A stretch of DNA of 64,000 nucleotides from assembly GCA_030390025.1 (NCBI GenBank), contig CM059431.1:109680001-109744000 (forward strand), written 5' to 3'. Shown here one piece after another: positions 1 through 64,000 of this stretch (its first letter is position 1; every line of letters begins with the position of its first letter). Source of the DNA: Squalus acanthias. Taxonomy: Eukaryota. Made by a program: the position numbers and the translations under genes. Under the pieces are notes generated by a model that was not told the origin of the DNA, ran no database searches, and saw only the letters and a list, made by a program, of their open reading frames with translations.

Positions 1-403
1 ACATTCACTCCCTCCACCACCGGTGTACCGTGGCTGCAGTGTGTACCATCTACAAGATGCACTGCAGCAACTCGCCAAGGCTTCTTCAGCAGCACCTCCC
101 AAACCCGCGACCTCTTCCACCTAGAAGGACAAGGGCAGCAGGCACATGGGAACACCACCTCCTCCAAGTTCCCCTCCAAGTCACACACCATCCTGACTTC
201 GAAGTATATCGCCGTTCCTTCATCGTCGCTGGGTCAAAATCCTGGAACTCCCTCCCTAACAGCACTGTGGGAGCACCTTCACCACACGGACTGCAGCGGT
301 TCAAGAAGGCGGCTCACCACCACCTTCTCAAGGGCAACTAGGGATGGGCAATAAATGCTGGCCTTGCCAGCGATGCCCACATCCCATAAACAAATTTTAA
401 AAA
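1..403 (+). mobile_element. 3' end of a CR1/L2-group (jockey-like RT) LINE, running off the left edge; same family as 33280-34143
   Basis: ORF 30-341 (AAVCTIYKMHCSNSPRLL...FKKAAHHHLLKGN*) is nearly identical to the C-terminus of ORF 33199-34119. The 3' UTR forms a stem-loop (gggatgggca...tgcccacatccc enclosing gctggc-ctt-gccagc) followed by an A-rich tail. Confidence 0.85.
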
Positions 404-2589
404 CATATGGGTAGGAGAGACATATATGGAGGATGAAATCAAAGACATACAATGAAAATAAATAAAATACTCATAACACTCAAATGAATGAACTTGCGGG
501 TCGACTATATCAAGCAGTCTTTTTGTTGGCTAACTTTTGTAAACACATTTAGGTATGATCAAATCGAGGTAAAAACAGAAGAAAATGTCGCTGCTTCATT
601 CCACCAGTCTTGCTTACTCACATCTACTTTTTTTAAATTCATCTGTACCCTTAGAGGAACATACAGCCCATAAAAATTGTGAAATGCTATAAAGCTTTAA
701 ACCGATGGCCTACACCTATGCAAATGAGATTAGATGTATTTGTAACAGTAAAGTGTATTACTTCTTTCTATTTCAGTTTCTTTGTGAAATCTGGGGATAA
801 GGTTTTAAAACTAAGTAAAGTATTTACTTTGTAATTCTGGGCTGATAGTTGGTCTATTACTTGTGATTTAATCATTTGCTATTACTTTATTGCCCTTAAA
901 ATGTTTATATTAATTTTTAAAATCACTTTTGCCCTACAGAAATTCTGCTGTGAGAAAAAAGACATTGGGTGAGAAAGGTTATTTTGGTCCACCAAGCACG
1001 ATACTTCAGTAGACCGTGTACGATCTACCTTGTCATGGTTTCTTCTCCACTTGTCTCATCTCCTGATGAAAATTTCTGCAAACTTATTCTCTGCCCTGCG
1101 AAGGTAAATCAAGCAAAACTCCTGAAACTTACTGAATCGTATCCATCTTAAATGGTGAGTCATAGACCAGTCGGCTTCCTTGGCATGATGTTTCCATGGT
1201 GCAAGCAGCTCAGGAACCCACACTAACCTCTTCTACCTGTAATTAGTTACCTCTGTAAATATGATAACACTTGTGTGTGCCACTGCAAATGTCTTTTGCT
1301 TTGGTGATCAGTAGCAACAACATTTGATATATGCACTTAGACTGATGAACTCCATTATTCAGCTCTGGGTTCTGGTCAGTCAAGAGACAGAACTCACGGT
1401 GTAGTTCAGAGGTCATCAATGTCAGTGCACGAAGCATGCAGTACGGATTTCAAAACCCGCTCCAATAACGTCAAAACAACATACGCGATTTTTAAGAGAT
1501 TAGCGTCTACGTACATGTGAGGAAAGTTATTTATAAAACCACTGTCAGGCGCCACAGGCTTTATTTTGGTTTCCTATACTCTGATTGAGTTTCTTCAATA
1601 GCAAGTGTAAAATGAATATGGGATTGATCTTTGGATGGAATACCAGATTGACAAATAAATGACCATCTTCAATATTTGCTACAGGTAGGTCTGCCAGTGA
1701 TCATAGAGCAAGTTCATGGAAGTCGCCATTATACTTGACACAATCAGGCCTTGCCCTCTGATTTGAGAATTTCTGACTTTCCGATTTAGACATATTAGAG
1801 TATAACAGATAGTTGGGTGTGTGTTCAAGGCAGTAACACATTCAAAATATTTGAATGATGTCGTAAACCATCAGAGCAGTTCATGAATATCATCCAAACA
1901 GCAAGAATGCTGATTAAAGCTCAGCCCCACACTTGTTTCTTCTATTTGTCTGTTTCATATCCAGGGTTTCATTTGTTTCCTCTTCTATCTAAGTTCTCCC
2001 ACTGCAGTTCATACGTTCTAATACTGCTGCCTATTTGTCCTTCTCACCAGTAGCCAAAGACATTATATGAGCATTTGCTGTGTGCCTTCCCATCATTTGA
2101 CAGGAAGTGAGAAGGGGTGATTTACAAGATGACACGCGACCAAGGTTATGCAATCTAACACTGCAAATCCAAACTGCTTGGGAAGAAATCCAGTTCAGGT
2201 TGGTGATTTGTTTGGATTAGAAATCTTGTGTGCATAAAACAAAAGTATATGCAGACCCAAAAAAAATGACTGGAATTAATTTGATGAAAACTGTTGCGAT
2301 GCTTTTTCTAAAGTCATGAGTTAATCTTTAGTTTCTGGCTAGAGAATATTTTACTTTAAACAGGTTAATGATTTTGTTAAAATAGTGAACAGAGGATTTT
2401 CACGTGAATACAAATATTGCACTCTAGAATTTCAATCTCAAAGAGTTAATTCCCTCAGTGCAAACCCCATCTGGTGTTAGCATTGAAGTTTGTACTGAAT
2501 GAGATAACATTTTGTGTAGGGAGGTAACTTTTCATGTTAGATGAACAAAAAAAGTCTTTGCAAAAATCAAAGAATGGACCCCACACTCT

Positions 2590-2811
2590 CTCTCTAGCTC
2601 TGGGACCTAGGTTTAAATCAAATGAAATTGATGAGGTGAAAGTTTTATCTTTCTTATGGCGGGAAGTCCGAAGTGAGATGAGGTTGGACAGTTTTAATCT
2701 GGTACTTAATGAGCATAGGCCTGCGATGCAAAATTGTAAGTCCTAAGTGAAATGGGTTTGGACAGTGTCAACCTGATAATTAGTGGGCATAAGGCTCCAA
2801 TGTAAAATTGT
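2590..2811 (+). repeat. Old SINE-like fragment (LF-SINE-like) with a degenerate 74-bp tandem duplication
   Basis: B-box-like ctctgggacctaggtttaaatc. Units 2664-2737 and 2738-2811 align end to end (aagtcc.aagtga.atg...ttggacagt...gcata.g.ct...aaaattgt). Family assignment is from recalled similarity only. Confidence 0.4.
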
Positions 2812-3361
2812 ATGTAATTCAACAATGATTAGCACTGCACAGCAAGTTCACCCACAGAGACCACATGGATGGCTCATGTGCAAATTCAAATGTTACACTG
2901 GTGCAGCAGTCTTTTTCATATTGTGTTTTAAGAATTTTGCTGGTGCAGAGTAGAGGAAACATTACCATGCAGCCAATACTCATATTTCACTGCATTTTGG
3001 GGCAGTGCCACTATTTTCTACATCCCAGCCTGACGTATGCAGCACTCAACATCAACTGTCGTAACCTCAGTGGGGCCATTTCCGAGATGTCACCCTGAGT
3101 TGGTTTTCCTTTGTGCCAACCGCAGAATAATTCAACCTTGGCTCTTTTATTTTTAAAGAAAAAAATTGGTGACCTTTGTCAACGCTTTAATGGCACTAAC
3201 GAGTGAAGTTCTGTTGTGAAAGAGTTGTTAGGCATGCTTTGTCACAGATAGAATTATAGGCAAGAGATCAATACATTTTTGAAGAGAAAAGTGGTTAAAT
3301 ATTTGAAGCAGAGGCAAGTATAGTGCTATAGGGAGGAATCAGCGTTGTGCCTCTGTAGCAT

Positions 3362-3476
3362 CTTCCAGTTCTGATGAAGGGACATTATGAAACGTTAACT
3401 TTCGCTGCCCGACTTGCTGAGTGCTTCTGGCACTTTCTGTTTTTATTTCAGATTTCCAGCATCTGCAGTGTTTTGT
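3362..3476 (+). mobile_element. PLE family B 3' end (pLTR) with degenerate minimal hammerhead
   Basis: agtt-CTGATGA-agggacattat-GAAA-cgtt-aact, followed by the family tail gctgcccgacttgctgag...ttttatttcagatttccagcatctgcagt. Confidence 0.75.
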
Positions 3477-3504
3477 TAATTTGCAGTGGGATTAGTTTGT
3501 GATT

Positions 3505-3914
3505 AAGCAGCGCCTCGATTTCAAAATTCTCATCCTTGTTTTCAAATCCCTCCATGGCCTCGCCTCTTCCTATCTCTGTAATCTCCTTCAGCCCCACAAC
3601 CCCCGAGATATCTGCGCTCCTCTAATTCTGCCCTCTTGAGCACCCCTGATTATAATCGCTCAACCATTGGTGGCTGTGCCTTCTATTGCCTAGGCCCTAA
3701 ACTCTGGAATTCCCTGCCTAAACCTCTCTGCCTCGCTACCTCTCTTTCCTCCTTTAAGACGCTCCTTAAAACCTACCTCTTTGGTCACCTACCCTAATTT
3801 ATCCTTAAGTGGCCTCAGTGTCAAATTTTTTGTCTTATAATACTCCTGTGCAGCGCCTTGGAACATTTTACTACGTTAAAGGCGCTAGAAAATACAAGTT
3901 GTTGTTGTTGTTGT
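3505..3914 (+). mobile_element. L2 LINE 3' fragment
   Basis: RLDFKILILVFKSLHGLA-type C-terminal coding remnant, tail aaaggcgctagaaaatacaag(ttg)n, and a short tgatt duplication on both sides. Confidence 0.85.
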
Positions 3915-4036
3915 TGATTGCTGTAGCAAAGTGTCGCATGGACACAATGGGCAGAATGGCCTCCTTCAGTGCTGTAAACTTCTTTGGAGCTATGACCCAC
4001 ACGTACCAATAAGGCCTCATGACTCCGGTTGGAAAG

Positions 4037-4132
4037 AGTGTGTGTGTATATATATATATATATATATGTATATTGTGTGTGTGGGTATATAAGTATATGT
4101 AAGTATGTATATGTAAGTATATATAAGTATGT
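4037..4132. repeat. (GT)n/(TA)n compound microsatellite
   Basis: Visible directly in the sequence. Confidence 0.9.
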
Positions 4133-4135
4133 AAA

Positions 4136-4238
4136 ATAAAAGGCATTTATATAGCGCCTTTCATGACCTCAGGATGTCCCAAAGCACTTCACAACCAATG
4201 AAGTACTTTTGAAGTGTAGTCACTGTTGTAATGTAGGA
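4136..4238 (-). mobile_element. Deu-SINE (SacSINE1-like) 3' fragment
   Basis: Reverse complement of the SINE tail cctacattacaacagtgactacacttcaaaagtacttcattgg...aaaggcgctatataaatgc. Confidence 0.85.
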
Positions 4239-7200
4239 TAGGCATGTATATATGTGTGAACCTAAATGGCAATTGTCAGAAGGATATTGAGGGCATCAAA
4301 ACCAGATCCAATCCATATATGTATATCTATATCTATCTATATATATAGATAGATATGAAGAATGGTCACTTGGGTGGGATACCAGATGATGGTTGGTGAT
4401 TGTAGAATCACACTGCTTTAAGGTTCAGGGTTTTTAGAAGAGAAAAAAAAAATCGCGGACATTCTATAAAACAACTCAGTTGATCTATGAGTTCTTTTCA
4501 GTCAGAAGAAAATGTAAAGTCTGCAGGTTTCAGCATCCCCTGCCATCAGTGCTTCACCACAAACTGACTGGGCTCACGCCAGAATGCCAGAGCTGTACAG
4601 GCCCTGACAATACAGCAGGGTCATAATTCATGCTGCTTTGCACTCAGAAATACTTAAAGCTGCCACCTGTTGCAATCTTTTTTTCCCTACTTCTACCTCA
4701 AGCAGAGATCTTCATTTTTTTTCTGTCGGTCGGAGAGGGGACCTTTCTAATGCTACTCAGGTGAACAGTTGAAAAGATTTTACAGAACAAATAAGTGGGT
4801 CAAATGAGCTGAGTAGAGAGCTACAAGGCTGGGATCTAATCAGTGAGTTCAGGAAATATAACTTTGCAAAACCAGCAGTTTGAGTGGTCTATGAATGTTA
4901 CTGGAGTTCACAAGATTGGATTACAAATGTTACCTCCATTCCATGTCTTTGTTATTTTATGAAAAACTAGTTACTCTATTTCTTTCAAGGATGGCAAGAG
5001 AAAGTTTCACTTTGGAATTTTTTCTATTCATTTCCAATTCACTAAATGTTTTTACAGAGCAAGTTCTTTTTTAATAATCTTATAAACAAATGACTTGTCT
5101 TTCATTCTACTGTTCCACAGTGATCTCAGGTGGCTTTATAGGAGTGGGCATTTAGGTTTCAAGTTCCTGATTTCAGTGTCAGCTTAGAAGATTTAAAATC
5201 ATGGTACTCAGTCTCGACTCCACATGCAAATTTCCTTCGACAGCGAGGCTGTGTCTCCCCTCTCATTATGGCATGGGAAATGGACTAATCAGCCAATATA
5301 CTCCAGGGACTAGCTGCAGACCACTTCTTAGCCCTGGACTGATTAGACCACCTTACATCAGGAAAAAAATGGGCACATGGTTGCCACAGAGTGGAGAGAT
5401 AAAGGTGCACTTCCACACTCCACTGAGCTTGTAATCTAAGCCACTTATATGGAAGAGGCCAAGTAGAGGGTAGGGGCTGGAGTTTCCATAGTGGATAACA
5501 GTAGCGCCCATACATGGAAAAATAATGTATCCCGCTGCACTTTACAGACACCTGCTGTGTTATAAAGAGGGCAGCAAAACTTCAACATGAGCCAAACTGG
5601 ACTAAATTAGGAATTGGCAGTTTAACCCAAAATTACTTATCAGGTCACGTTGGCTTATCAATTCAATTCCGCTGTCATTCCTATTGTCTAATAAAACTTT
5701 TTCTTTTAAATTCCATTCTACGTTTTATACTAAAGACAAATGGCTTCACAACAATTTGTCACAATGTGCATCTTTCGATCAATATTAACATTTCTAGACA
5801 AGATGAAGATTTTTATCATGTTACTTGGTCTTACTGAGAAATGATTGTCGATATTTGTTTTTTTGTTGTTGTTATGCATTGGGAATACAAGGTCCATTGG
5901 TGAGACGGACAAAGTAGACAAAAGACTATTACTTCCAAAAGTGACATTTGACCTGAAGGACATATTTCATAGCAGTTTGCGGGTTAATCATTCCTGCAGA
6001 GTATATAATGAAATGTCCATTTTGTGCTTGCTGATGGGTATTTCTATTTATATCATGTGTGTGGTCTGCAGAGCTGTTAGATAACACCCATGGGATATCA
6101 CATCTATTCATTAAAGAACAGCCCTCGTGTGACACAGCCATGGGTACAATACATGACAATTAATGAAGCAACATTTGGAAGACCAAACCACACGCACTGC
6201 ATTACCTGATCACACCTTCATGCCTTACTATTTTTCCTCAAGACTATATACTGTGGTTAAAAGTGTCACAACAAATTATTTTATAAAGCCACAGGCAAAC
6301 GTAAGCTGATGATACCCTTGCTTTAAAAGAATAAGGTATAAATTGGAGCAGCTCCGAATGCAAAACATTTTTCACTCCTGACCCAGAACTGCTTCACTCA
6401 AACGTGACTTCATCATTCATGTATTGTACTTCAAGATCAGGACAACATATTCCAATGCAATGCAGTTGATAACCCTGTATCTCTGTCAATGATGCAGACT
6501 TTGTGCCATTATGCAGCCATAACCTGCACCCGCTGACATAAAGAAGCATTAAATGCAGCAGAGTGCGAGAACCATTCTCTTAAAAGCAAGCTAGTGACAA
6601 AAGGACAAGCATTGTGTTGCCTACGTTATGTATAATAATAAATGACATTGAGTTTAAGATAGCTGCATATTACCTATAATGATAGTGTACCTAGGGTAGG
6701 TAAAGAAAATTAATTGATGTACAGAATGCTTCTTTACATCTTTGACCATTTCTGAATGTCATTGCACCTCCAAATAAGTACTGCCAAAATTCATCACGAG
6801 TAATGCAGATGCCAGCTTTGCGATAAATTTATAGAAGCCTACAACAGATCTCATGCTTAATTGCAATCACATTTGCATAATTATGCGCAGCAATAAATTC
6901 CCAGCTGAGCAGAAACATTATCACAAAAGATTTTAACTTCTCTTCTGAGTCCAACTGAAATAAAATTTTCCTTTCTGTTTCATTTAATAGTTCTAAAGAA
7001 TAGGAGGACCACCTTGAGCACGTTTCCTTTTTTTTAGGAAAGTAATTACAATAATCTACATTTTTCACTGTTAATCATGTGTGTCAGCGTCATTATTTTT
7101 CATTTACAGACACTGATGAAATTAAGAAGAACAATTTGTGCTGATGCACTGCAATGTGCCTCCTAGGTGTATGCAATTCCCAGTAAATATGAGCCTGAAT

Positions 7201-7358
7201 AACTGCAACCATCGCTCCATAAACTGTACCTATATTGGCATCTTAAAAACTCAAGTACATGTATTGTTGTACTGTTCATTTTTCTCTCCAGTAGTTATTC
7301 ATTGCATTTTATCATAATTTCAATAACCCATCATCAGTCATACCTTGGCTTTATTATA

Positions 7359-7784
7359 AAAGAAAAGAAAGACTTACATTTATATAGCGCCTTTCACGAC
7401 CACCGGACGTCCCAAAGCGCTTTACAGCCAATTAAGTATTTTTTGAAGTGACGTCACTGTTGTAATGTGGGAAACGCAGCAGCCAATTTGCGCACAGCAA
7501 GCTCCCACAAACAGCAATGTGATAATGACCAGATAATCGTTTTTTTGTTATGTTGATTAAGGATAAATATTGGCCAGGACACCGGGGAGAACGCCCCTGC
7601 TCTTCTGCGAAATAGTGCCGCGGGATCTTTCACGTCCACCTGAGAGAGCAGACGGGGCCTCGGTTTAATGTCTCATCCAAAAGACGGCACCTCCGACAGT
7701 GCAGCACTCCCTCAATACTGCACTGGAGCGTCAGCCTAGATTTTTGTGCTCAAGTCTCTGGCGTGGGACTTGAACCCACAACCA

Positions 7785-7823
<39 letters not shown>

Positions 7824-7828
7824 GCTGA
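7359..7828 (-). mobile_element. Full-length tRNA-derived Deu-SINE (SacSINE1/AmnSINE1-like)
   Basis: On the minus strand: A box tggctcagtggg, B box gggttcaagtccc, Deu-type body (gtgctgcactgtcggaggtgccgtcttt...ggtggacgt...aaatattt/tatcc...attgctgtttgtgggagcttgctgtgcgcaaattggctgc) and (cttt)n tail. Confidence 0.9.
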
Positions 7829-9245
7829 ATATGCACTATATGGAGTCGATAGTTATAGGTGTCCTTCACCTTTTAATTTTGTACTAACTAGCTAGTAGCA
7901 ATCACTTTTACCAAGAGCTCGCAAGGATGTGATGACATTTCACTTTTGACTAATGTCATATCTTTAGGGGTAACCCCTTTACTAAAGGTAGCAAGCATAC
8001 TCAACCCATCTGTTTTTAAAATTAAATTGCAATGCTGTTCACATGCGTTTTTCTGGAGATGTTTCAATTACCTAGTGAATATGTTGAGCTAAAAAAGCAT
8101 TCCAAATTAAAGGGAGCAGAACACTGAGCACGAGTGCGAAGCAGCCATTTGCAATGTGAGGATTTCACCAGTTCACAGGTTCTTGAGTAGCCAGTTGATT
8201 GAGAGGAGACTAAAACCAGTTAAGGCTACTAATTGTAGGGAGAAAGATATCGCACTCCCCAAAGCTAACCTCTTTGGTAGCCAAATGATAACAAGTGTTA
8301 TCCAGAGCATCACACGCTGGGGGAGGACAGCTCAGAGGTGAAGCAGAAACAGAGATAGAAATGCAATGGGGTTAATAATAATTATTGATAATGTAAACAT
8401 TAAACCAAAGTTCCAAATTACTACCAATATATAAATGCAGTTAGACTTGTAATTACGGACAAATTAAACTTAAATATTTTTTTTAAATGTAAAGGTGAAA
8501 GAGTCTGCAGTAAATAGGTGAATGTCTATCTGCTATGAAAGGGAGAAGTAAGTTTTCTGAGTCAACTAGAGTTCAGTTGGTGTTATTGTATGTGCTGATT
8601 TAGTGGAAGTAATGTGGTAGTGTTAGGACTGTCATAACAGTTAGTAAGTTAGCATTTTACTATTGGAAACGCAACATGGGTCTTGTCTACTTACAGTAAG
8701 AATATTGATTTGTGAAATACGGGGCTTATTCCATATTGCATGGCTTGACATGAGCACTTCTAAGCCTGCTTTGATTCAGTTCAGCAGCATCACTAGAGTC
8801 AGCAGTGCTGAGCTGGTCAGTTCAACTCAAACCTCTTCAAATGCTAAAGAGTTCAGTACTCTGTTGATTTGATTGGAAACAGCAATATGTAACAGAGCCA
8901 TACAGACTAGAAGACCTCAGGCCTGTTCTAAGTGAACTGATCTAGCCAGGTCAGCAAGTAGAGCAGTGCAATTAGGCCCAGTGCCCTTGGGTCAGCGAGG
9001 GAAATAGAAACCAGATTTCCTGCTCCTCATTGTAACCAGTTCCTCCTAGAAGGTACAGATGTGTGAACAAAAGGTGAGCACAGGATTGGCATCAGTTACC
9101 AGCAGAGAGTTTGCTAGGCTCACACATGAAGAATGGCCACTCAGGTAAAGCATTGGATAGTGTCTGGAGCCCACATTTCAGCACAAGACACTGCCTTTGG
9201 AAGAGGGCGTGAGAAAATTGGATGTGAAAAATCAGTTCAGCTTTT

Positions 9246-10418
9246 AAAATCTAGGCTGACACTCCAGTGCAGTACTGAGGGAGTGCTGTGTGGTTGGAGC
9301 TGCGTCTTCCAATGAGATGTTAAACCAAAGTTCTTTCTGACTGTTCAAGTGGACATTAAGGGGGAAAAATTCAGTTGCTTTGCGCCTCCCGTTAGCGATG
9401 GCGCTAAACAATACCGCCACGATCTCCTGTGCCCGCAGATCGTGACGTCAGTCAAGCGTGCAATGCCCTGGTAGCGCCCCAGACCGGATATTGAGTGGTG
9501 CCCCCTACCTTTCTGCCTGCCGCTAACAATGACAGGTTGAGGGGAACGTTTTGCAGTCGGGAAGGGACTGGGGGAGCGCTATTTAAAGGCGGCCACTTCC
9601 TGCCTTTTTTTGTCGGCAACATTTTTGCACCACGCATTCTGAGAGAGAGAGACTTCTGGAGAGATTCAATGCTGTGTGAAGGAGTTTTGGGTACTGAGCA
9701 GCACTTTGCAGGTTCATTTTGATTTGACCTTCCTTGCATCGATTTAGAAGAGACTGTGGGGGCTGCACTCTGAGCTCTTTCCCTGGGCCTCTCCATTGTT
9801 CTTTCCAGCAGATTTGATGTACAGGTCTCTCCAGGCTGAGATTCAAGGCTGCAATGAGTAGGATGTGGATGGAAAGCAAGATCGACCCTCCCCTTTAAGA
9901 ACTGGCCGGCGCCAATGTGCCTGTGTTCCATTGCTAACTGACATCTCATGAGCTTCGCCAACGCTCTGAGGTAGCGCCTCGCTCCTCGGCGTTAGCGCCT
10001 TAAGAGAGGTGTATAGCACCTGATTTAGCGCTCCAATCACCTCCAGGGGCGATAGAAGCCAAGTTTGCAGTCGGAAGGCGATAATTAACGGCAGGCTCTA
10101 AACTTTGCGCCCGACCGATAATTGCGCCCCTGATGGGGCGATACCGAATTTCTCCCCCTAAAGGTCGTAAAGCACTATTTCAAAGAAGAGCCTGACGTTC
10201 TCCCAGTGACCTTGAAAACATTTTTCCCTCAACCACTACAAAAAAACATTAATTTCATTGCTGTTTGTGGCAGGTTGCTGTGCACCAAACGGCTTTCTCA
10301 TTTACCACTGTAACAACAATGACTGCACTTAAAAGTAATTCATTGTACATGAAATGCTTTGAGATGTTTCTGAGAGGGATGATCAGGTGCCGTGTTAATG
10401 CAAGTCTTTCTTTCTTTA
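9246..10418 (+). mobile_element. Deu-SINE copy split by a Harbinger-type MITE
   Basis: SINE body 9246-9359 (aaatctaggctgacactccagtgcagtactgagggag...gtggacat) resumes at 10162 (gcactatttcaaagaagag...aatgcaagtctttctttc). Confidence 0.8.
9360..10158. mobile_element. PIF/Harbinger-type non-autonomous element (MITE); same family as 39332-40098
   Basis: TIRs gggggaaaaattc / gaatttctccccc, 3-bp TAA TSD (9357-9359, 10159-10161), subterminal ttagcgc/gcgctaa repeats. Confidence 0.85.
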
Positions 10419-11463
10419 CAACCATGGTTCGTGACAGTATTTCAGTAACTTTTTGATAAACCTTTGAGCAGTTTTTACGGTCAAGTCAGTCATCACGAGG
10501 GTTCATTTCTATTTTTGAAAGTTTAAAAAAATATTAAGAACTCCACTACTGATGAAGTCTTGACCAGTGAGTGCAAAAATAAAAAAGTCTGCCCGCCACC
10601 ATCCACCCGCCCAATAAAGAAATCCCCGTCATTTTACGTGGAAAAAAGATAGGGGAGACTGATGAAGTATTGTCAAAAGGAAAACAATTAAAAAAAACTT
10701 TACTCACAGCACATAGAGTTAATATTCAACTAGTTGGAGACTATCATGGTGCCCATGTAGTAAAAGTGATAGCCTGGTAGTTTTACTCCAGAGGATGGAA
10801 GGAACAGAGTTTGGACTCTCTGGGCAGTCTGGTCCAGATAATTGCAGTTAGTATTTTGCATATACAAAAAACAGTATGCAAGATAGCAACCATTGGAAAA
10901 ATGAGTAAAAATCCGAGTAATTACAAAGTTAGGATGATTTATTTAAATATCATTGCATACTGATCTACTATCACACCTGTGTGTATAAATTGTGATTTAC
11001 ACATTTTTATGGTGTATTTTTGCTTTACCAATTGAACAAGCAATCAAGAAATATTAGCATGCATTAAACTTTACCTTTGTGCCATGATTACAATCCAAAC
11101 CAGAACCCTATATAGTCTCTACATCTTCTTATTCAGGAGATCGAACAAGCTGAAAGACTCAACACCTTCACCACAACTACCTCAGTTGCAGATGCTGCAA
11201 AGTGGCCAGGATAATCTAATTTCCAACAAAATATCATCTCCCTTGAATGTTAACACACTGCTGAGAAGTGCTTCCAATATACAATCTGCAGAGGGCATAA
11301 CACTACCTGAGCAGGAAAGAACATTAGCACTATTTCTAATACTAAGGTAGCCATACGCATACAATTCCAGCAGGGGTTGTTGGTTTGAAGGAAGTACACT
11401 GGCTGAATATCGCCCTCCAATACCCTAGATTACTGAGGCCAATTGCAATGTCCCAAACTGTAA

Positions 11464-11700
11464 TAGAAACATAGAAGATAGGAGCAGGAGCAGGCCATTC
11501 AGCCCCTCGAGCCTGCTCCGCCATTCAATGAGATCATGGCTGATCATCCAAATTCAGTACCCTGTCCCTGCTTTCTCCCCATATCCCTTGATCCCTTTAG
11601 CTTTAAGAAATATATCTAACTCCTTCTTGAATATATTTAATGAATTGGCCTCTACTGCCTTCTGTGGTAGAGAATTCCACAGGTTCACCACTCTCTGGGT
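11464..11700 (-). mobile_element. CR1 (HER1-like) LINE 3' end
   Basis: TQRVVNLWNSLPQKAVEA-type remnant on the minus strand, tail atagaaacatagaa, gtaata duplicated at both ends. Confidence 0.9.
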
Positions 11701-13317
11701 AATACTGGTTGAGATTGGCCAATCATCACAAACCAGGGATTTAGCATCAGCCCTCCGAACATACAGAGCTCAGTACCAGAGTTACCTAATGAGCCAGCAG
11801 GAGAGCTTCCCTACAGATTTCTTAAGGATGAAGGAGGAGGGACCCTAGGCACAGGAAGCTGGCTTTGATAATAACATCCATTCAAAATGGAATAGAGCAG
11901 ATTCAGTAGGAAGTTAATTTCAGTATCAGCCAGGTAGATTTATCTGTAATGCGGGTACATTCGGCTTGGCAAGAGGTCCACAGTTATGTATATTCTAGCC
12001 AGGGGGAAGCAAAATCGTAGTTGGCTCACTGGTTGTCAGGCTCACTCAGAACTTTGTCAACAAGATTTCCTCCTTCACAACCTTCCAGCATGTTGTATAT
12101 TGTGCTTGTTTAAAGGATGTTGGCAAGTACGATACAGTATCTGCACAAATACCAGTATGAAGGGGAAGCCAGAAGTCTCCCTTTTCATGTCTACCAGAGA
12201 ATCAAGCTCTGCCTGCTCCAGCTATGGCTTCACACCTGCAAACACATCTGAATAAAGGTATGTGCAGCTTCAACTAGGAGGAGCTCCCGAGACAACAGAA
12301 AGGTATAAGTATAAGGGAAACTAGAGTTTTATCTCTGTAATTATAGCTGAATGTTGGTGTATAAATTGGATGAAAGGTGCTTTAGTAATGTTCAAGGCTG
12401 CCTGGTTATTAATGTTTATTATTATATTAAGATTACGGGTTTCTAGATTAACAAATGAGAACTCTATTTGATATATACTATGGTTACGTTTTTCTTTGAT
12501 TTTCCCAGTAATCAAAAGACCATCACGTGCTAGAGTTCAAAATAATAACTTTTATTCGTGTTTTGGTATTTCATATATTATTTATTTAGTACTTATTTTT
12601 TTCACAAATTATACAATTTGAATATCTGTATGTCTGTAATATTGTATAGTTGCAGGATTGTAAGACTGTAGTGATTCTGTAAAGATGCAGATAGATCCAT
12701 GCTAAACACCTGATAGCATTGATCAATTAGATCTTTGGAAAAAGTTTTTTTTTTAACATGTTTTCAGTTGCCATAATAGTTCCCTTCCTCTGCCCTTAGT
12801 CCTCCATCATGGTCCTTTTATCTAGTCTGCAAGGCTTCTACACCTCTGATTCACTCTTTGGCCTGGTTACTGCTCCACTCCCTTCCATGTCCACCCAAGA
12901 GTTCCAGCTGTGCCCTGATCATTTCCGCCCTCCCGTCAAAACCTGTTGCAGGTGCTCCAGCGGCGCTCCACTTTCTCCCACTCCCATGATGAGTGGTTCA
13001 GCTCCAGTTCCAGACATCCTTCTACCAAGGCCCCAAATCCCTAATGCTACAACTCTGCTCCTTCCCTTCCTGACAATGGTTTGAGGAGCAACTCTGGTTC
13101 CAAGTACAGTACTCGCCACAGTTTCTAGGTCTCACTCCTCTTACTGTCTTTAGCTCCAACCTCTCTCCCCGTTGCATCCTCTGCTGCTCGCCTGCCCCCC
13201 CCCCCGACCCCCCCCAGCTACACTTCCCACAGTGTGATCCTGCTGCAGATCGTGACAACAATTTTTAAGTCGGCAGACAGGCTTACTCAACTTCGGGACC
13301 AACAGATCAGTTGATTT

Positions 13318-13414
13318 GAAAACAGAAAGTGCTGGAAATGCTCAGCAGGCCAGGCAGCGTCTGTGGCGAGAGAAACAGAGTTAACGTTTCAGATCACTGA
13401 CCTTTCGTCAGAAC
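13318..13414 (-). mobile_element. PLE family B pLTR fragment with minimal hammerhead
   Basis: Minus strand reads gtt-CTGACGA-a-aggtc(agt)gatct-GAAA-cgtt-aac, followed by the family body. Confidence 0.8.
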
Positions 13415-13533
13415 ATTTTGCTGAGTTCTGTACACATTCCTTGTACAAACTAAAATGGAGAAGAGCACAGGAAATAGACTGATCTCCAATCCTGACACGG
13501 AGTAAGCCCATGCAACAACCTCAAACTTGAACT

Positions 13534-13677
13534 AATACAATAGCAAAATACTGCAGATGCTGGAAATCCGAAATAACAACAGAAAACGCTGGAAAAACTC
13601 AGCAAGCGAGGCAGCATCCGTGGAGAGAGAAACAGAGTTAACGTTTCAGGTCGAAGACCTTCCACGGATGCTGCCTC
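13534..13677 (-). mobile_element. PLE family B short insertion with inverted segment and 15-bp TSD
   Basis: TSD cctcaaacttgaact at 13519-13533 and 13674-13688. 13661-13677 is the reverse complement of 13608-13624. Confidence 0.85.
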
Positions 13678-14048
13678 AAACTTGAACTGCTGGTCTGCCG
13701 CAGTGATCTGCTGTTCCCCTGACTCAGATGACCAGCAATGCTTCTCTGGATTCCAGAGCAAGTATCACAAAAGCTCCTCGCACTGCATTCCTTCCAACGT
13801 GGCCTTGCTCCACTTCCGCCCCACTCTAACTTCAGGCCTTAGGCCAACTGCGCTTCCTTCCTGTTCCATCTTCATATTTTAGCTTGAGCTCATCATTCCC
13901 TTCTGATCTCGGCCAACCCTTATAGTTTCTCTTACAGCATCTCCGCTCCCAGCCCTGGCCTCTCTCCAACCAGCTCAGACCCTCACATCACATCTGGCCA
14001 AACATATTTTGGCTTTCATCTTGCAGTATGCCATAGCCTTTGAACATA

Positions 14049-15496
14049 GGGGTTATTTTGGCGAAAGGGTGAAAACAGGGGCTAAATGGGTGTTGTGCGA
14101 ATAAGACACGCCTGTTTGAAAGTCTGGTTTTAGCACGCAATTTTGATCCTAATTGCTCATTCGAAATTGTCTGGAGGCACTAAACACAAGCAGGTTTAGC
14201 GCTCAACCGTTGATTAGATGCAATTTTCATGGAGCAGTATATGTGGGCTCCTCGCACCCACTTCCACTGAAGGTGTGGAGTGCGCTGGCTGAAAAAGAGC
14301 AGCAGGTTGCAGGATGGCTCAGGGACCGAGTGAGAGGGCACACAGGTTCTGGAACGTGACACTGGAAGTCCTGGTTGAAGAGGTGGGATGTCCTGTACCC
14401 GCAGAGGGGGAAAGAGTCCACCTCACCCTCCTGTCCCTCTCTCCTGCAGCAGCTGGTGCTGCTCTGCCTGGCCTCATGTCCTCCTCCTGCAGACCAAGGG
14501 GGCTCCCTAGCATGATGCCAGTGTCCAAGCACTCCCTTTCTCCTGGGGACTCCTATAAGAAAGACTTGTATAGCGCCGTTCACGACCACCTCAAAGCACT
14601 TTACAGCCAATGAAGTACTTTTGAAGTGAAGTCACTGTTGTAATGTGGGAAACGCAGCAGCCAATTTGCGCACAGCAAAGGTCCCACAAACAGCAATGGG
14701 ATAATGACCAGATAATTTGTTTTGTTATGTTGGTTGAGGGATAAATATTGGCCAGGACACCAGAGATAACTCCCCTACTCTTCTTCGAAATAGTGCCATG
14801 GGATCTTTTACGTCCACCTGAGAGAGCAGACAGGGCCTCGGTTTAACATCTCATCCGAAAGACAGCACCTCCGACAGTTTAGCACTCCCTCAGCACTGCA
14901 CTGGAGTGTCAGCCTAGCTTTATGTGCTCAAGTGCCCGGAACGGGAATTGAACCCACAACCTTCTAACTCAGACGCGAGTGTGCTACCCACTGAGCCACA
15001 GCTGACACAGATAAGATATCCAATAAGGTAGAGAGGCACAGCACTTACTCTTTTTAGGTGAAGTCCTCAGAGAATTTCCAAAATAAATGTTGATAGAGTG
15101 TTGGTGAAGTCTTGACAAAGTGTCCCTGAAAGTCTCCCAATGTGTTTCAAACCTCCAACAGCAGGTGAACAGTAAAAGGTGATATACCTGTAAGTAGCCC
15201 TCGAAATACTCAGCAACAATTTGTTTACTCCCAATCAGCTGATCACTATTAGGAAAGGGTGTTAAGTCAAGCGCTCTCCACTAAAATACCGTATAGCCTC
15301 CTTAAAGAGCGCTAGCAGGCAATTTAAGTGGCAATCAGCCCCTTAACGATCCTCCGGGCGGTCGTTCCGAACGCAAACTTCAACTCCTTTACCAAGATGG
15401 CATCTTGCACTAAACGCGGGCTAAACCGGCGTTTCAGCTCAAGTCCCCACCTCGGAGGCTCTTTAGCACCTGAAGGAGCATTCAAAAATTGCCCCC
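14049..15496 (+). mobile_element. Harbinger-derived non-autonomous element with a Myb/SANT start remnant, interrupted by a SINE
   Basis: Imperfect TIRs ggggttatttt / aaaattgccccc. ORF 14314 begins MAQGPSERAHRFWNVTLEVLVEEV, resembling the (R/K)xAPRF...L..L N-terminus of Harbinger Myb proteins. Confidence 0.6.
14561..15010 (-). mobile_element. Full-length Deu-SINE
   Basis: A and B boxes, Deu body and tail are present. ataaga is duplicated at 14555-14560 and 15011-15016. Confidence 0.9.
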
Positions 15497-15702
15497 AAAG
15501 ATTCATTAAATCAGAAAAGGAACATGTGCAAAATGCGTACAAACACAGGGAGAAAAGATAAATAGAACAGACTTAGAGAAAAATAAGATAGGCTGAATGA
15601 GAAAAAGAGGTACAGAGACAAGAAAAGTATGTAACAGGTAGATTATATTATATAGAGAGAAAGAGAGAGAGAGAGAGAAAAACACAAAGCAAGATTTAGA
15701 TT

Positions 15703-15812
15703 ATTGTGAGAAGTCGCACAACACCAGGTTATAGTCCAGGTTTGGACTATAACCTGGTGTTGTGCGACTTCTCACATTGGTCCACCCCAGTCCAACACCG
15801 GCATCTCCACAT
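15703..15812 (+). mobile_element. Miniature fold-back PLE family A insertion (34-bp perfect hairpin plus 36-nt tail)
   Basis: 15705-15738 is the exact reverse complement of 15743-15776 (loop ggtt). The tail gtccaccccagtccaacaccggcatctcc matches the tail at 52832-52871. 13-bp TSD caagatttagatt (15690-15702, 15813-15825). Confidence 0.92.
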
Positions 15813-16558
15813 CAAGATTTAGATTGGGAGGGAAATAAAAATACAGTTATCGGAAGTGAGACTCAATTTTTATTTTTGTTCAGAGCAATGCCAAGGGAAA
15901 TCAGCTAGTGCCTTATTTAAAACTTTAACAGCTTGCATATGTTTCCATTAGAAATGTTTTGAAGACACCAATGCATAAAGCCTACATTTTGCTAAGACAT
16001 TTGTTGATAAAATTCTGCCAAAATAATTGATGGATTTTGTATTCATTGGATGAGTTAGGTAAATTGAATTTGTGTTTCCTATATGAAGGATATAAATGGA
16101 AAGCATTCCATTATTGTTTTGGAATTAAAAGCAATATTGTTGCATGAAGGTCATGTCTGTTTAAGTGTTTACCTCTGCTGATAAGCACAATTAAATTTGT
16201 TACTGCGCTATTGTTCTCATCTTGATGACTTGTTCTACTCAGGGATATATCAAGTAAATGGAAGAAAGACAGGAACAGGAAAGTATCATTGATAACAAGG
16301 CATTTTATGTGGAAATGCCCTTGAGGCTTGAATCCAAACCAACTACACAAAAAAAAAACGAATACAGAGATATCTGCTGCAGCAAGAACAAAAGATTGTG
16401 GGCTTTTAATGTTCAAAGGTTAGTTCGCACAACCATTAGTGATAAACACTAACTAAAACTCAGTGCTAATTAAAGCTCAGGATCAGATTTCTAACACAGC
16501 GGTGTTAACTTCAGACTAATCACGACCAACAAAGACCTCGGAATCTGTGAATGCTGAC

Positions 16559-17205
16559 CGTTGCAGGAAAGGATGCCCCGGAGCATGGTACATCGGCGAG
16601 ACCATGCAGACACTGAGACAACGTATGAACGGACACCGCGCAACAATCGCCAGGCAGGATTGTTACCTCCCAGTCGGGGAACACTTCAGCAGTCAAGGAC
16701 ATTCAGCCTCGGATCTGCGGGTTAGCGTTCTCCAAGGCGGCCTTCGAGACACTCGACAATGCAAAATCATCGAGCAGAAACTGATAGCCAAGTTCCGCAC
16801 CCATGAGGACGGTCTCAATAGGGATCTCGGGTTCATGTCACGCTACAGAACGTGACTTGACATCGTTGTCTGTCTTTCCAGTTTTAAAAAAAAACACAAA
16901 AAAAAACAACCAAAAAAAAAACAACCAAAAAAAAAGTTAAAAGCTCAACTGCAGACGGCAACATTTGACACATTGGACCCACTATGATCCACCTCATTGT
17001 CTTAGCTGTACTCTGAGGTGTCTTTGATGTAATGCCTTCCTAACAGATTGTATCTCTGCAGACAAATTGCTCTCTGTGTATATGTACTGTGTAATCGATT
17101 TGTATTCCCTCACTGTACCTGGACCTGAAGAAGGAGCAGCGCTCCGAAAGCTCGTAATTTTAAATAAAACTGTTGGACTATAACCTGGTCTTGTGCGACT
17201 TCTCA
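16559..17205 (+). mobile_element. PLE family A 3' fragment (GIY-YIG C-terminal half plus pLTR)
   Basis: RCRKGCPGAWYIGETMQTLRQRMNGH...EQKLIAKFRTHEDGLNRDLGFMSRY is nearly identical to the end of ORF 55227-57152. Ends with aataaaactgttggactataacctgg...gcgacttctca and has no tail. Confidence 0.92.
17123..17155 (+). ncRNA. Minimal type I hammerhead ribozyme motif (PLE pLTR)
   Basis: ac-CTGAAGA-a-ggagc(agc)gctcc-GAAA-gctc-gt: core boxes, perfect 5-bp stem II, short palindromic stem III, weak stem I. Confidence 0.7.
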
Positions 17206-17353
17206 TTATAAGTGACTCCATCCCTTAAAAGAAATCTAGAAAACAGTCAGCAGACAGTTCCTATTTTATCTCTCGAACAAGCGATTCCCTCTGGTTCAAA
17301 GTAAGGCTTGGACAATATCAGAATTTGTAGATGTGACTGATACAAATACTGCC

Positions 17354-17566
17354 CAATATTTATCCCTCAACCAACATCACTGAAAACAGATTATCTGCTC
17401 ATTATCACATTGCTGTCTGTGGGACCTTGCTCTGCACAATTTGGCTGCCGCCTTTCCCACATGGCAACAGTGACTCCACTTCAAAAATACTTCATTGGCT
17501 GTAAAGCGCTTTGGGACGTCCTGAGGTCGTGAAAGGCCCAATATAAAAATGCATGTTCTTTCCTTC
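17354..17566 (+). mobile_element. Deu-SINE 3' half
   Basis: ccaatatttatccctcaaccaacatcac...aaagcgctttgggacgtcctgaggtcgtgaaagg. Confidence 0.88.
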
Positions 17567-17675
17567 TTCCAAGCACAATGGAACTCAGTTTAGTTAGCAT
17601 TGAACTGAATACAGTACAGCTCGATGGCATTACATTGAAATGAGCATTTACATAGGATTACATTACATAGGATAT

Positions 17676-17936
17676 CTTCTTCTTCTTAGGCAGTCCCTCG
17701 GAACTGAGGATGACTTGCTTCCACATTAAAAATGAGTTCTCAGGTGACTGATGAGTCCAATGTGGGAGCTACAGTCTCTGTCACAGGTGGGGCAGACAGT
17801 GGTTGAAGGGGTGGGTGGGTGGGGTGCTTGGGTTGACGTGTGCTCCTTGTGCTGCCTGCGCTTGGCTTCCGCTTGCTCCCGGCGAAGAGACTCGAGGTGT
17901 TCGGCGCCTTCCCGGATGCCTCTCCTCCACTCCTCC
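17676..17936 (-). mobile_element. RTE-clade LINE 3' end
   Basis: C-terminal C2H2 finger VCPTCDRDCSSHIGLISHLRTH, (gaa)n tail, near-perfect 11-bp TSD acatargatat. Confidence 0.9.
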
Positions 17937-18626
17937 ACATAAGATATACAGCACAGAAGCAGGCCATTCGGCCCAACCAGTCCATGCTGGCGTTTATGCT
18001 CCACTCGAGCCTCCTCCCGTCTTTCCTCATCTAAATCTATCAGCATAACCCTCTATTCCCTTCTCCCTCATATGCTTGTCTAGCCTCCCCTTAAATGCAT
18101 CCATACTATTCGCTTCAACCACTCCCTGTGGTAGCGGGTTCCACATTCTCACCACTCTTTGGGTAAAGAAGTTTCTTCTGAATTCCCTATTGGATTTCTT
18201 GGTGACTATCTTATATTGATGAGCTCTAGTTATGCTCTTCCCAACAAGTGGAAACATTCTCTCTCTATCCACTCTATCAAAATCTTTCATAATTTTAAAG
18301 ACCTCTATTAGGTCATCCCTCAGCCTTCTTTTTTCACAAGAAAAGAGTCCCAGCCTGTTCATCCTTTCCTGATATGTATACCCCCGCATTTCTGGTATCA
18401 TCCTTGTAAATCTTCTCTGCACCCTCTCCAGTGCCTCTATATTATTTTTATAATATGGTGAGCAGAACTGTACGCAATACTGTACGTAATAAAGTGTCGT
18501 CTAACCAAGGTTCGATACAGGTTTAGCATAACTTCCCGACTTATCAATTCTATACCACTAGAAATAAATCCTTGTGCTTGGTTTGCTTTTTTTATGGCCT
18601 TGCTAACCTGTGTCGCAACTTTTAGT

Positions 18627-18826
18627 CAGCAGGTCAGGCAGCATCTGTGAAGAGAGAAACAGAGTTAACGTTTCAGGTCGATGACCTTTCATCAGAACTG
18701 ACGAAAGGTCATTGACCTGAAACGTTAACTCTGTTTCTCTCTTCACAGATGCTGCCTGACCTGCTGAGTATCTCCAGCATTTTCTGTTTTTATTTCAGAT
18801 TTCCAGCATCTGCAGTATTTTCTTTT
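18627..18826 (+). mobile_element. Fold-back PLE family B insertion with two head-to-head hammerhead motifs
   Basis: 70-bp arms 18626-18695 and 18698-18767 (2 mismatches, both at CpG), 59-nt tail, 16-bp TSD tgtcgcaacttttagt (18611-18626, 18827-18842). Confidence 0.92.
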
Positions 18827-19122
18827 TGTCGCAACTTTTAGTGATTTGTGTATTTGTACTCCGAGATCCCTTTGTTTCTCTACCCCACCTAGACTCGCAC
18901 ACTCCAAATAACAAGTGACCTCCCTATTCTTCCTGAAAAGGTGCAATTTGTGGGGGAAATACATGAGAGAAAACTTCAATGCTCCAGGTCAACAGATCTT
19001 TGTGAATAGAGGTCAACGTTGGTGTTTACTGGCCAGTTACAGTAAACAGAAGCAGTTCTCCTGGCAATGCAATTTCAAGATCCGATTGGCCCACAACTCA
19101 TTAGACAAACAAATTTTATCCA

Positions 19123-19920
19123 TAGCATCCTCGCCTCTGAGTCAGAAGGTTGTGGGTTCAAGTCTCACTCCAGTGACTTGAGCACAAAAATCTAGGCTGA
19201 CACTCCAGTACAGTGCTGAGGGAGTGCTGCACTGTCGGAGGTGCCGTCTTTCGGATGACATGTTAAACTGAGGCCCCGTCTGCTCTCTCAGGTGGGCGTA
19301 AAAGATTCCACGGCACTATTTTGAAGAAGAGAGGGGGGAGTTATCCCCGGTGTCCTGGTCAATATTTATCCCTCAACAAACATCACCAAAACAGATGATC
19401 TGGTCATTATCACATTGCTGTTTGTGGGAGCTTGCTGTGTGCAAATTGGTTGCTGCGTATCAACAACAACAACAACTTGTATTTATATAGCACCTTTAAC
19501 ATAGTACAACGTCCCAAGGTGCTTCACAAGAGTATTAAAAGACAAAATAAATTTGACACCGAGCCACATAAGGAGAAATTAAGCCAGGTGACCAAAAGCT
19601 TGGTCAAAGAGGTAGGTTTTAAGGAGCGTCTTAAAGGAGGAAAGAGAGGTAGCGAGACGGAGAGGTTTAGGCAGGGAATTCCAGAGCTTAGGGCCTAGGC
19701 AACAGAAGGCACGGCCACCAATGGTTGAGCGATCTATAATCAGGGATGCTCAAAAGGGCAGAATTAGAGGAGCGCAGAGATCCTGGGGGGTTGTGGGGCT
19801 GAAGGAGATTATCTACATTACAACAGTGACTACACTTCAAAAAGTACTTCATTGGCTGTAAAACGGTTTGGGATGTCCTGAGGTCATGAAAGGCGTTATA
19901 TAAATGCAAGTCTTTCTTTC
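19123..19920 (+). mobile_element. Deu-SINE interrupted by an L2 3' fragment
   Basis: SINE head and body 19123-19460 resume at about 19813 (ctacattacaacagtgactacac...). Confidence 0.88.
19461..19809 (-). mobile_element. L2 LINE 3' fragment
   Basis: Same family as 3505-3914 in reverse orientation, (caa)n tail, short tatc duplication. Confidence 0.88.
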
Positions 19921-20019
19921 ATAAAGATTGTCCCATCATCTGTCCTAAACAGGAAAAAAATCACTAACCCTAAATAGATCTGTAGTAAGCATCAGCAAAT
20001 GTTTCACTAACTGAGGGGT

Positions 20020-20332
20020 ATCACAGAATCCCCACAATGCAGATAGAGGCCATTGCGGCCCATCGAGCCTGCACCGACACATATCCCACCCTATCCCTGT
20101 AACCCCACATATTTAATCCCCCCTAACACTAAGGGTCAATTTATCATAGCCAAATCAACCTAACCCGCACATCTTTGGACTGTGGGAGGAAACTGGAGCA
20201 CCCGGAGGAAACCCACGCAGACATTGGGAGAATGTGCAAACTCCACACAGGCAGTCACCTGTGGCCGGATTCGAACCCGGGTCCTTGGTGCTGTGAGGCA
20301 ACAGTGCTAACCACTATGCCACCGTGTTGCCC
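20020..20332 (-). mobile_element. HE1-like (V-SINE) tRNA-derived SINE with CR1-type tail
   Basis: Minus strand gggcaacacggtggcatagtggttagcactgttgcctcacag...gggttcgaatcc, V-domain tgtgtggagtttgcacattctcc...tgggtttcctccgggtgctcc, tail gatgggccg.aatggcctct. Confidence 0.88.
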
Positions 20333-20603
20333 ACAATGGCTCACAATGTATTTAACTCCTGGATCTAAACACGTAGCTTGCTTATTAGTCGTTCCTGCAT
20401 TAGCGCCCAAATTTTTAAATCAAAATTCATATGTTTTGAGCTGTTTCTGATGGGAAGAAAACTACTGAAATGACTATACAGCCCATCATTTGGGTCAAAT
20501 ATAAAACTGTCGTCTTATTGGTTGAAGTTGATCCCATTTACAATATACACTAATATTTGTAGGAATGCCAATGTTTAGTTAAACACCAATTTGAAATTTT
20601 AAT

Positions 20604-21312
20604 AGGGGGGACTGATCTGAGCTAACTCAATAACCCCCCCACCCCCCGTCCCCATTCCCTCTGCCCCCATTCCCAGCCACTCCCCACCCGGCGGGAATGG
20701 TGTGGGCAAGGGGGTTTATGATGCCGGTAGGGATGTTCCCGCCGTGTTTCCAACCCTCCCAACCATTGTAACATGCCTGATTTAAGGCATGGGAAAGGCC
20801 GCCCGCCCCAGAGGAGCAGGGGCCTAATCTAAGTGGTAAAGTCGCATCCTGATGATGTCACCGGGACGCAAGAGCCATTTTAACCGCGGGCCGTCTAAAA
20901 GGCACACAGTTTCGGGCCCTCCAGCCAAAACCATCGGCAGCGAGGTTCCTGGCCACAGGAGGCCCAGGTACAGTGTTTTTCTTTACTTTTTAATAGGTTC
21001 CTTGCAGCCCAGGTTGAGCAGGAGTTCTTGTCCCGGCCCCAACAAGGATACCTCGGGCCTCCCTCGTGGTGGGCTTCCCCCGCTTCCGTAATCGCGGAGT
21101 TCCCCAACACACCACCCCGCTCCCGACCTATCCCCCATCCCCCTACCACCCCTACTTGTGACTCCCGCCCGCAGGTGGTGACATCATTCCCACCGGCTTC
21201 TGGCGGTAATCAGTGTCGGATTATGTTAACGAGGAATTAAAGTCTCGGGCAGTTCACCGCGCGCCTCAGCCCCCGCACCCCCGATTCCTGCCCCCGAGTG
21301 CAAATCACCCCC
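20604..21312. mobile_element. GC-rich MITE-like element (Harbinger-type, degenerate)
   Basis: GC-rich block in AT-rich flanks with G5/C5 termini (ggggg...aatcaccccc) and cccgcc subterminal motifs. Boundaries are approximate. Confidence 0.45.
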
Positions 21313-21999
21313 AATACAAAGCTGTTCCTGTCCATCTGTGCAACACTGCCCATCTGCTGGTGTGTCAAATAACAGCCAAGAAATTTAAATCACATGCGTG
21401 ACATGAATAATAGAGACTTTGAAATTCTGTCGCTTTATATCTTAAATGGGTTAATGCCTTTGATTAAAATAGTGGATCGAGGAATTTCATACAAACATCT
21501 CAGCGTGTTCATTGCTAATCTAATATCACACAGTGTGATTTGAAACCACGAGTGTTTTGCTGCTGTCAATGAAAGTCAGCGGATTGTTAGATCATTAGAA
21601 ATAAAAGTTGACTCTGAACTTTAGCGTACATCGGAATCAGTCAAAATGGAACCCAGTGTTTTCTTCAATTCTGACAGAACATAAAATGGAACTATTGATG
21701 TTCTTCATTCAGCTGGATGGCTTGCCATAATATCATGAAACAACAATCATGAAAGAAATGTATTTATGGTACTAAAACCACATTTATTTTTCTATTCCAG
21801 TTTTCTACTCATGCAAGCATTCTTTGCACTTAAAGAGGGGGCCACAGTCACAGAAACTCAAGGTAGCTCAAGGTTATTTGCATCCTCAGTGTAATTCAGC
21901 ATTTGTCTTCTCACTGCGTTGCTATTCCAATGAGGAGAGAATATATTTTCCCCTCGTTGTCTTTTATTTATTTAAACAAAGGTGATTTAGCACCCCGTC

Positions 22000-22563
22000 C
22001 ATAGAATCATAGAATCATAGAAGATAGGAGCAGGAGTAGGCCATTCGGCCCCTCTAGCCTGCTCCGCCACTCTATGCGATCATGGCCGATCATCCAAATT
22101 CAGTACCCTGTCCCTGCTTTCTCCCCATATCCCTTGATCGCTTTAGCCTTAAGAAATATATCCAACTCCTTCTTGAATCTATTTAATGAATTGGCCTCTA
22201 CTGCCTTCTGTGGCAGAGAATTCCACAGGTTCACCACTCTCTGGGTGAAGAAATTCCTTCTCATTTCTGTCCTAAATGGCTTACCCCTTACCCTTAGACT
22301 GTGACCCCTGGTTCTGGACTCCCCGACCATCGGGAACATCCTTCCTGCATCTAGTTTGTCCTGTCCTGTCAGAATTTTATAAGTTTCAATGAGATCCCCT
22401 CTCATTCTTCTAAACTCCAGCGAGTATAAGCCCAATCGACCCAATCTCTCTTCATACGTCATTCCTGCCATCCCAGGTATCAGCCTGGTGAATCTTCGCT
22501 GAACTCCTTCCATGGCAAGAACATCCTTCCTCAGATAAGCGACCAAAACTGCACACAGTACTC
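22000..22563 (-). mobile_element. CR1 LINE 3' fragment
   Basis: ORF 22100-22546 (LRKDVLAMEGVQRRFTRLIPG...SRTRGHSL...FFTQRVVNLWNSLP) and (atagaatc)n tail. Confidence 0.93.
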
Positions 22564-22738
22564 AACATTTTTTATGTCTTAGCAATCTTCAACTTTGTGC
22601 TATGAAATAAAACTGGAAAATAGTCCAGTCGGGCACAGTTAGTACCAGCTCAACTTTCCAATGGTGCGTGGCAAAGAAGTTAGTCAGTCAGTGAATGTGT
22701 GAAACAGAGTCCCTAGGTAAAAGTTAGGCCCATTCTGA

Positions 22739-24459
22739 GGGCTGGATTTTTCCAACCTCCAACAAGATTTTATGATGATGGGGCTTGTTAAGTCCGCCCT
22801 GAGAGGCTCCCGGCCAATTAATAGGAAGCGGGTCTGATGACATCATCAGCCGGCTTCCTTAAGGGGACCATGTCCAAATTGATTTTGACAGTTGTGCTGT
22901 CAGTGTTCTACAGCATTGAGGTGCTGCAAACACTGACAAGCACTGCACAAAGGTGCAGGGCTACACCCAGGCTCTCCCATGACTCCCTCCATATACTTAT
23001 GGAGGGAGTCACAGCACGCAGGGAGGTCCTCTTCCCTTCCAATGGGCGGAAGAGACCTCCCCAGGACACCAACGCAGCCTGGTTGCAATTTGCATAGGAG
23101 GACACAAGCAGGGATGTGGTCAGGAGGACCAGGCTGCAGTGGCGCAAACCTTTCAATGATCTCAGTAGATCACGAAACGTTAGTACAAGGCCACACTCAA
23201 CCTCATCCTGCTGTGCCACTCATCACATCCCTATCACTCTGCCTTCCCTACCCTACTCCTGCACATCCTTACTCACACCAACTTACCTTGCACCTCCACC
23301 CATCCCTCTCTATCTACATTACCACTTCCCATCTCACTAGCCACCCCTCACACTCACCCTCGTCCTAGTCCAATCATACCAACTAACAACACACAAGGGT
23401 AGGCACTTGTGTGTTTTAGCCAATGTTCATGTGAAGTTTCTGTTAATGTGGTGTCAAACATTGAAACCTTTATTTTCAACACTTTGCCTTCTTGGACAGA
23501 TTTGTGTGCACCTTTGAAAGTGTCTTAGTGAGTTGCTGTGAATGGTGAGATATAACAGTAACCGCCACCGCCCCCCCCCCCCCCACAATGGTGATGTGTG
23601 TGAAAGGAATGGCTTGGACATTGTAGGGATGCTTTATGGTGCTGGTGTGGGGTGCTGCCAACCTGGCACATGTGCCAGCCAGGGTGTTCAGTGTTAAATG
23701 AAGCAAATTTGGACATGGTGAGGCTATCGCTGGCATCCCGGGCAGCAATGTGCAGGGGTGATGATGCCCTGTGTCCAGAGCAGCATCGGTTGATTGGGGA
23801 GAAGGTTGGTGTGGATGTTGGTGTTGCTGATGTGCCCGGTGATGCTGGTGTTGGGGCTGATCGTGTTGGGATCCTGAGGACCAAGGTGAGATTTGTCAAG
23901 GGCACCGATGCTGATGGAACAGATGGCAGGTGAGGTTGAGATGACAGAAGTTATCTGTCAGTGTTGAGATAGTTTGTTCCAAGGAGGTGACAGTGGATAG
24001 AGAGATTACTCCAAACACTTCAAAAGTGCATAAAGCTCAAAAGTGGGTTCTAAATACTGAAGGCTGAAGTTTCTGAGATTGGAAACTGACCAACTGTAAA
24101 ATGGCAGGTTTTAAACCACTTTTGCAGCTGTCACCTATTGAAAGAAATGGAGAATTATTCAGAACACGACATACTTACCTGGCCTGATCCCCGAGTGACG
24201 GGAACCTCGTGGAAAACTTGGGAAAATGTTTTGTACCTGGTAAAATGGTGATTAAATTGCTTTAAACACCCTCTTAACAAGTACAATTGAATGACCCGCC
24301 ACTTAGTGCCGTGTCTGCAAAGCGCAGGCAGAGCCGGCGTTAGGGAAACTCACAAGGAGGCGGGTTCAGAGCGGGATACCAGCCCGCTGTCAATCATTTG
24401 GATTTTGACAGCGGACCCGCCTCCGAACCCGCCCTCTGAGCGCCGGCAAAATTCAGCCC
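22739..24459 (+). mobile_element. Non-autonomous Harbinger element with decayed Myb/SANT exon 1 and transposase end remnants
   Basis: TIRs gggctggatttt / aaaattcagccc, TGA TSD. RATPRLSHDSLHILMEGVTARREVLFPSNGRKRPP...W.....*...RRTRLQWRKPFNDL is homologous to exon 1 at 34797. The minus strand has HIAARDASDSLTMSKF. Confidence 0.85.
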
Positions 24460-25711
24460 TGAATGTTGGAATTGCACGGGTATGCAAGCTTCAGGTGTCG
24501 ATGTTAAGCTTCTAACAGGCATTCTGTTATTCCAGCGTTTGAGTCAAGTAGCAGTTATTTAATGTTTCCCATCAAGTCCCTCTTGTTTCTGAGCCCTCGG
24601 ACAAGCTGCGGAAGTATCCACAGAGCATTTTGAAGCTAAACACAGGAGAATTCCTATATATGGAAAAAGCTTCTGCACGAAGATTGATTCTAAAAATCCA
24701 ACGCTCTTCAGACTAGAGGAAACCCATCATTCAGGGAAAATGATATACTTATGAAACATAATCCTTAAGAAGTGCAGAAAGCAGACAGAGGTCTTTGGTT
24801 TTTATTTTTGTTTGTGTTTTTATTTTCTTAGCAGAAAAAAGAAATAAGGGTCTTCTTCTGGGCACAAATCAAAGGCTGCAGATGATTCATCTCTGTGGAT
24901 GTGCTGGTTGAATTTGATGGATCATTTTAAAAAGCAACACTGCTAATCTTCAGGTTTTCTTTTTTTAAGTTATTCACAGATCAGTGGCTTTTCCGGTTAA
25001 TACAGGGCCCAATGCTCTTCTGTCTATGCACATGGTATTCATCATGTCTTGACAAGAAAAGACCTTCAGTCTACAAATAACCTTCAGCACAGTTAGATGT
25101 GCAACCGCACTCTTTAAATAAGATAGATTTTACAACTGCAGTCGGAGTGTCTCTTTCATTGCCAGTAAATATTTCTGTTAAGACCTATCTGTGTGCTGTA
25201 ATTTTTTTTTTGATATTCTAGACCAAGCATTGACTGTTAACTTTGCATGTGCATCTTTTCTTGTGGCTGTCTGCATTAACAGTATGAGTTAAGGTCTCCA
25301 ACCACATTCAAATCGAATATAAGCCGAGATCCCTCACCTGGACACTGTTTGTCATCATTGTTAAAAGAAAACTTTAAAAAAAAAATAACTGCACATCATG
25401 TACAGTTTTGTATACTCTCAAACCGCCACTGAAAAAAGAAAAAGGTTTTTTTTTCAGTTGTACTTCAGTATTTGGCGATTCATGCTATTTAACAGCTGTA
25501 CTGGGCTAATTTGCAATGACAGGAACATGCTCCCCCTCTTCCAGTGATAGAACATTTCTCCTGAAAGTGTGTGAATTAATCGGTAAACTTTCATTGAGAT
25601 TTCGCTCAGGCTGCTCAGACCGAAATGTGCAGCTACAACTTTTAAAAAGCCTGACAGAATTTAAACTAAATGTTTTATGCTTTGGAACTAGTCAGAAACA
25701 GGGAACTATAT

Positions 25712-26418
25712 AGGTCCATAGTTGGGCTCCAATCGTGGGCAAGATGCTAGGAGGGATCATAAGGGGTGGTTGGGGGTGGAACTTGCACAGGGTCGGCCTG
25801 CACCGGAAGGCCTGAGGTCCGATCGAAATCAGGCCTCGGGCCTTATTTAAATTCGACTTGCGGCGCAGGCCCAGGCAGCTCGCTGGTGAAGCAGGTATCA
25901 ACTTCAGGCAGCAGTGACCCTTCAATTAGATCTTGGGAGGAGAGGGGGAGGCAATGGGGAGATGGTGGGGGGTGGGGGGGGCAGGTGATCAAGGGGGAGA
26001 AGGCGATCAGGTGAGGGCCGAGGCGGGGTGGGTGGGAGTTGAAGGGTGGGGGGAGGGTGCGACAACAGTCTTTGGTGCTGCTGTGGAGCCAGGAAAAATA
26101 ATTTTAATACCTCTCATTGGCAGCTGCGGGGTGGGGGGAGGGGGGGTCGCTGAAGAACCTTAAGCGGGGCAGGCCTGACCCACTCATCACTGACAAGTTT
26201 TCGAGACGCGTCCTTTAACAGAAGCTAGGCCCCTAATTTACATATTTAAGGGGTCTAACTCTTGTTTTAGGCATCCAGCCTTGATGCCTAAAAAATGAGC
26301 CCCACGAATTAACCAGCGGGACCAACGCCTGCTCAAATCAAGCACAGGCCATCCCACTGCTAAACTGGTATGCTTTGCGCTGCGTAAAATGGACGCAATG
26401 CAAACAAATTTCCGCCTT
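25712..26418. mobile_element. GC-rich MITE-like element
   Basis: Abrupt GC-rich block with family-typical motifs (ggccttatttaaat, ggcccctaatttacatatttaagggg). Termini not resolved. Confidence 0.4.
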
Positions 26419-26708
26419 GGCTCTCTAGGGTCACGTGAATAGAGAAGTATTTACCAGAGACACTCAACACAGCTTCTTGGAAAAAGCATTGTGTCTTATT
26501 AATGGAGTTTTTGAAGAAGTTACTGGCTTGGTGATTATGTAAACTGGTAGACATTGCCCCATGAGCCTGTTTGGCCATTCTATTAGATCATGGCTGATCT
26601 GTACGTCAATTCCATTTACTCACTTTTGTTCCAAATCCCTTAATGACCGTACCTAACAAAAATCCATCGGTCTCAGTCTTGAATGTTTCAATTAACCCAG
26701 GACACATA

Positions 26709-27418
26709 GGGCTGGATTTTGATACTGGGGCGGGTTGGGGTCGTGTCATCCACTTTTCGTGTTATCCACCCGACTGCAACTGGATGTGGGAGATTGATGT
26801 GATTTTCACCTAATTGGGCAATTGAGTTCCAGCATGTGGGAACCCATGACCCAATTAGTGTTTTCAGTCTGAAAGTCGCCTCTGATGATGTCATCATTGC
26901 TGCTGCATTGCAGGTCTGCAAAGACTGCCTGGCCTTTGCTGTGAGAGGACCTGGATACAAAATGAGCAGCAGCAGCCCTAAGTCTGCTCCCAGATATTTT
27001 TGCACCACCACCACCACTCCCAGATATGTCTATTCCTCCTCCTCCTCCTCCTCCTACTACTACTACTACTACTACAACACATCTCCATCATAATAGTGGG
27101 CCTGCAGCTGATAGTCAGCTATCCAAATGTGCTTCCGCCAGGTTTCACATTCGTGGTTCAGAACAGGCATGCTTCACGTAGAAAAAAGGGTTAAAATCAC
27201 AAAGGCCTTTCAAAATGGAATTATAGAGGCAATTTAGTGCTTGTTAAGGGCCTTAACAGCCTATCCCGCCTCTTAGAGACGGGACGGAGTCGGGACCAGC
27301 AGACACGATTTAATGAAAATTGTGTGGAGGCGGGCTCGTGCCCGCCCGCCAGTTTTCGCAATTTTAACCCCCCACATGCCTCCAAACCCACATCCATGGG
27401 TCAATGAAAATCCAGCCC
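26709..27418 (+). mobile_element. Harbinger internal-deletion derivative (related to 34517-37768), inserted in an old CR1 tail
   Basis: Perfect 12-bp TIRs gggctggatttt/aaaatccagccc, ATA TSD. Keeps the Myb start MSSSSPKSAPR, followed by (cac)(ctc)(tac) microsatellites. Subterminal sequence aligns with the 34517 element. Confidence 0.88.
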
Positions 27419-28004
27419 ATAGCCTTTTGGGGAAAGAGAGTACCAGATTCCCACTAGGCATGGCATGGATTTCTAGCAGGGCAAACAGGTAAGTGTCGGT
27501 AATTCCCACCTGAAGCAGGTAGAAACTTGTAAATGGTGTGAGATTGACTCAGAAAGGATGTAATAATGCCTTGCACGTCACTACCCGGCCTTTACACTGG
27601 CCACACTTGACTTCCAATTACCACACATATAAATGGGTGGCCAGGGTTGTTGGGCGTTGAGCAATATAATGGGTGGCTAGGGTTGTTGGGCATTGAGCAG
27701 TATAATGGAAGGAAATTGAAGAGGATTCATTCTGCAATTTGTTAAGCCATTTCTGGTCCGTTTCTTCCCTTTTTTTTGCTGGCACTTAGTTTCTCATGAG
27801 CATCTCTGCCAATTGTTTAAATTTCCTATTGCTCCCATCAATACTGGCATCAATGGGTTTCTCAGAAGGAATCCCCTGTCAACCAATAAGAGGAAGACCC
27901 ATGATGGGATGTCGGGCACATCAGGCACGTTCTAGCCCCTTCTGCAAACACCTGTACGTCCACATCTGCGGACAGAGGTGAATATACCTCACCTTGCCAG
28001 AGGA

Positions 28005-28613
28005 GTCATAGAGTCATAAGTCATAACGGCACAGAAGGAGACCATTCGGCCTATCAAGACCGTGCCGGCTCTCTGCAGAGCAATTCAGTCAGTCCCATTC
28101 CCCCACTCTATCCCCGTAGCCCTGCAAGTTTATTTCCTTCAAGTGCCTATCCAGTCTCCCCTTGAAAACATTGAGTGTCTCCGCTTCCACCACTTCCGTC
28201 GGCAGCAAGTTCCAGGTCCTCACAACTCGCTGCGTAAAAAAGTTTTTCCTCACATCCCCCCCTGTATCTCTTGCCCAAAACCTTAAATCTGTGTCCCCTA
28301 GTCCTTGTACCATCAACTAGTGGGAACAGCCTTTCCCCGTCTAGCCTATCCAAACCCGTCATAATCTTGTACACCTCTATCAAATCACCCCTCAATCTCC
28401 TTTGCTCTAATGAAAACAAATCCAGCTTCTCCAACCTGTCCTTGTAGCTAAGATCTCCCATCCCCGGAACCATTCTGGTAAATCTCCTCTGCACCCTCTC
28501 AAGGGCCTTCACATCCTTCCTAAAGTGTGGTGACCAGAACTGGATGCAATACTCCAGTTGCGGCCTAACCAGCGCTTTATAAAGGTTCAGCATAACTTCT
28601 CTACTTTTGTACT
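28005..28613 (-). mobile_element. CR1 LINE 3' fragment
   Basis: ORF 28147-28641 (EYKSREVMLNLYKALVRPQLEYCIQFWSP...) with a frameshift into 28089-28316, and (gtcatag)n tail. Confidence 0.93.
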
Positions 28614-28809
28614 CAAGGATTAGTGCATCTGAAGTTTCCAACTCTGAAGATAGGTTATATCATCAGGCCGGAAAGCACAGAGCTGACCAGCCATCGTACT
28701 TCAGAAGCACCTCAGTCACAACATGCCATGTATTTTCATGAAAGAAGGCATGCTAGCGTGATTGGCCAGCAAAGTCTAATTGTCTGCATTCACCAAGATG
28801 TCACCTACA

Positions 28810-30220
28810 GTGTCAGCCTTTGTTCAGTGATGGCACCTTCGCCTCTGAGTCATAGAATCATAGAAATTTGCAGCACAGAAGGAGGCCATTTGGCCCATCG
28901 TGTCTGTGCTGGCCTAAAAAGAGCTATCCAGCCGAATCCCACTTCCAGCTCTTGGTCCGTAGCCTGAAGGTTATGACACTTAAATTGCATATCCAAGCAC
29001 TTTTTAAATGTGATGAGGGTTTCTGCCTCTACCACCCTTTCAGGAAGTGAGTTCCAGACCCCCACCACCCTCTGGGTGAAAAAAGTTCTCCTCAACTCCC
29101 CTCTAATCCCTCTACCAATTACTTTAAATCTATGCCCCCTGGTTATTGACCTCCCTGCTAAGGGAAATAAGTGCTTCCTATCCACTCTATCTTGGCCCCT
29201 CATAATTTTATACACCTCAATTAAATCTCCCCTCAGCCTCCTCTGTTCCAGAGAAAACAACCCCAGCCTATCCAATCTTTCCTCATAGCTAAAATTCTCC
29301 AGTTCTGGCAACATCCTCATAAATCTCCTCTGTACCCTCTCTAGTACAATCACATCTTTCCTGTAATGTGGTGACCAGAACTGTACACAGTACTCTAGCT
29401 GTGGTCTAACTAATGTTTTATACAGTTCTAGCATAACCTCCCTGCTCTTATATTCTATGCCTCGGCTAATAAAGGAAAGTATCCAGTATGCCTTCGTAAC
29501 CACCTTATCTACCTGTCCTGCTACCCTCAGGGATCTGTGGACATGCACTCCAAGGTCCCTCTGTTCCTCTACACTTCTCAGTATCCTACCATTTATTGTA
29601 TATTCCCTTGCCTTGTTAGCCCTCCCCAAATGCACTACCTCAGACTTCTCTGGATTGAATTCGATTTGCCACTTTTCTGCCCACCTGAGCAGTCCATTGA
29701 TATCTTCCTGCCGTCTACAGCTTTCTTCCTCACCATCAACCACACGGCCAATTTTTGTATCATCTACAAACTTCTTAATCATCCCCCCTACATTGAAATC
29801 TAGAAGGTCATGGGTTCAAGTCCCACACCAGAGACCTGAGCACATAATCTTGGCCGACACCCCAGTGCAGTACTGAGGGAGTGCTGCACTGTCAGAGGTG
29901 TCGTCTTTCAGATGAGACGTTAAACCAAGGCCCCATCTGCCCTCTCAGGTGGATGTCAAAGATCCCATGGCTCTATTTGAAGACGAGCAGGGGAGTTCTC
30001 CTCAGTGTCCTGGGCCAATAATTATTCCCTCAATCAACATCACCAATAAAACAGAATATCTGTTCATTAACTCATTGCTGTTTGTGGGACCTTACAGTGT
30101 GCAAATTGGCTGCTACATTTCCTACATTACAACAGTGACTACTCTTCAAAAAGTACTTAATTGGCTGTAAAGCACTTTGGGACGTCCTGTGGTCATGATA
30201 TAAATGCAAGTCTTTCTTTA
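28810..30220 (+). mobile_element. Deu-SINE split in its tRNA head by a CR1 insertion
   Basis: Head gtgtcagcc...cctctgagtc (28810-28851) resumes at about 29802 (agaaggtcatgggttcaagtccc) and continues to the tail. Confidence 0.85.
28851..29801 (-). mobile_element. CR1 LINE RT C-terminal fragment
   Basis: 310-aa ORF 28850-29782: KFVDDTKI...WAEKWQIEFN...RDLGV...LYKTLVRPQLEYCVQFWSP...QRVVGVWNSLP. Confidence 0.95.
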
Positions 30221-30604
30221 TCAAATCACCAATTTGGCTCATGTTTGCTAACATATTAAGTCATGATGCGGAGATTAAGTGGCTAGAGAAGAGAAACAAC
30301 CTGAATCAGAAGCAGTTATATCAAAGGATTGCTTCAGGTGATAGCAAAGGTTCAAAGGAACAACCAAAGCAGCGGTCAACTGGTTAGATCCCTGAAACAA
30401 AGAACCTTTGATCTTACCTCAAAATTCTGTCAGTAATGCTAATTCTTCTTTATCTGAGTTTTGGGGCAACCTTTTCTGAGATTATTACAGGAATTTTTAA
30501 CCGTCTTGAGTTTCTGAACTTTGCTTTCTGTTGAAGTTCTTTTCCTTCATCGCACCTACTTATTATGTGTATTTATCCCAAGCGCCGCCATCTTAGAGCA
30601 GCTA

Positions 30605-30968
30605 ACAACAGCAACAACAACCTGCATTTATATAGCGCCTTTGACGTAGTTAAACGTCCCCAAGGTGCTTCACAGGAGCATAATCAAACAAATTTGACAC
30701 CGAGCCACATAAGGAGATATTAGGACAGGTGACCAAAAGCTCGGTCAAAGAGGTAATGTTTAAGGAGCGTCTTAAAGGAGGAAAGAGAGGTAGAGAGGCG
30801 GAGAGGTTTAGCACAGGAATTCCAGAGCTTAGCGCTTAGGCAGCTGAAGGTACGACCACCAATGGTGGAGCGATTAAAATCGGGCATGTGCAAGAGGCCA
30901 GCGCTGGAGAGGCGCAGAGATCTTGGGCGGATTGTAGGGCTGGAGGACATTACAGAGATAGGGAGGGA
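30605..30968 (-). mobile_element. L2 LINE 3' fragment
   Basis: GGRTFS...KLWNS...SFKTLLK..LFDRAF remnant and (caa)n tail. Confidence 0.88.
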
Positions 30969-31904
30969 TGAGTACTGGAGATTTTCTAGTGGCGTTGAAA
31001 TTGTTAAAAAAAAGAGTAACTTGTCTTCTCAGCCAGGGGATAGAGCTCACGGTTAGAGAAAGTTTGCCAGAGTTATAATTTTATTCCTTTAACATTATTT
31101 GTTCCTGATTATGAAAAATGAATAATTTCATGAAAGTTATTCAGCTGATGAGTGGTATAAATATAAATTATCTCTCCTATGTCTCTCTATCTCTCTTGTG
31201 TCTGTAACAGCAGGTCATCATTTTAGTTGTATGAAAACAGGCATTTAGAATATTAAGTGGAATTAATTTTCTTGTAGCTCATGCTATGATAAAAGCGTGC
31301 TGGGGCACCATTTATGAATATACTTGCAGATCTCCTCACAATTAGCTCTGTTTGAAGTACCTGACTGCACAAGGACACAGTCCTCGATTATGTTGGCAAT
31401 CCTAGTGGAGCAAATCATTGAGAAATAAATGTATTTATTAATGGAAATAATAGAAATTCTCAATGTTAATGTTCTTAAGATTATAAAGCAAAACACCAGA
31501 AACCACACTCTCCATTTAGCTGACAAGGTTCTTCTGAAGCCTTTTTGGGAGCGGTGGGGGGGGGGGGCATTTGTTGTTATTTATGTTTTCAGATCCAGCA
31601 GCAAGAACTCCCTGACGTGCACCACTGTTTATTTGATTGCACTGTTTGAAAATACAACAATCTGATCACCGTCCATTCAAACTCAGCAAGGATATTTCAA
31701 GGAGTGTCACCATTCGGTCAGGCCCTTCCAGCAAGTCAGCTTCACTGGTGTTACCCATTCTCTCTTTAATAAAAGCTGCAGAGAAAGTTATGCTACTGCC
31801 AGAAAGGATGTTTAATCTTTTAAACCAAAACTATTTATGTATCGAATCATAAGCAAATTGGGTTAGAAACAACTAACCATGCAACAGGGTTTATTTTTGG
31901 TGTA

Positions 31905-32374
31905 TTTGCATTTATATAGCACCTTTCACAACCTCAAGAATTCCCAAAGCACTTTACAGCCAATAAAGTACTTTTGAAGTGTAGTCACTGTTCCAATGCC
32001 CAGATCATTTGTTTTTGTGATGTTGGATGAGGGATAAATATTGACCAGGACATTACAACAGTGACTCCACTTGAAAAGTACTTCATTGACTGTTTCAGCG
32101 CTTTGAGACGTCCGGTGGTCATGAAAGGCGCTATATAAATGCAAGTCTTTCTTTTGGACACTCGGGAGAACTCTTCAAAGTAGTGCCATGGGATTTTTGT
32201 AAGTCCAACTGAGAGGGCAAATGTCTCATCCAAAAGACGACACCTCCGACAGTGCAGCACTCTCTCAGTACTGCGCTGGAGTGCCAGCCTAGATTTTTGT
32301 GCTGGAGTGGGACTTGAACCCACAACCTTCTGACTCAGAAGCAAGAGTGCTACCCACTGAGCCACAGCTGACAC
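31905..32374 (-). mobile_element. Deu-SINE containing a second SINE 3' fragment (32053-32155) in opposite orientation
   Basis: Minus-strand SINE with A and B boxes at 32310-32365. The plus-strand tail fragment is flanked by a ggaca duplication (32048-32052, 32156-32160). Confidence 0.85.
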
Positions 32375-33279
32375 CGTGTTAACATCAAGCAATAGCAGAT
32401 ATTACAAGCTACATTAATCAGTTCCCTCTTGATATTATTTGACACCAGTACATCAAAAAAATGACCCAAAGAGGTCCCATGCCTTTCATTCCACTACAGA
32501 CTCAAATAAAAGAACAAAAAGTGCTGTTATAAAAGGTCAATAAATGTGATCCTTTAGTGGAAGCTGTTAATGTGTGACAAATTATACTTCCAGCATATGG
32601 TGGTGCTTTAGGTCATGGCAAGCAATGGATTAACTATAATCAGCCTCCTGTGAAAATGTGAATTTGATGTGTTGTAATTTATGTAAATGAGAAATGGTTT
32701 GATGGATGGGAAGTCTGTGTATGGATCTGGTATGTTTTTATCTGCATTTCAAAATGGATAGAGTAAATGTTACCACTTTATTTCCGTCAATCTTAAATCA
32801 GCGCTAAAACTCTTGCCACCAGCCGTCAATATAAGATCCGCTCCAAAAGCAAACAGATTTAAATGTGGCTGGTGTGAACAATCGTATTGCAGCTTCCGCC
32901 AGCCTCGTGCACTGCCTAATAGGGGAGTGATGCTGTGGCGCTCAGTCTGATACCAGCCAGTGTAAGTCCTGGTTCACAGCCGAAGGTAATGTAATGCTTT
33001 GGTGGTTGGATTCAGTTTGGATTTACAGATCGGAATAAACCGAATATTATCCCACACTTTAAATAGAATATAAAGAGAAAACTGGACTTTGAAGAGTTGG
33101 ATATTGCACACGGTGGTTATGTACAATGACTCATCTTGGTTGACACAGTATAAACTGTAGGCAATAGTTCATCAATATCTCTTAAAAAGAGCATTTATAT
33201 GCCTGGGCTCAATTTTAAACAGGCGGGGCAAGGGGCAGTTAAATTGGAGTGGGGGACTTACCCGCTACTTTCCCGCCTC

Positions 33280-34143
33280 GATCATGACTGCACAGTGTTT
33301 AGTGCCATTCACAACTCCTCAGATAATGAAGCAGTCCATGCCCGCATGCAGCAAGACCTGGACGACGTTCAGGCTTGGGCTGATAAGTGGCAGGTAACAT
33401 TCACACCACAAAAGTGCCAGGCAATGACTATCTCCAACAAGCGAGAGTCTAACCACTGCCCCTTGACATTCAACGGCATTACCATCACCGAATCCCCCAC
33501 CATCAACATCCTGGGGGTCACCATTGACCAGAAACTTAACTGGACCAGCCACATAAATACTGTGGCAACAAGAGCAGGTCAGAGGCTAGGGATTCTGCGG
33601 CGAGTGTCTCACCTCCTGACTCCCCAAAGCCTTTCTACCATCTACAAGGCACAAGTAAGGAGCGTGATGGAATACTCTCCACTTGCCTGGATGAGTACAG
33701 CTCCAACAACATTCAAGAAGCTCGACACCATCCAGGACAAAGTAGCCCGCTTGATTGGCACCCCATCTACCACCTTAAACATTCACTCCCTCCACCACCG
33801 CCGCACCATGGCTGCAGTGTGTACCATCTACAAGATGCACTGCAGCAACTCGCCAAGACTTCTTCGGCAGCACCTCCCAAACCCGCGACCTCTTCCACCG
33901 AGAAGGACAAAGGCAGCAGGCGCATGGGAACACCACCACCTCCAAGTTCCCCTCCGAGTCACACATCATCCCAACTTGGAAGTATATCGCCGATCCTTCA
34001 TCGTCGCTGGGTCAAAATCCTGGAACTCCCTACCTAACAGCACTGTGGGAGTACCCTCACCACACGGACTGCAGCGGTTCAAGAAGGCGGCTCACCACCA
34101 CCTTCTCAAGGGCAATTAGGGATGGACAATAAATGCTGACCTT
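33280..34143 (+). mobile_element. CR1/L2-group (jockey-like RT) LINE 3' fragment with an open C-terminal frame
   Basis: From the end of the catalytic motif ((D)DCTVF) through QQDLDDVQAWADKWQVTF...NILGVTIDQKLNW...IYKAQVRSVMEY to the stop at 34119. Confidence 0.92.
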
Positions 34144-34516
34144 GTGGGTGGCAATAACATCGCCGCGCCAGGGTGTAAATCCTTAGCGCCCCGTTAGCGC
34201 CCCCCGGAGGCGCTAACAGCAGGTGTAAAGGAGCCGAATCTCTAGCCCCAAATTTCTAGGCCCAGGTCTTTACTTTTATAGCCCAGCCAGTTTGTTTTCA
34301 GTAGCAGCAAAAATAATTGCACGCCTTTTACATAAACACTTCTTTCTGTTGATTATCTGGGCTTTCACCCAGCAAGGATTAGAAATTCCAGGCCATGGCT
34401 CAGAAAGCTACTGGACTTGTTTCAGGAATTGATGAAATTATTGGGAGTAGAAACAGAAAATGCTGGAAATACTCAGCAGGTCAGGCAGCATCTGTTGAGA
34501 GAGAAACACAGTTAAT

Positions 34517-37500
34517 GGGCTGGATTTTGTAAGTGTGGGCGGGCTGGAGCGTGTCAGGTGGAAATCGTGTCAGGACCCCGACTCCTAAGTGAAGTGTTGA
34601 AAAAGTGGGATTTTCCCCGAATTGGGCAATTGATTTCCTGCGTGTGGGAACACCTGGCCCATTGAGTCTTTTCATACAGAAAGTCGTCTCCGATGACGTC
34701 ATCAATGCTGCTGGATTTAAGTCCTGCAAGCAGCCTTGCTTCCTCTGCAGACTGCAAACGCTTTGCAAATTGTGTGAAGGAGTTGATTTCCCGACAATGT
34801 CCGCGATCAAGCAAAAGTCTGCACCTCGGTTTGATGAGCCCTCCCTCCAAGATCTGCTGCACGGAGCCAGATGTAATAAGGAGGTGCTGTTCCCTTCCTC
34901 AGGGAGAAAAAAGCCACCCCAGCAGACAAAAGCTGTGTGGCTGCAAGTGGCCGAGGAGGTGAACTCTATTTCAATGAGCCGCAGAACCTGGCTGCAATGC
35001 AGGAAGAGGTTTCATGACCTTCTCCGCACAGGAAAAGTGAGTATGACTTTCCCATCACCCTCAATCTGATCCCCATCACCTCTCCTCACCAGCATGCTGC
35101 TTTGCCAACCTCTTCCTCCACATCCCACTTGACACTTACATCCCTGCACCCTTACCCATTCCCTCTCTCTCTATGGTCACATTCACTTAACTATTCGACC
35201 GTGAAGCCCTCACACTCCCTATCACTGTGATGCAATGACAACAACAACTTACAACACACAGGGAGGGTCCTTTGTATCCTTCTAAGCATCTATGCTATGG
35301 ATTCTCTACACTCACTCCTTCATTCTCACTCAAACTCAACTTGTGTCCCTCATTGCAGGAAAAGAGAGCCCACAATAAGAGGGAAAGAGCCATGACAGGA
35401 AGAGGGCTACCCTCACTAGCCCAGCTCACCGCCTGGGAGGAGGCGGCCCTGGAAATCGCCGGGATCGAGGAGGATTCCCAAGTGGTGGATGGACAGACGG
35501 GCGCATCACAGCAAACTGGTGACAGAATAGTTTGGCATCTCTCTCATTGACATTGCATGAGCCACTGATAATAAATCTGATGCTCTAACAGATTGACTTA
35601 TGATCATCTGCACTATTCAATGTGCATGTAACCTTGACCTCACATCTCTAACTCTTTTCTTTACTCCTCCACAGAACCATCGAAAGCCCCCATCCCCACT
35701 GTCCAGGAGGAAGAGCCTGAGCTTCCAGACTCCTCAGAGGAAGCTGCAACCTCTGAGGGCGCAGCGTCAGCAGAATTCAGCGCACCCAGCACCAGCGCAG
35801 ACACTCACACCTCGGTGGGACCTTCGCGAGACAGAGTAGTGTTGGCACCTGTGTATCACAGCTCACAAGTGAGCATCAGCAGATGGTGGAGACAGGGTCA
35901 GCAGTGGAGAGTCCTCGTCGGAGGGCGCAGGACTCTGCCAGCTCGACTCTGCTGCATGTCGACCCTGTGCCTCCGGGTCCATCCAGAAGGAGAGCGGTGC
36001 TGGAACACCAGGAACAGGTGCAGGAGTCGCTGGCAGGTTTTGTCTCCAGGGTCGCTGTGAGTGGATGGAGGAGTCCATCGCGAACATGAGCAGAGCCTTT
36101 GTGGAGGCATTGGCACATGAACGCATCACTGCGGAAAGGATGGCAACCTCCGTGGAAAGGATGGCTAACTCCGTGGTAAGGTTGGCTACTGTAGAGGAGA
36201 GGATGGCTACAGCCATGGAGGAGCTTAGTCGCCAGGGTATGGAATACATGGTAATTGTTCAGAATAGACTGACATCTCTTGAGGAGCGATGGTCAGCTAT
36301 TGAGCATACAAACCAGACCTTCATGGAAGTCCTCTGGAGTAGGACTTCCAGTGCAGAAATGGGTCCTCATGGCCCCTCTGAAGTGCTGCAAGGTGCTGTC
36401 AAGCCACTTGCTAGCTCTGAAGTGGGGCTGACCCATGAGAGGGATGTTGGTGGCAGAGAACAAGGAAGTGGGGGCTCCTCTCCAAGCGCTCACACGACCA
36501 TGCCACTGCAAAGCCCTCGGTCAGAGCCCCACCAAAGTCCTCACCCAACTGAGATGGGCGTCTCAGCCCCTGCACAGCCGCAGGAGCAGCAGACTGTTGG
36601 CGAGCCCGCACAGGTTCGCCACCCCAGAGGACGCCCGCCAAAGGTGCTGAGACAGGAGCAGCAAGAAAGTGAGCAAGGGGCCTCTACATCTGCTGAAGCC
36701 ACAGGGGAAGCACTATGTAGAAGCACGCGTAAGAGGAAGATAAAGCACAAGTAGTCACAAGGGTAGTCACTTGGGTGCTGTGATGTATTGTATTTGGACC
36801 AGCCATCATTGTCATTGTACTATAAACAGATTTGATTGCAAACTGTTGAAGTTGTGGCCTGTGTCATTTCGCAAATGGGACTTTCACATTGAGGGCTTAG
36901 GGCGCCTTGCAATTGTCAGTATCGTGGTCAGAGTGATAGGAATCCGCAGGTTCTTGTCCATTGTGGATGCTCTGGTAAGAAGGTGCGAGGCAAAAGTGTT
37001 TGATTGTGCAGGCTCACCAAATCTAGCCAAGATGAGTGTGTCCCTTGCATCCCGGGCAGCAATGTTGTCGTGCGCTGGCGCCTTCTGGCCTGTGCAGCTT
37101 CAGGTGGGTGACTAGCAGCTTGGCGCTCCTGTTGATGCTCCTGCTGTTGGTGCTGCTGTTGTTCATGGTCCTGCTGCTGCCGCGGCTGGTCTTCGTCTGA
37201 ATCTGATGTCCAGGAGGAAAGGAATTAAATGTTCGCCATGCTTCTGGTATATGCCTCAGTTGAGGAAGCGCTCAGTCAAGGTGGGGAGAGGGGTTTCCCA
37301 GGAGGTCACACTGGAGATGGGTGTCAGGCTCCAAACTTCCACAACAATGAGTAGGCCTGCTAAAAGTTCGCCCAGACCTGAGATATCAAAGTTCTGCCAC
37401 CTGCAAATGATCATCGGTGAAAACTCCTTTGTAATGGTGGAGCTCCAGCTGTTAGTAAGCAATCCACTGGTGAGGCCACCAGGATTACCTGGCGTGTTCC

Positions 37501-37768
37501 AGAGGAGGCGTGTAGGATGGGGGAAATGTGTAATAATCAGAAAGGCCTCTCAAAATGGGATAATAGAGGCAATTAAATGGTCGTTAAGGGCCTTAAGGGC
37601 CTATCCGCCTCTTGGAGGCGGGATGGATAGGGGGTCAGAAAACACGCATTTGGGAAAATTGCTTGGAGGCGGAATGGAGGCGGGATTGGGCCCGCCCGCC
37701 ATTTTGTGCGATTTTACCACCTCGCACGCCTCCAAACCTGCCTCCTCGTGCTTGGCAAAATCGAGCCC
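34517..37768 (+). mobile_element. 3.25-kb Harbinger element carrying a Myb/SANT gene but no transposase core
   Basis: 13-bp TIRs gggctggattttg / caaaatcgagccc. 3-exon Myb gene on +. On the minus strand only a Q-rich stretch joined to NIAARDARDTLILARF. TSD imperfect (aat/ata). Confidence 0.9.
34797..36754 (+). pseudogene. Harbinger Myb/SANT-like (trihelix, Myb_DNA-bind_5 type) DNA-binding protein gene, 3 exons, frameshifted in exon 3
   Basis: Exon 1 34797-35036 (MSAIKQKSAPRFDEPSL..LFP...W..VA..VN....RTWLQCRKRFHDL; donor gtgagt). Exon 2 35359-35518 (ttgcag|EKRAHNKRERAMTGRG...LT.WEE; donor gtgaca). Exon 3 from 35675 (ccacag|) has a compatible phase, inferred frameshifts near 35850 and 36060, a coiled-coil ERMAT repeat and a basic STRKRKIKHK* end. 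Confidence 0.85.
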
Positions 37769-38310
37769 ATAGTTTCAGGTCGATGACCTTTCGTCAGAAC
37801 TGGAAAAAGTTAGAGATGTAACAGTTTTTAAGCAGGTGCAGAGGCAGGGAAAGGGGGGAGGGGAGGAAAGAACAAAAGGGAAGGTCTGTGACAGAGTGGA
37901 AGGCAGGAGAGATTAAGAGACAAAAGGTATGATGGTGCAAGGCAAAAGGACATGGTAATGGGACAAGTAAAGAAACAAAAGATGGGTCTAGAAGAGGTGT
38001 AAATGGGAAAGGCAGAAACATCAACAGCTGCCATGTGAAAACATAGGGGCAGAGGTTATGGTTTGAAATTGTTGAACTCGATGTTGAGTCCAGAAGGTTG
38101 TAAAGTGCCTAATCGAAAGATGAGGTGTTGTTCCTCGAGCTTACGTTGAGCTTCATTGGAACAGTGTCAGAGGCCGAGGACCGAGAGATCAGAGCGGGAG
38201 TGGAGCGGAGAATTAAAGTGACAGGCAACCGGAAGCTCGGGGTCACCCTTACGGACTGAACGGAGGTGTTCCACAAAGCGGCCACCCAATCTGCGTTTGG
38301 TCTCCCCAAT

Positions 38311-38740
38311 TGTCCGCATGCCTGATACGAGACTCCCAAAACAAGCGCTCTACTCGGAGCTCCGGCACGGCAAGAGAGCCCCAGGTGGGCAGAGGAAACG
38401 CTTCAAGGACACCCTGAAAGCCTCCTTGAAAAAGTGTAACATCCCCACCGACACCTGGGAGTCCCTGGCCCAAGACCGCACAAAGTGGAGGAGAAGCATC
38501 CGGGAAGGCGCCGAACACCTCGAGCCTCTTCGCCGGGAGCAAGCGGAAGCGAAGCGCAAACAGCGGAAGGAGCGCACGTCAACCCAAGTACCCCACCCAC
38601 CCGCCCCTTCAACCACCGTCTGCCCCACCTGTGGCAGAGACTGTAGGTCCCGCATTGGACTCATCAGTCACCTGCAAACTCATTTTTAATGTGGAAGCAA
38701 GTCATCCTCGGTTCCGAGGGACTGCCGAAGAAGAAGAAGA
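38311..38740 (+). mobile_element. RTE-clade LINE 3' end
   Basis: VRMPDTRLPKQALYSEL..GKR..GGQRKRFKD...CPTCGRDCRSRIGLISHLQTH, (gaa)n tail, 11-bp TSD gtctccccaat (38300-38310, 38741-38751). Confidence 0.95.
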
Positions 38741-39331
38741 GTCTCCCCAATGTAGAGGAGACCGCATCATGAGCATTATTGGGAGGTTGGTTATCCAGAT
38801 TGATATTATTTATTTACACAACAGCTGTGGTGTGTAAAGCAGTGGTTTATGTGCACTGCCTGATGTCTCTATCGAGCTACTGCCAGATGCTTGTGTTTCA
38901 ATCTATCGGGACAGTTATTTTTTTTTTGTAAACTGATCACTCCCATTTAAAGTGATTATTTTATTCCCCTGAATTCATAATGATTCCAGCCCGTCTCACA
39001 TAATGACATTTGTGTCACTCGCTCGTCTCTTGCTACATCCACACTCGTCAATCTGCCTCAAATTGCCAAAATGCCATGTCATTTAAGCTGCTTTTGGGTC
39101 CAGCTTTCTGTCGGCCGCGTTGGTTTAGAGAAAACAAACCACTCATTGCTGTGGCCGATATAACTCTGCTCTCAGGAGGTTTGCAGTCAGCGCCACTCGT
39201 AGCTTTATGTCCCCAAAAACACCAATTTGTGATCCACAGCCACCAGTTCTCCTGCAGTTATCCTCCGCCGACAGTCATTTCACAAGGTGACATTCAGCAA
39301 CATTAAAAACTATTGGGAAACAAGAGTTAAA

Positions 39332-40098
39332 GGGGGAAAAATTCGGTTGGTCAGCGCCTCCTGTTAGCGCCCGAGCGCGGCGATTTTAGCGTCGCTCGCA
39401 AAATTGACCAGTCGTTTTGCGGCGGCGCTAAACACTACCGCCACGATCTCCTGCACCCGCAGATTGTGTCGTCAGTCAAGCGTGCAACGCCCCGGTAGCG
39501 CCCCGGACCAGATATTGAGTCACGCCCCCCTGCCTCAGCGCCTGTCGCTAGGAACGACAGGTAGAGGGGAACGTTTTCAAGTCGGGAAGGGGCTGGGGGA
39601 GCGCTATTCAAAGGCGGGCGCTTCCTGCCTTTTTTTGTCGGCAGAATTTTTGGTTTTAACGCTGTGCTAAGGAGTTTTGGCCCTCAGCACCACTTTTGAG
39701 GTTCCTAAGCGCCGAGCTCTTTCCCTGGGCCTATCCATTAGTGCTGCCAACACAATTGCTTTAGAGGTCTCTCCAGGCCGAGATTCAAGGCTGCAATGAG
39801 CAGGGTGTGGCTGGCCAGCAAGATGGCCCCTCCCCTTTAAGAACTGGACAGCGCCAGTCTGTCTGGCTTCCATGGTACTTGGCATCGCCTGAGTTTCGGT
39901 AGCGTTCTGAGGTAGCGTCTCGTTCCCTGACGTTTGCGCCTTAAGAGAGGTGTGTAGCGCCTGATTTAGCGCTCAAATCACCTCCAGGGGCGATAGAGGC
40001 GAATTTTGCAGTCGGAGGCGATAATTAGCGGCGGGCGCTAAACATTGCGCCCGGCCGATATTAGCGCCCCAAAATGGGCGATACCCAATTTCCCCCCC
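39332..40098. mobile_element. Harbinger-type MITE (family of 9360-10158)
   Basis: TIRs gggggaaaaatt / aatttccccccc, AAA on both flanks, colinear with 9360-10158. Confidence 0.85.
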
Positions 40099-41124
40099 AA
40101 ACTGCCGTGGGCATCATATTACCTATTTCTTGGATCACTGGCTATTTATACGCCCCATTTTCATTTTCCTTTTAGATTTTCACAGTCAGCTTTTGTCACT
40201 GGCTCATATAATTATCGCGAGATTACGAAAAGACTTTGTTATGCAGGCCTCCACTCACAGGCCTCACAAGCTGCCCATTTCTAGAGCAGGTAAATGTATT
40301 TTTAATCTGGTGCTTGAGCCGTCTTACCTCGCTGTGGCCGCCTTCCAGCGTCCCCGCCACACTCCCTCTCTTTGCCGCGGCTCCCAATGGTCTTGTGTCA
40401 TTGTTGCTGGGTTGATGGGGAAGGGCTTGAGTTCAAGGCTAGGCCTTGGGTTGAGGACCAGGGCTTGGGCTGAGAGCCGGGACTTAGGGTTCTGATGAAG
40501 GTTAGGGCTGGGTTTTGTCGATGGGGGCACGTTGGGGGGGCAGGACTGCTGATTGTCGGGTTTCAGTCCCGGCCCCAACGACGTCCGGCCAACCCATGCT
40601 ATTTTCCCTGCGGGCTTAGCCGGCCAAGTGAATTTACCACAGGGAGCAACTATATTCCATTGACTGGGAGCGTTTGTCTTGAGGATGGAGACCCTGTACT
40701 GGATGATTCCATGGGGCAAGGAGGGTATCTATTATGGGAGCCATTATGCTTCATGGTACTTGGCTCGATACTGTCTTGATACTGTTTCCTGTCTGCCACT
40801 CCGGCCATGTTGAGGCTGCTCCCTCTTGTCACTGGCCACGGCTGCTCCCCCTCACCATCGAGCCAGTAGAAAACCATCCCCCTCGATATGAAACAGATCT
40901 GAGCATCAATGAAAACAAAATATTTGGACAGTGGCTTACTTGTATTTCATGACTTATTTATGAAAGAAATTTATGCAATTAATAGTGGATCCCCCATGGA
41001 GTTGCTCCTGGTAAGTCAGAGAATACGTTGTTTAAGAAAGATGCAATATTCTTACAATAGATAGCAGTCATCAATAGTAAACAAGACCTAAGAACAGAAG
41101 CACTGAGCACAAGTCAAACTTGTG

Positions 41125-41280
41125 ATACCGGGGCTAAAAGGATTTAATTATGAAGACAGGTTACATAGACTAGGCTTGTATTCCCTCACGTTTAGAAGAT
41201 TAAGAGGTGATCTAATTGAAGTGTTTAAGATGATTAAAGGAGTTGATAGGGTAGACAGAGAGAAACTATTTCCTCTGTTT
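41125..41280 (+). mobile_element. CR1 fragment
   Basis: IPGLKGFNYEDRLHRLGLYSLTFRRLRGDLIEVFKMIKGVDRVDREKLFPL. Confidence 0.85.
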
Positions 41281-41288
41281 GTGGAATA

Positions 41289-41630
41289 GGGCCAGGGAGT
41301 GCTCCTAAGGGCCCCACATGGAAAGCTTAGGCCTCCCCTGCCCGAGCTCGCCCCCCCTCCCTCCCCCGCCCCGAACGTGGGCCCCCGCCGAACAACCTGG
41401 CAGACAAGCCCGCCACCTATCTGCTACCGGTGGGTGGGCTTCAGGCCGTGCAATTTCCGGCGCTTTCCATTGACATCCCACCCAGAACGGGTGGGAAGAC
41501 GGGCGGAGGAATTTAACTGAGGCCCAGGAGTTAAAATACCCCAGGCCGCATTTTTGGAGCAGCGGGTGAGTTTCTAACTCGCACCACTGCTCACCCGCTG
41601 AAAACTGGCCCGGAGTTAAAATCAGGGTCC
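41289..41630. mobile_element. MITE right-end fragment (related to 59320-59940)
   Basis: Shares tgaggcccaggagttaaaata with about 59840. Ends gttaaaatcagggtcc. Confidence 0.45.
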
Positions 41631-41674
41631 ACGTTACTATATCGCAACAAAGTGCCAGAAACAAAACTGTCTAA

Positions 41675-41785
41675 AGAAAGAACTTACATTTCTATAGCGC
41701 CTTTCACGACCTCAGGACATTCCAAAGAGCTTTACAGCCAATGAAGTACTTTTGAATGTAGTCAGTGTTGTAATGTGGGAAGCAT
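41675..41785 (-). mobile_element. Deu-SINE 3' fragment
   Basis: Reverse-complement SINE tail. Confidence 0.85.
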
Positions 41786-42022
41786 GGCTGTCATCAGCAG
41801 TGGTTGTCAATAGAAAGTTTAAAAAGATAAATTATCTTAATAGCCGGGCTGAAAAGTCATTTGCCACAATTCTTTAATACACGTCTGGTTGTGCAATTTT
41901 GGGTGATGTTGTTGACATTGGCATCTTTCCTAAATGCTTAATAGTCATTTAGACCCACGTTCCTCTTAACATCGCTTTGACAATTAGATTAAATTGTTTA
42001 GAGCGCCCCATTGGGTCAGTTA

Positions 42023-42199
42023 AAGAAAGAAAGACTTGCATTTTCACGACCACCGGACGTCCCAAAGCACTTTACAGCCAATGAAGTACTTTTTGAAGTG
42101 TTGTCGCTGTTGGAATGTAGGAAACGCGGCAGCCAATTTGCGCACAGCAAGCTCCCACAAACAGCAATGTGGTAATGACCAGCCAACCGGTTTTAGATG
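42023..42199 (-). mobile_element. Deu-SINE 3' fragment
   Basis: Reverse-complement SINE tail and body. Confidence 0.85.
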
Positions 42200-42303
42200 G
42201 TGCAAAAGCAAAATACTGCGGATGCTGGAAATCCAAAATAAAAACAGAAAATGCTGGAAATACCCAGCAGGTCAGGCAGCATCTGTAGAGAGAGAAACAG
42301 AGT
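42200..42303 (-). mobile_element. PLE family B 3' end inserted in the SINE
   Basis: caaaagcaaaatactgcggatgctggaaatc...gagagaaacagag. ttttagatg is duplicated at 42191-42199 and 42304-42312. Confidence 0.85.
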
Positions 42304-43460
42304 TTTTAGATGTTGGTTGTTATTATAATATGCTAACATTTTGGAATAAGACATGTTTCTTTATGAGTTAAGTACTCATGAACTTTTTGAAGTTTGCTCC
42401 ATATTTGCTGAAATCAATTTTACTTCTTTAGTGTCCTGTTAATTTTGAGTGTAGTAATGGTGAGTTGCACTTCATTATAAGTTACTTTGTAACCAGTGAT
42501 GACAGTAAGATCATGTTGGAAACATTGAGCAGTAAAGGACTTATCTGGGCAATAGGGAGCCTGAAACCCTAACATTGTGTCCAATGGGTTCCAGAATCTT
42601 TTGGCAGGATAATGTAAAATTCAAACAATCCAAAGCGCTTGTAACATTGTACTTATTTGCTGTTAGCGTCCCCAGAACCTTAATGACATGCAGAAACAAT
42701 ATCATATCCATCTGCTTATAATGCAGCCCCAAATGCATTCGCGTGACATGCTTGCGGGTTGAATGAATCTGCTCATTATCGGAGTGGTACCTTTAAGAAG
42801 CATATCATACTGCAGCCAGTAATGAAACTTAATAAGTGATTCAACACGAACATCTGTGAAGATGTCTAAACTGGTAAATCTGTAAACATGTCTATTGTTA
42901 GAGCTGCAGATGATTTGAATCAACAAGGGTGAAAAGATTTGGATAGTCTGTGTATTAGTGTTAATAGGAATAGATTATAGAGGGATATTTCAGAAGTGAC
43001 CTTCAGTGCACTAATTGAAATAGTATTCAGAGTCAGCAGTGGAGTAATCAAGTTATACACAGAATCATAAATCATCATGAATTGTGCTGTCACAATTCAG
43101 CCATTAACACCCTGTATTTTGGAGCAGCTGCATTAAAATTTCCGCCACACAGATCTGTAGGTTAATAGGAACAGAAATGGCATTTAAAGACTATTTGGAT
43201 CAAATCTGCTCTCAGGTTGAAAGTGTTGCTCCGTTAATTTGCTGGTAATTTGAATTGATGTCGTTAGGCTTGGAGACAGTGCAGCTGAGGCCGTTAAACC
43301 GGAGGTGCTGAGCTGAGGTCTCTATTCATTGGAATCATCCACAATGCAGAGACAGCAGTCGCTGAAGAATCACTGGATCTTGCCTGTAATTTATTACTTC
43401 AACCATACTGCATTCAAATATATATATGTGGACATACGTTCAGTACATTAATCCACGTTG

Positions 43461-45280
43461 GACACTCCAGTGCAGTACTGAGGGAGTGCTGCACTGTCAG
43501 AGGTGCTGCCTTTTGGATGAGACGTTAAGAACATAAGAAATAGGAGCAGGAGTAGGCCATTCAGCCCCTCGAGCCTGCTCCGCCATTCAATAAGATCATG
43601 GCTGATCTGATCTTGGCCTCAACTTCACTTTCCTGCCCGTTCCCCATAACCCTTGACTCCACTGTTTTGCAAAAATCTGTCTATCTCTGCCTTGAATATA
43701 TTCAATGACTCAACCTCCACAGCTCTCTGGGGTAGAGAATTCCAAAGATTCACGACCCTCTGAGAGAAGAAATTCCTCCTCATCTCCATTTTAAATGTGC
43801 GACCCCTTATTCTGAATCTATGCCCCCTAGTTCTAGATTCCCCTATGAGGGGAAACATCCTCTCAGCATCTACCCTGTCAAGCCCCCTCAGAAGCTTATA
43901 TGTTTCACTAAGATAACCTCTCATTCTTCTAAACTCCAATGAGTATAGCCCAACCTGTTCAACCTTTCCTCATAAGACAACTCCTTCAACTCAGGAATCA
44001 ACCCAGTGAACCTTCTCTGAACTGCCTCCAATGCAAGAATATCCCTCCTTAAATAAGGAGACCAAAACTGTACGCAGTACTCCAGGTGTGGTCTCACCAA
44101 TGCCCTGTACAGTTGTAGCAAGACTTACCTACTTTTATACTCCATCCCCCTTGCAATAAAGGCCAACATTCCATTTGCCATCCTAATTACTTGCTGTACC
44201 TGCATGCTAACCTTTTGTGTTTCATGTATGAGGACATCCAGATCCCTCTGTACCGCAGCATTTTGTAAACACTCTCCATTTAAATAATTTTTGCTTTTTT
44301 ATTCTTCCTACCAAAGTGGATAACCTCACATTTTCCCACATTATACTCCATCTGCCAAATTCTTGCCCACTCACTTCACATTATCTATATCCGTTTGCAG
44401 ACTCTCTGTCCTCCTTACAACTTGCTTTCCCACCTATCCTTGTATCATCAGCAAATTTGGCAAAAGTACACTCGGTACCTTCATCCAAGTCATTAATATA
44501 GATTGTAAATAGTTGAGGCCCCAGCACTGATCTCTGTGGCACCCCACTAGTTACAGTTTGCCAACCAGAAAATGACCCATTTATCCCAACTCTCTGTTTT
44601 CTGTTAGTTAGCCAATCCTCTATCCATGCTAATATATTACCCTCAACACAGCTCTTATCTTGTGCAATAACCTTTTATGTGGCACTTTATCGAATGCCTT
44701 CTGGAAATCCAACTACATGACATCTACTGGTTCCCCTTTATCCACCCTGCTCGTTACATCCTCAAAGAACTCGAGTAAATTTGTCAAACACGATTTCCCT
44801 TTCATAAAACCATGTTGACTCTGCTTGATTGTATTATGATTTTCTAAATGTACTGCTATTACTTCCTTAATAATGGATTCCAGCATTTTCCCAGTGACAG
44901 ATGTTAGGCTAACTGGCCTATAGTTTCCTGCTTTCTGTCTCCCTCCTTTCTTGAATAGGGGCGTTACATTTGCATTAACCAGAGGCTCCGTCTGCTCTCT
45001 CAAGTGGACATAAAAGTTCCCATCACCCTATTTCAAAGAATAGCAGGGGAGTTATCCCTGGTGTCCTGGCTAATATTTATCCCTCAATCAACATCACTAA
45101 AACAGGTGATCTGGTCATTATCACACTGCTGTTTGTGGGAGCTTGCTGTGCGCAAATTGGCTGCCGTGTTTCCTACATTACAACAGTGACTACACTCCAA
45201 AAGTACTTCATTGGCTGTAAAGCACTTTGGGAGGTCCTGAGGTTGTGAAAGGCGCTATATAAATGCAAATCTTTTCTCTT
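43461..45280 (+). mobile_element. Deu-SINE split by a 1.45-kb CR1
   Basis: SINE 43461-43529 (...ggatgagacgttaa) resumes at about 44976 (ttaaccagaggctccgtctgctctctc...). Confidence 0.85.
43530..44975 (-). mobile_element. CR1 LINE ORF2 fragment (RT domain to 3' end), frameshifted
   Basis: ANVTPLFKKGGRQKAGNYRPVSLTS...QHGFMKGKSCLTNL...FQKAFDKV...QRSVLGP...KFADDT...LYRALVRPHLEYCVQFWSP...FSQRVVNLWNSLP. Confidence 0.95.
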
Positions 45281-47425
45281 TTTTTGGAGATTGTAACAGG
45301 CCTATTCTACACATTTCACACATATTGAAATGTTTCAATTTCAATTCCCAAATTAAAAGTGTCCACCAATCATTATGAAAAAATCTCACACTCTATCTCA
45401 CTTCATTGCAAAAACAGCTACAAATTTCTTTATGAAAAACCTTTTGTTGTTATTTAATGTAAAAGTGCTTCTCCTTGAAATGTCTACACCTAACTGTGCA
45501 TCTCAAATCAACTCCAGCAAGATTTTACAAGAGTTAAAGAGTTAAAGAAATGAAAGTCTGGGGATTGTTTTGTTGTTGGTATCACTATCTGGGTTTGCTA
45601 CAGGACATCACTGCGGCAAACAGCACACCCGCCCTGACTCCCCAGAAACGCTGACAAAATCCGAGGAAGGAGCACGTGAAAAAAAAATGAAAGGAAGAAA
45701 CGGAGAAGAAGATGAGAAAGGAGATAGAAAGAGTTGAGTGGTGTGTCAGTGACCTGTCTTTCACAGTCAGATTACCCAAAATGTACCAGTCACTCATGAT
45801 AAGAGATTGCTCCGAATGCCTCTTCGGTATTAATCAAATACCAACTCTAATTAAAAAAAAGGTTTGCACAAAGCTTTTCCAAAACGTTGCTCAGGTATTG
45901 CAATAATTTCTGATCACCCAAGCCTGGAAGACAAATAATTAGACCTGCCAGAGTCTTCTGATGAGTGATGTCAGCATCTCCAAGTGACCTTACCTCCACT
46001 AATTAATTTTCATCTGAGAAAGGAGCCCTGTTGTTGCACATTATTAATTGAGTTCACTAAAAGATGTGCCAGATTAATTTTTGTTGATAATACTTGTCAT
46101 TCTCTGCAGTGGCTGTAATCATTCTATGGGTTTATTTTTCGAAAAGTTGATCGCGGTCCTTTGTATTGAGACTAATTTCCTGTCTTTAGAAGTTTTATAT
46201 CATGAATATGAACCAGTTTGTAGCCTGAATTTGTTTGCAGTTATTAGTAAATGCTCGGTACACGTGTATTATTTAATATTCCTGTGAAGAACGATGTAAT
46301 ATTAATAGCTGAATATAAGTCGTATACTCTGACTTTTAAGAACCTTATTTATATTAATTACATTAATGTAATATTATAATGTGATATACATCAATCTTCT
46401 TAATTTTAGAGATTTAAAAATAAAATTGGAGGACAATAGGTAGGTGTTTGTTGTCACAAGTAATGACGTGACTATATCATTCACATATAAAATCGCTATA
46501 AATCACCTGACTCTGCGATGATCTATGCTATGAAAGCAATCAGGAATGTTAATATTTTCAAGATATAAGCAGTTGCTTTCACCGAGTATCCTACAAAGGA
46601 TTTTGTAGGCTAGGTGCACTCCCCAGAATGAATTACAGTTCCCACCACCACAATCATTCATGTAAAGGATAGCCTTCCGTAACCTTTTAGCCCTAAACAG
46701 TGATCCAAGTTTCTACTCTAATACGCAAGTACATACAGTGCGATAGATTTTACGAATTTGCGCTCCCGGCGTTGAGCTTTGCATGTCGGGAGCACATATC
46801 AGGAAGTGGGCCTTAGATGTCAGCTTGTGTTTTCTACTCATTAACATTAATGGACGGAAAATTCTGCTGGCTGCTTTGACCTCTGCTCTCAAATTCCCAA
46901 CATGGGCTCCTGCTAGCATGTGCAGCTCTGCGCTGTGAGCGCAAATCCGTGAAGCCTGCCTTAGTGTTTGTGTGGGCAACCTGATTCTTCTTCAAATAAT
47001 AACGTTAAAACTGAGGGGCATCACAGGTTCAGGGGGTGAGCGTGTTCCCATACTCCCAGCAGGAAGGCACTCTCACAGGGAGTGGGGGTGGGGGTTCAGA
47101 GACTGGACTACAACATTTTATTCTGAATCTCCAACCTGCCCTCTCGATTGCCCCCTGCCACTCCCCCCAACTGCTCTCCTGACTGCCGGGGATCATTCCT
47201 TCAGGTCCCCAGCGGTGGACTCTTGTTGCCCAAAATCCCGTTCCCACCTATTGACCAGCTCGTGCTTTCCGTCGGGAATGGACAGGGCCCATGGAGATGA
47301 AGATCTGGAGTTAAAATCTCCCAGGCCTCCCGCTGCGGAGGGCCAGATGCTTTCCTGTCCCCAGTGGGCCCTGCCCGTATGACTCCTGGTAAAATCAGAG
47401 CTGGAGACTCAAAAATGAGAGGCGG

Positions 47426-47457
<32 letters not shown>

Positions 47458-47827
47458 GAGGGCGATGCAGATTGAATTATCCAACCTTATCCAGAATGCA
47501 ATGGCTGAGTTATCCTTTGGTTATTTGGATACCAGATGGAGGAAGCCTTGGCCAGGCTCAAAGATACCCAAGCAAGATATGAAGGCAATTAAAAAGCCAC
47601 CTTAGAGAATGTAAACGTGTCAGAGGGCTTTTGCAAGGCTTGTCCTTTTGGGAAGAATGTTCCTTTTCATTGGATCCCACTTTGGCCCAGGATCCTTGAA
47701 TAAATACTGTTGCACTGAAACTTTCAGTCTCTGGGAGAGACAAGAGGCATGTTCTGCCCCTTCCCTTTAAAGGGATTTTTATATTGGTGCTAGGCTGCAC
47801 TCCCCTTTTTACTTCACCTGACACATA

Positions 47828-48647
47828 GGGCGCGATCTTGCCAGCCCTGGGGAGGCGGATTTGGAGGTGGGACTGCCGGGAAAATGGCAGAATCTGGGGG
47901 CGGGTGCCCATCCCGCCCTCAACCCGCCTCCGTGCCATCTTCCCAGGAGGCGGGTAGCCGACCCGTGCCAGGTCCCGTCTCCTGCAGGCGGGAAGGGGAT
48001 TACAGCCACTTATCTGCCTGTTAACAGGTAGTTAACAGGCAGATAAGAGGATTATCCCCATTTTACCCACACAAGTGCGGGCTTCCCAAAGGCTGCGAAC
48101 CCCGCCAGGGTCACGGAGGCGAGCAGTGGGTCTGCGGGGGTCTGCAGGGTGCAAAAGTGCGCTATGACGGTAAGTGATGGGTGCAAGTGTGGGGAGGTGA
48201 GTATGTGAGGTGAGTGGAAAGTGATAGAAAATGTTTACTTACCTTTGTTTCTTCCTGCAGGCTTCAATCATTGGAGATGCGGAGAGTCTCGCATCTCATC
48301 GGCAGAGATGACAGATGGCCGTTGCATTCTCCAATGCAACAACCATTTAATTTCTGCTAAAGAAAGAGGTTTGATGAGTCTTGAATACAAGGACTCATCA
48401 AACAATATAGAATGTCAGTGTTTGACAGCTTCACAGAGCTGTCAAACGATGACAATTCATCTGTCAAAAATTGCCGTTCTCTGTAACCGGCTTCCCTTTA
48501 ATTGGCCTGCTAAGCCCGCTGGGCGGGCTTAACAAGGTCAATCAAGGGAAAATAGCGTGGGTTGGCCAGAAGTCGATGGAGGAGGGACTAAAACCCGACA
48601 AGTGGGAGTCCCTCCTCCAAAAGCTCCCCATTGGCAAAATCCAGCCC
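47828..48647. mobile_element. Harbinger-type MITE (a related fragment lies inverted at about 40500-40640)
   Basis: Imperfect TIRs gggcgcgatcttgcca / tggcaaaatccagccc. 48500-48600 matches the reverse complement of about 40550-40630. Confidence 0.65.
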
Positions 48648-48649
48648 TT

Positions 48650-48962
48650 TGAGAGAGTGCTGCACTGTCAGAGGTGCAGTCTTTCGGATGAGACGTAAAA
48701 GATCCCAGGGTACTGTTCGAAGAAGAGCAGGGGCATTCTCCCCAGTGTCCTGGCTAATATTTATCCCTCAACCAACACCTAAAATATATTAGCTGATCAT
48801 TTATTTCATTGCTGTTTCTGGGAGCTTGCTGTGCGCAAATTTGCTACCATGTTTCCTAAATTGCAACAGTGACTACACTTCAAAAGTACTTCATTGGCTG
48901 TAAAGCACTTTGGGATGTCCTGAGGTTGTGAAAGGCGCTATAGAAATGCAAGTTCTTTCTTT
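48650..48962 (+). mobile_element. Deu-SINE (5'-truncated)
   Basis: gtgctgcactgtcagaggtg...aaaggcgctatagaaatgcaagttctttc. Confidence 0.88.
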
Positions 48963-49979
48963 ACAATAATGAGAAGGGTCCAATGCCACTGATGCTGATG
49001 TCCCTGGATTTTGACAGTTAAATCGGAGGCAGGTACAGATATTTCTCTTCCTGATAGGAGACAAAGAAGTATCGATGCCTGTCAGGCAAACAGTAGGCAT
49101 GAATTATTCACTTCATTTCAAAGAAACATCACATTGAAGGGCATTGTGGCTTCAGAGCCTCTGAATTGTTTGCCCAGAGCAATCTTGAATTAAAAGAGTT
49201 GCAATACTTGATGTGCCATTATTGAAGATGTTTTGCCAGCATAATAGGTGAGTTTGTTCTTTTACATACATGTCCAAAAAGAACTATTTGCTAGTTATAT
49301 TAGTCAGTTTGTACTGTAAACAGCGGACTTGATGAGAGTGGCCTATTCCATGCCAAGGTCCTCCTATTACTGCATCAGAGAAATGTAGCCAGGAGGTCAA
49401 TCCTCGACAAGGTTATGTTAGGAGCAGCAGCAAAAGAATCACTTGCACTCAAGGCAAACTTTTTGTTTATTATGCGAGCAACAGAATCGCTGCTGGAGCT
49501 GCTTCTCAGTATTCTTCATCAATGCCGGGGCCCAACGCTTCACACACCAGCTCTCCTGCCTGTATAGCTCTTGTCCAAAAATTATCAACTGGAACCTTAT
49601 GCCTTCTATCCAAAGTTCAAATGTAGAATTATTTTTTCAATTTTTTTCCCCCCCTGAAGGCACTGACTTTTCCTGGGGTACAACACCATCATTCCCAGCA
49701 GCGCTGCATTATCTCATCCAACTGGCCATTTTTCCAAGTGTGAGCCCAGTGGTTGCTGCCAAATTACACAACTATGGGGCACAGCAGACCCAAGTCCCAT
49801 TGTCTGCTCACCTGGCAGACAGACACCGCATATTTTGTTGATTTTTTCTCCCCTCTCTAGCCATTTATAGTACATGCATTCTACTATAGCTGAAATTAGG
49901 TAACTCAACACACACTAGAAACCTTTTGGTCTCCGTGGATTTGTGCCACAGTTTTTTCCCGCCACTTTCTTCCCCTACA

Positions 49980-51025
49980 GAAAGAGATAGAGATAGAGAT
50001 AGGGATAGAGATAGAGATAGGAATAGAGATAGAGAAAGGGATAGAGATCGGGAAAGAGAAAGGGATAGAGATAGAGATAGGGATAGAGATAGAGATAGGG
50101 ATAGAGATCGGGAAAGAGAAAGGGATAGAGATAGAGATAGGGATAGAGATAGAGATAGGGATAGAGATAGAGATAGAGATAGAGAAAGAGAAAGGAATAG
50201 AGATAGGGATAGACATAGGGAAAGAGATAGATAGAGTTAGGGATCAAGATAGGAATAGGGATCGAGATAGGGATAGGGATCAAGATAGGGATCGAGATAA
50301 AGATAGGGATCGAGATTGAGATAGAGATAGGGATAGGGATTGAGATCGAGATAAGGATAGGGATCAAGGTTGAGATAAGGATAAGGATAGGGATCGAGAC
50401 AGTGATCAGGATCAAGATAGGGATAAGGATAGGGATCGAGATAGTGATAGGGATTGAGATAGGGATAGGGATCGAGATAGGGATCGGGATCGAGATAGAG
50501 ATAGGGATAGGGATTGGGATAGGGATCGAGTTATAGATAGGGATAGGGATTGGGATAGGGATCGAGATAGGGATTGGGATAGGGATCAAGTTATAGATAG
50601 GGATAGGGATTGGGATTGGGATTGGGATCGAGATAGGGATTGGGATAGGGATCAAGATAGAGGTTGGGATCAAGATAGGGATAGGGATTATATTGAGATA
50701 GAGATTGGGATCGAGATAGGGATAGGGATTGGGATTGAGATAGAGATTGGGATCGAGATAGGGATAGGGATTGGGATTGAGATAGAGATTGGGATCGAGA
50801 TAGGGATCGAGATAGAGATAGGGATAGGGATCGAGATAGAGAAAAGGATCGAGATAGGGATAGGGATCGTGATGGGGATAGGGATAGGGATCGAGATAGG
50901 GATAGGGATCGAGATCGGGATAGGGATAGGGATTGGGATCGAGATGGAGATGGAGATGGAGATGGAGATGGGAGGGAGGGAGGGAGTGAGGGATAGGCAG
51001 ATGGATGGACGGACGGATGGATGGA
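49980..51025. repeat. About 1-kb complex hexamer array (GAGATA/GGGATA/GGGATC/GGGATT) ending in (GGAT)n
   Basis: Visible directly. Includes an exact 60-bp duplication (50041-50100 = 50101-50160). Confidence 0.95.
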
Positions 51026-51034
51026 TGTTTAATT

Positions 51035-51410
51035 AGATTTATATAGCACTTTTCATGACCTCAGGACATCCCAAAGCGCTTTACAGCCAATGAAATACTT
51101 TTAAAGTGTAATCACTGTTGTAATGTAGGGAATGCGGCAGCCAATTTTCTCACACAAAGGTCCCAAAATAACAATGTGATAATGACCCGATCATCTGGTT
51201 TTTTAGATGTTGGTTTAGCGATAAATATTTGCCAGGACACCGCGGAGAACTCCCTTGCTCTTCTTCGAATAGTGCCATGAGATCCTTTACGCCCAGCTGA
51301 GAGGGCAGACGGGGCCTTGGTTTAACGTCTCATTCGAAGGACGGCACCTCCGACAGTGCAGCACTCCCTCAGCACTGCACTGGGAGTGTCAGCATAGATT
51401 GTGTGCTCCA
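51035..51410 (-). mobile_element. Deu-SINE (head missing)
   Basis: Reverse-complement SINE body and tail. Confidence 0.88.
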
Positions 51411-52188
51411 GAAAGAAAAGAACATTTCAAACTCCAGTTTCATTTCCTAGTTAAGGCCTCCTACAACCTGCTAATCAATCTATTCGGATTACCTCGAAAA
51501 ATGGCTCCCTCCCATTGCTACTTTACCACACATTTCACCATCATGGTAAAGATAATGGATTGGGGTCAAAAGTAGAAGAATGCATTGGCTCCTCAGACAC
51601 CTCAGTGCCAGAATATTGGGGTCTTGATAGCTTTCCCCATTACCTGTTAACTGGTTTTAAATTTAATCTGTTGAAGTGTAATTACGGATATTGGAACTAC
51701 TGTATTAATATGGGGTTTGGAAAAAAACAATCACCTCTTTCCAAGTAGTAAATCAGCATACTTAATGCTACCATTTTGTAACATATTTCTCAAAACCTTA
51801 AAATTTACTTTGTTTGAATCTGGTTGACCCTTTGGTGGCTTTTGGCGCAGTATTCAAATATAAATATTGAAATTTGAGTCCCACGTATTGTCAGCATGCC
51901 TTATTCTTGGCCAGTGTGTTTCCTCTAATGAGCCCTGGCAGTAGATCCTTACTATCAGCACTGGCTTCCACGAACGCACTATAGGTTCCTTATTGATTAT
52001 TCTACTTGCGATACCTCAACATGTTTAAATTTATTTCAGGGTCAAATCCTTCGATGGGCTACTTTTGATCCATACCATCAGTTTTGTTTTATCAACAAAC
52101 AGGAAATAGGCTTATGCAGTTGTAAGAGCCAGTGAATCTGTGCTGAAGGAGAAGATACTTGGAGGAGGACAATATGAAACACAGTAAT

Positions 52189-52679
52189 GACCCTGAAATT
52201 GGGGTCGGAGGCTTCCCGCGGGCGAATGCCTCCGATCCGCAAGAAAAGTACCTACCTGCTGCACATAGCACCGCGAACTTCAGTAGTAGCACCTCAAGAG
52301 GGAGGGGGAGCGCTTTCAGTAGCGCCCCGCCTCCTGCTTGGGACGCTACTACTGAATATACGGCGGAGGGGTGCTAACTTTTTCGGGGCGCTAAAAGGGG
52401 CACCACCCAATTTTTCCCCCTTAAGCTGGTAAAAGCAGGCCCTACGACTGCTTTTACCAGGCGTAAGAGTTTTGTGGGCATTCGCTGGGCAGTAGTTGGG
52501 CAAATAGCCCAACTCTGCGCTAACGAATGTTCATTTCTTGCGGATTTGTACGGTCTGTCGAGCTGAAACTTGACAGATCGCAAGTTCCGGGTTTTCGCGC
52601 ATGCACAGCGCACACGGTAACCCGGAACTTGTGGGGCACTTACGGCCGCATATGCTGTGCGTACGCGGTCATAGGCCCC
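52189..52679. mobile_element. CpG-rich MITE-like element
   Basis: GC/CpG-rich block with gcgcta repeats as in the other MITEs. Termini are approximate (gaccctgaaattgggg ... ataggcccc). Confidence 0.45.
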
Positions 52680-52921
52680 ATAAAAACCGTGCCATTAATT
52701 CCTTTTCTATATACAGATTAAGTTAATTGGTAGCTCCTATGTATGAAAATGAATCTTGTGATTTAAGATGACCCTGTAGACTGCATCTTGTGAAAGTGGC
52801 ATTATGTGACATCACTGACATAATGAATGTTCATGATGCGGAGATGCCGGTGTTGGACTGGGGTGGACAAAATTGAGAGGTCGCACAACACCAGGTTATA
52901 GTCCAACAGTTTTATTTGAAA

Positions 52922-52959
52922 TCACAAGCTTTCGGAACTATCGCTCCTTCCTCAGGTGA
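52922..52959 (-). ncRNA. Minimal type I hammerhead ribozyme (left-arm pLTR)
   Basis: Exact reverse complement of 57487-57524. Confidence 0.8.
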
Positions 52960-53293
52960 AGTAAATTGGATACAGAATCGTCAGAGCATATATAGATGGA
53001 AAAAAAAGCATGTGTACTTTACAATTGCAGACCAATAAATTAAATCATCCTGACTATCTGCCGAGGTGTGATAAAGTTAATTAAGTCAGCCAGGAAGGTA
53101 CCACATCAAAAGACATAGCAAGATACAACTGAGACAATGAGGTGAAGTCGCAGGGGTTCTAACGTGTCAAAAGCTGCCGTCTGTATGTAAAACGAAAAGC
53201 TTTAAAAAAAAATTTACTTTTTTACTGGGAAAATTTTTACTTTTTTACTGGGAATCACATCTGTGAACAAGCTAACGACGACTCGAGTCCGGA

Positions 53294-55429
53294 TCACGTC
53301 ATGTATCGTGACATAAACCCAAGATCCCGATTGAGACCGTCTTCATGAGTGCAGAACTTGGCTATCAGTTTCTGCTCGATGATTTTGCGTTGTCGTGTGT
53401 TTCTAAGGTTGCCTTGGAGAACGCTTACCCGCAGATCCGAGGCTGAATGTCCTTGACTGCTGAAGTGTTCCCCGACTGGGAGGTAACAATCCTGCCTGGC
53501 GATTGTTGCGCGGTGCTCGTTCATACGTTGTCTCAGTGTCTGCATGGTCTCGCCGATGTACCATGCCGCGGTGCATTCTTTCCTGCAACGTATGAGGTAG
53601 ACAACGTTGGCCGAGTCACATGAGTATGTACCATGTACCTGGTGGGTAGTGTCCTCACGTGTGATGGTGGTATCTGTGTTGATGATCTGGCATGTCTTGC
53701 AGAGTTTGCCATGGCAGGGTTGTGTGGTGTCGTGGTCGCTGTTATCCTGAAAGCTGGGTAATTTGCTGCGAACGATGGTACTTCTGAGGTTAGGCGGCTG
53801 TTTGAAGGCAAGTAGTGGAGGCGTGGGGATGGCCTTAGCGAGGTGTTTGTCGTCATCGATGACATGTTGAAGGCTGCGAAGAACATGTCGTAGTTTCTCC
53901 GCTCCGGGGAAGTACTGGACGACGTAGGGTACCCTGTTGGTTGTGTCCCGTGTTTGCCTTCTGAGGAGGTCTATGCGATTTTTCGCTGTGGCCCGTCGGA
54001 ACTGTCGATCGATGAGTCGAGCGTCATATCCCGTTCTTACGAGGGCGTTTTTCAGCGTCCGTAGGTGTCCATCGCGTTCCTCCTCGTCTGAGCAGATCCT
54101 GTGTATTCGCAGGGCTTGTCCATAGGGGATGGCTTCTTTAACATGGTTAGGGTGGAAGCTGGAGAAGTGGAGCATCGTGAGGTTGTCCGTGGGCTTGCGG
54201 TAGAGTGAAGTGCTGAGGTGTCCGTCTTTGATGGAGATTCGTGTGTCCAGGAATGAGACCGATTCTGAGGAGTAGTCCATGGTGAGTTTGATGGTGGGAT
54301 GGAACTTGTTTATGTTATCGTGTAGTCTTTTCAGTGATCCTTCGCCATGGGTCCAAAGGAAGAAAATGTCGTCGATGTATCTGGTGTACAGCGTTGGCTG
54401 GAGGTCCTGTGCAGCGAAGAAGTCTTGCTCGAACTTGTGCATGAAGATGTTGGCGTATTGGGGTGCGAATTTGGTCCCCATGGCTGTTCCGTGTGTTTGG
54501 GTAAAAAAATGGTTGTCGAAGGTGAAGACATTGTGGTCAAGGATGAAGCGGATGAGTTGTAGGATGGCGTCTGGAGATTGGCTGTTGTTGATGTTGAGTA
54601 CTGAGGCTGTTGCAGCGATGCCGTCATCGTGGGGGATACTGGTGTAGAGTGCCGATACGTCCATCGTGGCAAGGAGTGTTCCTGGTTCAACTGGTCCGTG
54701 GGTGCTGAGTTTCTGTAAGAAGTCTGTAGTGTCGCGACAGAAGCTGGGGGTTCCCTGTACGATGGGTTTCAGAATGCCCTCGACGTATCCAGAGAGGTTC
54801 TCACACAGGGTTCCATTGCCTGATACGATAGGACGTCCGGGTGTGTTGGCTTTGTGTATCTTTGGGAGGCAGTAGAAGTCTCCCACGCGGGGAGTACGTG
54901 GGATGAGAGCGCGTAGGATGTTTTGAAGGTCTGGATCGAAGGTCTTGATCAGTCTATTGAGTTGGCGGGTGTGTTCTTTGGTCGGATCTGCGGGTAGCTG
55001 TCTGTAGTGTTCCTGGTTGTCCAGTTGTCGGTATGCTTCTTTACAATAGTCCGTTCTGTTCTGTATGACGATGGCTCCTCCTTTGTCCGCTGGTTTGATG
55101 ACAATGTTGCGGTTGGTCTTGAGAGCGTGGATGGCGTTGCGTTGTGCTCGGGTGACATTCTGGACTGTCTTGTGAGTGCGGCTGATGAATCTGGCGTTGA
55201 TGCATTTCCTGACAGCTTGAGCATACATGTCAAGCTTGGGGCAGCGACCCTCCGGAGGGGTCCAGTTTGACTCTTTTTTCTTCGGTTGCTGCACTGCGAG
55301 TCCCTCTGTCTGCTGTTCTGGATCATTGATTGTCTCATTGGGTTTGTTGCTGACATCTTGGGATTTGTGGAAGTATTCCCGGAGCCTCATTCTCCTGATG
55401 AATTCCTCCGTGTCTGGACAACTGGACAA
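53294..55429 (-). CDS. PLE reverse transcriptase + GIY-YIG endonuclease, uninterrupted but 5'-truncated (element-derived from 55416; first in-frame ATG at 55390 gives 698 aa)
   Basis: IKPADKGG, FYCLPKIHK, PGRPIVS, MDVSALYTSIP, GTAMG..FAP.YANIFM, RYIDDIF; CxxxxCxxC linker (PCHGKLCKTC); NVVYLIRC...WYIGET, R..EH, EQKLI, GLN. Confidence 0.93.
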   Translation of the reverse strand: MSSCPDTEEFIRRMRLREYFHKSQDVSNKPNETINDPEQQTEGLAVQQPKKKESNWTPPEGRCPKLDMYAQAVRKCINARFISRTHKTVQNVTRAQRNAIHALKTNRNIVIKPADKGGAIVIQNRTDYCKEAYRQLDNQEHYRQLPADPTKEHTRQLNRLIKTFDPDLQNILRALIPRTPRVGDFYCLPKIHKANTPGRPIVSGNGTLCENLSGYVEGILKPIVQGTPSFCRDTTDFLQKLSTHGPVEPGTLLATMDVSALYTSIPHDDGIAATASVLNINNSQSPDAILQLIRFILDHNVFTFDNHFFTQTHGTAMGTKFAPQYANIFMHKFEQDFFAAQDLQPTLYTRYIDDIFFLWTHGEGSLKRLHDNINKFHPTIKLTMDYSSESVSFLDTRISIKDGHLSTSLYRKPTDNLTMLHFSSFHPNHVKEAIPYGQALRIHRICSDEEERDGHLRTLKNALVRTGYDARLIDRQFRRATAKNRIDLLRRQTRDTTNRVPYVVQYFPGAEKLRHVLRSLQHVIDDDKHLAKAIPTPPLLAFKQPPNLRSTIVRSKLPSFQDNSDHDTTQPCHGKLCKTCQIINTDTTITREDTTHQVHGTYSCDSANVVYLIRCRKECTAAWYIGETMQTLRQRMNEHRATIARQDCYLPVGEHFSSQGHSASDLRVSVLQGNLRNTRQRKIIEQKLIAKFCTHEDGLNRDLGFMSRYMT

Positions 55430-57152
55430 CCAGGAACACTACAGACAGCTACCCGCAGATCCGACCAAAGAACACACCCGCCAACTCAATAGACTGATCA
55501 AGACCTTCGATCCAGACCTTCAAAACATCCTACGCGCTCTCATCCCACGTACTCCCCGCGTGGGAGACTTCTACTGCCTCCCAAAGATACACAAAGCCAA
55601 CACACCCGGACGTCCTATCGTATCAGGCAATGGAACCCTGTGTGAGAACCTCTCTGGATACGTCGAGGGCATTCTGAAACCCATCGTACAGGGAACCCCC
55701 AGCTTCTGTCGCGACACTACAGACTTCTTACAGAAACTCAGCACCCACGGACCAGTTGAACCAGGAACACTCCTTGCCACGATGGACGTATCGGCACTCT
55801 ACACCAGTATCCCCCACGATGACGGCATCGCTGCAACAGCCTCAGTACTCAACATCAACAACAGCCAATCTCCAGACGCCATCCTACAACTCATCCGCTT
55901 CATCCTTGACCACAATGTCTTCACCTTCGACAACCATTTTTTTACCCAAACACACGGAACAGCCATGGGGACCAAATTCGCACCCCAATACGCCAACATC
56001 TTCATGCACAAGTTCGAGCAAGACTTCTTCGCTGCACAGGACCTCCAGCCAACGCTGTACACCAGATACATCGACGACATTTTCTTCCTTTGGACCCATG
56101 GCGAAGGATCACTGAAAAGACTACACGATAACATAAACAAGTTCCATCCCACCATCAAACTCACCATGGACTACTCCTCAGAATCGGTCTCATTCCTGGA
56201 CACACGAATCTCCATCAAAGACGGACACCTCAGCACTTCACTCTACCGCAAGCCCACGGACAACCTCACGATGCTCCACTTCTCCAGCTTCCACCCTAAC
56301 CATGTTAAAGAAGCCATCCCCTATGGACAAGCCCTGCGAATACACAGGATCTGCTCAGACGAGGAGGAACGCGATGGACACCTACGGACGCTGAAAAACG
56401 CCCTCGTAAGAACGGGATATGACGCTCGACTCATCGATCGACAGTTCCGACGGGCCACAGCGAAAAATCGCATAGACCTCCTCAGAAGGCAAACACGGGA
56501 CACAACCAACAGGGTACCCTACGTCGTCCAGTACTTCCCCGGAGCGGAGAAACTACGACATGTTCTTCGCAGCCTTCAACATGTCATCGATGACGACAAA
56601 CACCTCGCTAAGGCCATCCCCACGCCTCCACTACTTGCCTTCAAACAGCCGCCTAACCTCAGAAGTACCATCGTTCGCAGCAAATTACCCAGCTTTCAGG
56701 ATAACAGCGACCACGACACCACACAACCCTGCCATGGCAAACTCTGCAAGACATGCCAGATCATCAACACAGATACCACCATCACACGTGAGGACACTAC
56801 CCACCAGGTACATGGTACATACTCATGTGACTCGGCCAACGTTGTCTACCTCATACGTTGCAGGAAAGAATGCACCGCGGCATGGTACATCGGCGAGACC
56901 ATGCAGACACTGAGACAACGTATGAACGAGCACCGCGCAACAATCGCCAGGCAGGATTGTTACCTCCCAGTCGGGGAACACTTCAGCAGTCAAGGACATT
57001 CAGCCTCGGATCTGCGGGTAAGCGTTCTCCAAGGCAACCTTAGAAACACACGACAACGCAAAATCATCGAGCAGAAACTGATAGCCAAGTTCTGCACTCA
57101 TGAAGACGGTCTCAATCGGGATCTTGGGTTTATGTCACGATACATGACGTGA
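55227..57152 (+). CDS. Second, more truncated PLE RT + GIY-YIG frame (PLE-derived from 55417); its first ~63 codons are antisense spacer read in frame
   Basis: From QLDNQEHY to the stop it is identical to the minus-strand ORF. It lacks the DKG motif region. Confidence 0.8.
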   Translation: MSSLGQRPSGGVQFDSFFFGCCTASPSVCCSGSLIVSLGLLLTSWDLWKYSRSLILLMNSSVSGQLDNQEHYRQLPADPTKEHTRQLNRLIKTFDPDLQNILRALIPRTPRVGDFYCLPKIHKANTPGRPIVSGNGTLCENLSGYVEGILKPIVQGTPSFCRDTTDFLQKLSTHGPVEPGTLLATMDVSALYTSIPHDDGIAATASVLNINNSQSPDAILQLIRFILDHNVFTFDNHFFTQTHGTAMGTKFAPQYANIFMHKFEQDFFAAQDLQPTLYTRYIDDIFFLWTHGEGSLKRLHDNINKFHPTIKLTMDYSSESVSFLDTRISIKDGHLSTSLYRKPTDNLTMLHFSSFHPNHVKEAIPYGQALRIHRICSDEEERDGHLRTLKNALVRTGYDARLIDRQFRRATAKNRIDLLRRQTRDTTNRVPYVVQYFPGAEKLRHVLRSLQHVIDDDKHLAKAIPTPPLLAFKQPPNLRSTIVRSKLPSFQDNSDHDTTQPCHGKLCKTCQIINTDTTITREDTTHQVHGTYSCDSANVVYLIRCRKECTAAWYIGETMQTLRQRMNEHRATIARQDCYLPVGEHFSSQGHSASDLRVSVLQGNLRNTRQRKIIEQKLIAKFCTHEDGLNRDLGFMSRYMT

Positions 57153-57486
57153 TCCGGACTCGAGTCGTCGTTAGCTTGTTCACAGATGTGATTCCCAGTA
57201 AAAAAGTAAAAATTTTCCCAGTAAAAAAGTAAATTTTTTTTTAAAGCTTTTCGTTTTACATACAGACGGCAGCTTTTGACACGTTAGAACCCCTGCGACT
57301 TCACCTCATTGTCTCAGTTGTATCTTGCTATGTCTTTTGATGTGGTACCTTCCTGGCTGACTTAATTAACTTTATCACACCTCGGCAGATAGTCAGGATG
57401 ATTTAATTTATTGGTCTGCAATTGTAAAGTACACATGCTTTTTTTTCCATCTATATATGCTCTGACGATTCTGTATCCAATTTACT

Positions 57487-57524
57487 TCACCTGAGGAAGG
57501 AGCGATAGTTCCGAAAGCTTGTGA
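57487..57524 (+). ncRNA. Minimal type I hammerhead ribozyme (right-arm pLTR)
   Basis: Stem I tcac/gtga, CTGAGGA core, stem II ggagc(gata)gttcc, GAAA, palindromic AAGCTT stem III with predicted CUU cleavage triplet. AATAAA follows downstream. Confidence 0.8.
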
Positions 57525-57879
57525 TTTCAAATAAAACTGTTGGACTATAACCTGGTGTTGTGCGACCTCTCAATAATGAATGTTGCCATAGTTTTCATTC
57601 TTGGATTCCACTCAGAAGACATAATGAGGTTCTGAAGTATCAGCCAAGTTATACACACTCCCTCTCCACTAGACTGCAAGAGATTTGATGAATGCATACC
57701 TACCAATACCTCACGCCCGACTTGGCAACCAAGATTAGATGACGCATACCCACTAAGAGACTATGCAGCCCTTTCTCAACTGACACACCACCAGCAACAG
57801 ACAGCTGCCTCACTCCACAAGGCTACATACTCTCTTCTCTACTAACTTAATACGGAATGGGCAGATATTTGGAGAGTTA

Positions 57880-59060
57880 GTAATGAAACGGTCATTAAAA
57901 AGTCTTTGAATATTCTTAAAGCATCAGGACCAGATGGAATGCATCCAAGAGTACTGAAGCAAATGAGGGCAGAATAAGAGGAGTTGTAACAGAAATGCTT
58001 CACTGCTCATTGAGCACAGAGGTGATAGTCAAAAGAACTGTCATTCCAATTTTTACAAAAGGTTAGAAGCAGCGATCTGGGGAACTATAAGCCCTAGGTG
58101 TCAGCCATGGCTCAGTGGGTAGCAACCTCGCCTCTGAGTCAGAAGGTTGTGGGTTCAAAGTCCCACTCCAGGGACTTGAGCACAAAAATTCTAGGCTGAC
58201 ACTCCAGTGCAGCACTGAGGGAGCACTGCACTGTCGGAGGTGCCGTCTTTCAAATGAGATGATAAACCGAGGCCCTGTCTGCTCTCTCAGGTGGACGTAA
58301 AAGATCCCACGGCACTATTTCAAAAAAGAGCAGGGAAAGTTATCCCCGGTGTCCTGGGGTCAATATTTATCCCTCAATCAACATCACGAAAACAGATTAT
58401 CTGGTCATTATCACATTGCTGTTTGTGGGAGCTTGCTGTGCACAAGTTGGCTGCCGGGTTTCCTACATTACAACAGTGACTACACTTCAAAAAGTACTTC
58501 ATTGGCTGTAAAGCACTTTGGGACATCCAGTGGTCGTGAAAGGCGCTATATAAATGCAAATCTTTCTTTTTCTTTAACTTGACATCTGTAGCGGGACAAA
58601 ATATTGGTTCCTATTATAAAAGGAAGCCTGTTTAACAAAAATAAAGACGATGTGAGCTTGAGAACCAGGGCATGAAAAATGTATTGGAATTTTTTGATAC
58701 TGTAAATAAATTGGTTAAATATTCAATGTTATATAACTTGATCTCTAAAAAGCATTTGGTAATATCCAGCACAAAATTTCAATTGGGCAGATATTTGGAA
58801 ACAATGGGGAGGGGATCAGTGGTAAGCGTGCTAATCGGACAGCTGTGACCAGTCCCATGAATTCGTTCTGTGACTAATGTTACTGAAAGTAGAACGCTTA
58901 AGGTTTCAGATGATGTCAAGTTATGCGGGACAACAGAACTTCAGAGAAGGATAAAACTGAAAGAGATCTGCACAGACTTAGCAACTGGACAGATGAATGG
59001 TAAATGTTATTTAATATCGAGGAATGTAAGTTCATGCGCCTTGGTACAAAAAATAGCAAA
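57880..59060 (+). mobile_element. Old, highly decayed CR1 ORF2 remnant containing a SINE insertion
   Basis: KASGPDGMHPRVLKQ, IPIFTKG...GNYKP|SINE|LTSV, DDVKL and downstream RT-like remnants with many stops. Confidence 0.7.
58097..58575 (+). mobile_element. Full-length Deu-SINE
   Basis: gtgtcagccatggctcagtgggtag (A box), gggttcaaagtccc (B box), Deu body, (cttt)n tail. Confidence 0.92.
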
Positions 59061-59131
59061 TATTGTTACAAAATGGACGAAGAAGACCATTCAACCCACC
59101 TTGGCTCATTCAGCTAGAAGAAAAAACTTAC

Positions 59132-59203
59132 CTCTTCTTCCTCTTAGGCAGTGCCTCGGAACCGAGGATGACTTGCTTCCACATTAAAAATGAGTTCTCA
59201 GGC
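59132..59203 (-). mobile_element. RTE 3' terminal fragment within an old CR1 tail
   Basis: Matches 17676-17745 (ttaggcagt.cctcggaac.gaggatgacttgcttccacattaaaaatgagttctcagg). Confidence 0.85.
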
Positions 59204-59319
59204 ATCACAGCAGCAACTCTTAAACAATTCCATAGATTTTGCCTCCACTACCTCACACAAAATTTGAAGTGCAATATTTCACAAAGCCCTTGAAGCACAA
59301 AAGTATGATTTTTTTTAAG

Positions 59320-59940
59320 TGATATTTTGGCCTCCATTTTATCCCCCCCCCCTCCACTCCCCCTCGCCCAGCGAGAATGGTGCGTGGGAGGAGTTGTTAT
59401 CAGGCCAAGTACACTTACCAGCCCGAGATCGCCCGGCAACGTCTTACCTTCACCGACTGTGAAGTGGGCCGAGGGTCCCGCTGCAGGCAAGCGAGGGCCG
59501 ACTGGCCAAGAGAGACCACGGTAAGTTTATCTTTCTGTGAAATCCTTGTGGGCCAGGAGGAGCAGGAGTGCTCCCACCCGCCCCCCCCCCCCCCCCCACC
59601 CCCACCTCAAAGGCCCTGTAAGGAGTCCTTGGGCCTCCCCAGCACTGGCCTTGCCTCTCGCTCTCAGCACTGGCATCAGCTGCCAAAGCCCTTGCCCAGC
59701 GCTGAGGTCATGCAGAGGAATGACCTTTGAAACCTTGGTGTCCTAAGGCTCCCGACCCGATTTTCCGCTCCCACCCACCTGCCGGCCCTGACATCAGTCC
59801 GGCCAGTTTCGGGAGGAAGACTGTCCTGGATTATTTCAATGAGGCCCAGGAGTTAAAATAGCCTCACACTAAGATCCCCATGGGGGGTTTGCCCCCCCCC
59901 TGCACCCCGCACGTCCCGAACGCACCCCCCGGTTATAAAC
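59320..59940. mobile_element. GC-rich MITE-like element
   Basis: Shares ggccaggaggagcaggagtgctcc and gaggcccaggagttaaaata with the elements at about 21000 and 41300. Termini are approximate. Confidence 0.45.
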
Positions 59941-61830
59941 AAAGCCATTGTGTTAATCCATGTGAAGGATATCGGCGCTGGAAAATGTAACCCCTTTCTA
60001 TTTGTGATATCAGGTCAGTGTCAAGTATGACCGTTTTTGAAATGTTAAGTTATATCACCTTAGTGAGCACAATAATTCACAAAAAAATATAAATTGATTA
60101 AAATAAAATAGATATATGGCAGAATCAAAACACGAGACAGATTTTACATTAACTTAATAAATTCTCAATGATTTCATCCAAACTCCCCCATGTGGGAGCT
60201 TTGTATTACTGCATCTATAATGAATTGTTCAGGCTGGGTCGAGGCTGGTTAATAGATCACTGTAACTACAGGGATGGTACAGAGCTGTAAACTGAATTTA
60301 ATGATTGTGCAAGATACTGGTACCATGTCATATACAATAGGTTACAGTGCTCCCAGTCTGGCAGGGGTTCCCTCTTCAAATCGAGAACCCCGCCAGATAA
60401 CATTCTACAAAAAATGGAGATGTAAACAGGATGGAGGACAGGGGTTTGATTCTCGTTTTCACCAAAGATTCTCCATTTCTCTCCTCTTGTGTTGAGAAGA
60501 TGGCTGTCCTGTTTTCAAGGGTCACCTTGTAGATTATGCATTTTTATCTCGCTCTATGACAATTGTCATGATCAAGATCAACAAGACAAACAGATAAAGG
60601 GAAGGAAAGAGAAATGCCTGGAGGCCTGAAAGCTAACAACAATCATAGGAACAGGAGTAGGCCATTCAACCCCTCGAGCCTGTACCGCCATGCAATGAGC
60701 TCGTGTCCGATCTGTATCTCAACTCCATCTACCTGCCTCAGTTCTGTAACCGTTAATACCTTTGCCTCACAAAATCCTCTCAACATCCTTGTTCGGGGCT
60801 CCCGCCGATAAAATCTCTGGAATATTCAATGTTCCCTCTAATTTTTTTGGGTGCACGGTCCCTTTAAGTCAAATTTCCGCCCATGCGCGGTTTTTCCCCA
60901 TTGTAAGGTCGGCAAGCGGCCTGCGCGGGACCTCCAGATCCACGCAGTTTAACGGGAACATTGCTCAGAATGATCCTCGGGTAATTAAAGAGGTATTTGG
61001 CTGTAATCATTTTGGAATAACCTCAATATTCATATACCTTCTGCGTACTGCATTTCACACATAGACAGCAAACAACAACAGAGCAATCATTTATTGATGA
61101 CACGTTTCCTCTCAGTTTGTTGGTCACTTTGTTAGTAGCTTTGGCCACTCTGCTAAATACTGTTGTCCTGTTAGATCGAGAGTTTATCCGCCTTCTGACC
61201 ACTTCCCTACATTATTTTCTTGCAACCTTTCTCTTGTGTTTTAAGACAAATTTTGATGGTTCCAGGAATAATTATAATTATTTAAAACAGCTAAGGCTCC
61301 TAGACTACTATAATAGCACATTGATGTTGTAGTTTTCAGTGTCAATGTGGAAATTTGTAACAGAACAAGTAGTCATGTAAGAACGCATTTGTGACGAGGT
61401 TATTTCGTGTATCGATATATTTATATATATGGTATTTTACTATTGCACTGCATCAAATAGGGGCAGAGTTTATGAATTAGTGCTTCTAATGCAGAACTTT
61501 GTGCAAAAGGAGCGCACATCGGGAATTCAGGAGTGGAGGTCAGCGCATCCCGCACTATTTTCCATCGATTATTAGACAGAAAATCAAAACACGGCAAGCT
61601 TAACTCCATCCCCAAATCTATCATGAAAAGATCATGTGCATTGAGAGCATTAATTTGTCAAATCTTCCCTTTCCTAGGAGGAAGGCACTTTATAAAATTC
61701 TTATCTTTATTGTACACACGTAACAAGGTTTTGCATTCAGCCTTCCGTTTGTGCAATTACTAGCATCCTCACTACAATTCAGGACAGCAAAAAAGTTACC
61801 AGGATGGCTGCCAGGGTTGCATCACTGTTA

Positions 61831-61970
61831 CAATAGCAAAATACTGCGGATGCTGGAAATCTGAAATAACAACAGAAAATGCTGGAAACACTCAGCAGGT
61901 CAGGCAGCTTCCTCTCTCCACGGATGCTGCCTGACCTGCAGAGTGTTTCCAGCATTTTCTGTTGTTATTT
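61831..61970 (-). mobile_element. Fold-back PLE family B mini-insertion
   Basis: 45-bp arms 61864-61908 and 61926-61970 (1 mismatch), 33-nt tail, 14-bp TSD ttgcatcactgtta (61817-61830, 61969-61982). Confidence 0.92.
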
Positions 61971-62052
61971 GCATCACTGTTAGTTGTGGCCCTGATGTAG
62001 ATTTTGGCTTCAACCAAGGTCCACAGGAACACAAGAATATTGGAATACACTT

Positions 62053-62510
62053 GGGGGGCCAGCTAGTGGCTCAGTTGGTAGAACCCTCACCTCTGAGTCA
62101 TGATGGTTGTGGGTTCAAGTCCCACTCCAGAGGCTTGAACACAAAAATCTAGGCTGACACTCCAGTACTGAGGGAGTGCTGCACTGTCAAGGTGCCGTCT
62201 TTTGGGTGAGACGTCAAACCAAGGCCCTGTCTGCTCTCTCAGGTGGGCGTAAAAGATCCCACGGCCACTATTTCGAAGAAGAGCAGGGGAGTTCTCCCTG
62301 GTGTCCTGGCCAATATTTATCCCTCAATCAACATCACTAAAAAACAGATTATCTGGTCATTATCACATTGTTGTTTGTGGGAGTTTGCTGCCACGTTTCC
62401 TACATTACAACAGTGATTACACGTCAAAAAGTACTTCATTGGCTGTAAAGCGCTTTGGGACGTCCAGAGGTCGTGAAAGGCGCTATATAAATGCAAGTCT
62501 TTCTTTCTTG
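62053..62510 (+). mobile_element. Full-length Deu-SINE
   Basis: A box tggctcagttggt, B box gggttcaagtccc, Deu body, tail. Confidence 0.9.
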
Positions 62511-63436
62511 CTTGCTGTATCATGAAGTCTAATTATCATGGCGGATGTGATGCACATTGGTCTTACTCCAGCAGTTGCCCTCCAGAAAACGTCACGATGT
62601 CACCATTCAGATCTACTTTAGCTGAGAGCCTTCTTAAGTGGACAACTAGTCCACCATCTGCTAACACTCTTGCTGATGTACCATTTCATCCTGTGGAGGG
62701 AACCCCAATGAATAACGCTTCACAATACTCTTTATATAATGATGAACAATATCCTTCAATACGTGTCATGCCCAAAGTGTCTGTGAATTATTTTAAGTTA
62801 CCGACCTCAAAAGTTTGCTATTTAATCTTTATTATGAAAAAAACCACAAAACAGGGAAACAAGAGGGAAGATACAGAGAAAACAGTAGAGTATGCAAGAA
62901 AAATCTATCTAGATTTTGGAACACTGAAGTAACTACGAGTGAAAATACGTTTTATCAGACTCTACTGATTTACTACTTGGTAAAAATAGTACTATGAACT
63001 CAGTATTTCCATACTTTGTTGCATGCACTTTGATTTAGGGCAGTTCAGAAAAAAATACCAAGCAAAAAATAGTAAATCTGCGCAGAGGAATTTCTTGGCA
63101 AGATCCCAATCAGGAGCCTTACAGATGGAATAGTTTTTTTTGGATGAGCAGACTTGAATATAAAAGGAATAGTTATACCACTGTAGAATTTATCAGTAAC
63201 GATTGAAATATAGTAAGAATTTGGTTGCATACGCAATTTACTGTACAAATTTGCATAAGTGCGGATTTGAGTACTTGCACGTGACTACATGTGACCTTAC
63301 AAAGATAATGATTGTGCCAGTGTATAATTTTCAGGAGTACGTTCTTATTAAGATTTGTAATGTATTACTCTGGGAATATAAAGAGCTTTTTGTGCCTTTT
63401 ACACAAAAGACAAGACTGCAGAATGTAACAATAAGT

Positions 63437-63569
63437 GACAGAATTAACGTTTCAGGTCGATGACCTTTCATCAGAGTTGAGTTCTGACCTCAGCTGCCTG
63501 ACCTGCTGAGTGTTTCCTGCATTTCCTGTTTTTATTTCAGATTTCCAGCATCCGCAGTATTTTGTTTTA
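63437..63569 (+). mobile_element. PLE family B mini-insertion with an inverted hammerhead segment
   Basis: 63438-63475 is a minus-strand hammerhead region (CTGATGA-aaggtcatcgacct-GAAA-cgtt), then a short linker and the plus-strand 3' end. 12-bp TSD gtaacaataagt (63425-63436, 63570-63581). Confidence 0.88.
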
Positions 63570-63719
63570 GTAACAATAAGTAACTTGACTAGGAAACACT
63601 TACTTAGCTCAGTACCTGTAGGGCAGAGTGAATAACCAGCCAACAGCCCGAGCATAGAATGATAGAATGTTACAGCACACAAACACCCCATTCAGCCAAT
63701 CAGATCCACGAGACACTAA

Positions 63720-64000
63720 AGAAAGAACTTGCTTTTATATAGCTCCTTTTACGACCTCAGGACATCCCAACGTTTTACAGCCTTTCAAAGTTTAGTCATC
63801 GTTGTAATGTGTGAAAGGCGACAGCTAGTTTGTGCACAGCAAGCTCTCACAAACAGCAATGTGACAATGACCAGCTAAACTGTTTTAGTAATATTGGTTG
63901 AGGAATAAATATTGGCCAGGACACCAGGGAGAACTCTCCTGCTCTTCTTCAAATAGTACCACGCGATTGTTTTACATCCACCTGAGAGAGCAGACGGGGC
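63720..64000 (-). mobile_element. Deu-SINE running off the right edge
   Basis: Reverse-complement SINE tail and body. Confidence 0.88.

Follow-up and report, generated by a model that had tools for sequence, protein, structure and literature searches.

A two-armed, mirror-image Penelope-like insertion in Squalus acanthias as a clean example of a known pattern

The window analysed is a stretch of 64,000 nucleotides of Squalus acanthias DNA (assembly GCA_030390025.1, contig CM059431.1, positions 109,680,001 to 109,744,000 of the forward strand), and all coordinates below are window positions. Self-alignment gave two inverted arms, 52872-55029 and 55417-57574, of 2,158 nt each with 387 nt between them, as the initial annotation had claimed, and the arms are 100% complementary; the 3'UTR tandem duplication that it had placed in both arms is a 23-nt repeat at 53207-53252 and 57192-57237. 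As reference we used a natural 3,138-nt full unit from tandem locus L013, with u denoting unit position. Compared with this unit, the left copy (52832-55416, minus strand) spans u554-3138, that is, 2,585 nt without the first 553 nt of the unit, and is 99.7% identical to it, while the right copy (55417-57574, plus strand) spans u941-3098. The 387-nt spacer (55030-55416, minus strand) is not foreign DNA but the left copy's reading frame continued, because alignment and the 714-aa open frame on the minus strand (53294-55438) identify it as u554-940 of the left copy, missing from the shorter right copy. The structure is a 2,585-nt minus-strand copy joined 5' end to 5' end with a 2,156-2,158-nt plus-strand copy, with both 3' ends facing outward, and the head-to-head junction at 55416/55417, compared with the unit on both sides, is blunt, lacking both filler and shared bases. 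The left copy extends 40 nt further outward than the right one, and this tail (52832-52871, minus strand; u3099-3138), delimited by comparison with tandem copies, is A+C-rich (25/40) and is present on the left arm only. One 12-bp target site duplication (TSD), ATAATGAATGTT, brackets the whole, with its copies at 52820-52831 and 57573-57584. The right arm and the TSD share two bases (57573-57574, AT), the last of the former and the first of the latter; the element alone may therefore end at 57572, in which case the annotated 40-nt offset becomes 40-42 nt. With the 5' part of the ORF missing from each of them, the two copies were dead on arrival.

Domain and motif matches assign the family to the Penelope-like elements (PLEs), probably of the EN+ type, in agreement with the identity first proposed. 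The reverse-transcriptase core of the left copy (54302-54694, minus strand; mirror 55752-56144, plus strand) matched RVT_1 (PF00078) with 35.5 bits and E 1.1e-08 against a cut-off of 29.6, and the GIY-YIG endonuclease motif region (53501-53605, minus strand; mirror 56841-56945, plus strand) gave a weak match to PF01541, slightly under the 22.6-bit cut-off (21.2 bits, E 0.00035); the VVYLIRC...WYIGET motifs are visible in the translation of the 714-aa frame. No RNase H domain was detected. The full-length ORF has 892 aa in tandem copies, where the tail, ...CATCATG, runs directly into ACCACT..., and its first Met is the ATG that closes the tail on the element strand. These tandems have a 3,138-bp period, u2192-3138 and then u1-3138 (L002, L005, L006, L009, L012, L013, L014, L018 and L030), and partial tandems forming pseudo-LTRs are thus present in the Squalus acanthias family. 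One end of the locus lies at the outer start site of the family (T, at the ATG of the ORF) and the other at an inner site about 40 nt upstream (N); accordingly, the tail-bearing left copy is referred to as T and the tail-less right copy as N.

A candidate minimal hammerhead-type motif lies at 57486-57524 (plus strand) in the right copy and, as a mirror image, at 52922-52960 (minus strand) in the left copy. Since Rfam reported no hammerhead, either at E up to 1 (10 kb) or at E up to 10 (469 nt), this motif is named by hand only. Its letters in the right copy, TTCAC-CTGAGGA-A-GGAGC-GATA-GTTCC-GAA-AGCT-T|GTGA, agree with min-HHR traits given in PMC4209133, namely, an extra base between A9 and 10.1, G10.1-C11.1 and a palindromic 15.2-16.2, and helix II changes are compensated between subfamilies (GGAGC/GCTCC versus GGAGTT/AACTCC). 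The predicted cut falls after 57520 (u3044), leaving 52-54 nt to the N end and 94 nt to the T end. Folding of the last 159 nt of the RNA gave no improvement over shuffles (z -0.42) and therefore a local stem with the N site in its loop is only a drawing. A hot spot of arm ends at u3027 was rejected as an alignment break from subfamily differences in the helix II loop. Bacterial promoter and terminator sites, irrelevant here, were as numerous as in shuffles, and a complex prediction with two copies of residues 1-150 from the full-length ORF scored 0.10 against a mark of 0.32, which speaks neither way.

The empty allele, which the initial annotation had suggested looking for in other individuals, was found in contigs from two samples of this species (X1 record 1, 747 nt; X5 record 8, 715 nt) that connect 52819 straight to 57573 and hold one copy of ATAATGAATGTT. 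Since the 12-mer is single in this allele, everything between its two copies in the assembly reached one site, and for the same reason the TSD is no chance match. The sole right-flank contig differs from the assembly at 6/6 variable places in X1 and at 5/6 in X5, so that only the empty haplotype is visible there. All the runs are contigs and not raw long reads, and the filled allele with the 55416/55417 junction is seen in the assembly alone. The assembly was also searched for an empty version of the site elsewhere, and none matched the proximal flanks; the matches to the distal flanks were rejected because they are older repeats. The insertion is real and very young, and it is polymorphic in Squalus acanthias with the empty allele still present in the population, which makes the locus a useful marker.

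The rarity implied in the initial annotation was not upheld by a survey of the family. For the 20-mer ending at the N site, 19,328 occurrences were counted, corresponding to ~19,000 family 3' ends in the 3.7-Gb genome. Pairs were sampled without bias from the first 100 listed places of this 20-mer; they included 27 head-to-head ('-,+') pairs within 6 kb and 0 tail-to-tail ('+,-') pairs, and head-to-head pairs thus make up 27 of ~73 insertion units, with arm lengths from 32 nt to >3 kb. In all 26 fetched pairs, which lie on another contig, one arm ends at u3134-3138 and the other at u3097-3112, and the 27th pair is T/N by its 20-mer pattern, so that the tail is on exactly one arm in 27/27 pairs. 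By our arithmetic, the chance of 27 discordant pairs out of 27 is ~7e-9 if the sites were chosen independently and equally. Self-alignments were available for 15 pairs, and in 14 of these the unpaired outer end was 36-41 nt long. Among the best genome matches, 13 of 16 further pairs were T/N; exceptions, which count against the mechanism favoured below, are L024, an N/N pair whose plus arm passes through a tandem junction, L007, a T/T pair that adjoins a run of N, and L021, which is complex. A TSD of at least 10 exact bases was found in 22 of the 26 pairs, the commonest length being 12, and this, together with the empty allele, agrees with the original claim that the structure was made at one site in one TSD. 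At the same target in the same orientation, L022 and L064 have T on the left and L053 and L059 have it on the right. The 45 single places comprised ~15 T and ~30 N, a count by exact 20-mers only in which short partner arms would be missed and in which the tail-end 20-mer misses ends trimmed by 1-3 nt. The two-armed mirror-image form is normal for this family and is no new kind of event.

The arms of the locus have 0 differences over 2,156 shared positions, and 7 differences from the reference unit are common to both. At other loci, variants shared by the arms versus differing between them number 17/0 (L059), 10/0 (L065) and 25/7 (L058), and differences between loci have a median of 8 per 1,833 nt as compared to 0-4 within pairs. 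Arm-to-arm differences are mostly private, several of them at CpG, the only recurrent one being at an A/T-run site, u2758; in none of the pairs examined do the arms differ at subfamily-diagnostic positions. These comparisons indicate that the two arms derive from one template source.

From the end points of the copies, and not from observed priming events, we infer with a probability of about 0.6 that one retrotransposition event of this young and very abundant PLE produced both arms via two primers. The element endonuclease would nick both strands ~12 bp apart, and each 3'-OH would prime reverse transcription of the element RNA, one at T and the other at N. Synthesis would stop at u554 and u941, the 3' ends of the cDNAs would be joined bluntly, and each cDNA would then template completion of the opposite strand. 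The likeliest form would be that one RNA (or two RNAs from one source) was copied twice, and copying one RNA twice is possible because of the lack of a detectable RNase H domain. Among Penelope features, PMC8557442 and PMC3846280 describe inverted copies with 5' truncation and a tail of 30-40 bp on one side, and extension of both strands has been seen in vitro (PMC11167929); thus the novelty implied initially is not supported either. Given these published features and the norm of the family, a single event with two primers is the best supported reading, yet it is not new. Literature searches on Penelope twin priming, judged by title or abstract, and on both-strand target-primed reverse transcription of PLEs, which led only to PMC11167929, gave no explicit link of two-strand priming to inverted copies, and in a 2026 preprint (10.64898/2026.07.22.740005), as covered by a term search, inverted copies or tails are not discussed.

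Since every sampled pair has one T and one N, in either arrangement at the same target, the two initiations look coupled in one asymmetric complex. A stricter version, which is possible but doubtful, is that each two-armed insertion uses both start sites exactly once, regardless of target orientation, with a single asymmetric RNP priming both nicks on one RNA and the second polymerase, 40 nt behind at the outer site, displacing the first cDNA. If this is the case, an obligatory two-polymerase integration complex would leave the one-sided tail as its footprint, although descriptions to date say no more than that the tail is 'often at one end'. The in-vitro data of PMC11167929 show no strand difference in start-site use and do not predict coupling, which counts against the mechanism favoured above.

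It is rather unlikely that the second arm arose by fold-back, in which a single target-primed cDNA would self-prime, here 387 nt from its end, and copy itself, the product being trimmed or joined at the tail boundary, for example, by the element endonuclease. Self-priming has been proposed for PLE inverted repeats with palindromic junctions and endonuclease-mediated resolution for the tail (PMC3846280 and PMC8557442, respectively), and the near-identity of arms within pairs would fit. Equal 5' end points with near-perfect palindromic centres occur in L052, L068, L072 and a mini pair at 15707-15814 in the window; these are also expected from fold-back and count against two primers, although the centre of L072 is 1 nt, too short for a hairpin loop. 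However, a copied arm cannot exceed the first arm or gain a missing tail, yet, if only differences above 100 nt are counted, the longer arm is N in 5 and T in 4 of the 26 pairs. Since either arm may be longer, a tail-less arm that always comes from fold-back is ruled out. Moreover, single copies with clean TSDs (L025, L028 and L029) end within the same narrow interval, u3097-3112, as the tail-less arms, which would be expected of a start site, and the junction at our locus has no inverted microhomology to prime on.

It is quite unlikely that the two primers copied two separate RNAs, each nick its own, held together by a dimeric RNP or by an RNA dimer joined via the dimer-type hammerhead. AlphaFold2 predicts a dimer for the anole PLE protein (PMC11167929), and dimeric action has been proposed for minimal PLE hammerheads (PMC4209133), but a symmetric dimer should yield T/T and N/N pairs whereas all the sampled pairs are T/N, and arms from separate RNAs are not what the subfamily-diagnostic positions and the sole recurrent difference at u2758 point to. 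Lastly, an assembly artefact (a long-read fold-back chimera), two independent insertions or a later inverted duplication is very improbable, because, even though assembly is difficult for perfect 2.2-kb inverted repeats when the family has a high copy number and the filled allele is absent from the X1 and X5 contigs with their empty haplotype, the bracketing TSD is single in the empty allele, the ends of the locus are the family's two specific end points in a layout that recurs at 26 other fetched loci, an artefact would not create a TSD or the 40-nt offset, and two insertions would leave two TSDs.

The locus illustrates a known pattern and adds no new kind of structure. As a natural product it is unusually clean: its arms are still identical, its junction is blunt, its TSD has 12 bp, and the empty allele persists in the population. 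Any PLE model has to allow for one tail per pair (27/27 sampled), for either arm being longer, for either arrangement at the same target and for one template source; of these, the strict one-tail rule, together with the shared template variants, is a useful constraint.

In L1 twin priming, which was reportedly described by Ostertag and Kazazian in 2001, both nicks of one target are said to prime and to give an inverted structure in one TSD, the second primer annealing internally on the same RNA so that the segments are adjacent and largely non-overlapping. In contrast, the arms here have 2,158 nt in common, and each begins at a defined 3' site. Such overlap does not agree with L1-type twin priming of adjacent segments; the initial annotation had made this distinction, and its argument that one sequence was copied two times is sound.

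The purified protein of PAc, a Poseidon-type PLE of Anolis carolinensis (PMC11167929), cleaves and extends both DNA strands in vitro; as in the Squalus acanthias family, targets are AT-rich and two neighbouring internal sites serve to start reverse transcription, the interval between them matching the genomic tail. In both elements these sites lie tens of nt downstream of the hammerhead cut, ~85-92 nt for the mapped stem-loop site in PAc and 52-54 and 94 nt from the predicted cut here, and the start codon precedes the hammerhead cut site in PAc whereas it is at the outer start site here. The same work, which notes that PLE steps after first-strand synthesis have not been worked out experimentally, found no strand preference and did not address use of both sites per event, whereas the genomic pairs sampled here have one of each.

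Compared with canonical EN+ PLEs (Penelope/Poseidon/Neptune; Pen2a_Av of Adineta vaga), as described in PMC3846280 and PMC8557442, nothing is different in kind. They likewise have pseudo-LTR partial tandems, and next to their 5' end there is an inverted copy that is itself 5'-truncated; only one end bears the 30-40-bp tail, and a TSD encloses the unit. Their pLTR holds a hammerhead-type motif (in our case a candidate matched by hand), and the ORF starts inside the pLTR or tail. What distinguishes the locus from these descriptions is that it is without a direct pLTR, that both copies are 5'-truncated and that the inverted part is long (2.2 kb), and what distinguishes the Squalus acanthias family is that its tail ends exactly with the ATG.

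The structure at 52820-57584 had been described in the initial annotation as inverted arms around a 387-bp spacer, and a repeat search bore this out: the pair 52872-55029 and 55417-57574 is 2,158 nt long and 100% complementary with 387 nt between the arms, and the small tandem duplication that had been claimed, 23 nt long, is present, identical, in either arm. The 12-bp TSD said to bracket the whole is ATAATGAATGTT at 52820-52831 and 57573-57584, and the 40-nt shortfall of the right arm corresponds to a 40-nt tail at 52832-52871 (u3099-3138, where u is the coordinate in the full unit), which separates the left TSD copy from the left arm and has no counterpart on the right. The left arm's frame stays open across the 387-nt spacer, giving 714 aa on the minus strand. 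Since the spacer prolongs this frame, the anatomy is that of two copies of a Penelope-like element (PLE), the left on the minus strand (52832-55416, 2,585 nt, u554-3138) and the right on the plus strand (55417-57572/4, 2,156-2,158 nt, u941-3098), and their 5' ends abut with neither filler nor shared bases. An RVT_1 match of 35.5 bits lies in the ORF, as does a GIY-YIG match of 21.2 bits, slightly below the Pfam cut-off of 22.6.

The left copy has many matches at 99.5-100% identity (47 matches listed; 40 of 2,378 candidates scored). From tandem copies at two loci of the family, L013 and L014, the full unit measures 3,138 bp, so that the left copy, at 2,585 nt, is short of it by 553 nt at the 5' end; in these tandems the tail closes on the ATG that starts an 892-aa ORF. 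In the 3' region a candidate minimal type-I hammerhead was drawn by hand (CTGAGGA, bulged A, helix II GGAGC/GTTCC, GAA, AGCT-T) with a predicted cut after 57520; Rfam scans of 10 kb and of 469 nt gave no hammerhead match. The candidate agrees with traits given in PMC4209133, and its helix II (u3023-3036) has compensated changes between subfamilies (L052, L061 and L063 versus L013 and the window). In one older subfamily U is replaced by C at core position 4 (CCGACGA), a change that would be predicted to abolish hammerhead activity. On the plus strand at 16559-17205 is a fragmented, older 3' region of a related PLE, 79-93% identical to the unit and ending at the inner start site. Contigs of two runs from other organisms, B and C (X7 and X9), hold stretches of the element with 95-100% likeness, none of them covering a flank of the 52820-57584 locus, and therefore the family or close relatives occur beyond the species of the window.

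The genome has 19,328 occurrences of a 20-mer that stops at the inner end point and none of its reversed control. The first 100 of these places by position (the first 13.6 Mb of contig C1), an unbiased sample, comprised 27 '-,+' pairs within 6 kb with 3' ends outward, no '+,-' pairs, one tandem member and 45 single copies. All 26 pairs whose sequences were analysed have one arm ending at u3134-3138 (T, the tail-bearing end at the outer start site) and the other at u3097-3112 (N, the tail-less end about 40 nt upstream), and the 27th was typed as T/N by exact patterns. Extra pairs among the best genome matches were 13 T/N, one N/N (L024), one T/T beside a run of N (L007) and one complex (L021). 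The outer unpaired stretch is 36-41 nt in 14 of 15 pairs with a self-alignment (32 were tried; short palindromes gave no usable HSP). TSDs of at least 10 exact bases, most frequently 12, were found in 22 of the 26 pairs, while three have one interrupting mismatch and one is unclear. N-site words run on into the tail in 9,413 of 19,328 cases, close to the half that equal production of T and N ends would give, and single copies with clean 12-bp TSDs include both end types (L025, L028, L029 and L005). The window holds a second, tiny T/N head-to-head pair at 15707-15814, with a minus arm of 32 nt (u3065-3096, N end), a plus arm of 73 nt (u3064-3136, T end) and nearly identical 5' end points. At L049 (G000:C1:32800-35050) the tail-less arm has an internal deletion joining u2111 to u2276; its partner arm is only 133 nt.

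Independent insertions at an identical 12-bp target within other repeats were seen at L050, L051, L053, L022 and L029 (TTCTATGAGATA), at L059, L064, L008 and L052 (TTCATAAATAGA / TTTATAAACAGA) and at L070 and L011 (TTACTACAGTTA). Because the same targets are used repeatedly, the endonuclease seems to favour particular AT-rich sites. Where target and orientation are alike, L022 and L064 have T on the left but L053 and L059 have it on the right; thus the assignment of start site to strand is free, still with one of each per event. The TSDs frequently begin with T or TT, and N ends usually have 1-4 bases in common with the TSD start, inside AATTTTG (AT at the 52820-57584 locus), which looks like primer annealing at the start site.

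We favour, with a probability of roughly 0.6, an explanation in which a staggered break of 12 bp would offer both of its nicks as primers for reverse transcription, each of the two start sites being used by one primed strand; the template would be one RNA or RNAs from one source, and the two cDNA ends would be joined bluntly. Fold-back self-priming, proposed as the origin of inverted repeats in PMC3846280, is an unlikely alternative, and its simple form, in which the N arm is copied from the T arm, is excluded because either arm may be longer: by more than 100 nt, N is longer in 5 and T in 4 of 26 pairs, and at the 52820-57584 locus T is longer by 387 nt. Somewhat less likely still are two separate RNAs in a symmetric dimer, although a dimer is predicted for the anole PLE protein (PMC11167929). 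Relative to the reference unit, the arms at 52820-57584 share 7 variants and differ at none of 2,156 positions, and the shared and different variants are 17 and 0 in L059, 10 and 0 in L065, and 25 and 7 in L058. Between loci the median is 8 differences per 1,833 nt versus 0-4 within pairs, a contrast that is conservative because the panel was picked by likeness to the window's copy. Differences between arms are mostly private, several being CpG changes, except at u2758, where A-run and T-run meet within the 23-nt duplication (window ~53212 and 57232) and where the arms differ in three young pairs (L010, L017 and L019); the panel has 20 A and 44 T there, both arms of the window's pair are alike, and the variation may reflect slippage of the reverse transcriptase or an assembly error in a homopolymer.

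The interval 52300-58100 was compared with contigs from two public runs, X1 and X5, which come from two samples of the same organism. In X1 record 1 (747 nt) and X5 record 8 (715 nt) the left flank reaches 52819 and continues directly at 57573, leaving one copy of the 12-mer, which is the empty allele that the initial annotation had proposed to look for. The proximal flanks have no second match anywhere in the 3.7-Gb assembly. On the right flank, 6 places in X1 and 5 in X5 have letters other than the window's, and no contig of these runs carries the window's letters there; therefore the filled allele rests on the assembly. The locus is thus one polymorphic insertion whose filled allele is known from the assembly, and an artefact or two separate events is very improbable. 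The left flank also has a 36-nt imperfect hairpin (52279-52356, 81% complementary) with a sub-threshold miRNA-like Rfam match (24.5 versus 82 bits). Just downstream, at ~52410-52700, is an old repeat distinct from it, for which there are over 7,000 candidate copies.

Our literature search, which covered the main text of PMC11167929, found no paper linking two-strand priming to inverted copies and no statement of a strict one-tail-per-event rule. Purified anole PLE protein cleaves and extends both strands, the anole element has two adjacent internal reverse-transcription start sites whose interval is the tail, and its hammerhead is dispensable in vitro (PMC11167929); the two-primer origin put forward earlier is consistent with this biochemistry. 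The two-armed structure that had been singled out is real, but nothing about it is unusual, as it is the standard layout in published PLEs and in the 27 sampled pairs. Thus, the PLE insertion at 52820-57584 is genuine and very recent, was dead on arrival and has an ordinary architecture; the same layout, inverted 5'-truncated copies with a one-sided tail and with TSDs, is described in PMC3846280.
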